From contig CARCRR010000028.1 in the NCBI GenBank assembly GCA_948954545.1, positions 1 to 48,081 of the forward strand: 48,081 bases of DNA, in the 5' to 3' direction. The translations under genes were made by a program, and so were the position numbers. Numbering within the stretch: the stretch's first letter is position 1; each line of letters begins with the position of its first letter. Below are positions 1 through 48,081 of the stretch, piece by piece. Under the pieces are notes generated by a model that ran no database searches, was not told where the DNA came from, and saw only the letters and a program-made list of their open reading frames with translations. The stretch comes from an uncultured Lachnospiraceae bacterium (GTDB taxonomy: Bacteria > Bacillota > Clostridia > Lachnospirales > Lachnospiraceae).

Positions 1-8624: not shown

Positions 8625-8865
8625 GGACGCCAGAGTATGGCATTGCAGTACTGTTTCGCTCTACAGAAAGTAAGAAGCTCTAAGACTTCTGAATTTAGAT
8701 GCATCCAACCGGACGGACCGGGGTGCAATTCGCCCGTGCTGCGGGCTAAACACACCCCTTTTTTTGCCATTCGAGAATGGCAAAAAATCCTAATGAATCG
8801 ACAGAAGTCTAAAAGCTTCTAACTTTCCTCCGAAGTCACAGTACTGCAATGCCATACTCTGGCTG
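8625..8865 (-). repeat. Family-1 foldback element, copy 2 (reverse orientation).
   Basis: Termini GGACGCCAGAGT...ACTCTGGCTG, the same central hairpins, and a copy-specific self-complementary arm segment TATGGCATTGCAGTACTG / CAGTACTGCAATGCCATA. Confidence 0.85.
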
Positions 8866-8959
8866 TCTTTTTCCACAATATAGGTATTCTTTATTTCTCT
8901 TTTTTTGTTTTTTTAACCTATCAAGGATGTAGTGGAGCGGATTCTGAATTTCCTTTGAC

Positions 8960-9002
8960 TTAATAAAATAAAAGGCAGTTATCTTATCTTTTGATAACTG
9001 CC
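8960..9002 (-). terminator. Rho-independent terminator downstream of tRNA-Leu.
   Basis: GGCAGTTATC-aaaagataa-GATAACTGCC followed on the minus strand by TTTTATTTTATT. Confidence 0.55.
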
Positions 9003-9187
9003 CAAACTAATGGTGAATAAAATTTGTTATGTTCTTTCTATTTTTATAATCGAGTAGGGAAGGCTGCCTCCTCTACTCGCCGTACTAAATGTCTGTCAGT
9101 TCTGCTGACATCGTTTCTTGAGACACCTGTGTACATAAAAAAATTCCCTGTAAACATTTCGTCTACAGAGAACGCCCCTGCCAAGAG

Positions 9188-9270
9188 TGCCGCAGGCCGG
9201 ACTTGAACCGGCACGAGGTCGCCCCCGCTAGATTTTGAGTCTAGTGCGTCTGCCATTCCGCCACTGCGGC
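9188..9270 (-). tRNA. tRNA-Leu (anticodon CAA), 83 nt, long variable arm; CCA not encoded.
   Basis: Manual cloverleaf: acceptor GCCGCAG/CTGCGGC, anticodon stem CTAGA/TCTAG, loop CTCAAAA, T-arm GCCGG-TTCAAGT-CCGGC. Confidence 0.85.
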
Positions 9271-9420
9271 AATTCCTTAACACTTGATAAGTCTATCATA
9301 GAAATAAATCCTTGTCAACTCTTTTTTTACAAATTTCGAAATTTGCTTGATATGGTTTTTTACAAATTTATTGTATCGTTTTTTTGAGAATTTTTCTGTA
9401 ACTTTTTTTACAGTTATAAA

Positions 9421-11793
9421 TTACTCTGCTGCCCGCATCTGCTCTATTAGGGATTGTTTTTTCTGCCTATGAATCACCCAAGCGGTCAGGATAAATTCTA
9501 TACTAAACAGTCCCAAGATAAACAGTCCCATTTCAAGGGTAGGAAATTGATATGGAACAATTTTACCGCTAAAAGATCGCTTGCTCAGTTCCCTGCATAC
9601 CATAACTGCAATTGGAAGCCCCATAAATAAGACTGTCAAAATAACAAAACAGGTATAACAAAGCCCCTCACAAATATTCATCTGATATAGTTGTTTCTTT
9701 GTCAGACCAATCGAGCACAAGATGCTGTTTTCCCGTTTTCGAAACATCTGATTAGAAAGTGTCGTATTGATTAAATTAATAACTCCAAACAGGAAAATCA
9801 ACCAAGAAAATGCCTGCATACTCCCGAAAATAAAAGAATTTTGCCATTTCTCATATTCAATATGTGCCTCAATAGTATCCAATCCAATATTGCTGTGGTT
9901 AGACAGGATTTTTTGCAGTCCGTTTTCCACGCTCTCTGATTTTTCTGAATCACTGACAATACTCCAAGAATAGTCAAAATTTTTAATTTCAGGCAGAATC
10001 TCTTGAAATAGTGCTTCTGGTGCAAACATAGAAACACTGTCAAGAAAAAGTGCACCATGCCCATTTCCAATCTTAGTTACATCAAATAAACCACATATCG
10101 TAACAGTCGTGGTTTTTTGACCCAAAGACAGTTCCATAACCGCCCCTACCGTCATATCATCATAATGTTTATAATAATTTGTACCCAAAATAACGCTGTG
10201 TGAATCCTTCGGCATCGTACCAGATACCAGTGCAGCTTCTACTGACAAAACATTTTCGTGAGTCAGCATATCGCACATACCTACGGAAGCATTTTTAGAA
10301 GTCCGAAATGCTGCATGTACGGATCTGCGTGTAACCAGCACCTCTGCTACCCCATCCACAGATAAAATTTCCTGCCGCAGCTTTTCATTCAGCGGATTAT
10401 CGATACTCATAATTTCCGTCTCTGACTGCTCCGAAGCCAAATAGATTTTATAATCTCCGTCCGAAAAAAACAGCCTTGCCGCCTGCTCCGGCGATCGAGT
10501 CAGCAGCATAGAAGATACAATTAAAAGAATCATTCCACCCAAACTTAAAGATGCTACAATACTAACCGCCTTTCTGCGATCACGCAGAAAATTCGCTATC
10601 CCCATAGATACAGGATTTAATTTTATATGTTTCTTCCGACTGTATATTTTTTCCTGTCCCATAGAAAAACGCATTGCTTCCAGCGGTGAAATTCCGGCAG
10701 CTATTTTAACTGGTCTACGAACGGAAACAGCCACCATAAACCAGCAGATCCATACTGTGAAAAAAACAACCATCCCATAAGAAACAATATAAACACCTTT
10801 TGGGAATAAAACCAATCCTGCACAGACTCCCAAAAAAACTCCAAACAAAATTCCCATACTGCCAAGCTGTCGGCTCTCTCTCTTTACTATGCCCCGAAGC
10901 TGTTTTGGTGTTGTGCCAATTGTACGAAGCTGTCCATAACTTTGAATCTTATTATTGACAGAGATACGAAAAATACTCTGAATAACAACATAGCCGCCAA
11001 TCAGTACAAGAATTGCAGCACCACCAACTGTAACAAAATCAATCGACCTTGAATAATAAGTGAAATAATTACTGTTTATTCCCGCAGGAGGCAAATCATA
11101 TTGAGCGGCAATCTCTTTGCAGCGGGCAGTTATAATCTCTTGACCAAGCTGCCGATCATTCTGAAAATGTACATAGGCACGATATCCAACCGGATTAAAG
11201 CCTGCCCATTCTGTCAATGTCTCCTTTGAAACAACAAAGACACAGATATTTTCCTCTTTCTCACTCATACCCCTCATAATACCAGTCACCATATATTCCC
11301 CTTGAAAACTTTCCGTATCCAACAGAACCGTTTCACCAATTCCAGCATTAGAGCCATAAGCAGAAAGAAAATATTCGCTGACAACAACTTCATTTGCCTG
11401 TTTCGGAAGCCGTCCTTTTACCAATTCCATCTGACTGCGGGCAATATACATCATCTCACTGTCACAGTACACATACGATGCATGATATCCCCGTTCCGAG
11501 TGCTCCTGCCCCAACAGATAATATTCACCCACGCGGGCAAACTCTGGCAAACCTTTTAAAACTGCCACATCCGATTCATCAACACCAGTAAAAACCGCCT
11601 CATAAGTATCAGCCACCTGACGGCGTTGCATCTGTGTAATTGAAACAGATGTAATTCCTGCAAAACAAATCAAAAATGCCGCTAATCCAACCGCAACCAC
11701 TACCATCAGATTCCTGCGTCTCTCACTTTTCAGACTCCTTTTTGCTAACTTCCTTACAACAGCACGGGTATCATTTTCAAAAGGCCAAGTCAT
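9421..11793 (-). CDS. ABC transporter permease, FtsX-like family (BceB/MacB-type, two FtsX domains, ~10 TM).
   Basis: 790 aa. An N-terminal TM is followed by a large extracytoplasmic domain, repeated twice, the typical BceB-like topology. No ATPase partner gene is adjacent. Confidence 0.75.
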   Translation of the reverse strand: MTWPFENDTRAVVRKLAKRSLKSERRRNLMVVVAVGLAAFLICFAGITSVSITQMQRRQVADTYEAVFTGVDESDVAVLKGLPEFARVGEYYLLGQEHSERGYHASYVYCDSEMMYIARSQMELVKGRLPKQANEVVVSEYFLSAYGSNAGIGETVLLDTESFQGEYMVTGIMRGMSEKEENICVFVVSKETLTEWAGFNPVGYRAYVHFQNDRQLGQEIITARCKEIAAQYDLPPAGINSNYFTYYSRSIDFVTVGGAAILVLIGGYVVIQSIFRISVNNKIQSYGQLRTIGTTPKQLRGIVKRESRQLGSMGILFGVFLGVCAGLVLFPKGVYIVSYGMVVFFTVWICWFMVAVSVRRPVKIAAGISPLEAMRFSMGQEKIYSRKKHIKLNPVSMGIANFLRDRRKAVSIVASLSLGGMILLIVSSMLLTRSPEQAARLFFSDGDYKIYLASEQSETEIMSIDNPLNEKLRQEILSVDGVAEVLVTRRSVHAAFRTSKNASVGMCDMLTHENVLSVEAALVSGTMPKDSHSVILGTNYYKHYDDMTVGAVMELSLGQKTTTVTICGLFDVTKIGNGHGALFLDSVSMFAPEALFQEILPEIKNFDYSWSIVSDSEKSESVENGLQKILSNHSNIGLDTIEAHIEYEKWQNSFIFGSMQAFSWLIFLFGVINLINTTLSNQMFRKRENSILCSIGLTKKQLYQMNICEGLCYTCFVILTVLFMGLPIAVMVCRELSKRSFSGKIVPYQFPTLEMGLFILGLFSIEFILTAWVIHRQKKQSLIEQMRAAE

Positions 11794-12034
11794 AATTCAC
11801 CGCCTCCTGAACCCAAACTCCTATCCCTCTCAATCCCCACAATTTACTCCACCAAACAGCACCATCCCGCCATCCCCCAAAAACATTCCAAACAATCCTC
11901 TGCAATACTTTCATCTTAATCTAAGACACTCCTTTCTAAACAATTTACCTTATAGAGCCTATTATAAAATCCAAATATCACAGAAATGTCCGAATGAAAC
12001 CATTCTCGTTTCATTTTTTATGACCCCATTCTTT

Positions 12035-12703
12035 CTATCTTCTATCCTCTATCTTCCCCTTTTCACAAAACGGTTTCTCGTTTCGTTTCTCACAGGACTG
12101 TTTCGAAAAAATACAACCGCAGTAATTCTGCCGATAAAGTCCATACTCCCTTGAAAGTTCAATAGAACGCTGGTATCCATTCTTCTTCTTAAAATCAGAA
12201 AAAAGATAAGGTACACCATACTCTTCTGAAAGAACCGCACCAATTTCATTTAACTTCTCTGCATTTTTCAAAGGACTAATACTCAAAGTAGTTGTAAAAT
12301 AATCAAATCCCCCCTGCTGTGCCATCCGAGCTGTCTCCTCTAATCTTAACCTATAACAGCGAAAACACCTCTCTCCGCCTTCCCTTTCCCCTTCCAATCC
12401 CTTCACCGCATCAAAAAATCGCTCCTGTCTATACTCTCCCTCCAAAAAATGCACCGGATACCGAAACGGCATAGCAGCAATCAACCGCTTCTCTTCCTCT
12501 ACCCGATACCGATATTCCTTCTCAGGAGAAATATTCGGATTAAAATAAAACACCGTAATTTCAAAATAATTCGATAAATACTCCATTACATAACTAGAAC
12601 AAGGGGCACAACAACTATGTAAAAGAAGTCTCTTTCCTATCCCCTCCTGTTCCTGCATTTTTTCCAATATCCGTTCCAATATCTTCTGATAATTCTCAGC
12701 CAT
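12035..12703 (-). CDS. queH: Epoxyqueuosine reductase QueH (DUF208).
   Basis: Conserved LLLHSCCAPCSSY motif and C-terminal Cys pair NYCGCIFS. Confidence 0.85.
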   Translation of the reverse strand: MAENYQKILERILEKMQEQEGIGKRLLLHSCCAPCSSYVMEYLSNYFEITVFYFNPNISPEKEYRYRVEEEKRLIAAMPFRYPVHFLEGEYRQERFFDAVKGLEGEREGGERCFRCYRLRLEETARMAQQGGFDYFTTTLSISPLKNAEKLNEIGAVLSEEYGVPYLFSDFKKKNGYQRSIELSREYGLYRQNYCGCIFSKQSCEKRNEKPFCEKGKIEDRR

Positions 12704-12856
12704 ACTCCTAAACTACATCCTTCCTAATTCAAAATCCCATCTCTATCCACACACCAAAAAATATCATACCACTCCTCATTCCACCAAACCACCCCAAAAT
12801 TCCCTCCCATTCCCACCTGAATAAAAAATAAAAATCAAATCTATCGCCAGAAAGAA

Positions 12857-13108
12857 CCAGCTGGAGTTTGGAAGCCCTTTCTCTATGCAGTGACTTCGGA
12901 GAAAAGTTAGAAAGTCTTATGCCTCTGTCGATCTCCTAGGATTTTTGCCATCTTCTGATGGCAAAAAAGGGGTGTGTTTAGCCCGCTGCACGGGCGAATT
13001 GCACCCCGGTCCGTCCGGTTGGATATATTTTCATTCAGAGGCATTAGACTTTCTTACTTTTCGGAGAGCGGAACAGCATAGAGAAAGGGCTTCCAAACTC
13101 CAGCGTCC
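12857..13108 (+). repeat. Family-1 foldback element, copy 3.
   Basis: Termini CCAGCTGGAGT...ACTCCAGCGTCC. Its terminator-like hairpin has a compensatory stem (GCCATC-ttct-GATGGC). Confidence 0.85.
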
Positions 13109-13116
13109 CCTACACC

Positions 13117-13300
13117 ATCCCCCCAGCTTTTCTATCCTAATATCCACACACCATCCCCCAGCTTTCCCATCTCAATATCCACACATCATCCCCCAACTTT
13201 CCCATCTCAATATCCACACACCATCCCCCCAACTTTCCCATCTCAATATTCACACCATCCCCCCAACTTTCCCATCTCAGTATCCACACCATTCCCATTC
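13117..13300. repeat. Tandem repeat, ~33-34 bp unit x ~5 (consensus AACTTTCCCATCTCAATATCCACACACCATCCCCCC).
   Basis: Read directly. It lies immediately right of family-1 copy 3 and left of the carboxypeptidase stop codon. Confidence 0.8.
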
Positions 13301-13323
13301 CCCTCAACCTTCACTTTTCTCTA

Positions 13324-14832
13324 TCAAGAAATCCCATACAACTTCTCATACTTTTCCGTAAGATACCCCACAAAATAATCAGGATTAAATTCCTCCCCAG
13401 TAGCTTCCTTTAAAATCTCCCGTGCCTCCTTAAAAGCACCATACTGATGCACATACCGATGCAAAAACTCCCGTACAACCCCAATATTTCCCCTAGAAAG
13501 CTCCGACTCCACATCTATCTCACTCTTCATCTTAGCATAAATCTGAGCCGCAAAAGCATTTCCAAGTGCATAAGAAGGAAAATACCCAATATCCCCCATA
13601 GACCAATGTACATCCTGCAAAATCCCCACCGTATCATTCTCTGGTACCACTCCCAAATACTCCTGATACTTCTCCTTCCAAAGCCGAGGCAGTTCCTCCA
13701 CCTCCACTTCCCCATTTATCATCAGCTTTTCCAACTCATACCGAACCATAATATGCAGACAATACGTCAGCTCATCTGCCTCTGTTCGAATCTCATCTGC
13801 CCGAACCCGATTAATTGCCGCTACAAACTGATCCAAAGAAACCTCCCCCAACTGTTCTGGAAACGTTTCTACTAACTTTCCATAAATAGGCACCCAAAAA
13901 GCCCGGCTCCTCCCAATCATATTTTCCATCAGCCGAGACTGTGACTCATGAATCCCACAGGAAGCCCCTTCTCCCAACACAGTCTGCGTATACCGATCCG
14001 CAATCCCCTGTTCATAAATCGCATGTCCACTCTCATGAATTGTAGAAAAAATTGCCCCTGCCAAATTATCCTCATAATAATGAGTCGTAATCCGCACATC
14101 ATGATTATGCCAAGCCGTTGTAAAAGGATGTTCACTTTCCGCAATCACTCCGCGATTCAAATCAAATCCAATATACTCTGCCAAAAACCGATTAAACTCC
14201 TTCTGCTTTTCAATATCATACTTCTGATACAAAAAAGAATCCTCAATCTGCGGCTTCTTTTGAATCTTTCGAAGCAGCGGAAGAATCCCCGCCTTTAGCT
14301 TTTCAAAAAATACGTCTAACACTTCCACGGAAAAATCCTCTTCATAATCATCTAAAAGCACATCATACCCGTTTAATTTCTCTGTCGCACCATAAGAAGC
14401 AAACTTTTTGCAGTATGCGATCACTTCCTTTAAATAAGGAGCAAAGATTGAAAAATCATTTTCTTTTTTTGCCCTCTGCCATGCCTTCTGCGACTTTGAC
14501 TTCAGTTCCGCATAAGCCCGCTTCTCCTCCTTAGGAATTGCTTCTGTTTTTCTCAAATTTTTCTTTATTTTTCGAATAATCGCCTGCTCCGTCTCTTCCT
14601 GCTCCTTTGTCTCTTCTGTTTTAGACTCATAGTCCTCTAAAATCTTCTTTACCTGCGGATTAGTCAGACACAGAAAATCCTCTTCCGATAAAATCCCGAT
14701 TACCTTTGCCGTATACTCTCCTGCTTCCTTTGGTGCAAGAGTTGCATCGTCCCAATCTAATAGGGCAAGTGCTGTCTGTAAAGCCATATGTTTTTCCAAA
14801 TAAGGCACTAACTGTTCAAAAAGCTGACTCAT
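13324..14832 (-). CDS. M32 family carboxypeptidase (carboxypeptidase Taq-like).
   Basis: HESGHAIYEQG zinc-binding motif, ~500 aa, with the M32-typical HPF, DIRITT and GxxxYxxSY blocks. Confidence 0.85.
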   Translation of the reverse strand: MSQLFEQLVPYLEKHMALQTALALLDWDDATLAPKEAGEYTAKVIGILSEEDFLCLTNPQVKKILEDYESKTEETKEQEETEQAIIRKIKKNLRKTEAIPKEEKRAYAELKSKSQKAWQRAKKENDFSIFAPYLKEVIAYCKKFASYGATEKLNGYDVLLDDYEEDFSVEVLDVFFEKLKAGILPLLRKIQKKPQIEDSFLYQKYDIEKQKEFNRFLAEYIGFDLNRGVIAESEHPFTTAWHNHDVRITTHYYEDNLAGAIFSTIHESGHAIYEQGIADRYTQTVLGEGASCGIHESQSRLMENMIGRSRAFWVPIYGKLVETFPEQLGEVSLDQFVAAINRVRADEIRTEADELTYCLHIMVRYELEKLMINGEVEVEELPRLWKEKYQEYLGVVPENDTVGILQDVHWSMGDIGYFPSYALGNAFAAQIYAKMKSEIDVESELSRGNIGVVREFLHRYVHQYGAFKEAREILKEATGEEFNPDYFVGYLTEKYEKLYGIS

Positions 14833-14899
14833 AATAAACTCCTTTCTTTTTTAGCAAAACCGGAAAGCAGCCTTTTCTTCTCACTGCTTTCCGGTTATT

Positions 14900-15385
14900 T
14901 TAAAAGTATTTCTTACTTCCCCAAAGATTATTCCTTTTTAAATCCAAATATTCGTTATAAGCTTTTTCTAAAATCTGCTTTTCATTTGAAAATTTTAATA
15001 AGTGGTAAGCCTCATGAAATTTATAATAACCTGAATCCATGAAAAACTCTTCCCGCTGTGGTTTGCTGTAATAGCTGTCTGACATCATCAGATACCAGTG
15101 TACATCTTTCTCTACCATATCAGCAGGAGTTGCAAACGTATATTGGCTTTTTCCTACATATTTAATTATATTTCCCTTTACTCCTGATTCCTCCAATACT
15201 TCACGTAACGCAGTCTCCTTATACTCTTCTCCAGCCTCTACAGTCCCTTTTGGTAATACCCATCCCTCATATTTATTCTTATAATTTTTATATAAGAGTA
15301 AAATCTTACCTCGAAAAATAACCACACCGCCACAGCTCGTTGCTTCAATCATTGCAATTCCTCCTGTCCTTTGGTGTGAAACCAA
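14900..15385 (-). CDS. NUDIX hydrolase.
   Basis: Nudix box GTVEAGEEYKETALREVLEESGV. Confidence 0.85.
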   Translation of the reverse strand: MVSHQRTGGIAMIEATSCGGVVIFRGKILLLYKNYKNKYEGWVLPKGTVEAGEEYKETALREVLEESGVKGNIIKYVGKSQYTFATPADMVEKDVHWYLMMSDSYYSKPQREEFFMDSGYYKFHEAYHLLKFSNEKQILEKAYNEYLDLKRNNLWGSKKYF

Positions 15386-15462
15386 AACTAGGATAAGTAT
15401 ACCTCAATTGACAGAATTATGCAAGTAAATCCAAAAATATATAGAAATTTTCTGTTACTATT

Positions 15463-18234
15463 TTAGGATTCTTCCTGATCGAGAGAATACCATGTCCGAA
15501 ACAGCTTATCTGCTATCGCCGCCGCTTTTGTACTTCCTGCTCCTCCCTCTTCTACAATCACACTCACTGCAATCTCTGGTTCCTCTGCAGGAGCAAACCC
15601 TACAAACCAAGAATGTGCCTCTTTCTTTACATCCCACTCTGCCGTTCCGGTCTTTCCTGCCACGGTATAATCCTCCGATGCAGCACGACTTCCGGTTCCT
15701 TCTTCAACACACAGCATCATCCATTCTGTCAGTCTCTCTGCTTCTTCCTGGCTAATTGGTTCTCTGTACTTTTTTGGTCTATATTTCTTTACAGTAAATC
15801 CATGTGCATCTGTTATCCGATCTACAAAATAAGGCTTCATCATTACTCCGTCATTGGCAATCGCTGCTGCTATCATCGCCTGATGAAGCGGCGTCATCTC
15901 TGCCGTTCCCTGTCCGATTGCCGTCTGCATCTTCTCCCAGTCAGGTGAATCCTGCTTCCATTCAAATTGACTCGATACATAAGATAGGGCAATCGGTAAA
16001 TCCTGATTTAGTAAAAAACTCTCACAAAGATCCGTAAACCGCTCTGCTGAAAGCTTTGATGCAATACTGGCAAAAGCCCCATTGCAGGATTTCGCAAAAG
16101 CCGTTTCAAAGGAAATTGTTCCATGTGCTTTTTTATGATAACACTGAATAACAGCCCCCTGATACTCATAGGAACCCTCACAAGTATAGGAAAAATCAGA
16201 AATTTCTTCTGGAAATTCTCTGGCATACTCCAATGCCGTTAAAATCTTAAATGTAGAACCAGGCGGATAACGCCCCTGCGTAGCACGATTTAATAGATAA
16301 CTCTGCTCGGTATCAGGATTTTCCGAAAGCGATTCCCAGATCTCTTCTATTTGATTGGGATTATAATCCGGTTTTGAAACCATTGCAAGCACCTTTCCAG
16401 TAGAAGGCTCCATCACTACTACAGCCCCCTTTTCCTCTCCCAATGCTTCCCAAGCCGCTTTCTGAAGCGGATAATTTAACGTGGTCACAACTTGATTTCC
16501 TTTTTCTTTCTCTCCCTTTACTTCAGCCGCTATCTTTTCATAAATCGGAGCATCGGAAGTTAAAAGCTGAAAATTATAGATCTTTTCCAGTCCGTCCTTT
16601 CCACTCTGTGAATATCCAACCACATGAGAAAACAGATTGCCAAACGGATACTCTCTTACCTCTGTCCCATCTGCTTCTACCTTTGTCTCCGCCAGAATCT
16701 CTCCGTCCGCTGACAGAATCGATCCCCGCACAACTTTTTTAGCAAACTCTTCCTGCCTCAGATTATAGGGATTATTTACGATTTCCTTACTCTCCGCTAA
16801 AAGAAAATATCCCAGATAACACGGCATCAAAATAAACAATCCGGTAAAAAGATACATAACCAGATAGAATTCCCGATTGCTGTTTCTTTTTTTTATTTGT
16901 ATCTCTATACTCTGCCCACAATCTATATAATCTGCCCTTACATCTGAATTTACATTTGCATTTGCATCAGAAATATACAGTCCCTGTATAATCCCATACA
17001 TAATCAGGGAACTCAGCATCGAACTTCCCCCATAACTGACAAACGGAATCGTTACTCCAGTAGAAGGAATTAACTTCATCGCCCCGCCAATCGTTAAAAA
17101 TACTTGGATCCCATATTCACAGGCAAGCCCTAATGCCATATATCGATAAAAACGGTGATGCATCTGAATTGCTGCATTTAAAATTAGCAAAAGACAGCCC
17201 AAGCAGATAAAAATAACACAGATCGCTACTAATCCTCCCATCTCTTCTGCAATTGCCGAAAAGAAAAAATCTTCCTCTACAACCGGAATCTGTGAAGGAG
17301 AGCCCTTATTGAGTCCGACTCCTAACCATCCTCCCGTTCCGATTGCAAAAAGAGATTGTGCTATCTGATACCCTTTGCTTTCAATTACAGACCATGGATC
17401 TAACCATGCAGTCACTCTGGTCTGAATATGAGAAAATAGCTGATATGCTGTATAGGAAGCCGCTGCCCCCGCCGCCAGTCCGCCAAACAGATAAATCGGC
17501 TTTTTTGTAGCGACATAGACCATAAATACAAAGACCAATGAAAAGATCAATGCACTCCCTAAATCAGTTGAAGCAACCAAAATCAAGATATGTATTGCTG
17601 CTAAAATTCCTGTTTTTACTACCTGCTTCCAGTCATTTCTTACCTCAAACATAGCAGCAATAAAAAATACATAGCTGATTTTTACAAATTCGGACGGCTG
17701 AAAAGAAACACCCAGCAGTGCAATCGATAACTTTGCACCATAACTGGTCTCTGCCAAAATTAAAACAACCAAAAGCAGCAGTGCCCCGGCAATTCCATAG
17801 AGCCATGCAAATTTTCTTAATGCCTTCCACTTTTTCATAATATAGGGAATTACTGCCATAAAGACCGTACCCAATGCCAAGATTAAAAACTGCCGACTGG
17901 CCTTCCCTATCGAAAGTCTTGCCAGCATAATAAACCCTATCACCATTAACATGCAAACCAAACTGGTTAAAATCTGCGATCCCTCTGGATAAGCTGTATG
18001 GAATAACGTCTCCATTAAAATCAGATAAACTAACTCTGCCCCATATAAAAGAATTAAATTTTCATTGCCTGTAGAAAGAAACAAGGATAAAAAACCTAAA
18101 AAATGAACAGAAAACAGACAAATATTTAACACCGCCAGCTTTCTTTTTCTATAATAGGCAAAAGAATAATACGTATATACCATAATCAGCAGAATAATCA
18201 GATATTTTGAAAGTTCCTCTATCAGATGAATCAT
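15463..18234 (-). CDS. Fusion protein: SEDS-family glycosyltransferase (FtsW/RodA-like, N-terminal ~440 aa, multi-TM) joined to a class B penicillin-binding transpeptidase domain.
   Basis: The SEDS C-terminal signature GGxxKLIPxTGxxxPFxSYGGSS is followed by a TM and then the transpeptidase motifs STFK, SCN and KTGTA. Confidence 0.8.
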   Translation of the reverse strand: MIHLIEELSKYLIILLIMVYTYYSFAYYRKRKLAVLNICLFSVHFLGFLSLFLSTGNENLILLYGAELVYLILMETLFHTAYPEGSQILTSLVCMLMVIGFIMLARLSIGKASRQFLILALGTVFMAVIPYIMKKWKALRKFAWLYGIAGALLLLVVLILAETSYGAKLSIALLGVSFQPSEFVKISYVFFIAAMFEVRNDWKQVVKTGILAAIHILILVASTDLGSALIFSLVFVFMVYVATKKPIYLFGGLAAGAAASYTAYQLFSHIQTRVTAWLDPWSVIESKGYQIAQSLFAIGTGGWLGVGLNKGSPSQIPVVEEDFFFSAIAEEMGGLVAICVIFICLGCLLLILNAAIQMHHRFYRYMALGLACEYGIQVFLTIGGAMKLIPSTGVTIPFVSYGGSSMLSSLIMYGIIQGLYISDANANVNSDVRADYIDCGQSIEIQIKKRNSNREFYLVMYLFTGLFILMPCYLGYFLLAESKEIVNNPYNLRQEEFAKKVVRGSILSADGEILAETKVEADGTEVREYPFGNLFSHVVGYSQSGKDGLEKIYNFQLLTSDAPIYEKIAAEVKGEKEKGNQVVTTLNYPLQKAAWEALGEEKGAVVVMEPSTGKVLAMVSKPDYNPNQIEEIWESLSENPDTEQSYLLNRATQGRYPPGSTFKILTALEYAREFPEEISDFSYTCEGSYEYQGAVIQCYHKKAHGTISFETAFAKSCNGAFASIASKLSAERFTDLCESFLLNQDLPIALSYVSSQFEWKQDSPDWEKMQTAIGQGTAEMTPLHQAMIAAAIANDGVMMKPYFVDRITDAHGFTVKKYRPKKYREPISQEEAERLTEWMMLCVEEGTGSRAASEDYTVAGKTGTAEWDVKKEAHSWFVGFAPAEEPEIAVSVIVEEGGAGSTKAAAIADKLFRTWYSLDQEES

Positions 18235-18255
18235 ACTCTACTACCTCCCTTGTAC

Positions 18256-20577
18256 TTACTCAACCCCCCGTTTTAAATGCCCTCTAGTAAATGCAAAAGG
18301 TTCTTCTAAAAATATCCTATTCTTCCGATATGCCTGAATAAATTTCGAAAGAATTTCCGTCATCTCCGCTACTGACTCCAAAGTAAAATCCAATCGTACC
18401 GCAGCAGGTGCAATCCGATCCACTTCTTTTTTTGCACTTAAAAGAGAAAGCGGCTTACAGTTATAAATTTTATTATAACAAAACTTACATCTGTTTTTTA
18501 CGATAAATTCATTGTGATAACGATCCGTCAGCGTTAAAATGCCCGCCTGCTTCTTACACCCCTTCTTATTTTTCATCATACACTGTGCCGATACCATCAT
18601 AGGAAGATAGCCATAGACAATCAATTCACTCTTTTGATCGGCTATCTGTGCCAATTCCTTTCCGTTTAACTCCAAAGGAAGCGTAATCCACTCTGCTTTC
18701 CACTGTTCTTCAAATACCCGCATACTCTCAGAATTAAATCCATAAAGCGTAGAATCAAACCGAATCGAAACAGATTCTTTTCTCTCCCTATTCTTCTCCC
18801 TAACAAAAGAAAGCTCATCTAAATTTCTTACAACAAATCCGTCTATCCCTGCCTGCAATAACAGCTCATACTCCTGTTCTAACCATGCCTGCTCCAGATC
18901 TCGAAAGACAGGAGGCAGCATACAGTAAAACTGCTTTTTAGGAAACTGTTCCCGATAACGTTTTATCTCCGCTGCCGAAAACTCACCGGCGTCCAAATAA
19001 ATGGCAGAAATCTCCGAAAACGCCGCTGCCGCTGCTACATACTCCTTTTTTTCCAGATATACATGAATCGGATAAAACGGCTGATCTGTAAAATCCACCT
19101 GTTTTTCGGTCTTTTTCCTACGATTTTCTCTGCAGAGTTCCTCTTCCTCACTGCGGCAATAAGGCTGCAGCAAAAATTTCTGCAGCTGCTCTAACGCCCT
19201 TCTTCGCAGTTCATTTAATTCCGTTACACGAATAAAACTTTTCCCATCTGTCTGAACAGAAAGCTCCGAAAAATAAAAAGGCGTACCGCCAGTTTTCTCT
19301 ATCTGTCTGCGAATATTTTCCTGTGTAATTGGCTGTTTTTGTGCCAAAGCCACTTCTTCTCCCCATACCGTTACCCTATTTCCTTCTTCCTCTACCGTAA
19401 GTTCTGCTCTCTCTCCGCACTGCACCACAACCTTTCCGCAGACAGCCTCCTGAAGCTCTTCAGCAAGAAATTTTTTTCGAATATTTTTTATTAACTCCTG
19501 ATTTCTGCTTTCATTCTCTCCCTCTTTCCCCTGAAAAAATATCATATCTTTTCCGTTTCTTTCCACATAATATCCCTTTGTAAATCCACCCCGATTATAG
19601 AGATCATATAGAATCTTTTTATCCTTATCCGACACCAAAAAACGCTCTCTTCCATACTCCAAATACCAATCTAAATATTTTCGATAGATACTAACTACTC
19701 CTGCTGTATACTCTAATTTTTTCATTCTGCCTTCAATTTTAAGAGAATACACTCCCGCCTCTAAAATATCCGGCAGCAGTTCAATACTGCACAAATCCTT
19801 TGGACTTAAAAAATACCGTTCTTCCTTCTGACCTTTCTGTCTTCCCGGTTCACTAACCTGATAAGGCAGACGGCAGGGCTGTGCACAACGTCCCCTATTT
19901 CCGCTTCTTCCTCCTGCCAAACTGCTAAATAAACACTGCCCGGAATAACAGTAGCAAAGTGCCCCATGTACAAAGCTCTCTATCTCTAAAGTCTCTAATC
20001 CCTTTGTTCTATGAATCTTTTGAATCTCTTCCAATGAAAGTTCCCGTGCCATTACCACCCGGGCAGCCCCCATTTCTTTTAAAAGTTTTGCCCCATAGAC
20101 TCCCGTCAATGTCATCTGTGTACTAGCGTGAATTGGAAGCTTTGGAAAATTCCTTTGAATAAAAGAAAATACCCCGATATCCTGCACAATAACGGCATCT
20201 AACCCCTGCCGATAAAAAGGCAGCAGATAAGAGTACAGCTTTTCTTCCATCTCCTCTTCCTTCAATAAAGTATTCACTGTCAAATACAGCTTTCTCTTAT
20301 GAAGATGCACAAAATCAATTGCTGATAATAAAGCTTCGGTATCTAAATTGTTGGCATAAGCCCTTGCACCAAATAAATTTCCCCCCAAATAAACGGCATC
20401 TGCTCCTGCCAAAACAGCCGCCTCCATCGTCTCATAAGAACCAGCAGGTGCCAGCAATTCTGCCCTTTTTGCATGATGCACGTTATATTCCTGTCTTTTC
20501 TCTAAATCCATACCTCTTCTAACATACTTCCTTTCTAAAAAGAATGTCATGTCTTTCTCCTGAGAATGACATGACAT
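18256..20577 (-). CDS. Peptidase U32 family protein (long form).
   Basis: U32 signature ESFVHGALCYCYSGQCLFSS. Confidence 0.85.
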   Translation of the reverse strand: MSCHSQEKDMTFFLERKYVRRGMDLEKRQEYNVHHAKRAELLAPAGSYETMEAAVLAGADAVYLGGNLFGARAYANNLDTEALLSAIDFVHLHKRKLYLTVNTLLKEEEMEEKLYSYLLPFYRQGLDAVIVQDIGVFSFIQRNFPKLPIHASTQMTLTGVYGAKLLKEMGAARVVMARELSLEEIQKIHRTKGLETLEIESFVHGALCYCYSGQCLFSSLAGGRSGNRGRCAQPCRLPYQVSEPGRQKGQKEERYFLSPKDLCSIELLPDILEAGVYSLKIEGRMKKLEYTAGVVSIYRKYLDWYLEYGRERFLVSDKDKKILYDLYNRGGFTKGYYVERNGKDMIFFQGKEGENESRNQELIKNIRKKFLAEELQEAVCGKVVVQCGERAELTVEEEGNRVTVWGEEVALAQKQPITQENIRRQIEKTGGTPFYFSELSVQTDGKSFIRVTELNELRRRALEQLQKFLLQPYCRSEEEELCRENRRKKTEKQVDFTDQPFYPIHVYLEKKEYVAAAAAFSEISAIYLDAGEFSAAEIKRYREQFPKKQFYCMLPPVFRDLEQAWLEQEYELLLQAGIDGFVVRNLDELSFVREKNRERKESVSIRFDSTLYGFNSESMRVFEEQWKAEWITLPLELNGKELAQIADQKSELIVYGYLPMMVSAQCMMKNKKGCKKQAGILTLTDRYHNEFIVKNRCKFCYNKIYNCKPLSLLSAKKEVDRIAPAAVRLDFTLESVAEMTEILSKFIQAYRKNRIFLEEPFAFTRGHLKRGVE

Positions 20578-20586
20578 GTTCTATTC

Positions 20587-21051
20587 TTATTTATCCTGTT
20601 TTTCATTCTTATGCTGCCCATCTTTACTTTTCTCTTCCTTTTGTACCGTTTTCGTATGTGTTGCTTCTGCCTCTAAACGAATAATCGTCTTCTCCTGTTC
20701 ACTCACTGTCCTTCGAAGAGCTTCCAATTCCAGTTCTTCCTCCTCCATACGAATCTTTAATCCTACTAACTCATGTTTTAAATTCGAAATCTCCTTATTG
20801 CGATCCTCCAATTCCAAACTTGCTGTATCTGCACTTTTCTTTGCTTTATAATAATCATCTGCCACATTTAGATACATTAGGATATTTTGTACCTCTCGGT
20901 TCTGACGTTTATATCCCTCTGCCATACGTACCTCAGAAAGTTTCGCATTAATATATGCAGCCACTTTATTTAGATATTCCGGGTCTTCATATCCGCTTAA
21001 TGTATATACTTTTCCGTCAATAACCACCTGTACATTGTTCTTTAGTGCCAT
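20587..21051 (-). CDS. zapA: Cell division protein ZapA.
   Basis: N-terminal VQVVIDGKVYTLSGYEDPEYLNKVAAYINAKL ZapA fold signature plus a C-terminal coiled coil. Confidence 0.75.
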   Translation of the reverse strand: MALKNNVQVVIDGKVYTLSGYEDPEYLNKVAAYINAKLSEVRMAEGYKRQNREVQNILMYLNVADDYYKAKKSADTASLELEDRNKEISNLKHELVGLKIRMEEEELELEALRRTVSEQEKTIIRLEAEATHTKTVQKEEKSKDGQHKNEKQDK

Positions 21052-21171
21052 CCAGTATCCTCTCCCTGTATCATTCTTCCTCTGTTATTAAACCTTATTA
21101 TAATCAATTTCAGAAAAAAGCACAAGCACTTTATAAGAGGATTTTCTTTTCCAAAATTTTCCTTCTCCTTA

Positions 21172-22161
21172 TCATTTTAGTCCCAAATGCTGATAAGCCA
21201 GATCTGTTACAATTCTTCCGCGAGGTGTCCGCTGCAAAAATCCATTCTGAATCAGATAAGGCTCAATCACTTCCTCTAAGGTTCCCGCATCCTCTCCCAA
21301 TGCCGCTGCTAGCGTATCCAATCCACAGGGACCTCCTGCGAACTTTTGTATCAAAGTAAGCAAAAACATCCGATCACTATTATCTAGTCCATACTTATCC
21401 ACTTCCAGCAAATCCAAAGCAAAATTTGCCACGCTCTCCGTAATCACCCCATTATACTTCACCTGTGCAAAATCCCGCACTCTTCTCAACAGCCGATTGG
21501 CAAGCCGAGGAGTCCCTCGGCTTCTTCTAGCCATCTCCATTGCCCCTGCCGGCTCTATCTCCACTTTCAATACCTTAGCTGAGCGAAGTAAAATTGTCTG
21601 GAGTTCTTCCGGCGTATAAAATTCCAATCGATGAATCACCCCAAACCGATCCCGAAGAGGTGCCGTTAAAAGTCCTGCCCTAGTCGTAGCCCCCACCAGA
21701 GTAAACTTTGGCAAATCCAGCCGAATCGATCGTGCCGTAGCCCCCTTTCCAATCACAATATCAATTGCAAAATCTTCCATTGCCGGATAGAGTACCTCTT
21801 CCACCTGCCGGTTTAACCGATGAATTTCATCAATAAACAGCACATCTCCCTCCTGCAGATTATTTAAAATAGCCGCTATTTCCCCCGGTTTTTCAATCGC
21901 AGGACCAGAAGTAATCTTCATATTTGTTCCCATCTCATTGGCAATAATTCCTGCAAGTGTCGTCTTCCCCAGTCCGGGAGGACCATAAAACAGTACATGA
22001 TCTAATGGCTCCTTCCGGCTCTTTGCAGCCTCAATATATATTTTAAGATTTTCCTTTGCTTTTGCCTGTCCAATATAGTCCTTTAAAAGCTGTGGTCTAA
22101 GATGATTTTCCACACTGCTGTCTTCTTCTGTCAGCTCTGTTGTTATAATTCTCTTTGCCAT
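21172..22161 (-). CDS. ruvB: Holliday junction branch migration helicase RuvB.
   Basis: Walker [12 protein letters not shown], Walker [10 protein letters not shown], sensor and winged-helix C-terminus. Confidence 0.95.
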
Positions 22162-22177
22162 ATATAACCCTTCCGTC

Positions 22178-22786
22178 CTACCGACTGATCGTTTTTAAAG
22201 AAGCCTTTAGCAACGCTTCTACTGTCATTTCTTCTGTCACTGTTACCGCACGAACCGCACGAAGAGCATCTGTCGGACTATATCCTAAAGCCGTCAATGC
22301 CTGCACCGCCTCATTCTGAATCTCTGCAGCCTGTCCTAAGGACGACTTCTCCTCATTTGCTATCTTCTGCTCAAATGCCTCTTCTAACTTTAATTTATCC
22401 TTTAATTCAATTACCATCTTCTGTGCTGTCTTGTTTCCGATTCCAGGTGCTTTTGCAATCGTTTTCGCATCTCCCGCCAATACGGCAAACCGCAGTTCAT
22501 CTGCAGAAATGGTAGAAAGAATGGCTAAAGCTCCCTTTGGACCTATCCCGCTTACCCCTAAAAGAAGCCGAAAAATATTCATGTCATCTCTATTTAAAAA
22601 TCCATATAAATCCAAAATATCTTCCCTTACATAGAGATATGTAAAAATTTGAATTTCACTGCCTACTGCCGGAAGCTTAGCAATAACAGCAGCAGGAACC
22701 CGTATCAAATACCCAATTCCATGATTCTCTACAACTGCAAAATCGGTACCAGCTTCTTTTAATTCCCCTTTAATATAATAAATCAT
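22178..22786 (-). CDS. ruvA: Holliday junction DNA helicase RuvA.
   Basis: OB-fold N-terminus MIYYIKGEL..., two helix-hairpin-helix motifs (GIGPKGA, GIGNKTA). Confidence 0.9.
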
Positions 22787-22972
22787 TGTGGTTCTCCTTA
22801 CCCATAGTGTTACAAACCTGCTTCGATTAATCGAACATATATACGATTGTAGCAGATTTTCTATTATCTGACAAGACCTTAATTCGAATCGATCGAATAG
22901 TAATCTGATTATTTATAGTGAGCCAGAAAGTTATTTATAGTGAGCCGAATGATTGTTTATGGCGATCCGGAC

Positions 22973-23112
22973 GATTGCATCTGCTGGTGATTCCCTGCTG
23001 GGGCCGTTTGCACTAAGGCTTCCTCGCAGCGGACACATAAGGCACGAAAGTACCGTGCCTAAGTGCCGGCGGGAAGCAATACCCCTGCAGGGATTCACCA
23101 GCAGCTACAATC
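22973..23112 (+). repeat. Family-3 unit A, 140 bp: 16-bp outer arm GATTGCATCTGCTGGT, GATTC, 98-bp conserved core, GATTC, 16-bp complementary arm.
   Basis: The core CCTGCTGGGGCCGTTTGCACTAAGGCTTCCTCGCAGCGGACACATAAGGCACGAAAGTACCGTGCCTAAGTGCCGGCGGGAAGCAATACCCCTGCAGG is shared with 23733, 36849 and 37238. Confidence 0.85.
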
Positions 23113-23146
23113 TGTCTATCTCAACGGAATGTTTGATAGAATCGCT

Positions 23147-23407
23147 TTACCAAGTTGTTTTCTGATCTTTATGTGTATAATGTTTCATCTGTACTAATAA
23201 ATTGGACAATTTTTCTTGATAATATTCTTTCTGTTTTTCATCCAGTTTATTTGCATCAAGATATTCCTGAAAAACCTTTTGAAATTCCTTTAAATTTTCT
23301 TGTGCTGCGTCTTTATAATTATTTGACATATTCATTTGTATCTTTTGTAAAATTGTCTCTAACTGAGCATTTTTCTTCGCTTTATTTTTCAGATCTTTAA
23401 AAAACAC
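23147..23407 (-). CDS. Hypothetical small protein (86 aa, K/E/Q-rich).
   Basis: ORF only; no recognisable motif. Confidence 0.35.
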   Translation of the reverse strand: MFFKDLKNKAKKNAQLETILQKIQMNMSNNYKDAAQENLKEFQKVFQEYLDANKLDEKQKEYYQEKLSNLLVQMKHYTHKDQKTTW

Positions 23408-23614
23408 GGATTTAATTTAACCTCCTAAATCTTTAAATTAAAAATATATCGCCTATTTTATATAAAAATGCGGAGAGAAATCCATATTTTTCCTCTCCGA
23501 TCTATTTACCATCTCTATTATAAAAGCAGCCTTAAAATTTTTCAACTATATTTTATTATAAATATAATATTCCATGTAAAACATAGGAAAATTTTCACTA
23601 AAGCATAAAAATCA

Positions 23615-23718
23615 AAGGAAATTCGCAATCCGCTTCACTACTCGCTCATAACCTCATAGCCACTATCGCAACTTTTCAATGAAAGTCTAAAGTCTGCACT
23701 TCCTTGATGAGGTTAAAA
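23615..23718 (+). repeat. Family-2 repeat, degenerate copy (left module + variant middle hairpin + right end).
   Basis: ATTCGCAATCCGCTTCACTACTCGCTCATAACCTCAT ... ACTTCCTTGATGAGGTTAAAA. Confidence 0.7.
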
Positions 23719-23732
23719 TAAGGTACAAAACA

Positions 23733-23872
23733 GCTCGCCCTAAGGGATCTTTCTTTGCAGGGGTATTGCTTCCCGCCGGCACTTAGGCACGGTCTTTTCG
23801 TGCCTTATGTGTCCGCTGCGAGGAAGCCTTAGTGCAAACGGTCCCAGCAAAGAAAGATCCCTTAGGGCGAGC
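23733..23872 (-). repeat. Family-3 unit B, 140 bp. Outer arms GCTCGCCCTAAGGGAT / ATCCCTTAGGGCGAGC; the pentamers are CTTTC / GAAAG (inverted here, not direct).
   Basis: Same 98-bp core in reverse orientation. Confidence 0.85.
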
Positions 23873-23979
23873 GTCAGGACTACCCAAAACAATTCTAAAT
23901 CAAACAATCCCAAACCACTCCAAACAATCGAAACTCTACAATAAATGAAAAACTTAGTATAAAATATATTATACCTATT

Positions 23980-25407
23980 CTATTTATTCTCCGTCTGAGG
24001 CAGACTAATCCGCACAAACCGCCTTAAAAACTCCCGTCCATTAAAAGGAAACAACGGATACAAATAACTCTTTCCCGAAAGCGTGCGATTCTGACAAATA
24101 CAAAATACCGCAAACAAAATTCCAAATCCATATCCCCAAACATCCAATATCTGTGTAAGCAGCAAGGTAATCAACCGCATAAACTTAAGTGCAAACCCCA
24201 GTTCAAAACTAGGCTGCGAATAATTTGCCAACACCACAAAAGCCATATAAAGCATAGACTCCGAATTAAACCACCCCGACTGTACCGCATAATCCCCTAA
24301 TACTAAACCCGCAATTACACTTAAAGGCGTACTAAGCATATTAGGTGTATTCACAGCCGCAAGCCGCAACCCATCAATCGCAAATTCCAAAATAATCAAC
24401 TGCCAAATCAAAGGAACCTGTATCTCTTCAGCCGGAAAGATAAACGCAAGCCATTCTGGAACCCACTCTGGATTTTTCATAAGCAACAGCCAAGTAGGTG
24501 TCAAAATCATTGTCAAGATCGTAATAATAAATCGTGACACTCTAAGATAAGTCCCTGTAACAGGAGGAAAATAATAATCATCTGCTTCCTCTAAAATATC
24601 AAATACCGAACAAGGCAGAATCATAGCGGAAGGAGAATTATCCACTAAAACCGCAATCCCTCCTTCCAATATCGATGCCGCTGCCGTATCTGGACGCTCG
24701 GTATATTTATACTTCGGAAACGGATTCCACCATCCCCTTCTATAGAGACATTCCGCCAAACTCTCCTGATTCATAGTCAATGCATCAATATCAATTTTTT
24801 TAATTCTCTGAATCAACTCCTTTAAAAATTCGGGATCGACACGATCTCTCATATAGCAGACAGCTATATCCGTCTTAGAAGAACGCCCCACTGTATAGAT
24901 CTCATTTGTCAATTCCGTGCTTCGAATTCGGCGGCGAATTAATGCCGTATTGGATACCATCGTTTCTACAAATCCATCCCTAGAACCACGCATTACCCTG
25001 TCTTTTTCCGGTTCCTCTACTCCCCTTGACGGATAACTTCTGCAGTCAATCAGATAAGCTTCCTGATACCCCTCTACAAACATTGCAACCACACCGGAAA
25101 GTACATTTTTTATAATCGTATCCTCTTTTGTCTCTAACTCCACTTCTAAATAAGACAAATATTTTTTAGAAAATCCTGCTGCATCGGACGGCATATCCTC
25201 TTTTTTAATACTAACAAAAGATGCCATTAACTTCTGCATATCGTCATCTTTTACAAAACCATTTACAAAAAAATAAACTGCATTTCGCTCACCAATCAAA
25301 AGTTCTTTATATAAAATATCAAAACTATCCTCTGTCCGCAAAAGCTGCTGGAACCGTTTTAAGGTATTTTGAAAATTCAGTTGCTCTGTCTTATCCATTC
25401 CTCCCAC
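23980..25407 (-). CDS. GerA-family spore germination protein (SpoVAF/GerKA-like).
   Basis: ~475 aa. Soluble N-terminal domain plus a C-terminal multi-TM region typical of GerA-family A subunits. Confidence 0.65.
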   Translation of the reverse strand: MGGMDKTEQLNFQNTLKRFQQLLRTEDSFDILYKELLIGERNAVYFFVNGFVKDDDMQKLMASFVSIKKEDMPSDAAGFSKKYLSYLEVELETKEDTIIKNVLSGVVAMFVEGYQEAYLIDCRSYPSRGVEEPEKDRVMRGSRDGFVETMVSNTALIRRRIRSTELTNEIYTVGRSSKTDIAVCYMRDRVDPEFLKELIQRIKKIDIDALTMNQESLAECLYRRGWWNPFPKYKYTERPDTAAASILEGGIAVLVDNSPSAMILPCSVFDILEEADDYYFPPVTGTYLRVSRFIITILTMILTPTWLLLMKNPEWVPEWLAFIFPAEEIQVPLIWQLIILEFAIDGLRLAAVNTPNMLSTPLSVIAGLVLGDYAVQSGWFNSESMLYMAFVVLANYSQPSFELGFALKFMRLITLLLTQILDVWGYGFGILFAVFCICQNRTLSGKSYLYPLFPFNGREFLRRFVRISLPQTENK

Positions 25408-25554
25408 CTTCTCCTTATTTTTTATTTTTCTTCAAGATAGTATCTTCTTAATCTATCCGAAATATACAAAATTTAATAAGGAGATTTTTTCCACTCTAAA
25501 TACTTCATTAAGAAAAAACAAGAGATTTGTATTTTGTCTTCTCAAAATATAGAA

Positions 25555-25681
25555 CAAGTCAAATCGGATATTCGCAATCCGCTTTGCTACTTGCTCCTAA
25601 CCTCATCAAGGAAGTCCACCGCTTTCGCCTTGGCGGCTTAGAAGCGGGGGACTTCCTTGATGAGGTTAAAATATTGAAAAT
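25555..25681 (+). repeat. Family-2 repeat, full copy (left module CAAGTCAAATCGGATATTCGCAATCCGCTTTGCTACTTGCTC + 19-bp-stem hairpin).
   Basis: Direct repeat of 27790-27911. Confidence 0.85.
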
Positions 25682-25889
25682 TACTAATATATCATTTGTC
25701 ATTTCCCATTTCCTATTTTTAAAAAAATAAAAGTTCTTTGCAACATATTATTTTCTATTTATCAATCCATTCTTACGATTAAATATATATTATTATTTTA
25801 TATTACAATATTTTCAAAAGTCACTACTTTTCTCAACTCTGTTTTCATGATATACTAAAATGAATTAATTGTAAAAAGGAGTAACCTTA

Positions 25890-26771
25890 ATGAATAGTAG
25901 AGATATTCTAGATGCCGCCAAAAAAGAATTATCTTCTTTAGACAGTCATTTGATTGATGTACTAGATATCAAACGTCCAACAACATTAGCATACGCAAAA
26001 CAACTCGCAAAAGTTATCTCAAAACTTTCTCCATTGTTGGGAAATATGATTGAATTTTCTACAATTGACTTATTAAATAAACACGACTGGAATGGCGTAG
26101 GTGAATGGATAAGGCAAGATCCTGGTTTCCCTGATGCACTTTTCAAGAGTAGCATAATCCAACCTAACCCTGGTATCGAAATTAAAGCATGGTTTCCTTT
26201 TGCAACAGAAATCACAGCACGCTTCAAGGACAGTGTAACGATTTTTGCACAAGATAATATAGATATGGCACTAATTGCATGGCTACCAGAGAATGTTATT
26301 TGGGGAAAGCCTCAAATTATTGATGTCCTTATAGTTAGCGGTAAGAGTGTTGCAGAAGCAAGAGATTCCCACTACCATAAACCACCTGACTATCTTGTTT
26401 TTGAACCAGAAGACACCTCTGAACGTACCACTAATTTGCAGCAAACCAACACGAATGGTTATAAATTACAATCAGATAAATGCGATGCTAAAGCTGCATT
26501 TTCCATTGTTGAAACATGGGGAAAAGATGCCCAAAGATACAGTCCTGCCCCAGAATATCAACGACTTCTAAGAACTCTATACGGACAATTTATTTATAGA
26601 CTTGATACTAATTATGCCAAAATCGACCGTATAGAACATGAGGAAATTGAACAATTTAAAACCCATGTTTTAAATACTGTTTTTCATAGTATGACAATCA
26701 AACAATGGAGTGAAATTTTATCCTCAAAAGATGAAAAAAAGTTAGAGAACGCATTGAAAACCATCCTGTAA
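25890..26771 (+). CDS. Putative type II restriction endonuclease (PD-(D/E)xK candidate), 293 aa.
   Basis: Candidate catalytic motif FPD-x14-EIK (…QDPGFPDALFKSSIIQPNPGIEIKAW…). The gene is convergent with, and overlaps by 30 bp, a DNA methyltransferase gene, in an AT-rich local composition. Confidence 0.45.
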   Translation: MNSRDILDAAKKELSSLDSHLIDVLDIKRPTTLAYAKQLAKVISKLSPLLGNMIEFSTIDLLNKHDWNGVGEWIRQDPGFPDALFKSSIIQPNPGIEIKAWFPFATEITARFKDSVTIFAQDNIDMALIAWLPENVIWGKPQIIDVLIVSGKSVAEARDSHYHKPPDYLVFEPEDTSERTTNLQQTNTNGYKLQSDKCDAKAAFSIVETWGKDAQRYSPAPEYQRLLRTLYGQFIYRLDTNYAKIDRIEHEEIEQFKTHVLNTVFHSMTIKQWSEILSSKDEKKLENALKTIL

Positions 26772-27740
26772 ACTGTTTTTTACTCGTTCTACTGCTATAT
26801 TATATACATCATGATTGATTTCTGCACAAAAACAAATTCGTTCCAACTCAGTTGAAGCAACCGCTGTTGTACATAATCCAGCAAATGGATCCCAAACCAC
26901 ATCACCAACATCAGAAACCATTTCTATGATACGTTTAATCAATTCCAATGGTTTCTGATTTAGATGTATTGCCTTTTGGTTAATTTTCAAGCGTTCATGC
27001 CCTCTCAACTGTGGAACCTGCCATACATTTGTCACACCAATAGGACAATAAAACTTTGAACGCATCTGTGCCCACTCTTTTTTTGTTATAACGGTTTTAC
27101 CATTTAAAGAAAAGTATGGTTTTCCATTATCTGCTCCAAATGTATTTGCATATACTGCAATCTTTTCAAAAGCTTCTGCAGGCGGCATATACCATAAATG
27201 ACATTTTGTAAAATATTTTCTTGTTGCGGCATCTTTCACTCCACAAGCTTCATTTGTTTTTGAAAATGGAAGCCCTGTACGTTCCCATTCATAGCGCAGC
27301 CATTCTTTCATTGTCATTTGAACCTCCCCTACCATAAAGATAGGCTTTTTTACATATTGAACACACACTTCTGTAACTACAGGCAAATGTCTAATCGTTT
27401 TAGTATTTGTATTTCCCGCTGCATGTCCCATTCCTTTATCCCATACACAGCAAGAAACATAATCCCAGCCATATTTTTCTAACATAGGGTGAACCGTTGC
27501 CCAGCCAACCTCAGTACACCAAAACCATAACGTTGTAAGCGGTGTAGCAAAAGAACTCCATTTTTTTATATGTGGCTCATACCACTCTGCAAGTCCTTTA
27601 TATGAAACTAAATCTCCTGGAAATCCATTTACGCCATATGGTCCATCACAGATTATAACAACTGGAGTTTTCCATTTACTATATAATCTAATCGCATCCC
27701 CACAATATAAATGAATATTTTCAAAATCTATTTTATCCAC
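26742..27740 (-). CDS. DNA methyltransferase, beta-class (motif IV before motif I), N6-adenine or N4-cytosine.
   Basis: ICDGPYG (DPPY-like motif IV) near the N-terminus; VVWDPFAGLCTTAVAS (motif I, AdoMet binding) near the C-terminus. Confidence 0.8.
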   Translation of the reverse strand: MDKIDFENIHLYCGDAIRLYSKWKTPVVIICDGPYGVNGFPGDLVSYKGLAEWYEPHIKKWSSFATPLTTLWFWCTEVGWATVHPMLEKYGWDYVSCCVWDKGMGHAAGNTNTKTIRHLPVVTEVCVQYVKKPIFMVGEVQMTMKEWLRYEWERTGLPFSKTNEACGVKDAATRKYFTKCHLWYMPPAEAFEKIAVYANTFGADNGKPYFSLNGKTVITKKEWAQMRSKFYCPIGVTNVWQVPQLRGHERLKINQKAIHLNQKPLELIKRIIEMVSDVGDVVWDPFAGLCTTAVASTELERICFCAEINHDVYNIAVERVKNSLQDGFQCVL

Positions 27741-27789
27741 TCAAATATTCCTCCTATCTTGGCAATGTTGGATAACATCGTCAACTTTA

Positions 27790-27911
27790 CAAGTCAAATC
27801 GGATATTCGCAATCCGCTTCGCTACTTGCTCATAACCTCATCAAGGAAGTCCCAACCCACCGCTTTCGCCTTGACGGCTTAGAAGCGGGGGACTCCCTTG
27901 ATGAGGTTAAA
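27790..27911 (+). repeat. Family-2 repeat, full copy.
   Basis: CAAGTCAAATCGGATATTCGCAATCCGCTTCGCTACTTGCTCATAACCTCATCAAGGAAGTCCCAACCCACCGCTTTCGCCTTGACGGCTTAGAAGCGGGGGACTCCCTTGATGAGGTTAAA. Confidence 0.85.
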
Positions 27912-28376
27912 TCCTTTTTCGACATATCATAATCAATTAGTAATTTCCATAGCGGTTTATATGAGAAGGACATAATCTAATACCACCTTTTTATTTTTAT
28001 CATAACAAATATATATTGAAGTTACAATACTTTTTCCATTAAGTTGCATTATTTCAGCTTAGACTATAGGAAAAACCTTTAATATTCATATGGCACAGTA
28101 TAAAACCAAAACGAAAACACCAAAACACAACCTTGTAAAAGGCATTGGGCGAAAATCCTTTCACAGGCAGTCAATAATATACTTACAGAAGAATTTCATA
28201 AAATGGAGAAAAAAGAAAACATTAAGAAAACCTTGCTGATATTCAGTCCCTATATCTGAAAATCAACAAGGTTTTTCACATACCTTTTGATGTAATTATT
28301 TCGTACATAATATTATAAATGTTGTTAAACCGTTACCAGACCCCAAACAAATCTACTTGTCTTTATTTTTATTTCT

Positions 28377-29099
28377 TTATTCTGAGGCAGCGGAATCCGA
28401 ATGATAACTATAACTATTACTCTCGCCTTCTCCACGCACGGTTAAATCTAAAGTAGTAATCGTGCCTTCATATTCTGCCGGTATTTGGAAAATTAAAACC
28501 GCCTGTTTCGTTTCATTTGCTGCAAATACTTCCTTAAAAGAAGCCAAATCATCCAGTAACATGGTAAGCTGTGCCCCAAATCGTTCCGTATCATTTACCC
28601 GACACCGGTAAGTTCTCTCTTTGGATAAAATATCGCACTCTTTTTCCTCTCCCGTCCGATTGGTAATATCAAACTTCATAACCAGCAGCCGTTTATTCTG
28701 CGTTGCCCTCATTGCAAAATAAGCATCTCCTGTATTCGGATATGTATTCGTCACTTCATACCCGGCATATTCTACCTCAAATCCTTCCGCTGCAATCCCT
28801 ACCGCTTCCGAAAGATTCTTTGCCGGTGCCTCCGTAGAAACAGGAAGATTCGGCGATATCTGCCCGCCCTGTCCGTTTTGTGATATATCTGCCGGAGCAG
28901 TTGGTGTAATATAAATATTCGGAATAGTCTCTATTACTTCGTCCTGCAATTTAGGCTGATAGGTATTTGAATATTTTAATAATACAGTTGCTGCATACTC
29001 TGCTATTAGATCACTTTCACTATCTGTCAATTCCACTGCTCCGCAGCCTGTTAAAAGTATCGTTGCTGCACATAACACAGTACATAGTCTCTTTTTCAT
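28377..29099 (-). CDS. Putative lipoprotein (signal peptide with lipobox LLTGC).
   Basis: MKKRLCTVLCAATILLTGCG N-terminus; no enzymatic motif. Confidence 0.6.
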   Translation of the reverse strand: MKKRLCTVLCAATILLTGCGAVELTDSESDLIAEYAATVLLKYSNTYQPKLQDEVIETIPNIYITPTAPADISQNGQGGQISPNLPVSTEAPAKNLSEAVGIAAEGFEVEYAGYEVTNTYPNTGDAYFAMRATQNKRLLVMKFDITNRTGEEKECDILSKERTYRCRVNDTERFGAQLTMLLDDLASFKEVFAANETKQAVLIFQIPAEYEGTITTLDLTVRGEGESNSYSYHSDSAASE

Positions 29100-29309
29100 C
29101 CTTCTTACCTCTCACTCTATTCATAAAATTTACAAAAAATTCCCGTCCTGCTTTCCTCTCTTCTCCTAATATATCACGAAATCTGCTTTTTCACAACCTG
29201 ATTTTACATTTTCACAATGCAAATTTCCTTTTTCAATCTAACAATACCCATTCCCAAGCAGTTCCATCTCGCCTTTTATTCTTTTTATTAATAAAAATAC
29301 AGGAAAAAA

Positions 29310-29562
29310 CAGCCAGAGTTTGGAAGCGATTCTTTTTTGCTGTGACTTCGGAGAAAAGTTAGAACGTCTTATGCCTCTGTCGATCCACTAGGATTTTTTG
29401 CCATTTCCAAATGGCAAAAAAAGGCACGTGTTTAGCCTCCTGCAGAGGCGAATTGCGTGCCGATCCGTCCGGTCAGATGCACCTAAACTCAGAGGCATTA
29501 GCCGTTCTTACTTTTCGGAGAGCGGAACAGCAAAAAAGAATCGCTTCCAAACTCTAGCGTCC
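29310..29562 (+). repeat. Family-1 foldback element, copy 4.
   Basis: Termini CAGCCAGAGT...ACTCTAGCGTCC. Both central hairpins carry compensatory substitutions (GCCATTT-cc-AAATGGC; GGCACG..GCCTC-ctgca-GAGGC..CGTGCC). Confidence 0.85.
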
Positions 29563-29596
29563 CCCTCCCCCATTTCCCTACAAAACTCCCATTTCC

Positions 29597-31111
29597 CTAC
29601 AAAACCCCCGTATCACTATCCACCTCAAACCAAAATTCCACCCCATTTTCCAAATTTCGAACCCCATATTCTTTATGATGAGCTTCCATAATCGCCTTTA
29701 CAATCGACAGCCCAATCCCGCTCCCTCCATACTCTCTTGTCCGTGCCTTATCCACCTTATAAAACTTAATCCAAACCTTCCCCAACTCCTCCTCTGGAAT
29801 CGGATTCCCTGTATTAAAAACAGACACCCTTACCGTATGCTCATTTTTTGTCAAAGAAACAACGATCTGCTTCTCTCCGCCTGCATAGTGAATCGCATTA
29901 CTAATATAATTCGTAACCACTTCCTCTAACTGATACTCATCTCCCCATACAAAAACCGGCTCCCGCTGCTCGAATAAAACCGTAATCTTGTCCTGCCTGC
30001 ATAAAATTTCAACCGACTGAATCACACCCAAAATCAATGCCGTCAAATCAAACCGCTCCATCGTAATCTGTTCCTGTCCAAATTCTAACTGATTTAAAGT
30101 CAGCAGTTTCTTTACCATTTTATTCATTTTATCTGCTTCATCTATAATTACTTCACAGTAAAACTCCCTGCTTTCTGCATCCTCATTAATCCCTTCTGCA
30201 AGCCCCTCCGCATATCCCTGAATCAATGCAATCGGCGTTTTTAATTCATGAGATACATTCGATAAAAATTCCTTCCTTATCTCCTCCATCTGAATCTTCT
30301 GCTCAATATCCTTTTGCAGTTCATTATTTGCCGACTTTAATTCAGAAATCGTATGCTCTAACTTTTTGGAAAGTTCATTCATACTCTGCCCTAACACACC
30401 GATTTCATCTTTATCGTGCCGCTCATACTTTGCCTCAAAATCTAAATTAGACATTTTCCCCGATAATTCTGCCAATTCCAACAAAGGTCTAGTCAAACGC
30501 CTAGTAATCGTAATCGAAATCATAATAGCTAAAATACTGACAATTCCTCCCACATAGGCAACAAAACGATTAGAAATCTCTACACTTTCCTTTATACTTT
30601 CCACTGGAATACGAAGCAGCATATATTCTCTGGTATTAGGCTCTACCCCGAATAATTCCAAAAAATTAGTCGAATAGCGACTATCTTTATTTCGAAAAAT
30701 ACTATAATCCTCTTCCCTTTTTAAAGTCACCGCACTATTCTCAATTCCAAATAAATAAGGCATTACCAAATCCTGCAGGGTCTGCACATTGTGCACATTA
30801 TAATAAACTGGTTTTAACATTCCTGTATTGGCATCCAAAATAATAAATGTAATATTGGATTTTTGGCACAACCCCTCTAACTCCAATGCTACCTCATCCG
30901 CCTTTTTATTACTCTGTACCAATTCACACATACTCACATAAGCATTTTCCAATTTTGTCTGTTTACTAATTAAATAATAATCTTCTAAAAATCGATTATT
31001 AATCAATAAAAGCAAAAAAACTGTACCAAAAGTCGCAAATAACATTAATGCTATTATTTTGGTTCGAATAGAATATTGTATTTTCCCTACTAAACCTGCT
31101 ATTTTACTCAT
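29597..31111 (-). CDS. Sensor histidine kinase (TM-HAMP-HisKA-HATPase).
   Basis: H-box SHELKTP; ATPase N/G boxes (NAIHY.., GGSGIGLSIV). Confidence 0.9.
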   Translation of the reverse strand: MSKIAGLVGKIQYSIRTKIIALMLFATFGTVFLLLLINNRFLEDYYLISKQTKLENAYVSMCELVQSNKKADEVALELEGLCQKSNITFIILDANTGMLKPVYYNVHNVQTLQDLVMPYLFGIENSAVTLKREEDYSIFRNKDSRYSTNFLELFGVEPNTREYMLLRIPVESIKESVEISNRFVAYVGGIVSILAIMISITITRRLTRPLLELAELSGKMSNLDFEAKYERHDKDEIGVLGQSMNELSKKLEHTISELKSANNELQKDIEQKIQMEEIRKEFLSNVSHELKTPIALIQGYAEGLAEGINEDAESREFYCEVIIDEADKMNKMVKKLLTLNQLEFGQEQITMERFDLTALILGVIQSVEILCRQDKITVLFEQREPVFVWGDEYQLEEVVTNYISNAIHYAGGEKQIVVSLTKNEHTVRVSVFNTGNPIPEEELGKVWIKFYKVDKARTREYGGSGIGLSIVKAIMEAHHKEYGVRNLENGVEFWFEVDSDTGVL

Positions 31112-31152
31112 CTCTTTCTCTAATACCTTTCTGCTTTTATCCCTCTGATTCC

Positions 31153-31833
31153 TTATTTTCCCGGTTCAAATTTATATCCCATTCCCCATATGGTTTTAAT
31201 ATATTCCCCTTTTTCCCCCATTTTACTCCTTAATTTTTTTACATGTGTATCAATGGTTCTAGCATCCCCAAAATAATCATAATTCCAAACATGATTTAAA
31301 ATCTTTTCCCGAGACAACGCCAGCCCCTGATTCTCAATAAAATACGTCAATAACTCAAACTCTTTAAAACTAAGTTCTACATCCTCTCCATCAATTGTAA
31401 CTTTATGTGCAGCCTTATCCAGACGAATTCCTCCTATCTCAATCGCTTCATCCATACCAAGCACATTGGTACGGCGTAAAATAGCTTCTACTCTTGCCAC
31501 TAAAATTTTAGGGCTAAACGGTTTTGAGATATATTCATCCACGCCCAATTCAAATCCCAGCAGTTCGTCCCGCTCATCTCCCTTTGCTGTCAGCATAATA
31601 ATCGGTACCTTTGAATGTTGTCTAATCTCTCTGCAGACTTGCCAGCCGTCCATCTTCGGCATCATAATATCCAATATTAAAAGTGCAATCTCTTTTTCCT
31701 GAAAAAAAATATCAATCGCTTCTTCTCCGTTCTCTGCTTCTAAAACCTCAAAATTCTTTTTCACCAAAAAATCCCGTACCAATTTTCTCATTCGGCTTTC
31801 ATCGTCAATCACCAGAATTTTTAACTTTTCCAT
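31153..31833 (-). CDS. OmpR-family response regulator.
   Basis: Receiver domain (DD..D54..K) plus a winged-helix C-terminus. Confidence 0.9.
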   Translation of the reverse strand: MEKLKILVIDDESRMRKLVRDFLVKKNFEVLEAENGEEAIDIFFQEKEIALLILDIMMPKMDGWQVCREIRQHSKVPIIMLTAKGDERDELLGFELGVDEYISKPFSPKILVARVEAILRRTNVLGMDEAIEIGGIRLDKAAHKVTIDGEDVELSFKEFELLTYFIENQGLALSREKILNHVWNYDYFGDARTIDTHVKKLRSKMGEKGEYIKTIWGMGYKFEPGK

Positions 31834-31902
31834 TTTATTCCTTCTTTCTTTTCGTTCTAATCTCTGGATCTTTTTCTATTTAAAAATTATCATAAAGTTA
31901 TG

Positions 31903-32517
31903 TTAATTTTGTGAATCTTTCCCGAAAAGTTCCTTTTCTTTTGCCTTTAATTCTTTTTCCCTTTCTTTTAATTCTGCTTCTTTCTGCTGTAAATCTTTTT
32001 CCCATGATATATATTTATTAATCAATGTATTCTCATAATTTAATATATTGACATGATTACTATTTAGTGTAATATAAGCCATAATCAATATAGCAGCAAT
32101 CAACAAAATATTTAAAATAAGGGCATGATAATATTTCTGCCGATAATAAAGACTTGTATTTTTTTTATTTTTCTGAGCAATTCGTTCTTCTTTTTCCGCT
32201 CTGTCCCTCTCTCTTACCCGCAGCCACTGTTCATCCTCTAACTGAAATCCATATATTCTCTGATTCTCGATCTCTTTTGCCTCTAACAACCGCTCTTTCC
32301 ATTCCCTTAAAAATTTTGTCCCAACTTCTGTTTTCAATACATTGCGTTCTGCCAATTTGTTATATACAGCAAGTGCAACCTCCATATTTTCCATATCATT
32401 TTGCGACAAAATATACTGTATCCCTTCCCACTCTTTTTTTGCCTTTTTCGCTTCCACCGGATCTCTGTAAGTAATCCCGTAAATGGTTTCTCCTTTAGCC
32501 ATACCGCTTTTCTCCAT
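31903..32517 (-). CDS. Hypothetical single-pass membrane protein.
   Basis: ORF with one TM (ALILNILLIAAILIMAYI) and a coiled-coil C-terminus. Confidence 0.4.
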   Translation of the reverse strand: MEKSGMAKGETIYGITYRDPVEAKKAKKEWEGIQYILSQNDMENMEVALAVYNKLAERNVLKTEVGTKFLREWKERLLEAKEIENQRIYGFQLEDEQWLRVRERDRAEKEERIAQKNKKNTSLYYRQKYYHALILNILLIAAILIMAYITLNSNHVNILNYENTLINKYISWEKDLQQKEAELKEREKELKAKEKELFGKDSQN

Positions 32518-32537
32518 TTCTTTTAGTCAAAGGAAAT

Positions 32538-32690
32538 AAGGAAATTCGGAATCCGCTCCTTCCTCATAATCCTATGCTGCTATCGCTGCTTGTCAGATGG
32601 GACTTTCCCCCAGCTGACACAAGGAAGTCCCCCAACCCACCGCTTTCGCCTTCACGGCTTAGAAGCAGGGGACTTCCTTGATAGGTTAAA
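32538..32690 (+). repeat. Family-2 repeat, variant copy with an extra middle hairpin module.
   Basis: …ATTCGGAATCCGCTCC…TGTCAGATGGGACTTTCCCCCAGCTGACA…CAAGGAAGTCCCCCAACCCACCGCTTTCGCCTTCACGGCTTAGAAGCAGGGGACTTCCTTGATAGGTTAAAA. Confidence 0.75.
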
Positions 32691-32739
32691 AAACACAAAA
32701 GCCCCGGATCTCTCCGGGACTTACTCTGCCGCAAAATCA

Positions 32740-33201
32740 TTAAAAATCAACACGTCCTGCATTTTTGCCGTTGATCACATAATATACAGCGGCTTCTTCT
32801 GGCTTAATATAAATATCTAACTTTTTAATCGATCCGGCACGATGTCCTTCTGATTCCCAAGCCTTCTTTACTCTATCTTCAATATCTACTATATTAACTT
32901 CTTTATTTGCATATTGAATATAAATCTGTTTTTCCTGACCGTTCTCTTTCTTAACAGCTTCCTTCTTTGCAGCCCCTCTTTTCCCTGCTGCTTCTGTTTC
33001 TTTCTTTGCTGTTCCTCTCTTTGCCCTTGGTTTTCTCTGCTTTAGAACGGATGTCTCTCCGTCATTTTCCATAAACAACTCATCCAAAGAAGCCTCTTCC
33101 AATTTTGCTTCTGCCGGCTTACTTTCCACTGCTTCCGGCATCACTGCTGATTGAGTCTTTTCTGCGATTTCATTTTCTGTTCCTTTTTTCCTTCTTGGCA
33201 T
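32740..33201 (-). CDS. Hypothetical Lys/Ala/Glu-rich protein.
   Basis: ORF only. Confidence 0.4.
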   Translation of the reverse strand: MPRRKKGTENEIAEKTQSAVMPEAVESKPAEAKLEEASLDELFMENDGETSVLKQRKPRAKRGTAKKETEAAGKRGAAKKEAVKKENGQEKQIYIQYANKEVNIVDIEDRVKKAWESEGHRAGSIKKLDIYIKPEEAAVYYVINGKNAGRVDF

Positions 33202-33220
33202 ATATATCCCTCCTTCACAA

Positions 33221-33472
33221 TTAACAACCTAAATATGCTGCCATACTCTCCATTGCCGCATCTTCATCTGCACCATCTGCATATATTGTAACACTCATCC
33301 CTTTATGAAGTGTCAGTGCCATCATACCCATGATACTCTTGGCATTTACCTTACGTGTTCCATTCTCCAAATAAATAGAGCTTTCATATTGACAAGCAAT
33401 CTGCACTAGCTTTGCTACCGGATTTAATTCTTCTTCCGCAGGTGCACCAACCAAAACTGTCTTGCTTTCCAT
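33221..33472 (-). CDS. HPr-like protein (PTS HPr fold) lacking the His15 phospho-acceptor; Ser46 region retained.
   Basis: Aligns to HPr (KSIMGMMALTLHKGMSVTIYADGADEDAAMESM), but position 15 is Asn/Leu (…EELNPVAKLVQ…). The start was chosen at ATG 33472, which has the RBS GAGGAGGAG 8 nt upstream. The longer ORF to 33715 would overlap tRNA-Pro. Confidence 0.65.
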   Translation of the reverse strand: MESKTVLVGAPAEEELNPVAKLVQIACQYESSIYLENGTRKVNAKSIMGMMALTLHKGMSVTIYADGADEDAAMESMAAYLGC

Positions 33473-33636
33473 TCTATACTCCTCCTCTAATTGCATACCA
33501 ATTCCTTTTTTTCTCTTTTTCGTTCCTTTCGGCACAAATAGCTTTTCGAATATACTATATAACACAAACAACCATTTTGGCAAGCACTTTCGAAAAAAAA
33601 AATTAGCAGACGCGATCCGCATCTGCTTAAATTCAG

Positions 33637-33710
33637 TCGAGGTGACGTGATTCGAACACGCGACTTCTACGTCCCGAACGTAGCGCTCTACCAAACTGAG
33701 CCACACCTCG
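33637..33710 (-). tRNA. tRNA-Pro (anticodon CGG), 74 nt, CCA not encoded.
   Basis: Manual fold of CGAGGTG-TG-GCTC-AGTTTGGTA-GAGC-G-CTACG-TTCGGGA-CGTAG-AAGTC-GCGTG-TTCGAAT-CACGT-CACCTCG-A. Confidence 0.85.
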
Positions 33711-33736
33711 AACATAACACGGTTACGTTTAACCGA

Positions 33737-34099
33737 TGGAGCTGAGGGGAATCGAACCCCTGTCCGAAGACTCCTCCATCAAAGCATCTCCCACCACAGT
33801 CCCTGTTTTATGCATAGCCTTTTTCTATACGGTTCCCTCTATCGGACACCCATGGACAGGTTTCCGGCTTTAGTAGCTTCATTTTTCTTTTATACCCTCA
33901 AAGCTTTGGATACAAAGTTCCTTACCTCCTTGATGCCGGATTCTTAAGCAGTAAGCTACCTAAGAGCGACAGCTGCTATTAAGCAGCGAACGCGTAATCT
34001 TCGTTTGCGTTTATATTTAATTTTCGGTTTACTAATGCGGTTCCGACCCGCAGGTGGCTTCTCCAACTTCATAATCCCCGTCGAAACCAGTACAACCCC
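33737..34099 (-). ncRNA. ssrA: tmRNA (ssrA), ~363 nt.
   Basis: 5' GGGGTTGTACTGGTTTCGACGGGGAT…, with a G3·U acceptor pair. 3' …GGGGTTCGATTCCCCTCAGCTCCA (tRNA-Ala-like T-arm and acceptor). The internal tag reading frame is GCA AAC GAA GAT TAC GCG TTC GCT GCT TAA, predicted tag ANEDYAFAA. Confidence 0.85.
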
Positions 34100-34265
34100 G
34101 AATTTTTCAATTCTTTCAGTTGAATGGTTCTTACAGAACAATAGTTATTATACTGATAAAATAATCATTCGTCAAGTATTTTTTTTTATTTTTTAAAAAA
34201 AGTCCAATAAAACAAAAAACCTCTTTCCTGCTTTAACTGCCCTTTTCCTCCCAATACTTATGTAC

Positions 34266-34350
34266 GCAAAAAAAGACTGCTGCAAAACAATAAATAGTAT
34301 TATGATTGCCCCTATATTCTATAAAATTACTATATTTTGCAGCAGCCCCT
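34266..34350 (-). terminator. Intrinsic terminator with a 12-bp stem and a large loop, downstream of the MCP-fragment gene.
   Basis: On the minus strand: GGCUGCUGCAAAA…(≈45-nt loop)…UUUUGCAGCAGUC followed by UUUUUUU. Confidence 0.45.
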
Positions 34351-34354
34351 TTTT

Positions 34355-34663
34355 CTATTTTTCCAATTTTTTCATCTCTAAAATAATTCGATCCAAATCT
34401 TCTAACGACTGCTTAATAGAACTATTTACCGCTGCTGAACTGCTTGCCAATTCCCCGACTTTTGTAGCAACAATCGCAAATCCTTTTCCGGCATCTCCGG
34501 CTCGTGCTGCTTCTATTGAAGCATTCAATGCTAAAATTTTTTGCTGACTTTCAATTTTATCCAAATTTTTTGTCTTATCTAAAATTTCCCTAATACAATC
34601 GTCTGCCCGATCAATACAAGCCTTTAACTCCTCAAATTGAACTCCTGTTTCTTTCGTCTCCAT
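34355..34663 (-). CDS. Stand-alone methyl-accepting-chemotaxis-protein signalling-domain fragment (102 aa).
   Basis: Contains the highly conserved MCP core [30 protein letters not shown] but no sensor, TM or HAMP domain. Confidence 0.5.
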
Positions 34664-34704
34664 AGAATTATTCCTCGCCCTCTCTTCTCTTATTTTCTTT
34701 ATCC

Positions 34705-35622
34705 TTATTTTAAAAACCCATTTACAATCTGTGCCTCAGCCTCACTCTCTGTTAGTCCAAGCGTCATTAACTTAATGATCTGTTCTCCAGCAATCTTTCC
34801 AATCGCCGCCTCATGAATCAGACTTGCCTCCAGATGATTTGCCGTAATTTCAGGAATTGCACTAATATTGGCACGATCCATAATAATAGCATCACATTCC
34901 GTATGTCCGTTACACTTATTATTCCCATTAATCTTTGAAAAAAAGATCTGTCTAGAATCATCTTTTGCCACTGCCCTAGAAATCACATTCGTTCCAGAAC
35001 CTTCCCCATCCAAATCCACCTCAAAGGAAGTCTCTGCCACTTGTTTTCCATGTGTCATCAGCTTCTCTTTAATCACCAAAGTTGCATAGTCAGCCAGTTT
35101 TGCCTTAGTAGAACGCTTAGTAGAATCCACTCCCCGAATCTGAACGGTCTCCATCTCCATATAACTGCCTTCTCCTAATTCCACAACCGTCTGCGGATTC
35201 ATAATCCGTTCTCCTGTTCCTTCCCCGCTTCCATAATGCTTTTCCACATATCGCACTTTTGCATTTTTCCCAACAAAAAAACTATGAATTCCATCATGCC
35301 GAGTTTCCTTTGCTCCACCATTATGAATTCCGCACCCTGCAACAATTGTAATATCGCAGTCATCTCCTATGTAAAAATCATTATACACCATCTCTGTCAG
35401 TCCGCTCTGACTAAGCAGCACCGGAATATGCACACTCTCCTTTTTTGTTCCCGGCTTAATTCGAATATCAATCCCCTGTTTATCCTCTTTTGTTACAATA
35501 TCAATATTAGCGGTCGTATTCCTCTCCGCACTGACACCATTTGCACGAATATTGTATGCTCCCTGCGGCACTTCATGAAGTCCTGCTACCTGTTCAAGCA
35601 AGGTCTTTTGAATCTCATCCAT
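34705..35622 (-). CDS. SufB/SufD-family Fe-S cluster assembly protein.
   Basis: Beta-helix SufBD-type repeats. It lies immediately downstream of the SufC ATPase gene with a 2-nt gap. Confidence 0.7.
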
Positions 35623-35624
35623 CT

Positions 35625-36359
35625 CTACACCTCCCTTTTCTGATAATACCTGCAGGAACTTGTACCAGATAGCAATTCCGGCAAAATCTCATCCTTCTTT
35701 CCAATTGCCTGAATGGATCCATTTGCAATCACCACAATCTCATCCGCAATATTCAAAATCCGCTCCTGATGAGAAATAATCATAATCGAACGTTTCTGTT
35801 CCTGATAAAGTCTTTCAAATACATCGATCAAATTACTAAAACTCCACAAATCAATCCCCGCTTCCGGCTCATCAAACACAGAGAGTTTCGATGCCCGTGC
35901 CATCACAGTCGCTATCTCAATCCGCTTTAATTCCCCGCCGGAAAGACTGCCATCCACTTCCCGATTAATATAATCCCTAGCACAAAGCCCCACCTCAGAC
36001 AAATAATTACAAGCTCCGGCAACCGTCAGCTTCTTTTCTTTTCCTGCCGCCAGCATAATCAGATCCTTTACTGTAACCCCCTTAAACCGCACCGGCTGCT
36101 GAAAAGCAAAACTAATTCCTGCCTTTGCCCGTTCTGTAATGGTCATCTCTGTAATATCCACCCCATCAAATAAAATTCTTCCCATGGTTGGCTTTTCAAT
36201 TCCGACAATTAACTTAGCAAGCGTTGATTTTCCTCCGCCATTCGGTCCGGTTACAGCAATAAACTTTGTATTATCCACAGTTAAACTAATATTCCGTAAA
36301 ATCTCTTTTTTCTGATTTTCTCCTTCCACTTCAAAGGAAACATTCTGTAATTCCAGCAT
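35625..36359 (-). CDS. sufC: Fe-S cluster assembly ATPase SufC.
   Basis: ABC ATPase with Walker A GPNGGGKST, signature LSGGELKR, Walker B SVFDEPEAGIDL, and SufC-like length. Confidence 0.85.
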   Translation of the reverse strand: MLELQNVSFEVEGENQKKEILRNISLTVDNTKFIAVTGPNGGGKSTLAKLIVGIEKPTMGRILFDGVDITEMTITERAKAGISFAFQQPVRFKGVTVKDLIMLAAGKEKKLTVAGACNYLSEVGLCARDYINREVDGSLSGGELKRIEIATVMARASKLSVFDEPEAGIDLWSFSNLIDVFERLYQEQKRSIMIISHQERILNIADEIVVIANGSIQAIGKKDEILPELLSGTSSCRYYQKREV

Positions 36360-36483
36360 TTTTCTTTATCCCTTTATGCCTTTCTTCCCGATCATTCCAC
36401 TCGGTAAATAATCCTATCATTTCCAAAATTTTCTATTCCATTTCTAAATGATATACTTATTATAGTTTTTCCTAGCAAAAAAG

Positions 36484-36720
36484 TCAACTATTCTCCTGAG
36501 ATGCTTTTTCCTCTTGTGCTTTCTTTTTTCGATTCCGTGTCCCAAGAATTCCGCCGATACGTCCGGTTTCCCGTGCAGAAAGCGTTCCCCATCCCCCTTT
36601 CAGCACTTTATCCAACACCCCAATTTCCTCTGCAATTTCTAATTTCATCTCATCCTCTGGTGTTAAATTCTCTAAATCAATTTCTTTCTTTTTCTTAGTC
36701 GGCATTACTCTCTCCTCCAA
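36484..36720 (-). CDS. Possible small acid-soluble spore protein (alpha/beta-type-like), divergent.
   Basis: 78 aa; KLEIAEEIGV…G…TGRIGG resembles the SASP alpha/beta helix-turn-helix core. Confidence 0.4.
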   Translation of the reverse strand: MEERVMPTKKKKEIDLENLTPEDEMKLEIAEEIGVLDKVLKGGWGTLSARETGRIGGILGTRNRKKKAQEEKASQENS

Positions 36721-36848
36721 TACTCTAATTTTACCAAGAGTATTTCCCTAATTTTCAAGGCTTATTCAATTTCTAAAGAAAAGTTATCAGAAAAAAGGAA
36801 AACCACTTCAGCAATTATAAACCAGATATTGGTATTGTAGAACCGGAC

Positions 36849-36988
36849 GCAGGTAGCATAGAGAGATTCTTTGCTGGGGCCGTTTGCACTAAGGCTTCCT
36901 CGCAGCGGACACATAAGGCACGAAAAGACCGTGCCTAAGTGCCGGCGGGAAGCAATACCCCTGCAAAGATTCTCTCTATGCTACCCGC
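36849..36988 (+). repeat. Family-3 unit C, 140 bp. Outer arms GCAGGTAGCATAGAGA / TCTCTATGCTACCCGC; GATTC on both sides.
   Basis: Same 98-bp core as unit A. Confidence 0.85.
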
Positions 36989-36989
36989 T

Positions 36990-37237
36990 GTTTCGTTCCC
37001 CCTAGAAATAATGCCTCATAAACGTTTTTATTCCGCCTGTTGGCTTGTTCCTCCTGGAAACAATGCCTCACAAACATTTTTACTCTGCCTGCCGATCCAT
37101 TCCTCCTAAAAACAACACTCTGCAAAAATTCTCTATTCTGCCTATTGACGTATTTCTCCTGGATTAAACTATCTAAAATCACACAAAAACGGTTTTAGTC
37201 AACCAAAATACTGCGACTGTTCCGGTTGGAATACACA
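36990..37237. repeat. Degenerate tandem repeat, ~52-bp unit x ~3.5 (…CCTCCTGGAAACAATGCCTCACAAACATTTTTACTCTGCCTGCCGATCCATT…), filling the gap between family-3 units C and D.
   Basis: Read directly. Confidence 0.7.
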
Positions 37238-37377
37238 GCTGACACCACTGGATGAATCTCTGCAGGGGTATTGCTTCCCGCCGGCACTTAGGCACGGTCT
37301 TTTCGTGCCTTATGTGTCCGCTGCGAGGAAGCCTTAGTGCAAACGGCCCCAGCAGAGAATCATCCAGTGGTGTCAGC
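37238..37377 (-). repeat. Family-3 unit D, 140 bp. Outer arms GCTGACACCACTGGAT / ATCCAGTGGTGTCAGC; GAATC on both sides (= GATTC in the core's orientation).
   Basis: Same core in reverse orientation; it lies 75 nt past the addA stop codon. Confidence 0.85.
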
Positions 37378-37452
37378 GTCCCCCCAACAGAAAATCACCC
37401 AATGATGTCAGCGTCCCCCCAACATATATTCGTTTAAATTCAAATCATTCGC

Positions 37453-40400
37453 TTAAATTCGAATCTCTTTCCCCAATCCAAAAGAATACAATATCATCTC
37501 CCCAACTTCCTCCCCCGTCATCTGCTCCAATGCCATTTTATAAAGTTCAAACTGCCTCTCATACCGCATCACCAGCACTTCCTCCTGCCCTTCATAAACT
37601 GCATCTGTCTTATAATCCAACAGTACCAACTTTCCCTCCTCTTCAAAATAAACATCAATCACCCCCTGCAGTAAAATTAACTCCTGACTCTCTGTCTCCC
37701 GATATAACTTCCAAGCAGGAATCCCCACTACAAACTGCGTCTCCCGATAAATCTGCCCTCTCTTTTCCGCTTCCCGCATCCGCTTTGCCGTCTGAGAAGT
37801 TAAAAACGCCACAATTCTCTGATTCCAAATCAACTTAGCATTTTCTTTTGAAAGTTTCTTTTCCTCCACTAACTGCCGCTTTAACTGCCCGATTCGTTTT
37901 GAAATCTCGTTCTCTTCCATTCCGTCAAATTCTGCTAAATTCATATTTTCTAAAAAAATATGATAGGCGGTTCCTCGTGTTGCTCCTCCCACACCTTCTA
38001 ATTTTCCCTGCATAAATTTCGGCAGAATCTCTTCTTTTTGTTCGATTAATAATGCCGTATCTTCTTCTGCTTCCATTTCTCTTTGATTCAAACGTTTCTG
38101 CTCCGATACGGAAGTTTTTGCATAAAGTGACATTTCTTTCTGATAAGGATACAGATAAGAAAACCTCTTTTCTATCTCTTCTCTTAACTGAGGATCAAAA
38201 CATTGCGAAAAATCCAGTTTCTTCTGATAATCGGATAAATCCATATTTTCTTTCTGCCGCAGAATCTCTCCCTCCGCAACTCCCTTTGGTGTATAAAATG
38301 TAACTTCACAACTTTCTTTTGTGATCGCTGGTACAATCCAATCTAGATAGGACTCTGCTTTTGCAAGGGAAGCATAGGACAGTGCCGCTCCTCCATTTGT
38401 TTCTCTCCGCCACTTTTCATATCGTTCTGTCATCTTATCTGTTACACCGGTTAAAATCAGCTTTTCTTTTGCCCTTGTCAGTGCTACATATAAAATCCGC
38501 AGTTCTTCTCCAAGGTTTTCTAAACGAATACTTTTTTGAATAATTCGCTTGATTAAAACAGGAGCTTTCGTTCTGCGTTCATAATTTACAAAATCTAATC
38601 CCACTCCTAAGTCGGGATGAATCACTGCTTTCTGCATAGCATCCATTTGATTAATCTTTTTTCCCATTCCGGCTACAATAACAATCGGAAATTCCAGTCC
38701 TTTGCTCTTATGGATACTCATAATCCGAACGGTGTTGTCCTGTTCATTTACAATCGATGCTTCTCCGAAGTCCACCTCATATTGGTTGAGTTTTTCAATA
38801 TAGCGGATAAAGTGAAAGACACCCCGATAACTGGTTGCTTCAAAGGCAATAGCTTTTTCTAACAGCATATCTAAATTCATTCTTCGTTTTGTTCCTGCCG
38901 GCATGGAAGCGGCATAATCTCCATAGCCTGTTACTTTTAAGACTAATCGTATTAATTCATGAATAGGGGTACATGCTGCTTGATCCCGGAAATATTCTAA
39001 CTGTTCTAAAAATGCTTTTACTTTTTTATCTAGTTCTTCTTCTCCAACCGGAGAAAGCAGTGCTTCATAGAGATCTCCCTCTAGATGAGCCGAGCGGATC
39101 TTTGCCAGTTCTAAGCTGCTGAAATGTCCAATCGGCGAGTGCAGAACCCCTGCTAATGGAATGTCCTGTCTGGGATTGTCAATAATTCTTAATAGGTTTA
39201 ATACCGTCTGTACTTCCAAGGCGGTAAAATATCCGGTCTGGGACTGGGTATGGGCAGGAATTCCTTCTTCCATGCAGATCGTTACAATCGTCTCTCCCCA
39301 TCCTGCTACTGTACGCAAAAGGACAACAATATCCCTGTACTGTGCAGTCCGATAGGTACCCGACTTTTTGTCTAGAACTTTCAGACCGGTATCTGGATGG
39401 GTCAGTCTTCGAATCTGACCGGCTATTACCTTTGCTTCCATTACCAGGGCTGTCATTTCTGCCGTTACCAGATCGGTGGTATCCTCTTCTTGGGATTTAT
39501 TGATCAGCAGTAACTCGGTCTTTCGCTCCTGTGCTTCTGAACCGCCTTCTGGAAATGCTGCTCCTGGATAGAGTGCTGCTGCATTGTCATAGGTTACGCC
39601 TCCTAATTCTTTCCGCATAATCTGATAAAAGATATCATTTACGCTCTGTAAGACCTCTGGACGGCTGCGGAAGTTTTTATGGAGATCAATTTTTTGATAA
39701 TTGCTTTCTTCTGTGGTATATGTCTGATATTTTTCCACAAAAAGCTCGGGTCTTGCTAAACGAAACTTATAGATGCTTTGTTTTACATCTCCTACCATAA
39801 AGACATTGGGAATTTCTTCCTGATAACGGGAAACGCTAAATAAAATTGCCTCCTGCACTAAATTGCTGTCCTGATATTCATCAATCATAATCTCTGTAAA
39901 CTGATCCCGATATTCTTTTGCAATCAGTGACGGCACTCTTCCCTCTTTTGTCTGTTCAGTCAGGATATTAAGTGCCAAATGTTCTACATCCGAAAAATCC
40001 ATTAAATTGCGTTCCCTTTTTTTTGCCTGATATCTGGTATGAAAGTCTAATGTCAGCCTTACCATTACCGCCATAGTCTTGCTTACATTTGCCATATTTT
40101 CCAGCATCTTATCGATTGGCTGAAAATAGAACTGCTTTCCGATTCCCCGAATTTCCTCTTTGATTCGATCTCGAATCTCTTTGACTCTTGCCTTTTTTTC
40201 AGCATCGATCGAGGAATCTTTTTTTGAGGATAAGCGGATAAAGTTTACTTCTTTTAAAGCCTTTCCAAAACTTTGATAGGATTTGCACTGTACTAATTTT
40301 TCTAAATAATAGAAATCTGACTCAATAGCTGGAAGATACTGATAGGGACCTCTCTCCTGGCTGCAGATCTGTTTTGCCAGATCCAACTGACTGCAGCAGT

Positions 40401-41133
40401 CCGTGATGAGTTTTTTTAGATATTCCATTAAAAACTGTACGGATTTGGTCTGCTCTAATGCTTTTCTATAAGCCTGTTCCATTGTTTTTTGTTCTTCCTG
40501 ATCCAAAACTTCTTCCTCGGCTTGTTCCTCCATAGGGTATTCATTTAAACAGCCTTTTAGCCATTCCTCCGGATCGGGATAACTCATTGCAAATTCATAG
40601 AGCCGCAAAATCAAGTCTTCTAATCCGCTGTCATTTTTTCCGGTTGAATAACTCTCTACAAAATGAAAAAACTCCGGATCTGCCTCGCTGTAATAATCCT
40701 CTAACAGTCCTGCTACTACATCTGATTTTAACAGTTTTCGCTCCCCCTCATCTCCAATTCGAAAAGAGGGATCAAAGTCTAACAGATCAAAGTGATCTCG
40801 AATCACACTCAGACAAAAACTGTCAATTGTCATAATTTGTGCCGTATGAACTAATGTCTGCTGTCTCTGTAAATGGGCATCTTCTGGGGCATCTTCTAAC
40901 GCTCGTTCAATAGCAGAAGTAATTCGTTCTCTCATCTCTGCAGCCGCAGCATTGGTAAATGTAACAATTAAAAGCCGGTCAATATCCACCGGATTCTCCC
41001 GATCTGTAATCATCTGAATAATTCGTTCTACCAAAACGGCTGTTTTTCCTGAACCTGCCGCTGCCGAAACCAAAATTGCCCTATTCCTTAAATAGATAAC
41101 CTGTTCCTGTTCCTTTGTCCAATTTACTGCCAC
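37453..41133 (-). CDS. addA: ATP-dependent helicase/nuclease subunit A (AddA).
   Basis: UvrD-like Walker A AAAGSGKTAVLVERI, 1226 aa, C-terminal RecB-like nuclease (…LLQGVIDVYF…LLDYKTD). Confidence 0.95.
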   Translation of the reverse strand: MAVNWTKEQEQVIYLRNRAILVSAAAGSGKTAVLVERIIQMITDRENPVDIDRLLIVTFTNAAAAEMRERITSAIERALEDAPEDAHLQRQQTLVHTAQIMTIDSFCLSVIRDHFDLLDFDPSFRIGDEGERKLLKSDVVAGLLEDYYSEADPEFFHFVESYSTGKNDSGLEDLILRLYEFAMSYPDPEEWLKGCLNEYPMEEQAEEEVLDQEEQKTMEQAYRKALEQTKSVQFLMEYLKKLITDCCSQLDLAKQICSQERGPYQYLPAIESDFYYLEKLVQCKSYQSFGKALKEVNFIRLSSKKDSSIDAEKKARVKEIRDRIKEEIRGIGKQFYFQPIDKMLENMANVSKTMAVMVRLTLDFHTRYQAKKRERNLMDFSDVEHLALNILTEQTKEGRVPSLIAKEYRDQFTEIMIDEYQDSNLVQEAILFSVSRYQEEIPNVFMVGDVKQSIYKFRLARPELFVEKYQTYTTEESNYQKIDLHKNFRSRPEVLQSVNDIFYQIMRKELGGVTYDNAAALYPGAAFPEGGSEAQERKTELLLINKSQEEDTTDLVTAEMTALVMEAKVIAGQIRRLTHPDTGLKVLDKKSGTYRTAQYRDIVVLLRTVAGWGETIVTICMEEGIPAHTQSQTGYFTALEVQTVLNLLRIIDNPRQDIPLAGVLHSPIGHFSSLELAKIRSAHLEGDLYEALLSPVGEEELDKKVKAFLEQLEYFRDQAACTPIHELIRLVLKVTGYGDYAASMPAGTKRRMNLDMLLEKAIAFEATSYRGVFHFIRYIEKLNQYEVDFGEASIVNEQDNTVRIMSIHKSKGLEFPIVIVAGMGKKINQMDAMQKAVIHPDLGVGLDFVNYERRTKAPVLIKRIIQKSIRLENLGEELRILYVALTRAKEKLILTGVTDKMTERYEKWRRETNGGAALSYASLAKAESYLDWIVPAITKESCEVTFYTPKGVAEGEILRQKENMDLSDYQKKLDFSQCFDPQLREEIEKRFSYLYPYQKEMSLYAKTSVSEQKRLNQREMEAEEDTALLIEQKEEILPKFMQGKLEGVGGATRGTAYHIFLENMNLAEFDGMEENEISKRIGQLKRQLVEEKKLSKENAKLIWNQRIVAFLTSQTAKRMREAEKRGQIYRETQFVVGIPAWKLYRETESQELILLQGVIDVYFEEEGKLVLLDYKTDAVYEGQEEVLVMRYERQFELYKMALEQMTGEEVGEMILYSFGLGKEIRI

Positions 41134-44100
41134 TCTTCTCCCTCCTCTATCCGAATCATTTGTCCCGCTGCTTCTTCTACTTCTTTCTGCATCTTTTGTA
41201 AAATATCCTCATTGTCCATCTCATGCAGTCTTCGGTATTCATATCCTGTACTCTTTTCGTCAAATCCGCAGACCTCCCGAAATTCACAGTAATCGCATCC
41301 GGTTTCGGTTCCCTTCCGATAAGGAGAAATCTGTGTATTTCCATCTAATATTTCTGCTCCCATTTGGCGTATCCGATTTCGTACATAAGCGGATACTGCT
41401 TCAAACTGCCTGGTATCAACAGCAGAAGAATTTTTACTTAAACTTCCATCTTTATTATAACTAATCGGAATGACATCAGAATGTTTATCCATAGAGGAAT
41501 CTAAAAGTGCAATTACTTCCGATGCACGGTTGACTAATCCGTTCATCTTTAGCTTAGAAAGCAGTTCCCTTTCAATCTGTTCCTCCCCCATCTCTTCTGT
41601 CTCTTCAATTACCGGATCTTTAATATTATAATAAAAAATTCCTGCAGGAATCACGGTTTTCTCCACCCGCTTCCGCTGTTCTGTCTCCATTGCCGCTTCC
41701 ATATAAACTACTAGCTGAATCTGCAGACCATAGTAGACCGAGGACAGATTAAATTCAGCAACCCCAGATTTATAATCAATTACTTTAATATAGATATGTT
41801 CTTCATCCTCATAGAGATCCATCCGATCCAACCGTCCGGCAAGGTACATATTTTCCTGATCCGAAATCGGAATCGTAAGAGCATCTAACTGATCCGCAGG
41901 AGAAAAAAAGACCTCATAATTAACTGGCTCAAACTTTCCTTTCTGCAGCTGTTTCTTCAATGCCCAGACTGTCCGATTTACAATCCTCTCTAATCGATCA
42001 ATAAAATAAGCATTTCTTGCCGTACTCTGCAGCACATGATTTCCATAGTCAGCGGACGCCTCCTCCACAGATTCTTTTACCATCTTCTGCTGATCTTCTG
42101 GCGTTACCATACTCCATTTCATCCCGTTTTCCTTTATCTTATTCGAATAACGCTCAATCGAATTATGAAACAGATTTCCCATATCCACCGCTGCCATTTC
42201 AAATTCCTGACGTTTTGCAAGCCGAAGCCCATAGGTTAAAAAATGAGCAAATGCACAGGCAGCATAACGTTCTAACCGGGTTACACTATTAATCGGCTGC
42301 GGTCCATACAGTGCCGCCGCTGCCAGCTTTCCTATTCCGCTTTCGGTATTGTGATAGGAAACCGCTTCAAATAGCTGATCCATTCGCCCCTTCCAATTTT
42401 CTTGTCCCGCATACCAAGAAGTCAGTTCCAAAAAAATGGGATCGGCATTCTGCTGAATCGGATTTTGGCTAAATTCTAACAGCTTCGAAATCCAATAGTG
42501 TAATGTCCCCTCTGGTGTTGTAATCTGCTGCAGCTCTTTCTCTCTCTTTTCCTCGTCCACCTGCTCCAGTGCCGGAAATAATTTTTCTATCGTATAGACT
42601 AAATAAGAGGGACGAATTGCTTCACCCGCCTGCGTATTTCTGCTGTAACTTAAATACAGCCGTTCAGAAGGCTTGGTCAGATTCAGATACAGATAGAACT
42701 TCTGAATATAGGCATTTTCTTTTTGCGTAGGAGAAAGCGTAATCTTCTCTTCTTTTAAAAACTGCCGCTCCATCTGTGAGAACATCCCCCCTTTTCCACT
42801 GTTCTTAGGAATAATCCCGTCATTTAATCCCAAAAAGAACAAAACCCGAATTTCATTCAGACGAGTCCGCTCCATATCTCCAATTAAAATCTGATCGATC
42901 GAAGGAGGAATCAATCCCACTTTTAATTCTTCAAATCCCGCGTCCAAAATCCCGTTTAACTCCTGTGCCGAAATCTGTTCCTCTCCCAGCAGTCCCACCA
43001 CTTTATCAAATAATTCCATTACTAACGGATAGACCTGCTTATATTCTTTTTCCTTTGCCAAATGCCCCTGCTCCCGAAATGTACTCTCATATGCTTCCAT
43101 TTTCTCCTGCAGACCGATTTCCTTTAAAAACCCATATAATGCTTCTATCTTTTCCTTTACGGTTCCTTTTTTCCGCTTCCAGACAGAAGAAAGGGTCTGA
43201 ATCGGCAGCAGCACTGCCTCCCGAAGCTGATTCATCCGCTCTAACTCAAGCGGCTCGTCCTTTTTCATACTGCGTACCCAAAGTTTTTCCCACTGTCTCT
43301 GTCCCCGAATCCCCATAGCCAGACAATAATTTTCCAATAAATCTACATCTTCCCGTGCAATCGAAGTCATATTGCTTTTTAAATAACGAAAAACACTCTC
43401 ATAAGAAAAATTATCTGCTATCATCTCCAATGTACTGCGAATAAACTCCACACAAGGATTTCCCATCATTCCCTTTTTCTGATCGACAAAATAAGGAAGC
43501 TGATTTTCATTTAACACTTCCTCTAAACTATCCCGATATCCTTCCAAATCCCCTGCTATAATTGCAATATCTCGATAGCGGTACCCCCGTTCCCGTACTA
43601 AATTGACAATCTCTCTGGCAACATATGCCGCCTCTTTTGCCGGATTCCCCGCTACATGAATCGATACTGCCTCCTGCTTTTTCTTATAAGCCAGATAGGG
43701 ATAACGAAATAAATTCCTCTCCAGCCAAAAAAGTGCCTCTGCCTGCCGGAATCGGTGATGTTCCTCCCCTGTCAGTACAATATCCTTCTCTTTAGGAATC
43801 TGCCGTTCCTCCGCCAAACGGATCAGATGGGAGATCATCTCTTTACTCATATGAAATAATTCCTGCTCCCCGCCAATCCGATAGGGATTTTCCCGTGCAT
43901 CTATTGTAACTGTCAGAGTTACTTTAGGAGAAAGCATCAATAACAATCCAATCAACTGATACTGAATCGGTGTAAAACCAGTAAAACCATCCAGCCAGAC
44001 ACTGCTTCTCTTTACCATATTAGACTCTGGTATCACTCGACAAAGCACATCTAACTGCTCCTCTTTTGTAATATAATGCTCCTTTGTAAACCGTTCAAAT

Positions 44101-44594
44101 TCCTGTATAATAACCTGCATATCGCTTAACTTCGCATAAAGCATCGGTTTCTTTTTCGCACATGCCAGCATTTTCTCCTGCTCTTCTTCCCGAATTCCAT
44201 ACTGATAAAATTCCGATACAACCGATTTTATCTCACTTACCATCCCCGGTGTATGCCGTTTCTGCCCATAAAGTTTTAACTCTTCCTTCTTATTCTCCAG
44301 CACCTTCCGAAGCAGCAGATTTTTTCCGGTATCATCCAAAACGGGAAGCTGTGCCGCTCCCACTTCCGATAAAACCCGATAGGAAAGCCGCCCAAAACTT
44401 AAAATATCAATATTCATCACACCATGTCTGGGATGAAGTTCTACAATATCCTTCTGTGTTTGCATAGAAAATTGTTCTGGTACAATTAATAGAAAATTTT
44501 TCTCTGGATGTTCCATAGACTCCCGAATTAATTCCTGATATAAATATCTCGATTTTCCCGAACCAGAACCGCCTAAAATCAGTTGTAATGACAT
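41124..44594 (-). CDS. addB: ATP-dependent helicase/nuclease subunit B (AddB).
   Basis: N-terminal Walker A GGSGSGKS, 1156 aa, and C-terminal Fe-S cysteines (…CDYCEFREVCGFD). Confidence 0.95.
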   Translation of the reverse strand: MSLQLILGGSGSGKSRYLYQELIRESMEHPEKNFLLIVPEQFSMQTQKDIVELHPRHGVMNIDILSFGRLSYRVLSEVGAAQLPVLDDTGKNLLLRKVLENKKEELKLYGQKRHTPGMVSEIKSVVSEFYQYGIREEEQEKMLACAKKKPMLYAKLSDMQVIIQEFERFTKEHYITKEEQLDVLCRVIPESNMVKRSSVWLDGFTGFTPIQYQLIGLLLMLSPKVTLTVTIDARENPYRIGGEQELFHMSKEMISHLIRLAEERQIPKEKDIVLTGEEHHRFRQAEALFWLERNLFRYPYLAYKKKQEAVSIHVAGNPAKEAAYVAREIVNLVRERGYRYRDIAIIAGDLEGYRDSLEEVLNENQLPYFVDQKKGMMGNPCVEFIRSTLEMIADNFSYESVFRYLKSNMTSIAREDVDLLENYCLAMGIRGQRQWEKLWVRSMKKDEPLELERMNQLREAVLLPIQTLSSVWKRKKGTVKEKIEALYGFLKEIGLQEKMEAYESTFREQGHLAKEKEYKQVYPLVMELFDKVVGLLGEEQISAQELNGILDAGFEELKVGLIPPSIDQILIGDMERTRLNEIRVLFFLGLNDGIIPKNSGKGGMFSQMERQFLKEEKITLSPTQKENAYIQKFYLYLNLTKPSERLYLSYSRNTQAGEAIRPSYLVYTIEKLFPALEQVDEEKREKELQQITTPEGTLHYWISKLLEFSQNPIQQNADPIFLELTSWYAGQENWKGRMDQLFEAVSYHNTESGIGKLAAAALYGPQPINSVTRLERYAACAFAHFLTYGLRLAKRQEFEMAAVDMGNLFHNSIERYSNKIKENGMKWSMVTPEDQQKMVKESVEEASADYGNHVLQSTARNAYFIDRLERIVNRTVWALKKQLQKGKFEPVNYEVFFSPADQLDALTIPISDQENMYLAGRLDRMDLYEDEEHIYIKVIDYKSGVAEFNLSSVYYGLQIQLVVYMEAAMETEQRKRVEKTVIPAGIFYYNIKDPVIEETEEMGEEQIERELLSKLKMNGLVNRASEVIALLDSSMDKHSDVIPISYNKDGSLSKNSSAVDTRQFEAVSAYVRNRIRQMGAEILDGNTQISPYRKGTETGCDYCEFREVCGFDEKSTGYEYRRLHEMDNEDILQKMQKEVEEAAGQMIRIEEGEEWQ

Positions 44595-44724
44595 GAAATC
44601 CCTCCTTTGTTTATTCCAGTCAGCTATAAAAATTCTTATTTTCTATTATAACATACCATCTAAAAAGATACCACCTTTTCAGACAGCAGAAGAAACTCAT
44701 ATCCAAAAAAATTCCCCGGAAATA

Positions 44725-44960
44725 ACGCCAGAGTACTTGAAAGGGAACTGTTCCGCTCTCCGAAAAGCAGAAGCTCTAAGACTTCTGAATCTAGGCATAT
44801 CCAACCGGACGGATCGGGGTGCAATTCGCCCGTACAGCGGGCTAAACACACCCCTTTTTTTGCCATTCGAGAATGGCAAAAAATCCTAGTGGATTGACAG
44901 AAGTCTAAGAGCTTCTAACTTTCCTCCGAAGTCACAGTTCCCTTTCAAGTACTCTGGCTG
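44725..44960 (-). repeat. Family-1 foldback element, copy 5 (reverse orientation).
   Basis: Termini ACGCCAGAGT…ACTCTGGCTG; self-complementary variable segment ACTTGAAAGGGAACTG / CAGTTCCCTTTCAAGT. Confidence 0.85.
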
Positions 44961-45070
44961 TATTGTCTCACAATCTACTTTTTTCTCTTTGCTCCAGTAT
45001 ATTCTTATTTTTTTTCGTTAAATTTCCTTCTTTCTTTTTTTATTAAAAATAATTTTAGAATTTTTGCATT

Positions 45071-45112
45071 GGTCAAATCGGATATTCGCAATCCGCTTTG
45101 ACTATCCCTATC
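45071..45112 (+). repeat. Family-2 repeat, left module only (solo fragment).
   Basis: GGTCAAATCGGATATTCGCAATCCGCTTTGAC. Confidence 0.6.
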
Positions 45113-45454
45113 AGACAGTTCTCTATATCAGCCGTAATCATTTTATGCCTGTATTTTATACACCAAACAATATGATATTGGATGGAATATACCTATCCAC
45201 GTCCATGAGTCACTTCCATATAGAATCACCTCGTTATACAAACGATAATAGATGTATGTTGTTATATCAATTATTTTTAATATTATTACTTGAAATTTAA
45301 TTAACATCTGTGAACAATTCATCCCACGACTAAATGCTCATGTACGGTAAAGAAGCAAGCAACCGAAAACAAGAGATAGACCGCCAGCACCACACTATTC
45401 CGAACCAAAGGCCAAAAGACAAGCATGATGGAATCCCTCTCTCATTCCTTTATG

Positions 45455-45862
45455 TCAAAAAGATTTTCCGCTGTTTTCCGTTCCCCATTGACACATACTT
45501 TCCATAATGGGGAGGAGGGAACGTCCTTTATTTGAAAGACTATACTCAACTTTTGGTGGTATCTGCGGATATTCTTTACGGATAATAAGCCCGTCTGCTT
45601 CCAATGCCTTTAACTCTGTACTTAATGTTTTGTAGGTGATTGTTCCGATTTTTCGTTGTAGTTCGTTAAAACGTATTGTGTCGTATTCAACGAGCCAATA
45701 GAGAATAACCAGCCGCCATTTTCCACCAATCATAGACAATGTATAGCCAAAAGGAGTATCAGTCAAAGAAACAATTCTCTTTTCAAATTTTTCCATGCTC
45801 ATATAGGTACTTTCCTTAAAGATAGTATTTGTCAAAAAAGTGCGTACTTGTCTTTTTGACAT
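45455..45862 (-). CDS. HxlR-family (MarR-like) transcriptional regulator.
   Basis: GGKWRLVILYWL…IRFNELQRKIGTITYKTLSTELKALEADGLI winged-helix signature. It is divergent from a flavin reductase gene, the typical arrangement. Confidence 0.8.
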   Translation of the reverse strand: MSKRQVRTFLTNTIFKESTYMSMEKFEKRIVSLTDTPFGYTLSMIGGKWRLVILYWLVEYDTIRFNELQRKIGTITYKTLSTELKALEADGLIIRKEYPQIPPKVEYSLSNKGRSLLPIMESMCQWGTENSGKSF

Positions 45863-45913
45863 TGCGAATATAGAATAGCATAAAGAACAATATTTAGCAA
45901 GGGAGTAAAAAGC

Positions 45914-46655
45914 ATGAAAAGAATAATGGTTATTTTAGGCGGCGGGCGTGTCAATGGAAATACATCACAGTTAGCAGAAGCATTTATGAACGGAGCTAAA
46001 GAAGCCGGACACCAAGTAGAGATGGTATCATTGAACAAACTGAATGTAAATGGCTGCATAGGCTGTAATGCCTGTCACTATGGTAAATCTTGTGTACAAA
46101 AAGATGATTTTAACCTCATCAAGGAAGTCCCCCGCTTCTAAGTCGCCAAGGCGAAAGCGGTGGGTTGGGACTTCCTTGTTTCAGTGGGAGTGCAGACTCC
46201 CACTGAAAAGCTGCGATAGTAGCTATGAGGTTATGAGCAAGTAGCGAAGCGGATTGCGAATATCCGATTTGACTTCACTTGTTCCAAAGATAAAAACGGC
46301 GGATTTAATCGTATTTGCGTCACCTTTATATTTCTGGACTGTATCATCAAAAATTAAAGCATTTATTGAACGTTTTTACTGTATAGCAGAAAAAGACGAG
46401 AATCCACCTTTGGGACGATATGAGAAATATCCCATACATGATTGTGCTTTGCTTATGACTTCCGCTGATAACTTTTTTTGGACGTTTGAGCAGGCTGTTT
46501 CTTACTATAAGTTTACATTGATAAACTATATCGGTTTTTACGATAAAGGTATGTTGCTTGCTGGTGGTTGTGGTGAAACAAACGGGAAACCTCAGATTTC
46601 AAAAACCACTCATTTAAGGGAAGCATATGAATTTGGAAAAGCAATTTACGAATAA
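45914..46655 (+). pseudogene. NAD(P)H-dependent FMN reductase / flavodoxin-like fold gene interrupted by a 163-bp family-2 element (at 46112-46274).
   Basis: The two ORFs 45914..46141 and 46254..46655 are N- and C-terminal halves of one protein (…CIGCNACHYGKSCVQKDDF | SLVPKIKTADLIVFASPLYFW…). Deleting 46112-46274 fuses them in frame. Confidence 0.8.
46112..46274 (-). mobile_element. Family-2 element (three-module variant) inserted within a coding sequence.
   Basis: The reverse complement reads GAAGTCAAATCGGATATTCGCAATCCGCTTCGCTACTTGCTCATAACCTCAT + middle hairpin CAGTGGGAGTCTGCACTCCCACTG + …GGGACTTCCTTGATGAGGTTA. Confidence 0.75.
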
Positions 46656-46675
46656 ATGAAAAGGGGCTTTGAAAA

Positions 46676-46993
46676 ATGATGAAGAAATGTAAATTAACTA
46701 TCTTGAAAACAACGCTTCAAGAAGATTTAGCAAAGGAATATGGCATTCCCAATTTAAGCATATGTCCTTTGATGAAAGAAGGACAGGTATTCTATGCCGA
46801 CTATGCGAAGCCGGAGGGCTTTTGTGATGAAGCATGGAAAGCTATCTATCAGTATGTATTTGCATTGGCAAATGGTGCAGAAGGTTGGTACTCTGATGAT
46901 TGGATTGACCCCAAGCATAAAGGTGTGGCAATTTGTTCATGCAATGACGGATTAAGACCTGTAATTATCAAAGTTGAACGAGTTAATAAATAA
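46676..46993 (+). CDS. Small Cys-containing conserved hypothetical protein (105 aa).
   Basis: ORF with an RBS; C-x-x-x…C-x-C pattern (ICPLMKEG…FCDEAW…ICSCNDG). May resemble the TIGR04076 family, but this was not verified. Confidence 0.45.
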   Translation: MMKKCKLTILKTTLQEDLAKEYGIPNLSICPLMKEGQVFYADYAKPEGFCDEAWKAIYQYVFALANGAEGWYSDDWIDPKHKGVAICSCNDGLRPVIIKVERVNK

Positions 46994-47061
46994 TCGAAAG
47001 ATTATATAAATGCAACCGTAAACCATGCAACACCCTATGTGGGAGAAAGGGGGAATCGTTT

Positions 47062-48081: not shown

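Follow-up and report, generated by a model that had tools for sequence, protein, structure and literature searches.

The window, i.e., the whole stretch of 48,081 nucleotides that was analysed, is derived from an uncultured Lachnospiraceae bacterium (GCA_948954545.1 CARCRR010000028.1:1-48081) and harbors four units (A-D) of a repeat referred to here as Family 3. All four units are intergenic, and the neighbouring genes, as seen from Pfam matches of the open reading frames (ORFs) in the window, are housekeeping genes, i.e., ruvAB, gerA, the gene of an ABC ATPase, sufBD, addAB and polA. Unit A precedes the ruvA promoter and is found 35 nt past the stop codon of an 86-aa ORF that is conserved, while the trailer side of its divergent partner, unit B, is located 108 nt from the gerA stop codon. 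Units C and D form a second divergent pair. A preliminary description of this DNA had placed D in the addA 3' region, but the trailer side of the unit is found 76 nt from the addA stop codon (37453), i.e., D ends beyond that codon.

The same description listed four near-identical cores, at 22973-23112(+), 23733-23872(-), 36849-36988(+) and 37238-37377(-), which were found again: a 45-mer from the core, with at most one mismatch allowed, matches at four positions in the window and at none in 100 shuffles, and the cores are near-identical over about 90 nt when units A-D are aligned in one orientation. The tandem repeat reported between C and D is also present, with a period of 52 nt. The unit length of 140 bp, with complementary arms that display zero to two mismatches, holds for the paired part, but conserved sequence extends beyond it. 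On one side there is a leader of about 20 nt with the consensus ..GTTCCGGTTGGAATACACA and an invariant ACA end, and on the opposite side a trailer, GTCC(GG), which together bring the length of the Family 3 element to about 165-170 bp. Neither these conserved flanks nor the kinship in build with copies of the TwoAYGGAY RNA in the window was part of the preliminary description. The components of the four units are given below, with unit D taken apart.

22965..23134, folded strand -, unit A with leader and trailer (covariance model, 186.6 bits; sequence; neighbouring genes)
23711..23880, folded strand +, unit B with leader and trailer (covariance model, 182.5 bits)
36841..37010, folded strand -, unit C with leader and trailer (covariance model, 191.7 bits)
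37216..37385, folded strand +, unit D with leader and trailer (covariance model, 194.3 bits)
37216..37237, strand +, leader of D, ACTGTTCCGGTTGGAATACACA, unpaired (alignments, T counts)
37238..37268, strand +, 5' strand of the outer 30-bp stem of D, i.e., the 16-nt arm, the pentamer GAATC and TCTGCAGGGG; hypervariable, covaries with 37347-37377
37269..37346, strand +, middle of D, i.e., a 4 x 13-nt internal loop, a 15-bp helix and an apical hairpin (covariation, alignment)
37347..37377, strand +, 3' strand of the outer stem of D (covariation)
37378..37424, strand +, trailer of D, GTCCCCCCAACA, then a tandem second copy (PWM score 21.0; period 35, 2.2 copies)
22906..22960, no strand assigned, 22-nt tandem repeat on the trailer side of unit A (tandem-repeat scan)
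36996..37115, no strand assigned, 52-nt tandem repeat on the leader side of C, in the C-D spacer (tandem-repeat scan)

Along the folded strand, an unpaired A-rich leader is followed by a 30-bp stem, an internal loop, a bulged 15-bp helix, an 8-bp apical hairpin and the GTCC(GG) trailer. The whole folds as one simple rod, free of pseudoknots and junctions, whose only apical loop is UCUUU. Each of the units A-D is predicted to form one long rod on either strand, with fold z values of -8.6 to -12.7 relative to shuffles. In unit D, the 15-bp helix carries three bulges on its 3' side and is capped by the variable 8-bp hairpin GGCACGG/UCGUGCC. On the opposite strand, the leader of D is a T-rich tail that follows the hairpin. 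The second copy found after the trailer of D consists of a pentamer-like sequence, a 3' arm and a trailer (GAAAATC ACCCAATGATGTCAGC GTCCCCCCAACA).

The occurrence of Family 3 is narrow. A scan with an exact 24-mer across one genome per species (185,579 species) yielded 39 loci, of which 37 are found in the mouse-gut Lachnospiraceae metagenome-assembled genome (MAG) MGBC128194 and two in a sister MAG. MGBC128194 belongs to the same species as the window, where its loci L036, L002 and L037 correspond to units A, B and C, respectively. With BLAST and a covariance model, 40 distinct complete units were obtained together with several that are truncated at contig ends. About 45 copies are found on the 37 loci of MGBC128194 and two to three more in the sister MAG. 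A third relative (RuvA 89% identical) has the end of a unit at the edge of a contig, as well as one decayed half-unit. No units were found in 10-20 kb from each of the more distant relatives (RuvA 83-86%; outgroups with 86-88% identity in GH130). A scan of viral contigs with a 30-mer and BLAST searches of plasmids and phages gave no match to the unit, a scan of JGI metagenomes with a 20-mer gave seven chance matches and no unit, and Rfam contains no family that matches the units, either at the gathering threshold or at E<=10. MAG contigs often end inside a unit; the Family 3 repeats break short-read assemblies.

The structure was evaluated in an alignment of 38 units, in which 53 base pairs define 2014 cells. 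Standard pairs are found in 99.6% of these cells, and 29 of the 53 pairs have changed on both sides. The covariation score is 0.448, as compared to 0.14 for shuffles (none of 500 reached 0.448) and 0.08-0.11 when the partners were slid. The three helices behave differently. In helix 1 (30 bp) the sequence is almost free and changes on both sides are seen in 23 of the 30 pairs. Helix 2 (15 bp, with three bulges on one strand) is nearly fixed, i.e., 14 of its 15 pairs never vary; in the diverged copy at L023 3655, this helix covaries from GCTTCC/GGAAGC to ATTTCC/GGAAAT. In the apical helix 3 (8 bp), five of the eight pairs covary, and the variants GGCACG/CGTGCC, GGTGCT/AGCACC, GATGCT/AGCATC and GGCGTT/AACGCC are observed. 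The mean identity between copies is 49% in the arms, 54% in the leader, 69% in the pentamer together with three further nucleotides and 99% in the middle. The near-identity of the middle could stem from gene conversion between copies instead of selection. Rare apical variants are often common to the two partner units of a pair, an observation that suggests local gene conversion.

These data bear on the way in which the unit had been partitioned. According to the preliminary description, each unit has a 16-5-98-5-16 architecture, where a core of about 98 bp is bounded on both sides by GATTC in direct orientation in three units (by CTTTC/GAAAG in unit B), and the arms are totally different between units. 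In the 38 copies, however, the pentamer takes many forms (GAATC/GATTC, TAGTC/GACTA, CTTTC/GAAAG, ATTAC/GTAAT, GAGTC/GACTC and others) and it covaries as part of a stem. The same pentamer is found on both sides in 14 of the 38 copies, while the two are complementary in the rest; GATTC itself pairs with GATTC except for a central T:T, i.e., GAWTC is nearly self-complementary. Because the pentamers are mostly complementary rather than identical, they are stem and not a duplication. Variable covarying pairs run 3-4 bp inward of the pentamer, which removes the boundary of the 98-bp core. The arms share a weak consensus, GYNKGYAKSATAGRGR, and subfamilies are visible among them, so that "totally different" was too strong a term.

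The second reading proposed at that stage, in which a structured nucleic acid is closed by a helix that covaries, is supported by the strong covariation, but the strand that folds is the reverse complement of the one used. In the orientation of the preliminary description, the stem mismatches are nearly all A.C; on the complementary strand they are G.U. In the variable columns the folded strand displays 30 G.U cells in 11 columns and two A.C cells. Inheritance, and not independent change, may account for many of these G.U cells, which makes the test weaker; counted by columns, the asymmetry is 11 to 2. The complementary strand is also predicted to fold better in 37 of the 38 units, with a mean gain of 5 kcal/mol. 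The wobble asymmetry tracks the orientation of the unit and not the direction of the neighbouring genes; therefore, a mutation bias associated with replication or transcription does not explain it. In units A and C the folded strand is the - strand of the window, in B and D the + strand.

Fourteen loci contain two units, 96-654 bp apart, and in all 14 the folded strands are divergent with the leaders facing each other. The spacers between paired units have nothing in common except the leaders. The A/B spacer is an ancestral gene, i.e., that of the 86-aa ORF, which is also found in relatives that lack the units; paired units are therefore independent neighbours rather than parts of one composite element. 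Of about ten solo units, eight run antisense to the genes on either side, with 17-118 nt between the trailer side and the stop codon of the upstream gene. Placement past a stop codon in the sense direction is found for eight of the approximately ten solo units and for one unit per pair in co-directional genes, at 17-128 nt. When read in the gene direction, 29 of 40 units display at least five T in the 9 nt after the stem, as compared to none of 40 on the other strand. The T-rich tail is interrupted (TGTnTATT-like) and the stem is far longer than that of a usual terminator, and a simple terminator scanner makes no call. Canonical terminators are found at the same places in relatives without units. 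The terminator-like reading and the wobble asymmetry favour opposite strands.

No gene was found to accompany the copies. An all-against-all comparison of ORFs near the copies returned only read-through artefacts and ABC ATPases, i.e., no recurrent ORF. In about 370 kb of loci there is no reverse transcriptase, TnpB/IscB, transposase or RAYT-like ORF near the copies, and no autonomous partner element with matching ends. Two candidate functions were considered. A C-rich trailer might act as a Rho-loading site, but its composition (C 27%, G 12.5%) equals the strand background (C 26%, G 14%) and thus provides no evidence for this. The ATG of the middle opens ORFs that continue into and past the 3' arm; a coding role was rejected since a ribosome-binding site is lacking and the variation of the arm displays no codon pattern. 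By eye, leader and trailer show no consistent complementarity, and the GTTCCGG of the leader and the GTCCGG of the trailer do not match copy by copy.

Comparison of orthologous units illustrates how the stems evolve. One unit is shared by L015 and L016, which come from two species with a divergence of about 10% in coding DNA; the non-coding DNA around the unit differs by 15-18%. The stem of this unit has diverged by about 21% per site, where five pairs are fully compensated (two of them by transversions) and one is a wobble, while the middle differs at one of 88 positions. Also between strains that are 98.7% identical, unit A differs by the compensated changes G17A and C124T, i.e., the two sides of one pair, and the centre of the pentamer toggles between A.A and A-T in three units. 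Compensated change at an approximately neutral rate is too fast for two independent, selected mutations, and it fits hairpin-templated template switching, a process that makes paired changes in a stem in one event (PMC8794818, PMC7202029). Because the stems change at about the neutral rate and yet remain paired, even between 98.7%-identical strains, Family 3 offers a natural test case for the upkeep of hairpins by template switching.

Closely related copies with the same arms are found at unrelated loci (L038a and L025), which implies that the arms are copied along with the rest. When strains were compared at the two window loci, all of them carried the units, with neither insertion nor excision, and it is the dispersal of the copies that suggests mobility. 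Orthologous intergenic regions from the other relatives (RuvA 83-89%, GH130 86-88%) are too diverged for boundaries to be drawn; units are absent there and ordinary terminators are found in their place.

The TwoAYGGAY RNA motif (RF01731) was described by Weinberg et al. 2010 (PMC2864571) and its function is unknown. Five hairpins of the TwoAYGGAY type, about 240 nt each, are found in the window, two of which are scored by Rfam as RF01731:

2707..2950, strand +, copy of the TwoAYGGAY RNA (Rfam RF01731, 63.7 bits) with a 32-bp outer stem
8629..8863, strand -, copy of the TwoAYGGAY RNA with the same build (Rfam RF01731, 68.2 bits)
12860..13104, strand +, TwoAYGGAY-type element with the same build; a 35-nt x5 tandem repeat, 13112-13289, after the trailer
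29312..29558, strand +, TwoAYGGAY-type element with the same build; a 19-nt tandem repeat, 29567-29609, after the trailer
44727..44958, strand -, TwoAYGGAY-type element with the same build, i.e., a long hairpin with the frame

The frame common to all five is composed of an A-rich leader that ends in (A/C)CA, a stem G...C with a variable middle, and a GTCC trailer. The flanks of the copy at 2707..2950 are of the Family 3 kind, i.e., ..AAAAAACA precedes the first G of the stem and GTCCTCCCCC follows its last C. The combination of flanks (..ACA before G, GTCC after C), an outer stem of free sequence and the polarity is found in all 38 Family 3 units and in five of six TwoAYGGAY-type elements, and the Family 3 covariance model matches one such element (L001, 1201-1478) at 42.6 bits. 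The RNA strand of Rfam is the leader-to-trailer strand, which is also the polarity obtained from the wobble test in Family 3.

The likeness thus comprises the A-rich leader ending in ACA, the long, poorly conserved G...C outer stem, the GTCC trailer, the intergenic placement and the tandem repeats after the trailers. In addition, the Family 3 leader GTTCCGGTTGGAATACAC resembles an internal segment of TwoAYGGAY, GTTCCGTCCGGTTGGATACAC, and by eye the start of the Family 3 middle is like the second TwoAYGGAY hairpin at 16 of 23 bases. The cores differ, however. TwoAYGGAY contains two hairpins in a junction, while the Family 3 middle is one rod with another sequence and fold, and the element is about 100 nt shorter. 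The two hairpins with AYGGAY loops within the closing stem are not present in this single rod, and RF01731 gives no match at 22800-24000 even at E<=10, nor at the units window-wide at the gathering threshold (43 bits). Because this build is also that of the TwoAYGGAY copies in the genome, Family 3 is filed as a second core of that class, and it is treated here as a second family in the TwoAYGGAY class of element, outside RF01731 proper. Family 3 is a strongly covarying structured family from an uncultured mouse-gut Lachnospiraceae that is absent from Rfam, and its flanks and build link it to a motif whose function has been unknown since 2010.

From these observations, it is proposed with moderate confidence that Family 3 represents a new family of dispersed hairpins, of the TwoAYGGAY/REP-like kind and restricted to one lineage, i.e., non-coding elements of about 165-170 bp located between housekeeping genes. 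Copies, including their arms, have been dispersed to many intergenic sites, and since no gene of their own travels with them, the mover would act in trans. One specific single strand has to fold, with wobble pairs tolerated on that strand only; its active form may be either RNA or single-stranded DNA. A point against this proposal is that no conserved promoter is seen before the leader, so that RNA of the favoured strand lacks an evident source in the solo units, where that strand is antisense to both neighbours. The invariant, asymmetric middle may then serve as a platform for a trans-acting protein, while the two variable helices would just hold the shape. Judging from their rate and pattern of change, the stems probably drift at a near-neutral rate, where a change in one arm would be copied to the other by hairpin-templated template switching, and selection on the single-stranded fold would remove leftover unpaired sites. 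In the commonest placement, the other strand is the sense strand of the upstream gene, where the hairpin is followed by a T-rich tail; as suggested by this position, the element may stand in for the intrinsic terminator of that gene.

A possible, although rather unlikely, alternative is a DNA element similar to REPINs or PATEs, in which the single-stranded hairpin is excised and reinserted by a trans-acting transposase of the HUH type (RAYT/TnpA-like) or of another type. The enzyme would read the invariant bulged helix and cut near the junctions of ACA with G and of C with GTCC, and both the covariation and the tolerance of G.T would reflect a DNA hairpin. REP/REPIN elements are mobilised by RAYTs (Bertels and Rainey 2011, PMC3116915). 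As in REPINs, Family 3 copies are numerous, intergenic, gene-less long hairpins (high-copy palindromes) in which compensatory changes keep the hairpin, they appear as singlets, doublets and clusters, and asymmetric deletion footprints keep one end (PMC3116915). A pattern resembling such a footprint is seen in the sister species, where at L016 one unit of a pair is missing; all that is left of it is the 3' arm and trailer (GTTTTTAGATGCCGAC GTTCGG), without the leader, the 5' arm and the middle. The 6-nt sequence GTTTTT is found at both junctions, and the loss may be either an ordinary slippage deletion between these repeats or an asymmetric excision of the REPIN kind; the outgroups lack the whole L016 region. 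Solo copies of a 3' arm and trailer adjoin units D, L013 and L026, which also speaks for this alternative. The absence of a visible promoter agrees with a DNA element, and an invariant, bulged, non-covarying helix suits a structure-specific DNA-binding enzyme.

The layout, however, is the reverse of that in REPINs, which conserve the ends of the hairpin around a variable spacer, whereas in Family 3 the conserved part is found in the middle of the hairpin and the ends are free. In the Family 3 "doublets", unlike those of REPINs, the two hairpins are separate and divergent in orientation, and the host is a Firmicute. No transposase-like ORF, including a RAYT, is found in the approximately 370 kb around the copies. 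Neighbouring units reside on opposite strands in 14 of 14 pairs, while coupling to the lagging strand predicts the same strand locally, and in the strain comparisons no insertion was seen to be polymorphic.

It is improbable that the units are independently expressed small RNAs with promoters of their own, the middle of which would sequester or guide an RNA-binding protein, in the manner of the protein sponge proposed for TwoAYGGAY, with the stem perhaps being a substrate of RNase III. The strong, strand-specific covariation would be expected of such RNAs, an RNA family of Rfam that is present in this genome agrees with Family 3 in polarity and build, and TwoAYGGAY was proposed to be a CsrA-binding sRNA (PMC4333381). 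Nevertheless, Family 3 lacks GGA-in-loop motifs, the leader contains no convincing promoter for sigma-70, sigma-54 or the sporulation sigma factors, and upstream of it there is no conserved -35/-10 element. It would be unusual for one sRNA to be encoded by forty near-identical genes, and neither the placement at gene ends nor the always-divergent partners are predicted for a free-standing sRNA gene. Also TwoAYGGAY behaves like a dispersed repeat at gene ends in this genome, and the idea of a free-standing sRNA merits re-examination.

A further, improbable reading is that the leader-stem-trailer frame could be a hitherto overlooked vehicle for interchangeable structured cores (TwoAYGGAY, Family 3) that is kept self-complementary through hairpin-templated copying. 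If so, the TwoAYGGAY "RNA", an orphan for 15 years, would be one cargo of a mobile hairpin system, and the variable 24-30-bp duplexes might themselves be used, e.g., as copy-specific small duplex RNAs.

It is very unlikely that the core is a miniature inverted-repeat transposable element (MITE), which was the first reading of the preliminary description, i.e., a 98-bp element that inserts in hairpin loops and duplicates GATTC. In a broader form of this reading, a MITE of about 98-108 bp inserts in the loop or centre of older palindromes that have a leader and trailer of their own, where the duplication of GATTC is optional. Insertion sequences that target palindrome loops are known, e.g., IS1397, which inserts into palindromic units (cited in PMC3116915). 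Two different cores, Family 3 and TwoAYGGAY, reside in the same frame, and the arms are far more diverged than the cores (49% and 99% identity, respectively). One core-less palindrome was found (L005, - strand, near position 710), which is composed of a leader, a 16-nt arm, 1 nt, the complementary arm and a GTCCCC trailer. It lacks the pentamer, however, and does not fit as an empty site; it is explained by loss of the central part of a long palindrome, and no arm-GATTC-arm sequence without a core was found. The pentamer is a varying stem, identical on both sides in just 14 of 38 copies and otherwise complementary, and covarying pairs continue inside it, i.e., there is no sharp boundary between young and old sequence. 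The arms travel with the core in L038a and L025, where no target-site duplication or other direct repeat is found outside leader and trailer, and in orthologous units the arms evolve fast while the core is held. Correia/NEMIS, ERIC/IRU, RUP and BOX elements are non-coding, intergenic sequences of 100-200 bp that are co-transcribed and form RNA hairpins, sometimes acting as terminators, and they have conserved terminal inverted repeats and a target duplication. Family 3 is of a similar type (100-200 bp, intergenic hairpin), but between copies its terminal stems are just 49% identical, and there is no duplication.

Finally, apart from the long hairpin with its flanking complementary arms, nothing favours a retron msr/msd-like or self-cleaving ribozyme-like element, which had been part of the second preliminary reading and is hardly credible in view of the 40 copies per genome, the plain rod without pseudoknots or junctions, the neighbours (ruvA, gerA, ABC ATPase, addA and similar genes), the absence of a reverse transcriptase or TnpB/IscB gene near the copies, and the lack of any match to an Rfam ribozyme or retron-like model even at E<=10.

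A further comparison is offered by the attC sites of integrons, in which structure is kept while the sequence is free, and one specific strand folds and is recognised. Family 3 is similar in that the structure is kept with a free stem sequence and one strand folds, but its middle is invariant rather than variable. The RYYYAAC/GTTRRRY sequences of attC are absent, the base of the hairpin being G...C between ACA and GTCC. The copies are solo or in divergent pairs and not in cassette arrays, and no integrase is seen.

Tandem repeats are frequent beside these elements. Of the 11 in the window, five abut Family 3 or TwoAYGGAY-type elements, mostly on the trailer side, and some of the repeats at these elements duplicate the 3' arm and the trailer.

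Elements of the TwoAYGGAY type (Rfam RF01731), which share with Family 3 the frame of a leader, a variable stem and a trailer, are found five times in the 48 kb of the window:

2707-2950, TwoAYGGAY-type hairpin
8629-8863, TwoAYGGAY-type hairpin
12860-13104, TwoAYGGAY-type hairpin
29312-29558, TwoAYGGAY-type hairpin
44727-44958, TwoAYGGAY-type hairpin

Only one of these five was reported when the whole window was scanned with Rfam at the gathering threshold. A second copy scored 63.7 bits in a local scan, which shows that the speed filters cause copies to be overlooked. The behavior of the TwoAYGGAY motif in this genome is that of a dispersed repeat, and it has an additional outer stem of 26-32 bp.

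The spacer between the M32 peptidase gene and queH holds a TwoAYGGAY-type element in the window, a decayed Family 3 half-unit (11060-11165, preceded by GATCCGGAC) at locus L055 of a related species, and a plain terminator in a third species. Because the contents of this spacer differ among species, different elements have occupied the same intergenic site.

There is also a third hairpin repeat family, distinct from both Family 3 and the TwoAYGGAY type, with the sequence TAACCTCATCAAGGAAGTCC...GGGACTTCCTTGATGAGGTTA; its copies lie in the window and, at L062, in another strain:

25598-25668, copy
27833-27909, copy
near 23690-23712, half-copy
L062 (locus of another strain), about 1520-1640, copy

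In L062 an insertion of this family, about 160 bp in length, is located between units D and C and is absent from the window strain, i.e., the third family is polymorphic between strains.

Four of the window's 11 tandem repeats lie directly on the trailer side of a hairpin element, and a fifth is found on a leader side. The four on trailer sides are:

13112-13289, 35 nt x 5
29567-29609, 19 nt x 2.3
22906-22960, 22 nt x 2.5
37347-37424, 35 nt x 2.2

The pentamer in most Family 3 units is GANTC, the type of site recognized by CcrM/HinfI-like enzymes, and in three of the four window units the base at N switches from one strain to another. The window encodes a DNA methyltransferase, listed here with other genes:

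26742-27740, minus, ORF for an N6/N4 DNA methyltransferase (Pfam PF01555)
177-2615, minus, 812-aa protein matching the Major Vault Protein (MVP) shoulder domain (PF11978, 80 bits) and MVP repeat domain (PF17795)
23147-23407, minus, 86-aa ORF that has a promoter of its own and is flanked by units A and B
36484-36705, minus, small gene, matching SASP (spore protein) weakly and flanked by unit C and the ABC ATPase gene
33734-34099, minus, tmRNA gene
33637-33710 and 9188-9270, both minus, tRNA genes

The MVP-domain protein is odd for a Firmicute; its start is separated by 92 nt from a TwoAYGGAY-type element, a proximity that is probably coincidental. The 86-aa ORF yielded no Pfam match and is kept in three related species (82-97 aa). 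The small gene at 36484-36705 was missed by the ORF listing, which had a threshold of at least 80 aa, and was detected via L062 (2155-2376). The tmRNA and tRNA genes are ordinary.

Follow-up and report, generated by a model that had tools for sequence, protein, structure and literature searches.

The window, by which we mean the whole stretch of 48,081 nucleotides analysed here from an uncultured Lachnospiraceae bacterium, contains seven copies of a short hairpin-rich repeat, referred to as Family 2. All seven had been named in a preliminary description of this DNA and all are real, lying at, or a few bases off, the positions first assigned to them. A nhmmer profile of 21 diverse copies returned exactly seven matches in the window, with E-values from 2e-54 to 2e-6. 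Motif searches of the window gave 13 matches to a 12-mer, against 2.6 expected by chance, and 3 matches to a 52-mer, against 0 expected. The top strand is defined here as the strand reading TTTAA, left end, right end, which is the reverse complement of the strand quoted in the preliminary description. The locations given there stood, but the leading 'CAA' of its left module and the trailing 'TTAAA(A)' of its right module belong to the flanking DNA. On that strand the inserted DNA reads GTCAAA...GATGAGG, and the 'TTAAA' common to all window copies is the target sequence, the reverse complement of TTTAA.

The copy under study occupies positions 25558-25665 on the minus strand. It is 108 nt long and consists of the large hairpin and the core, without the middle hairpins M1 and M2. 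In top-strand order, its left end and large hairpin run from 25665 to 25607, and its invariant core and right end from 25606 to 25558, finishing ...CCGATTTGAC. The target TTTAA (TTAAA on the plus strand) lies at 25666-25670, outside the element and adjoining its left end. The inner loop of its large hairpin is shorter, by a small deletion, than at the corresponding locus of a related MAG. A second minus-strand copy of large hairpin and core, 114 nt long, is located at 27793-27906, with its target TTTAA at 27907-27911. Both copies are situated inside a strain-variable restriction-modification island, away from its borders, and therefore no claim is made that they mobilised it.

The other copies differ in completeness. 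On the minus strand, the copy at 32526-32685 has the full architecture (large hairpin, M2, M1, core) and represents a diverged subfamily with a different left module as read on the strand first quoted. Its target TTTAA (32686-32690) falls within the T-tract of a terminator at 32699-32722, and the copy was found in all four related contigs examined. The degenerate minus-strand copy at 23611-23712, with its target TTTAA at 23713-23717, retains the core, M1 and outer stem, and has mostly lost M2 and the large hairpin. At 1-56, also on the minus strand, a left end and large hairpin are interrupted by the window start, with the target TTTAA at 57-61. A right-end fragment of 31 bp (45072-45102), to which no strand is assigned, forms a hairpin between the inverted repeats GTCAAA and TTTGAC. 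Finally, a full copy of 160 nt lies at 46114-46273, next to its target TTTAA at 46109-46113, and is the only window copy whose top strand is on the plus strand.

This last copy is located inside a flavodoxin-family gene (45914-46655, plus strand), which it splits into 45914-46113 and 46274-46655 with a shift of frame. Excision of 46114-46273 in silico yields a protein of 193 aa, 98% identical to intact homologues. The corresponding empty site, GATGATTTTAA joined directly to TTCACTTG, was found in four other samples, which indicates that the insertion is recent; in the window the filled site carries exactly 160 nt, CCTCAT...GATTTGAC, at the empty-site junction. A second empty site was found in phage contigs, where ATGGAGTTTAA joins TGTATATG and the filled site carries 158 nt, CCGAAT...GCTTGAC. 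Deletion of these 158 nt restores a phage ORF of 198 aa, which two related phages carry uninterrupted. The predicted phage empty site gave no match in an exact-match scan and was located by a protein-based search instead.

From these two independent empty sites, it can be seen that the inserted DNA is 5'-CCTCAT...TTTGAC-3', placed directly 3' of TTTAA. In both comparisons there is no target duplication, and the junction lies exactly after TTTAA, between A and T. The flank logos and the two empty sites also show asymmetric ends without terminal inverted repeats. The left end adjoins TTTAA in 65 of 69 copies, and the target is usually followed by T or A. Each of the three bases directly beyond the outer stem is A in 56-58 of 59 copies, with no conservation further out. 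Two genes are thus broken by insertions, and the presence of the element is polymorphic both between near-identical strains and between related phages. Family 2 is a genuine mobile DNA element, non-coding and high in copy number, that is found in gut Lachnospiraceae and in their phages.

The element is modular, as the preliminary description had claimed: an invariant end of about 45 nt is combined with zero to three hairpin modules and closed by an outer stem. The left end begins 5'-CC(T/G/A)(C/A)AT and leads directly into the long hairpin, and the right end is the invariant segment of about 45 nt finishing ...CCGAT(T)TGAC. The middle part had been taken for a single hairpin; it is actually two, the variable M2 and, beside it, a small conserved M1 that had been overlooked (AGCTGC-GATA-GCAGCT on the top strand). 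One of the three middle hairpins originally quoted, that of the degenerate copy, is a decayed remnant that forms no hairpin. The modular reading had been staked on independent recurrence of the modules, and they do recur elsewhere in various combinations. Among 141 core matches, the full form accounts for 45, large hairpin plus core for 19, core with only the outer-stem strand for 12 and core alone for 23, while 34 are interrupted by contig ends. The large hairpin stands alone in a few copies. Forms with internal deletions are numerous, and those retaining both ends are common.

Single-strand folding exceeds that of shuffled sequences under DNA parameters (z from -6.3 to -10.2) and, for four full-length copies, under RNA parameters (z from -4.7 to -11.5). 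The degenerate copy folds no better than its shuffles (z of -0.2 and -1.1). A covariance analysis, which had been proposed as a check, revealed strong covariation of the hairpins: 24 of 56 pairs show compensatory changes and 98% of cells are paired. The observed level was reached in 0 of 500 shuffles, and slid controls gave 2-5 pairs. The hairpins are maintained by compensatory substitutions. The right end is maintained at the level of sequence, with the core invariant in 21 of 21 diverse copies. Subterminal hairpins fold at both ends and the left-end domain covaries; the hairpins of the two ends are dissimilar in sequence. Read on the top strand, the non-Watson-Crick pairs are mainly G:U, with 30 cells against 8 for A:C, and substitutions leaving a G:T wobble comprise 23 distinct events on the top strand against 13 on the bottom, which is a trend only as to which strand folds.

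Sequence comparison shows homology between the invariant right end and the core of Clostridiales-1 (RF01699), an orphan motif in Rfam. A whole-window Rfam search with gathering scores and E <= 1 gave no match on any copy, and the match appeared only when small stretches were searched, at 18.1 bits for window positions 46229-46265 and 25.5 bits for a copy elsewhere (L091), the gathering score being 48. The invariant module corresponds to model positions 74-121, aUGAGcAnGnAGc-[hairpin]-gCGGAnUGCGAAu on the top strand. All strongly conserved bases are shared, as is the irregular hairpin UGAGCAnGnAGC...GCGGAnUGCGAAU with the same GA/GA and GNA/GGA internal loops. Both have a long hairpin 5' of the core and gut Clostridiales as hosts, and in one metagenome copy (L179) the inner hairpin is the larger one that characterises the motif. 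The diverged copy at 32526-32685 has GGAA/UUCC in place of GCAA/UUGC, and we read this exchange as keeping the pairing proposed for Clostridiales-1. Given this homology, the right end probably also has a separate function, in which its irregular hairpin, as RNA or as single-stranded DNA, would bind a protein.

At least 120 stretches from several Lachnospiraceae genera were found by a scan with a right-end 21-mer. Among the matches listed, one MAG supplied 30 of the first 80, and contig ends were a frequent location; genomes carry dozens of copies. Copies are also present in phage collections and phage contigs. No match to the element was found in a plasmid collection, and in literature full text no paper matched a 13-mer of it. 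Where both flanking genes point the same way, the top strand shares their direction in 38 cases and opposes it in 8. In the window, six of the seven top strands are on the G-rich minus strand (GC skew of the plus strand, -0.28), and the direction of the one inverted copy is that of its host gene, not of its neighbours. This bias in orientation is that expected for IS200/IS605 elements; selection by the direction of transcription fits equally well. Copies are also located inside genes and between divergent (10) as well as convergent (16) genes.

The reading towards which we lean, and hold to be probable but far from settled, is that Family 2 represents a non-autonomous element of IS200/IS605 type, similar to PATEs, whose movement, as single-stranded DNA, depends on a Y1 transposase provided in trans. 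Since no autonomous partner was found among the loci listed, the action of this transposase in trans is a step that we infer. The Y1 (HUH) TnpA would bind the hairpins in the top-strand ends and cleave after TTTAA and after TTGAC. The excised single strand would then be re-inserted 3' of another TTTAA, mainly on the lagging-strand template, by 'peel-and-paste'. The internal hairpin modules may be dispensable stuffer, gained and lost by slippage, which would explain the modular variants. The target bases TAA always pair with an internal TTA, which fits a mode of recognition, like that of IS608, in which the target is read by a sequence inside the element. Published elements provide precedents. 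The left end of IS605 and mini-IS605 in H. pylori lies beside 5'-TTTAA(A) (PMC2993954), and TTTAA is both the insertion site and the TnpB TAM of a Sulfolobus IS605, whose reRNA ends in UUCAC, one base off TTGAC, directly before the guide (PMC11043419). Gene-less PATEs are mobilised in trans and are said often to encode omega RNAs (PMC10055086). Against a TnpA stands the observation that many copies keep the right end with variable loss of the left, which its chemistry leaves unexplained.

Among about 250 loci listed, tnpA or tnpB was found between or beside matching Family 2 ends in none, and clustering of ORFs around 120 listed genome loci and then 120 listed metagenome loci revealed no recurrent transposase. 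The ORFs adjoining truncated copies were ordinary unrelated host genes rather than TnpB-like. Traces of the expected family do occur. In the window, the N-terminal remnant of an IS200/IS605-family Y1 transposase (45103-45219, minus strand; MEVTHGRG, a stop and VYSIQYHIVWCIKYRHKMITADIENCLIGIVK) ends exactly where the right-end fragment at 45072-45102 begins, forming a fusion. The inner 19 bp of this fragment are inverted between the window and two close relatives. At another locus (L018), a tnpA'-tnpB' remnant is fused to the right-end module in the expected orientation. Protein searches from the window tnpA remnant and from the L018 tnpB remnant recovered decayed fragments only, and an intact TnpA of 138 aa (L067) has no Family 2 ends beside its gene. 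The near-complete IS605 relatives reached through these searches (L132, L133 and L135) have different end hairpins, with right ends finishing GTAGTTCAC. A weak collinear similarity links the 34 nt that precede the right-end hairpin of Family 2 to the right end of an IS605 relative, with a score of 27 against 15.1 +/- 2.3 for shuffles.

Several of these observations can also be read as evidence of RNA. The element may primarily be a structured-RNA gene on the top strand, either a multi-copy small RNA of the Clostridiales-1 kind or a guide scaffold like an omega RNA or reRNA, with mobility as its means of spread; past the scaffold end ...UUGAC, a putative transcript would continue with flanking sequence that guides a TnpB-like nuclease in trans. 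The top-strand match to Clostridiales-1, the strong covariation and the predominance of G:U on that strand are all in agreement with such a gene. Because the top strand runs with the local genes, read-through transcripts would include the element. The omega RNAs of PATEs and the UUCAC end and TTTAA TAM of the Sulfolobus reRNA also argue for it (PMC10055086, PMC11043419). However, covariation and G:T wobbles are equally compatible with folded single-stranded DNA, and the Rfam scores of 18-25 bits are below 48. A TnpB-like ORF lay within 600 nt in only 1 of 120 metagenome core loci listed, with a separate gene intervening, and tnpB beside the element, decayed remnants aside, in 0 of 120 genome loci listed. 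On balance, an RNA gene as the primary identity is possible but unlikely.

The retention of the right end suggests a different kind of movement, such as SINE-like reverse transcription from an invariant 3' end, an IS91/Helitron-type Y2 mechanism or a site-specific recombinase. The ladder of copies with one invariant end and variable loss opposite resembles 5' truncation, insertion between A and T without duplication is as in Helitrons, and no Y1 partner with matching ends was present among the loci listed. Even so, the truncated copies lack a TTTAA flank and resemble deletions into the flank, and the sample is enriched for them because the probe targeted the retained end. Forms with internal deletions and both ends are common, no gene for a reverse transcriptase, Y2 enzyme or recombinase recurs near copies at the loci listed, and TTTAA together with a TT(G/C)AC end fits the IS605 precedents. 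Such chemistries are accordingly considered improbable. The varied contexts of the core, namely phage replication modules, tandem arrays, a site antisense to the 5' coding part of a uvrB gene and the fixed end of the element, bring a further arrangement into view. Here the core would be a self-standing module bound by a host or phage protein, and Family 2 a new vehicle for it, with a non-canonical mover or as an unlinked guide scaffold in trans. We regard this as a rather doubtful proposal.

A service to the host was also considered, in which the copies would be hairpins of the BOX or REP kind for mRNA 3'-end stabilisation, termination or tuning of expression. In its favour, the majority of copies lie between genes and in the direction of those genes, the folds are highly stable, and one copy directly follows a terminator. 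The preliminary description had itself suggested mRNA-stabilising hairpins at gene 3' ends. Since TTTAA targets occur in terminator T-tracts and stop codons, that role is not needed to explain the positions, and copies also occur in genes and between divergent genes, not merely convergent ones. After the large hairpin the top strand continues with UUAUGAGC and the bottom strand with UUAAAA, and neither has a U-tract there; a scan for intrinsic terminators reported none at this hairpin and flagged only the 5-bp core hairpin, weakly. Two ORFs are disrupted, and presence differs among near-identical strains. Moreover, the copies are near-identical across genera and break assemblies, which indicates recent spread rather than a conserved local function. 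A host-serving role is thus very unlikely.

Least credible of all is that the core is a single-stranded DNA replication signal spread by the element, that is, a priming site or one like a single-strand origin: phage cores have a PD-(D/E)XK-like gene on one side and, on the other, an SSB-like gene preceding DNA polymerase (L149), or adjoin replisome-organiser and SSB genes (L143), orientation appears to follow leading-strand polarity, and the core contains GCGAAGC, which we take to be a very stable DNA mini-hairpin, and a TAGCGA hexamer that is presumably like CS-6 of ssoA origins, but the basis is context and short motifs, and most metagenome core copies have no replication genes nearby. Three other identities were rejected. 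An integron attC-like site, suggested by the GTTRRRY-like 'GGTTAAA', is at odds with perfect stems lacking extrahelical bases, a misfit of the inverse core and the identity of TTAAA as the target. A hammerhead based on 'UGAUGAG' is at odds with UGAUUCG at this place in the Blautia subfamily, and a Xer/dif-like site based on a shared 'ACTTCCT' with the multi-copy nature of the element.

If the IS200/IS605-type reading is true, Blautia, Hungatella, mouse-gut lineages and phages carry a very successful non-coding transposon that moves between genera, breaks metagenome assemblies and inactivates genes, such as the flavodoxin gene here. It would also provide the first biological context for Clostridiales-1, functionless since 2010, as its core would be the conserved end of a mobile element. 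The exact rule, in which the element follows TTTAA and ends in TTGAC, would ease annotation and in silico removal of copies, and would make the mover enzyme directly testable. A guide-RNA scaffold working in trans, should the element turn out to be one, would offer a useful natural case of an RNA that derives from a transposon and is unlinked to its nuclease.

Among known systems, the BOX elements of pneumococcus had been the first comparison. The likeness holds in form, with a conserved end module, optional internal hairpins in variable number and outer modules that pair together as a closing stem; stable structure, high copy number and a mostly intergenic location are also shared. It does not extend to behaviour. 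BOX is MITE-like, with terminal inverted repeats resembling those of ISSpn2 (PMC3049150), whereas Family 2, unlike BOX or a classical MITE, has neither terminal inverted repeats nor target duplication, and its TTTAA target is one-sided. The two are unrelated in sequence and belong to different host families. The preliminary description's 'unrelated sequence family' is therefore correct with respect to BOX, but not in the sense of lacking known relatives, as the invariant module matches the Clostridiales-1 core. That motif, 'probably an RNA' according to Weinberg et al. 2010 (PMC2864571), differs in turn. In Family 2 the inner hairpin is cut down to GC-GAA-GC, and the third hairpin (GGAUUGCGrGAG...GCAAUCC) and outer closing stem of the motif are missing, since only 7-8 nt separate the core from the end of the element; the 3' part of the model aligns there only to flanking DNA, with poor pairing. 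Clostridiales-1 proper occurs as single copies or tandem arrays without a TTTAA flank, and was never described as mobile.

REP and BIME sequences with RAYT transposases are also mosaic interspersed palindromes, probably mobilised by a Y1 HUH enzyme that is related to IS200 TnpA and acts on single-stranded hairpins. REPs, however, are units of 20-40 nt, usually in inverted pairs and flanking the RAYT gene, while Family 2 units are 110-165 nt long and single, with a defined TTTAA target and no transposase gene seen between copies. The closest comparison is with the mini-IS605 of H. pylori and the PATEs of Haloquadratum and Geobacillus. These share a left end adjoining a fixed 5-nt target (TTTAA, as in IS605), the absence of target duplication and terminal inverted repeats, asymmetric hairpin-rich ends, and a short (about 110-165 nt in Family 2), non-coding, multi-copy nature. 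The right end finishes TTGAC in Family 2 and TTCAC in IS605-type elements. In typical IS200/IS605 elements the end hairpins are alike, whereas those of Family 2 are unlike each other, and its left cleavage site, only 6 nt away from the hairpin, would be embedded in a perfect stem of about 20 bp, unlike that of IS608. No parent IS with matching ends was recovered for Family 2 among the loci listed. Its body, in contrast to theirs, is built of modular covarying hairpins and is near-identical across several genera and their phages.

The seven places named in the preliminary description, 25555-25681 and six others, are copies of one repeat, Family 2. The 12-mer quoted for it has 13 matches against 2.6 expected from shuffled sequence, and the 52-mer has 3 against 0. 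A repeat finder puts the copies in one group, and a MAFFT alignment of them reproduces the described modules. An nhmmer profile built from 21 diverse copies found exactly these places in the window and none beyond (E-values 2e-54 to 2e-6): 46109-46273 on the + strand and, on the - strand, 61-1, 23717-23609, 25670-25558 (the focal copy), 27911-27793, 32690-32527 and 45100-45072. Single-strand folding of the copies gave z scores of -6.3 to -10.2 against shuffles with DNA parameters. Under RNA parameters, z was -4.7 to -11.5 for the full-length copies, all four of which had lower energy on the strand opposite to that described, and only -0.2 and -1.1 for the degenerate copy 23611-23712.

The sole window copy in reverse orientation sits in a flavodoxin-family gene, splitting it into two reading frames. 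Intact 193-aa homologues exist with 97-98% identity, and the gene is uninterrupted in four contigs from four samples, whose DNA is 97-99% identical to the window. The alignment is unambiguous: the empty site is GATGATTTTAA / TTCACTTG and the filled site is GATGATTTTAA(CCTCAT...CCGATTTGAC)TTCACTTG. Exactly 160 nt (46114-46273) have been inserted, accompanied by neither duplicated bases nor inverted termini, and this copy is a recent insertion. It follows from the empty site that the TTAAA beside ...GATGAGG in every copy is target, outside the element, and that the element is naturally read on the opposite strand to that chosen originally. This top strand has the layout 5'-TTTAA / CCTCAT...large hairpin...(M2)...(M1)...ATGAGG-TTATGAGCAAGTAGCGAAGCGGATTGCGAATATCCGATTTGAC / T-3'. 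A copy of the Blautia-type subfamily was found in an IMG/VR phage contig (L148), where in silico removal of the predicted 158 nt (CCGAAT...GCTTGAC) restored a 198-aa ORF. Two related phages carry this ORF uninterrupted, the empty site being ATGGAGTTTAA / TGTATATG and the filled site TTTAA(158 nt)CGTATATG. The insertion rule is the same at both independent empty sites: directly after TTTAA, without duplication. TTTAA precedes 65 of the 69 fetched copies with an intact left end. Beyond the right end, the next base is T in 64% of copies or A in 22%, with no other conservation in the flanks. There is very little doubt that the element is mobile and follows this rule. The window insertions are of differing age, the flavodoxin copy being strain-specific whereas the copy at 32526-32685 is present in all four related contigs examined. 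Near the disrupted gene, a 196-aa ORF (47062-47652, +) matches an IstB-like (IS21 helper ATPase) domain over the domain's C-terminal part only and is probably what remains of an IS.

On the top strand, the 5' strand of the outer stem P1 consists of the first 6 nt of the element together with the target TAA, and its 3' strand is ATGAGG-TTA. P1 encloses a large hairpin, CAAGGAAGTCCC...GGGACTTCCTTG, with inner stems of its own. M2 is an optional variable hairpin, M1 an optional small hairpin (AGCTGC-GATA-GCAGCT), and P1 is followed by an invariant module of ~45 nt. Among 141 occurrences of this module in the fetched DNA, 45 belong to full copies, 19 have the large hairpin only and 12 the 3' strand of P1 only; the rest include 23 bare modules and 34 cut by contig ends. 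Also present are forms with only M1, a few solitary large hairpins, and many copies with internal deletions in which both termini are retained. The short forms resemble products of deletion between CTTG/ACTT microhomologies brought together by the large hairpin. These combinations bear out the modular build first proposed, in which M1 had been overlooked; the third hairpin quoted there, in copy 23611-23712, is a degenerate remnant.

The two main subfamilies diverge across the hairpin domain, and every helix is retained in both. P1 is CCTCAT/ATGAGG in one subfamily and CCGAAT/ATTCGG or CCAAAT/ATTTGG in the Blautia subfamily. RNAalifold, applied to 21 aligned diverse copies, predicted 56 pairs, with standard pairs in 98% of cells and compensatory changes in 24 of the 56. 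None of 500 shuffles reached this level, and sliding of the partners left only 2-5 such pairs. The target TAA pairs with an internal UUA in all 21 copies. The last 41 alignment columns, the invariant module, show zero variation, indicating constraint in sequence beyond structure alone. As for strand, non-standard pairs comprise 30 cells that are G:U on the top strand against 8 that are G:U on the other. When single substitutions were counted more carefully, paired positions showed the same direction (23 distinct events against 13), short of significance, and unpaired positions were even at 8 and 8. The top strand is parallel to both flanking genes in 38 cases and antiparallel to both in 8, with 16 copies between convergent and 10 between divergent genes. 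Six of the seven window top strands lie on the - strand, which has leading-strand polarity, since ~93% of the coding sequence is on it and the + strand GC skew is -0.28.

The window is an ordinary Clostridia chromosome segment, with genes including PolA, RuvAB, AddAB, a GerA germination protein, tmRNA and tRNAs; a metagenome contig is 100% identical to it over 20.9 kb, and a mouse-gut Lachnospiraceae MAG (L002) is a close relative. The ~2.9-kb segment 25497-28357 holds a DNA methyltransferase (26742-27740), an unannotated 293-aa gene (25890-26771) and two element copies, both inside rather than at the borders. Two related contigs (L156, L161) have ~170 nt of unrelated sequence in its place, and it appears to be a strain-variable restriction-modification island. 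Additional repeats were observed. In a second family, in both orientations, 8659-8834 (-) is a full-length Rfam TwoAYGGAY RNA (68 bits, gathering score 43), with four further copies (2694-2957, 12847-13110, 29299-29564, 44748-44939) ~80-92% similar. A third, GC-rich family of ~150 nt, in both orientations at 83-99% identity (22969-23125, 23730-23875, 36845-36991, 37225-37381), had no Rfam match at E <= 1; one copy directly adjoins element copy 23611-23712. Five tandem copies of a C-rich unit of ~35 nt (CCCCCAGCTTTCCCATCTCAATATCCACACACCAT) at 13120-13299 overlap the 3' end of an M32 carboxypeptidase gene (13324-14832) or sit just downstream. An 812-aa protein (177-2615, -) matches the major-vault-protein shoulder and repeat domains and, weakly, SPFH/Band 7, an unusual combination for a bacterium.

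A scan of one genome per species with a 21-mer of the invariant module gave at least 120 stretches. The matches listed include two mouse-gut MAGs, Blautia schinkii, B. wexlerae, B. aquisgranensis, 'Ruminococcus' sp. AM22-13 and AF46-10NS, Hungatella MAGs, Anaerotaenia torta, Lachnobacterium and an Eubacteriaceae MAG; a single MAG supplies 30 of the first 80. Many listed stretches lie ~25-50 nt from a contig end, and thus the repeat breaks assemblies. Copies are present in phage collections too. Important gut bacteria, and their phages, carry the element in abundance. No published description of Family 2 was found in a literature search.

Clustering of ORFs around 120 genome loci with copies revealed no recurrent family beside them, and the ORFs abutting truncated copies are unrelated host genes. 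With an approximate IS608 TnpA sequence, used as a tblastn probe only, an intact 138-aa Y1 transposase was found in a copy-rich MAG (L067) and an IS605-type tnpA-tnpB in L091. The window itself has a Y1 transposase remnant, 32 N-terminal residues (45192-45097, -), which runs straight into the right-end fragment 45072-45102. A decayed tnpA'-tnpB' in L018 likewise ends at a right-end module in the expected orientation. More complete relatives of these remnants (L132; L133-L136) carry end hairpins of a different kind (CCCAYTGGCTTTAGACRRTGGG) and right ends finishing GTAGTTCAC, so they are not the parent of the element. The 34 nt before the right-end hairpins of the element and an IS605 relative show only weak collinear similarity (score 27 against 15.1 +/- 2.3 for shuffles). 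Protein searches with both remnants returned only other decayed fragments. At 45072-45102, the inverted repeats GTCAAA and TTTGAC enclose 19 bp whose orientation is opposite in L121 and L122 (~98-99% identical), TCGGATATTCGCAATCCGC against GCGGATTGCGAATATCCGA, a small hairpin-inversion polymorphism. The Rfam motif RAGATH-18 occurs directly downstream of the TnpB-like gene of L091 (6238-6299, -, 78 bits) and weakly at the right end of an IS605 relative (L133 2143-2182, +, 27 bits), which suggests that it may be part of TnpB guide RNAs.

In short-stretch searches, the invariant module on the top strand matched positions 74-121 of Rfam Clostridiales-1 (RF01699), listed as probably an RNA, not cis-regulatory, of Clostridiales and the human gut, without a function (Weinberg et al., PMC2864571). 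Every strongly conserved base (UGAGCAnGnAGC...GCGGAnUGCGAAU) and the irregular hairpin with GA/GA and GNA/GGA internal loops are matched. The core is common to both, but the inner stem is shortened to GC-GAA-GC in the element, which scores 18.1 bits at 46229-46265 and, in a full copy from L091, 25.5 bits, both below the gathering score of 48. In the diverged copy 32526-32685, GCAA/UUGC has become GGAA/UUCC, a change that by our reading would keep the Clostridiales-1 pairing and break a simpler CGGAU/AUCCG hairpin. When metagenomes were scanned for cores whose inner hairpin is larger, at least 120 stretches were obtained; among the matches listed, gut and rumen samples had the classical three-hairpin motif, and one element copy (L179) had a large inner hairpin in its core. 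Tandem core arrays with periods of ~100-320 nt occur in seven metagenome or viral contigs (L143, L175, L243, L245, L248, L253, L273), and the L143 array adjoins an apparent phage replication module, by eye a replisome organiser, SSB and RecT-like gene. In nine related phage contigs, the motif lies between PD-(D/E)XK-like and SSB-like genes, ahead of a DNA polymerase gene (by eye). In 36 contigs among the matches listed (L162, L166, L171 and ~33 others), the core is opposite the 5' coding part at a uvrB locus. There, the first ~30 codons of a UvrB-like ORF (N-terminal region ...FKLKAPYKPTGDQPQAIAELVKGF, by eye) are opposite the core, and L195 and L274 are shorter alleles without part of the insert. 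Among the 120 metagenome loci listed, tnpA/tnpB was near the core in one, with another gene intervening, and there was no other recurrent neighbour. The element supplies the first context for this orphan RNA motif.

The mechanism that seems most likely, with moderate confidence, is that a Y1 transposase supplied in trans would move the element by acting on its folded top strand. It is favoured because of the IS200/IS605-like properties and the precedents for a TTTAA target. Against it stand the missing parent, the dissimilarity of the left and right end hairpins, a left cleavage site buried within a perfect stem, and the ladder of copies retaining only the right end. One rival is that the element is a guide RNA. 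Another is retro- or rolling-circle mobility. A hairpin serving the host is a third rival; the tendency of copies toward gene ends is explained by the occurrence of TTTAA in terminator T-tracts and TAA stop codons, as in copy 32526-32685, located in the T-tract of terminator 32699-32722. A fourth is a single-stranded DNA replication signal. Reading the large hairpin as a terminator fails, as no U-tract follows it on either strand. The identity of the enzyme that moves the element is now a testable question.

The resemblance to pneumococcal BOX elements drawn in the preliminary description holds in form and not in kind: BOX has terminal inverted repeats resembling those of ISSpn2 (PMC3049150) and Family 2 has none. 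For trans-mobilisation by a Y1 transposase, the comparison is with IS200/IS605 elements and their gene-less derivatives; four of the testable features of their non-autonomous members were found in the element, and a matching autonomous IS was absent from the fetched loci. As in the element, these have a pentanucleotide target on one side only, differing hairpin-rich ends, and neither duplication nor inverted repeats. Their top strand also has leading-strand polarity, with which the orientation of the copies agrees, a bias that the direction of transcription would explain equally well. Mobilisation in trans is the proposed route for gene-less PATEs (PMC10055086). The target itself also matches: the left end of H. 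pylori IS605 and mini-IS605 adjoins 5'-TTTAA(A) (PMC2993954), and in Sulfolobus IS605, whose RNA ends UUCAC, TTTAA is both the insertion site and the TnpB TAM (PMC11043419).

Follow-up and report, generated by a model that had tools for sequence, protein, structure and literature searches.

A probable Tth111I/Osp807II-family restriction-modification cassette in the accessory DNA of a mouse-gut Lachnospiraceae species

Tth111I from Thermus thermophilus cuts GACN^NNGTC and has the isoschizomers PflFI and PsyI. Several type II restriction-modification (R-M) systems, among them PvuII, AhdI, Esp1396I and Kpn2I, are regulated by a controller (C) protein. The methyltransferase (MTase) M.Osp807II of Olsenella sp. 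oral taxon 807 has been characterised experimentally and methylates G-6mA-CNNNGTC (PMC10810934).

Here we analyse a locus in a 48,081-nucleotide stretch of DNA from an uncultured Lachnospiraceae bacterium (the window). We consider it, with a probability of roughly 0.8, to be a type IIP R-M cassette of the Tth111I/Osp807II family that forms part of the accessory DNA in some strains of a mouse-gut Lachnospiraceae species, i.e. probably an ordinary R-M defence pair from an already characterised enzyme family with GACNNNGTC as its probable target. The two genes are intact, convergent and overlap by 30 bp (26742-26771), at the positions given in an earlier, sequence-only reading of the window:

25890..26771, + strand: restriction endonuclease (REase), type IIP, Tth111I family, 293 aa, with proposed catalytic residues E55, D82, E97 and K99
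26742..27740, - strand: beta-class DNA MTase, predicted to form m6A at GACNNNGTC, 332 aa (PF01555, homology, motifs)
25848..25856, + strand: putative extended -10 of the REase gene (TGnTATACT), read from the sequence, in a block conserved in the An169 cassette

The nuclease and the methyltransferase

The sequence-only reading had taken the pair for a type II R-M module made up of a PD-(D/E)XK nuclease and a beta-class N6/N4 MTase, and homologues, motifs and fold all back this. The PD-x14-ExK motif that it had pointed out (FPDALFKSSIIQPNPGIEIK) is present in the 293-aa protein and is conserved across 36 family members (27-57% identity), with P81 and K99 invariant and D82, E97 and E55 kept in at least 90%. 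One distant homologue (P0281, 27% identity) was rejected as an informative relative, as it has no MTase neighbour and its ExK glutamate is replaced. The same reading held that the nuclease was unlike any known REase and that its specificity would hence be new, and here the evidence points the other way: the MTase is a homologue of M.Osp807II, and the nuclease belongs to the Tth111I family. Direct BLASTP against Tth111I gave 36% identity over 245 aa (E 4e-43), the PADLOC REase_II model (319 positions) matched at E 7.8e-42, and the representative P0178 falls in one 90% cluster with 'Tth111I [Thermus thermophilus]'.

Structure prediction gave a PD-(D/E)XK endonuclease fold, rather than the non-nuclease fold named beforehand as the outcome that would speak against a nuclease. 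The AF2 model built on a diverse alignment reached a pLDDT of 95.2 and a pTM of 0.91, and replaced a run on only 45 close homologues (73-92% identity; pLDDT 61). Foldseek searches with the model support a PD-(D/E)XK restriction-enzyme fold, the best structural matches of the predicted model being the EcoRV/HincII/SwaI/NlaIV branch of these endonucleases. The protein combines this fold with the conserved catalytic acidic and lysine residues. Sequence searches of Pfam, NCBIfam and the PDB with the nuclease returned no match, and a literature search for Tth111I genes or structure returned only uses of the enzyme. At a 90% identity cut-off the family comprises more than 3000 clusters, whose only annotation is 'hypothetical protein'; as neither Pfam nor NCBIfam offers a model for so large a family and no structure has been solved, building such a model and solving a structure would be easy gains.

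The MTase matches PF01555 (E 1.4e-24) and has the beta-class motif order together with the family-specific D-G-P/A-Y motif IV; as had been read from the sequence, motif IV (DGPYG) precedes motif I (DPFAGL, C-terminal to it), and both are kept in 7 relatives. It is 50% identical over 315 aa to an MTase of Thermus tengchongensis that is encoded 1.2 kb from the Tth111I orthologue there. Identity to M.Osp807II is about 50% (E 8e-75; 40-54% across residues 10-323), a figure that is approximate because the comparison sequence, a codon-optimised gene, was read by OCR and contains frameshifts. The nuclease gene is adjacent to an MTase gene whose product has SAM-binding and catalytic motifs and is homologous to the MTases of the Tth111I/Osp807II family.

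Compared with these systems, the REase in the window is homologous to Tth111I over about 245 aa, with the same E...PD...ExK residues and long shared blocks, although it comes from a mesophilic Firmicute, is shorter (293 aa versus 319-322 aa) and has a predicted specificity. In T. tengchongensis, as here, a homologous MTase is encoded nearby, but the genes there are co-oriented and 1.2 kb apart whereas those in the window are convergent and overlapping. M.Osp807II is of the same beta-class family and shares the D-G-P/A-Y-G motif IV and the xPFxGL motif I; it is 355 aa long versus 332 aa for the MTase in the window.

Recognition sequence

For both cassette proteins, homologues acting on GACNNNGTC have been characterised experimentally. 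The specificity seems to be stable across the Tth111I/Osp807II family, since Thermus Tth111I and Olsenella M.Osp807II share GACNNNGTC although they come from different phyla. The MTase would methylate the adenine of GACNNNGTC on both strands, and the REase would act as a homodimer that cuts unmethylated GACN^NNGTC in incoming DNA. An identity of 36% to Tth111I does not guarantee the same specificity, and GACNNNGTC is a prediction for this cassette. We therefore weighed the alternative that the cassette belongs to the Tth111I family but recognises a different, possibly new, sequence. Specificity can shift over the course of R-M evolution at identity distances such as these (36% for the REase and about 50% between the MTase and the characterised or linked MTases). 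The window contains 0 sites where 3.45 or 2.9 would be expected (P about 0.03-0.06), a depletion that ranks 9/64 among comparable motifs and is not significant; the lack of significant avoidance speaks for a different target, the absence of the site from the window against one. None of the other cassette-bearing loci checked showed clear avoidance of GACNNNGTC. Against a shift in specificity, the target is common to the two characterised members, both proteins are similar to them from end to end, the MTase stretch between motifs IV and I included, and the REases share the blocks RDxxYHxPP and EPxDTSxRTxNLQQ. We consider a different recognition sequence unlikely, though it is the most probable of the alternatives. 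If GACNNNGTC is the target, the cassette is predicted to confer m6A methylation and a restriction barrier that differ between strains of a mouse-gut Lachnospiraceae, which would be relevant to genetic manipulation and to phage or plasmid transfer among those strains.

A controller gene interrupted by a repeat

In the other genomes examined the cassette has an ancestral layout of three genes (R-> <-M <-HTH_26 controller), with an intact controller gene encoding a 71-74-aa HTH_26 protein directly upstream of the MTase gene, with which it would be co-transcribed. The relatives resemble C-protein systems in that their enzyme genes come in tight linkage with a small HTH gene of the Xre/Cro type, and on the Aeromonas plasmid pAV7K an HTH gene overlaps the 5' end of the REase gene, which is the classic C-R layout. 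Unlike in C-protein systems, the HTH gene in the branch to which the window belongs precedes the MTase gene rather than the REase gene, its regulatory role is putative, and in the window it has been inactivated by a copy (c4) of a dispersed repeat, family 2:

25806..28040, no strand: conserved cassette core (R, M, controller remnant and their promoters), from blastn against L141, L148, L006, L018-L023 and L145-147
27741..27790, - strand: 3' remnant of the HTH_26 controller (C) gene, carrying the MTase ribosome-binding site, from alignment with the undamaged C genes in L141 and L006
27791..27912, + strand: family-2 copy c4, short variant, in place of 92 bp of the C gene that encode the helix-turn-helix core
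27913..27973, - strand: 5' remnant of the C gene, with the first 22 codons intact before it reads into the repeat
27999..28027, - strand: promoter-like site (TTGTAA-17-TG-TATGAT) upstream of the C remnant, in a block conserved with An169 and L141

The core is 74-90% identical at the nucleotide level to cassettes in other taxa (blastn), and homology to seven independent cassettes breaks off at 27798 and returns at 27907. What remains of the controller is 22 N-terminal and about 15 C-terminal codons, the HTH core between them having been replaced by c4, and the called 47-aa ORF at 27830-27973 is a chimera of the 5' end of the C gene and the repeat. A junction alignment showed microhomology between c4 and the native C gene at both ends. 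The same lesion is present in all of the cassette-bearing strains examined, and the gene is intact in all of the relatives outside the species. Repeat c4 has therefore destroyed the small regulator gene of the cassette.

The site at 27999..28027 is likely to be the ancestral C-M promoter. As the middle of the controller has been replaced by the repeat, the MTase is probably transcribed constitutively from this old controller promoter, through the repeat. Loss of the controller could leave the R-M system deregulated or partly silenced, which raises the question of whether the cassette is decaying, i.e. whether the nuclease has become silent or inactive and the MTase effectively solitary. The destruction of the C gene in every cassette-bearing strain would fit such decay, as would the simple consensus promoter scan, which listed no strong REase promoter and did not report TGnTATACT at 25848..25856, and the comparison of REase genes between strains, in which non-synonymous changes (1-2) are as many as synonymous ones (1-3), counts that are too small to show selection. 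However, both ORFs are unbroken in all of the strains compared, the REase is full length with all of its conserved catalytic residues kept, it shares its upstream extended -10 block and ribosome-binding site with relatives that look functional, and the identical REase protein was found on 16 contigs. Against L141 the REase shows 63 synonymous and 22 non-synonymous changes, and MTase changes between strains are mostly synonymous (5-6 versus 0-1 non-synonymous). Decay of the cassette is thus, in our judgement, somewhat less probable even than a change in specificity, and we retain the reading of a complete R-M pair. The natural loss of a controller to a host repeat, retained in several strains, amounts to a small natural experiment that asks whether an established system still needs such a controller. 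The practical value of the locus is modest, and current understanding of R-M systems is unchanged.

Strain variation and the family-2 repeats

The sequence-only reading had found two same-orientation family-2 copies, one on each side of the gene pair in AT-rich DNA, and this description holds, with repeat coordinates correct to within a few bases apart from the right end of the first copy, which had been placed about 10 nt too far. The AT-richness is also real, though modest: GC is 0.346 between the repeats (the 2.5th percentile among same-size windows) against 0.403 for the whole window, and GC3 is 0.24-0.26 in the cassette genes and 0.33-0.38 in neighbouring genes. Comparison with same-species strains that lack the cassette (L009 and L014) defined the unit that varies:

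25496..28359, no strand: strain-variable segment, 2864 bp, from BLAST against L009 and L014 (homology stops at 25495 and resumes at 28360)
25556..25671, + strand: family-2 copy c3, short variant, outside the conserved core in the divergent GerA/REase intergenic region

In the cassette-free strains the 2864 bp are replaced by an unrelated 157-bp spacer, which does not significantly resemble the flanks of the occupied allele, and the family-2 repeat was sought in these empty-site sequences and was absent. The unit that differs between strains is therefore a 2.86-kb segment that holds both repeat copies. Relatives outside the species carry the three-gene cassette without family-2 repeats in an integrative mobilisable element, a prophage-like region, a plasmid and defence islands. 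It had been proposed that relatives carrying the genes without flanking repeats in a conserved core context would argue against a mobile unit; in these relatives the repeats are indeed missing, and the contexts are mobile. The empty alleles, the low GC and GC3 and the unrelated mobile contexts elsewhere support the reading of the cassette as horizontally acquired, accessory DNA. A search of a phage collection gave no protein matches, and a 240-aa gene on L141 proved unrelated to the 240-aa gene of the window, the equal length being coincidental.

The earlier suggestion that the repeats bracket or mobilise the cassette did not survive this comparison, in which presence or absence exactly between the repeats had been the pattern sought. 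No relative of the cassette is homologous to the left of about 25806, i.e. c3 lies outside the shared core. The two copies are 91.9% identical over 123 columns with one 6-nt indel, and their flanks have only a 23-nt box in common, with no similarity in the right flanks or in the spacers that separate the box from the repeat. Gain, loss or movement of the R-M genes by recombination between the two direct repeats would account for copies in the same orientation, 92% identical and 2.1 kb apart, on either side of both genes and within the variable segment, but several observations make it highly improbable. The breakpoints (25495/25496 and 28359/28360) are 60 bp away from c3 on its left and 447 bp away from c4 on its right, and the empty allele contains no single 'solo' repeat. 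Copy c4 interrupts the cassette's own controller gene instead of flanking the cassette, and it is closest not to c3 but to a copy at another place in the genome (98.3%). No family-2 repeats lie beside the cassette in any of the other genomes examined (L006-8, L018-25, L141 and L145-148). Two copies 2 kb apart are unremarkable for a repeat whose density in the window is about one per 8 kb and of which more than 100 stretches were found in four MAGs. Copies c3 and c4 are independent members of a dispersed family, and neither define nor move the cassette.

The family-2 element itself is present in dozens of copies per genome, as variants of 121 or 167 nt. It has the high copy number and sharp ends of a MITE; we rejected this identity, as the element has no terminal inverted repeats (the best alignment of the two termini is 7 nt), no target motif, and no more flank duplication than randomly paired flanks show (1.99 versus 1.83). 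A more speculative reading, which we regard as doubtful and place below decay of the cassette, is that family 2 is a mobile, Clostridiales-1-like repeat that encodes an RNA, needs neither terminal repeats nor target duplications to spread and can overwrite DNA via microhomology at both ends. In this case it would have deleted the R-M controller, with R and M left intact and maintained across strains. If so, the cassette would have been rewired, with the MTase gaining a new structured 5' leader, and the repeat hairpins at both ends of the convergent unit could be insulators or terminators. The Clostridiales-1 RNA motif (Rfam RF01699; Weinberg et al. 2010, PMC2864571) resembles the repeat in taxon and habitat, and differs in that family 2 scores below threshold and is repeated dozens of times per genome. 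Neither c3 nor c4, both short variants, matched RF01699, and an Rfam search of 25450-28050 at E<=1 was empty. Full-length (167-nt) copies cover all 166 positions of the model, with register and strand consistent among them, at 18.1-25.5 bits against a gathering score of 48. On the aligned strand one pair is compensatory (CG 18 / AU 15), and G-U variants outnumber C-A variants.

Gene pair, enzyme families and specificity

The genes and repeat copies considered here are as follows (genes from the ORF listing, repeats placed by alignment to 76-78 other family members):

25890-26771 (+), nuclease ORF, 293 aa
26742-27740 (-), methyltransferase (MTase) ORF, 332 aa
25556-25671, c3, family-2 repeat near the nuclease gene, same orientation as c4
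27791-27912, c4, family-2 repeat near the MTase gene, same orientation as c3

The sequence-only reading had described convergent nuclease and MTase genes with a 30-bp overlap, lying between two same-orientation repeat copies in a segment more AT-rich than its surroundings, and this description was borne out. The 3' ends of the genes overlap, the GC content between c3 and c4 is 0.346 vs 0.403 for the whole window (the 2.5th percentile of same-size windows), and GC3 is 0.24-0.26 in the two genes vs 0.33-0.38 in the flanking genes. The nuclease gene is among the few on the plus strand in the surveyed stretch 23000-30500.

Searches of Pfam, NCBIfam and PDB sequences gave no match to the nuclease. 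The PADLOC REase_II model PDLC03583 (REBASE-derived, 319 positions) matched residues 22-283 with an E value of 7.8e-42, and among 1.84 billion cluster representatives searched, 266 clusters matched. One representative, P0178, shares a 90% cluster with 'Tth111I [Thermus thermophilus]' (AEN19710.1, 319 aa), and direct BLASTP of the nuclease against Tth111I gave 36% identity over 245 aa (E 4e-43). Tth111I cuts at GACN^NNGTC. Enzyme and site are also named together in papers found by literature search. The family comprises 3188 clusters at 90% identity, with Lachnospiraceae and Treponema members ∼75% identical to each other, and its members are annotated merely as hypothetical proteins.

In an alignment of 36 diverse family members (27-57% identity) P81 and K99 are invariant, and conservation reaches at least 90% at D82, E97, E55, G95, E107 and R111. 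The AlphaFold2 model built from this alignment (pLDDT 95.2, pTM 0.91) places PD directly ahead of strand 83-86 and ExK inside strand 95-101, and the top 34 Foldseek matches to it are all type II restriction enzymes; the possibility of a non-nuclease fold, raised with the original proposal, thus gave way to a restriction enzyme fold.

The MTase matched Pfam PF01555 (N6_N4_Mtase) over residues 28-318 (E 1.4e-24), with DGPYG at residues 32-36 ahead of DPFAGL at 284-289, i.e. the beta-class order of motifs IV and I that had been read from the sequence. A PF01555 MTase of Thermus tengchongensis, encoded 1.2 kb from a Tth111I orthologue, shares 50% identity with it over 315 aa (E 1e-118). M.Osp807II is an experimentally characterised GACNNNGTC methylase producing 6mA in G*ACNNNGTC (MicrobeMod preprint), which was cloned and its activity demonstrated (PMC10810934). 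We took its gene from the supplement of that paper, as machine-read text with dropped bases; tblastn with the MTase gave identities of 54% over 164 aa, 45% over 69, 40% over 45 and 42% over 24 (joint E 8e-75), and these pieces span MTase residues 10-323, lying in different frames only because the text drops bases. Motif IV has the unusual form D-G-P/A-Y-G in place of DPPY, which the MTase shares with the Thermus enzyme and five gut and treponemal relatives. M.Osp807II appears to have it as well, since GATGGGGCATAACGG in the supplement DNA, outside the tblastn pieces, can be read as D-G-A-Y-G across a dropped base.

By homology, then, both enzymes have characterised relatives with one identical site, which makes the new specificity that had been proposed for the nuclease, on the grounds that it resembled no known restriction enzyme, unlikely, though conceivable at 36% nuclease identity. 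The window contains no GACNNNGTC site where 3.45 (shuffles) or 2.9 (trinucleotide model) would be expected, a deficit that ranks just 9 of 64 among analogous motifs, and the other cassette-bearing loci added nothing on avoidance of GACNNNGTC.

Repeats, controller gene and strain polymorphism

In every context examined outside the window's species the cassette has three genes, with the nuclease and MTase genes convergent and a 71-74 aa HTH_26 (putative controller) gene, on the same strand as the MTase gene, adjoining or overlapping the MTase start. At the nucleotide level the window is homologous to these cassettes over ∼25806-27798 and 27907-28040, and the gap is exactly c4, which stands in for 92 bp of the HTH gene; 22 N-terminal codons running into the repeat and ∼15 C-terminal codons in another frame remain. 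By this alignment c4 is internal to the cassette and c3 lies beyond the conserved core. The lesion is common to every cassette-bearing strain examined, and each of them has both enzyme ORFs intact. At the junctions the ends of the element resemble the native gene (ACAATCAAAAT vs AAGTCAAAT and CATTAAATCC vs GGTTAAATCC), and this likeness suggests that c4 arrived by microhomology-mediated replacement rather than cut-and-paste insertion. Aligned over 123 columns, the two copies are 91.9% identical, with a single 6-nt indel. The best match to c4 is a copy elsewhere (98.3%) and not c3, so that c3 and c4 are independent family members.

Look-up of the exact nuclease sequence found it on 16 contigs, and look-up of the flanking 240-aa protein identified both cassette-bearing and cassette-free strains within the species, i.e. 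the cassette is accessory. In two cassette-free strains (L009 and L014) the distance from the 240-aa gene to the GerA gene is 270 bp; homology to the window stops at 25495 and starts again at 28360, and the 157 bp between these breakpoints are unrelated, include a terminator-like hairpin of their own and contain no family-2 repeat. What varies between strains is thus a 2864-bp/157-bp replacement holding both repeat copies, not an insertion bounded by repeats. The restriction-modification pair proposed by the sequence-only reading thus stands, whereas its bracketing and mobilisation by the repeats as a composite unit does not: presence and absence do not alternate exactly between the two copies, and c4 lies within the cassette. 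The composite-unit idea failed every test that could be applied.

Two copies of a 23-nt box, ATTTTWTCCACTC(T)AAATA(C)TTC, were found, one at 25483-25505 across the left breakpoint and one at 27729-27749, where the MTase gene starts and the controller gene stops. They share 21 of 23 positions with 2 gaps, a score reached by just 0.2% of shuffles, and may reflect the way in which the segment was gained or may have arisen by chance.

The cassette in other genomes and its predicted operation

Contexts of the cassette in other genomes

Lachnoclostridium sp. An169: in a mobilisable element with Mob_Pre relaxase and integrase, beside SMODS/SLATT genes
Treponema zioleckii: adjoining toxin-antitoxin genes
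Another contig: adjoining GmrSD
Another Mob_Pre element: cassette present
Bacteroidota-like chromosome: cassette present
L141: the closest relative, 92% amino-acid identity
L145 1-4640, metagenome contig: R-M-C cassette in a prophage-like region with small terminase subunit, HNH and primase genes

The 7-kb Aeromonas plasmid pAV7K also carries a homologue with 52% identity, whose start is overlapped by an HTH gene. The cassette is a further, new member of an established enzyme family in commercial use and, as is customary, assorted mobile elements carry it; apart from the host repeat that has overwritten its controller gene, nothing about it is unusual. In L145 the cassette's neighbours are two Mom-family genes, a ParB-N6_N4 MTase fusion and PAPS reductase, a cluster of DNA-modification functions.

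The MTase would methylate adenine in GACNNNGTC on both strands, and a nuclease dimer would cut incoming DNA at sites left unmodified. With the loss of the controller, transcription of the MTase gene probably starts from a conserved promoter-like site at 27999-28027 and runs through the repeat, and translation would use the AGGAGG ribosome-binding site of the MTase gene itself; for the nuclease, a conserved TGnTATACT element at 25848-25856 is the probable promoter.

The family-2 element and neighbouring features

Family-2 copies in the window:

1-73
23605-23688
25556-25671 (c3)
27791-27912 (c4)
32631-32703
46105-46275 (-)

The copies in other genomes are loci L029-L140. Among the species-representative genomes a 24-nt core pattern matched 112 stretches. 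Three MAGs of mouse-gut Lachnospiraceae and one 'Eubacteriaceae' MAG account for almost all of them, and many are located at contig ends. One repeat-bearing contig, L030 (MGBC128194), is 99% identical to window 23801-27844, which identifies the host lineage. The consensus is 167 nt, AAGTCAAATCGG...GATGAGGTTAAA; in a common 121-nt variant, the short type to which c3 and c4 belong, two internal hairpins are missing. The element has sharp ends and AT-rich flanks (GC 0.29), with no terminal inverted repeats or target motif, and target-site duplications within random expectation.

Full-length copies scored 18-25.5 bits against Rfam Clostridiales-1 (RF01699; gathering score 48), in full-length, consistent alignments on the strand opposite to the written strand of c3 and c4. 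On that strand, 34 distinct copies have one clean compensatory pair (CG 18, AU 15) and ∼12 pair positions with G-U variants vs 4 with C-A variants, which weakly suggests constraint at the RNA level. Head-to-tail copies occur at L036 ∼4870-4894, L047 ∼3740-3765 and L071 (reverse complement) ∼3600-3623, where the upstream copy ends ...CCTTGATAG straight into the next copy's GGTCAAATCGG without the usual GAGGTTAAA end; the window copy at 32631-32703 has a comparable ...CCTTGATAGGTTAAAAA end.

Rfam identified a TwoAYGGAY RNA at 8659-8834 (-) with 68 bits, one copy of another repeat family that is multi-copy in the window's genome; four more such copies (65-92% identity, below gathering score) lie at 2694-2957, 12847-13110, 29299-29564 and 44748-44938. 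Contig L003 is 99% identical to window 25718-29570 and then carries other genes (from L003 3854 onwards). This divergence at ∼29570 coincides with the end of the copy at 29299-29564 and suggests either that recombination took place at this repeat or that the assembly is chimeric. Another TwoAYGGAY-like copy is followed directly by a C-rich unit of ∼35 nt in five tandem copies (13120-13299). A third repeat family of ∼150 nt (83-99% identity, direct and inverted; 22969-23125, 23730-23875, 36845-36991 and 37225-37381), with no Rfam match at gathering threshold, includes two copies that flank an 86-aa gene at 23147-23407.

On related MAG contigs there are a RAGATH-18 RNA (L065 6238-6299, 78 bits) and, in L059 at 541-625 and 1609-1794, a group II intron domain (51.8 bits, gathering score 40) with a sub-threshold HEARO-like match (30 bits vs gathering score 83). 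The window itself carries a tmRNA gene at 33637-34099 (-) (160 bits) with an adjoining tRNA gene and another tRNA at 9188-9270, and its GC skew is strongly negative over nearly its whole length, being positive only at ∼45500-47000.

Follow-up and report, generated by a model that had tools for sequence, protein, structure and literature searches.

Near the end of the window, the 48,081-nucleotide stretch (contig CARCRR010000028.1, assembly GCA_948954545.1) of an uncultured Lachnospiraceae bacterium that was analysed as a whole, two short open reading frames (ORFs) follow each other on the forward strand. They raise the question of whether they are two small genes or one gene that has been broken and, if the latter, what has broken it. 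The first ORF (45914..46141) encodes 75 amino acids and the second (46254..46655), in a different frame, 133. An earlier reading of this DNA, made from the sequence only, had taken them as a single gene split by a member of a dispersed repeat, which it called family 2; ORF calls, Pfam matches and intact alleles confirm that the two are parts of one gene. These parts, and the host sequence at which the gene is interrupted, are:

45914..46113, forward strand: 5' part of the gene, encoding residues 1–66 and containing two bases of the codon for Asn67; its frame continues into the element, up to a TAA at 46139-46141
46109..46113, forward strand: target pentanucleotide TTTAA, host sequence (codons TTT AA-), present once, as judged from the empty site in contigs L001 and L003
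46274..46655, forward strand: 3' part of the gene, with the last base of the Asn67 codon and residues 68–193, out of frame with the 5' part

The joined product matches the Pfam families FMN_red (E-value 1.7e-16, 60.6 bits with a cut-off of 24) and Flavodoxin_2 (2.2e-12, 47.5 bits with a cut-off of 27). Full-length orthologues are also present, and the proposed identity as a canonical NAD(P)H-dependent FMN reductase with a flavodoxin-like fold is borne out. With the joined protein as query, 2719 homologues had an E-value of at most 0.001, the best being 193 amino acids long and 96-99% identical; the 120 listed of these 2719 have lengths of 189 to 220 amino acids, and almost all of them align with 98-100% of the joined sequence. 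The intact allele of 193 amino acids is present in strains of the same species, in which contigs L001-L003 encode a 99% identical orthologue, and the window shares 97.2-98.6% identity with the flanks of L001, L002, L003 and L095, in most cases at least 98%. The insert in the flavodoxin gene is a presence/absence polymorphism within one species.

The pair of filled and empty alleles is clean and fixes the ends of the element to the base. When the DNA is aligned with the intact alleles of L001 and L003, the insert comprises 160 base pairs (46114..46273), which start with CCTCATC and end with GATTTGAC, and is located between A46113 and T46274 of the 193-codon gene, no host base having been gained or lost. 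At this point the intact alleles read GATGATTTTAA^TTCACTTG, where the caret marks the junction, and the empty site is GATTTTAA^TTCAC. Because the A preceding the insert differs from its last base, a C, and its first base, also a C, differs from the T that follows, the junction can be placed in just one way, and the same alignment contains no target-site duplication. Terminal inverted repeats are absent as well, the 5' end being CCTCATCAAGG (the CCTCATC end) and the 3' end CCGATTTGAC (the GATTTGAC end).

Excision of 163 base pairs (46112-46274), as the sequence-only reading had proposed, also restores the reading frame, since 160 and 163 are both 1 mod 3. Its claim to be exact does not hold: the boundaries shift by 2 base pairs on the left and by 1 on the right, three bases in total, and the longer excision deletes a conserved asparagine. 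The best orthologues read DDFNSLVPK (...CVQKDDFNSLVPK), so that the 192-residue reconstruction obtained in this way lacks Asn67. The search for intact orthologues and for an uninterrupted sister allele that had been suggested with it yielded both: the sister allele encodes 193 amino acids, sets the exact junction and reveals no target-site duplication. The two halves do not represent separate genes, close relatives lack the insert and sister strains carry the gene uninterrupted, as expected if family 2 is mobile and has truncated the gene. The core of that reading, that a mobile element split the gene, is supported.

In the interrupted allele, the Asn codon is rebuilt as AA+C and is followed by eight foreign residues derived from the insert, LIKEVPRF, and by the TAA at 46139-46141. 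The stop codon is located nine codons past Phe66, not ten codons into the insert as had been claimed, and the truncated protein has 75 residues: 66 native ones, the rebuilt Asn and the 8 foreign ones. Exactly this product is recorded in 13 contigs. Contig L217 contains an insert that agrees with that of the window even in its private variants (the T in AAGTCGCC, and GTAGCT), from which it follows that the interrupted allele has a single origin. At residue 55, the window alone has His, where 9 of 9 orthologues and the other interrupted alleles have Arg, and in L216 the 3' half of the gene has been lost, with the breakpoint within the element. The interrupted allele is a pseudogene, which circulates in the population and is decaying further. 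The killing of a dispensable gene by a small mobile element is an ordinary event; the pair of small ORFs annotated in this genome is really one dead gene. Nothing beyond the two ORF calls speaks for two naturally separate genes or domains, or for a split introduced during assembly. The former is refuted by the listed homologues, which span the joined sequence, and by the intact alleles of the same species. The latter is excluded by the occurrence of the 75-residue product in 13 independent contigs and of the same insert in L217, and the probability of either is negligible.

The gene upstream is divergently oriented, as had been noted from the sequence:

45455..45862, reverse strand: gene for an HxlR-family regulator (Pfam HxlR, E-value 1.9e-30), called with 115 amino acids in relatives

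This gene adjoins the flavodoxin gene in all relatives fetched (L001, L095, L216 and L217), and the pairing is thus conserved among them. The regulator may control the flavodoxin-like gene, which in turn may serve in the response to redox stress.

The DNA between the two gene halves is repeated elsewhere in the window: probes of 28 and 31 nucleotides taken from it have 4 and 3 matches, respectively, with 0.00 expected from shuffled sequences. An nhmmer profile, combined with direct reading, locates six copies of the element and one remnant:

1..56, reverse strand: copy cut by the window edge, with left end TTTAA^CTTCATCAAGG... (nhmmer)
23611..23712, reverse strand: degenerate copy of 102 bp, which retains the tail but has lost most of hairpin 1 (nhmmer, sequence read)
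25558..25665, reverse strand: copy of 108 bp, equal to the 114-bp type minus 6 nt; the same insertion is present in MGBC128194 (L005) (nhmmer)
27793..27906, reverse strand: copy of 114 bp, without the 46-bp segment that holds hairpins 2 and 3 (nhmmer)
32526..32685, reverse strand: copy of 160 bp belonging to a diverged subfamily, with closing helix P1 CCTAT/ATAGG and a degenerate tail (nhmmer E-value 1.5e-29, sequence read)
45072..45102, reverse strand: stretch of 31 nt within a tnpA pseudogene, with a right-end remnant whose 19-nt core has the opposite orientation to that in L001 and L095
46114..46273, forward strand: copy of 160 bp in the flavodoxin gene, with P1 (CCTCAT/ATGAGG), three hairpins and a 43-nt tail ending in CCGATTTGAC (nhmmer E-value 6.5e-47)

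The copy at 32526..32685 is preceded by a T tract that resembles a terminator and ends in TTTAA. Outside the window, an exact 35-mer of hairpin 1 was found in 82 stretches, which come from only 3 of 185,579 species-representative genomes: two mouse-gut Lachnospiraceae metagenome-assembled genomes (MAGs; MGBC128194 and MGBC136627) and one MAG labelled Eubacteriaceae. Many of these matches are at contig ends. The complete copies (47) are mostly 160 bp (30) or 114 bp (11) long, with few other lengths, and 22 of the 160-bp copies are identical; this identity, together with the presence of the 35-mer in only three species genomes, was counted as evidence for recent activity. Only one of 49 unique copies, the one in the flavodoxin gene, interrupts a real ORF. 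Of 45 copies, 36 have the top strand of the element on the strand with positive GC skew (p = 6.6e-5). This bias, which agrees with a preference for the lagging-strand template, is confounded with gene orientation; copies are co-oriented with the flanking ORFs in 31 cases versus 14, and the flavodoxin copy is in the minority orientation. Less usual forms include hairpin-only copies with TTTAA...TTAAA as their flanks (L021 and L066) and head-to-tail arrays (L182, L104, L105 and L118).

The site of insertion is strongly conserved. In the five nucleotides preceding the element, TTT is found in 46 of 46 unique flanks and AA in 45 of 46, while the base following it is T in 40 of 46; beyond TTTAAT, the flanks show no conservation. 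Two further comparisons with empty sites are provided by the copies in L044 and L063, which are inserted, again without duplication, into members of another dispersed repeat (the repeat in L044 has no Rfam match at an E-value of at most 1). The many uninserted paralogues of that repeat read CACTTAA^TGAGCAG, and only two C>T variants, TTTAA^TGAGCAG, bear inserts; TTTAA is therefore a requirement of the target and not a part of the element. The idea that the TAA of TTTAA usually acts as a stop codon was dropped, as this is true in just 7 of 69 copies.

As single-stranded DNA, the window copy folds with a predicted free energy of -54.3 kcal/mol (z = -10.9). The closing helix P1 (CCTCAT/ATGAGG) starts at the first base of the element, encloses three hairpins and is followed by the 43-nt tail; it is unlike the conserved hairpin of that tail. 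In the tail, an invariant GTAG is located 2 nt before the foot of a hairpin, AAGCGGAT-TGCGAAT-ATCCGCTT, and when P1 is closed, the TTTAA of the host sits about 17-19 nt on the 5' side of this hairpin.

A metagenome scan for tails preceded by a base other than G (family-2 copies have G) gave at least 120 stretches, mostly from human gut, and these define a wider family. Its members have the 43-nt tail TTATGAGCAAGTAGCGAAGCGGATTGCGAATATCCGCTTGAC in common, with the endings TTGAC, TTGAT, TTTAC or TTAAC, and their left flank is (T)TTAA, or TTGA in one subfamily. P1 is of unrelated sequence in the different subfamilies (CCTCAT, CCGAAT, ACGCAG, TCGATA, TAGAAT and others) and contains zero to three hairpins, the length of the element varying from 64 to 165 nt. 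For ten diverse members, RNAalifold gives 52 base pairs, 18 of which have compensatory double changes between subfamilies, with the tail invariant. On the top strand of this ten-member alignment we counted 28 G.U cells versus 6 A.C cells, and this excess implies that the same strand folds in all lineages. In decayed family-2 copies, 26 G.T and 26 A.C mismatches are present; a strand-asymmetric wobble, considered as a possible sign of selection on inserted copies, is absent from them. From these counts, the structure is needed by master copies, while inserted copies decay neutrally, as is typical of a mobile element and not of a set of functional RNA genes. The family is abundant in Lachnospiraceae of the mouse and human gut, where it breaks assemblies, many of its copies being located at contig ends.

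The roughly 1.47 Mb of fetched DNA did not yield a transposase with ends that match those of the element, and the only Y1 genes seen there are pseudogenes of an IS605 element with other ends, TATGTCAA^GAACACC... and ...GAGGTTCAA^. A gene between the left end and the tail is absent from every copy, including when spacings of more than 170 bp were searched, and pairs of a left end and a tail at most 5 kb apart are just neighbouring copies around ordinary genes. In the fetched loci, no autonomous parent was revealed by tblastn with IS608 TnpA and IS605 TnpA and TnpB, or by a scan for the TnpB RuvC-III motif. ORFs repeated between loci include no parent candidate, those directly upstream of tails are housekeeping genes when inspected by eye, without a parent among them, and the fetched loci contain no ORF recognisable as RAYT-like. 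The right end of the element has 0 matches in viral contigs, a BLAST search of plasmids with the element gave no match and a search of phages matched only 9 unannotated faecal contigs.

The best overall explanation, to which we assign a probability of roughly 0.55, combines the insertion as observed with movement of the element as single-stranded DNA, in trans, by an HUH enzyme similar to those of IS200/IS605 or of the REP/RAYT systems. This mechanism is one that we infer, because no such enzyme with matching ends was found. The 160-bp non-coding, non-autonomous element would move by "peel and paste", a reaction that an HUH tyrosine (Y1) enzyme, either similar to the TnpA of IS200/IS605 or REP-associated (RAYT), would catalyse in trans. 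This enzyme would bind the conserved tail, that is, GTAG and the hairpin, and would cut the top strand after the terminal TTGAC of the tail and after the flanking TTTAA. The strand would then be pasted on the 3' side of a further TTTAA that is accessible on the lagging-strand template, with a preference for TTTAA^T. P1 may set the left boundary, acting as a clamp that brings TTTAA to the base of the helix, a geometry suggested by the spacing; one conserved tail hairpin would serve both ends of the element and the inner hairpins would be cargo or stabilisers.

Several properties of described systems agree with such a mechanism. With "peel and paste" transposition as described for IS608 (PMC3201880, PMC5027513), the element has in common the absence of duplication and of inverted termini, the fixed pentanucleotide on its 5' side, the hairpin close to its 3' end and the strand bias. 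IS608 inserts without duplication on the 3' side of a tetra- or pentanucleotide and has subterminal hairpins and guide tetranucleotides, and the spacing of its left cleavage site is the same as that from TTTAA to the tail hairpin here (PMC3201880). A strand bias like that of the element has been reported for IS608 and ISDra2 (PMC5027513), protein-less PATEs are moved in trans (PMC10055086), some IS200/IS605 elements in Sulfolobus have TTTAA as their left-end motif (10.1101/2023.03.06.531077) and GT[AG]G precedes the REP hairpins that are cut by RAYT (PMC6006769).

When the element is compared with these systems, it resembles the PATEs in being small and without an ORF, in its location on the 3' side of a fixed, unduplicated pentanucleotide, in the absence of terminal inverted repeats and in being rich in hairpins, strand-biased and present in many copies per genome. 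However, its ends do not have the matching subterminal hairpins of PATEs and IS200/IS605 elements. Conservation is confined to the 3' tail, the left end being formed by a helix of free sequence whose first base is that of the element, and neither a parent insertion sequence nor a cognate TnpA was found. As similar hairpins at the ends are a defining feature of IS200/IS605, we classify the element as probably working like this family and not as a proven member of it. With the REP/RAYT systems it shares a short, non-coding, high-copy and mostly extragenic nature and a presumed enzyme encoded elsewhere as a single gene. It differs from REPs and REPINs in its fixed pentanucleotide target and its clean junctions of insertion, neither of which has, to our knowledge, been described for REPs, and in consisting of one REP-like unit plus a variable helix instead of an inverted REP doublet. 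Its GTAG, which recalls the GT[AG]G guide of REPs, is 2 nt from the foot of the conserved hairpin, and its hosts are Clostridia.

An absence of duplication and of inverted termini at the junction would equally be expected if another recombinase were responsible, such as an IS110 DEDD enzyme with a bridge RNA, an IS607 serine recombinase, an IS91/Helitron Y2 enzyme or a tyrosine recombinase, and the fetched loci contain no IS200-type enzyme with matching ends that would argue otherwise. Helitron/IS91-type elements insert between A and T and have a hairpin close to their 3' end, features that are also seen here, and the head-to-tail arrays of L182, L104, L105 and L118 would suit read-through during rolling-circle transposition. 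However, bridge-RNA systems read about 11-14 nt, while the specificity of the element comprises just 5-6 nt (TTTAA, then T), the flanks beyond being unconserved. The known targets of IS607 (GG) and IS91 (GTTC/CTTG) differ from TTTAA, no core sequence common to both junctions is present, as site-specific recombination would leave, and no enzyme of the IS110, IS607, IS91 or integrase type was seen beside any copy. We consider this explanation unlikely. Still more doubtful is that the element is a structured RNA, either spreading via an RNA intermediate (as a relative of Clostridiales-1, a guide-RNA-like scaffold or a group II relic) or kept for an RNA function, for example in termination or regulation. 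At the element, neither the window nor ten related loci contain an Rfam match above the gathering threshold. Below it, under permissive settings, Clostridiales-1 (RF01699) scores 23.9 bits with the L201 copy (E-value 0.0019) and 18.1 with the window tail, far under its threshold of 48, and group-II-D1D4-2 (RF01999) scores 24.7 bits with the window copy (E-value 0.0021), also far under its threshold of 36; both matches are leads, not memberships. Clostridiales-1, an orphan candidate small RNA found in Clostridiales and human gut metagenomes, is an entry without function that was described as "probably RNA" (PMC2864571). It has the core UGAGCA.G.AGC..GCGGA.UGCGAAU, the taxa, the habitat and the multi-hairpin surroundings in common with the element, but its Rfam model contains an extra hairpin in the core and other outer helices, and it is treated by Rfam as an RNA gene of unassigned function, not as a mobile element.

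The covariation of the hairpins, the excess of G.U over A.C on one strand and the co-orientation of copies with genes would fit a structured RNA; however, covariation and strand asymmetry are equally expected of a single-stranded DNA substrate, and the equal numbers of G.T and A.C in decayed copies argue that inserted copies are not under selection for RNA structure. An intron is contradicted by the absence, in the element, of matches to the group II domains V and VI (D5/D6) and to Intron_gpII, by the boundaries CC...AC, which are not splice sites of group I or of group II (GUGYG...AY), and by the length of 70-165 nt, which is too short for self-splicing. Close relatives lack the insert, and the broken gene is degenerating; the insert is thus not spliced out, nor is it a tolerated part of a functional gene. 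Classical MITEs and similar repeats (Correia, RUP, BOX, ERIC, bcr1) are also short, structured, non-coding, dispersed and able to disrupt or modulate genes; unlike our element, they end in inverted repeats and, in the mobile cases, are flanked by target-site duplications. If the element were a conventional MITE with inverted repeats, mobilised by a DDE transposase, the 18-bp arms of hairpin 1 would be its terminal repeats and TTAA the duplicated target. The hairpin-only copies of L021 and L066, flanked by TTTAA...TTAAA, do resemble a TTAA duplication around CCTCATC...GATGAGG. Yet in 3 of 3 comparisons with empty sites, what has been inserted is the entire unit with its 43-nt tail, without duplication, which contradicts this explanation; in the wider family, conservation is highest in the tail, and the arms are free to vary. 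We regard it as very improbable.

We could not find a description of the element family: it corresponds to no Rfam family, and two 13-mers of its tail have no match in the literature. It is abundant in gut Clostridia and of atypical design. Standard finders of insertion sequences and MITEs will miss it, because it encodes no protein and lacks both inverted repeats and a target duplication. A more specific version of the single-stranded DNA mechanism, which we put forward tentatively as a possibility, is that of a family of single-stranded mobile elements of 64-165 nt in gut Clostridia, for which we found no description and in which just the 43-nt REP-like tail would be recognised, while a helix of arbitrary sequence would fold TTTAA beside it and so define the left boundary. 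The element would then be a minimal, one-hairpin HUH transposon able to carry arbitrary hairpins as cargo, and Clostridiales-1 would be a module of such elements and not a small RNA gene standing by itself. If this one-tail-plus-clamp design is true, it would be the smallest known design of an HUH transposase substrate, and an orphan Rfam motif would gain a function.

The remnant in the tnpA pseudogene has a history of its own. A tail-like 27-mer at 45072-45102 was considered as the right end of an IS200/IS605 element and rejected, as alignment with an intact relative, L093, and with L001 and L095 identifies it as a truncated copy of the element. This truncated copy had entered tnpA on the opposite strand, at ATATTTAA^TAT, and its core was later flipped in the lineage of the window. 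Elsewhere, some copies of the element have their inner loop flipped.

Residues 48-60 of the interrupted flavodoxin-like gene, encoded at window positions 46055-46093, read CIGCNACHYGKSC and form a CX2CX2CX5C motif, which resembles that of iron-sulfur flavoproteins. Because of this resemblance, the name FMN reductase, given to the gene in the sequence-only reading, may be too narrow. The window gene has a histidine at position 55, where 9 of 9 orthologues have an arginine. Downstream of the gene lies a transposition-related fragment:

47062-47652 (+), IstB_IS21-like fragment, its profile match (2.9e-07) confined to the C-terminal part

In the relatives, a serine recombinase gene comes next after this fragment; the flavodoxin-like gene therefore borders a patch rich in mobile elements.

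Elsewhere in the window, at 25558-27906, two element copies pointing the same way border a 2.1-kb module, which contains two genes:

25890-26771 (+), 293-aa ORF with no Pfam match
26742-27740 (-), N6_N4 DNA methylase

Together these look like a restriction-modification pair, placed with the element copies in a composite-like arrangement. The layout of element copies and methylase module is identical in MGBC128194, a mouse-gut Lachnospiraceae genome (locus L005).

Two IS605 genes contain truncated copies of the element, the copy in the window (45072-45102) lying in the tnpA pseudogene and the second instance, at locus L037, in a tnpB-like pseudogene:

window 45097-45219 (-), IS200/IS605 tnpA pseudogene, with a start codon, an in-frame TAG 8 codons later and then a YHIVWC motif
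L037, about 2647-3115, truncated element copy; the tnpB-like pseudogene around it is 36% identical over 136 aa to an IS605 TnpB

In the window copy, 6-bp inverted repeats (GTCAAA/TTTGAC) flank a 19-nt core, the orientation of which is opposite to that in the close strains L001 and L095; the core inversion is a tiny hairpin-loop flip polymorphism. In further copies (L045, L048 and L060) it is the inner loop of hairpin 1 that is reversed with respect to the remainder of the element. Locus L075 carries two reading frames, one after the other:

6069-6233, truncated Y1 transposase ORF
6618-7868, 416-aa ORF

The latter looks IscB-like, because HNH and RuvC-like (GIDDGG) motifs can be made out in it by eye.

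Other copies depart from the usual build. Those in L021 (-) and L066 (-) consist of hairpin only, lacking the tail, and are flanked by TTTAA...TTAAA. Tandem head-to-tail arrays of two to four units, each a short hairpin plus tail, occur in L182 (-, about 6749-6960), L104, L105 and L118, each later unit beginning directly after the right end of the preceding one. A subfamily in L130, L140 and L151 has the flanking motif TTGA|A and the right end ...GCTTTAC, against TTTAA and ...TTGAC in the family of the window; the two motifs appear to have exchanged their third base.

TwoAYGGAY RNA (RF01731) is also a dispersed repeat in the window, present in three places:

44755-44931 (-)
2733-2922 (+)
8659-8834 (-)

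The second copy, upstream of addB, scores 65.3 bits, yet was not reported by the whole-window gathering scan; BLAST puts the third at 94% identity to it. A separate repeat of about 120+ bp, its copies 70-88% identical, is dispersed in MGBC136627, also from mouse gut, and in the genome labelled 'Eubacteriaceae', with these examples and dozens more:

L044 3998-4116
L040 453-572
L004 3324-3439

No Rfam family matches this repeat at E <= 1, and it includes TGAGCAG...CTGCGAAT, a stretch reminiscent of the core of the element's tail. The element has inserted twice in this repeat, both times at the same TTTAA, created by a C>T change.
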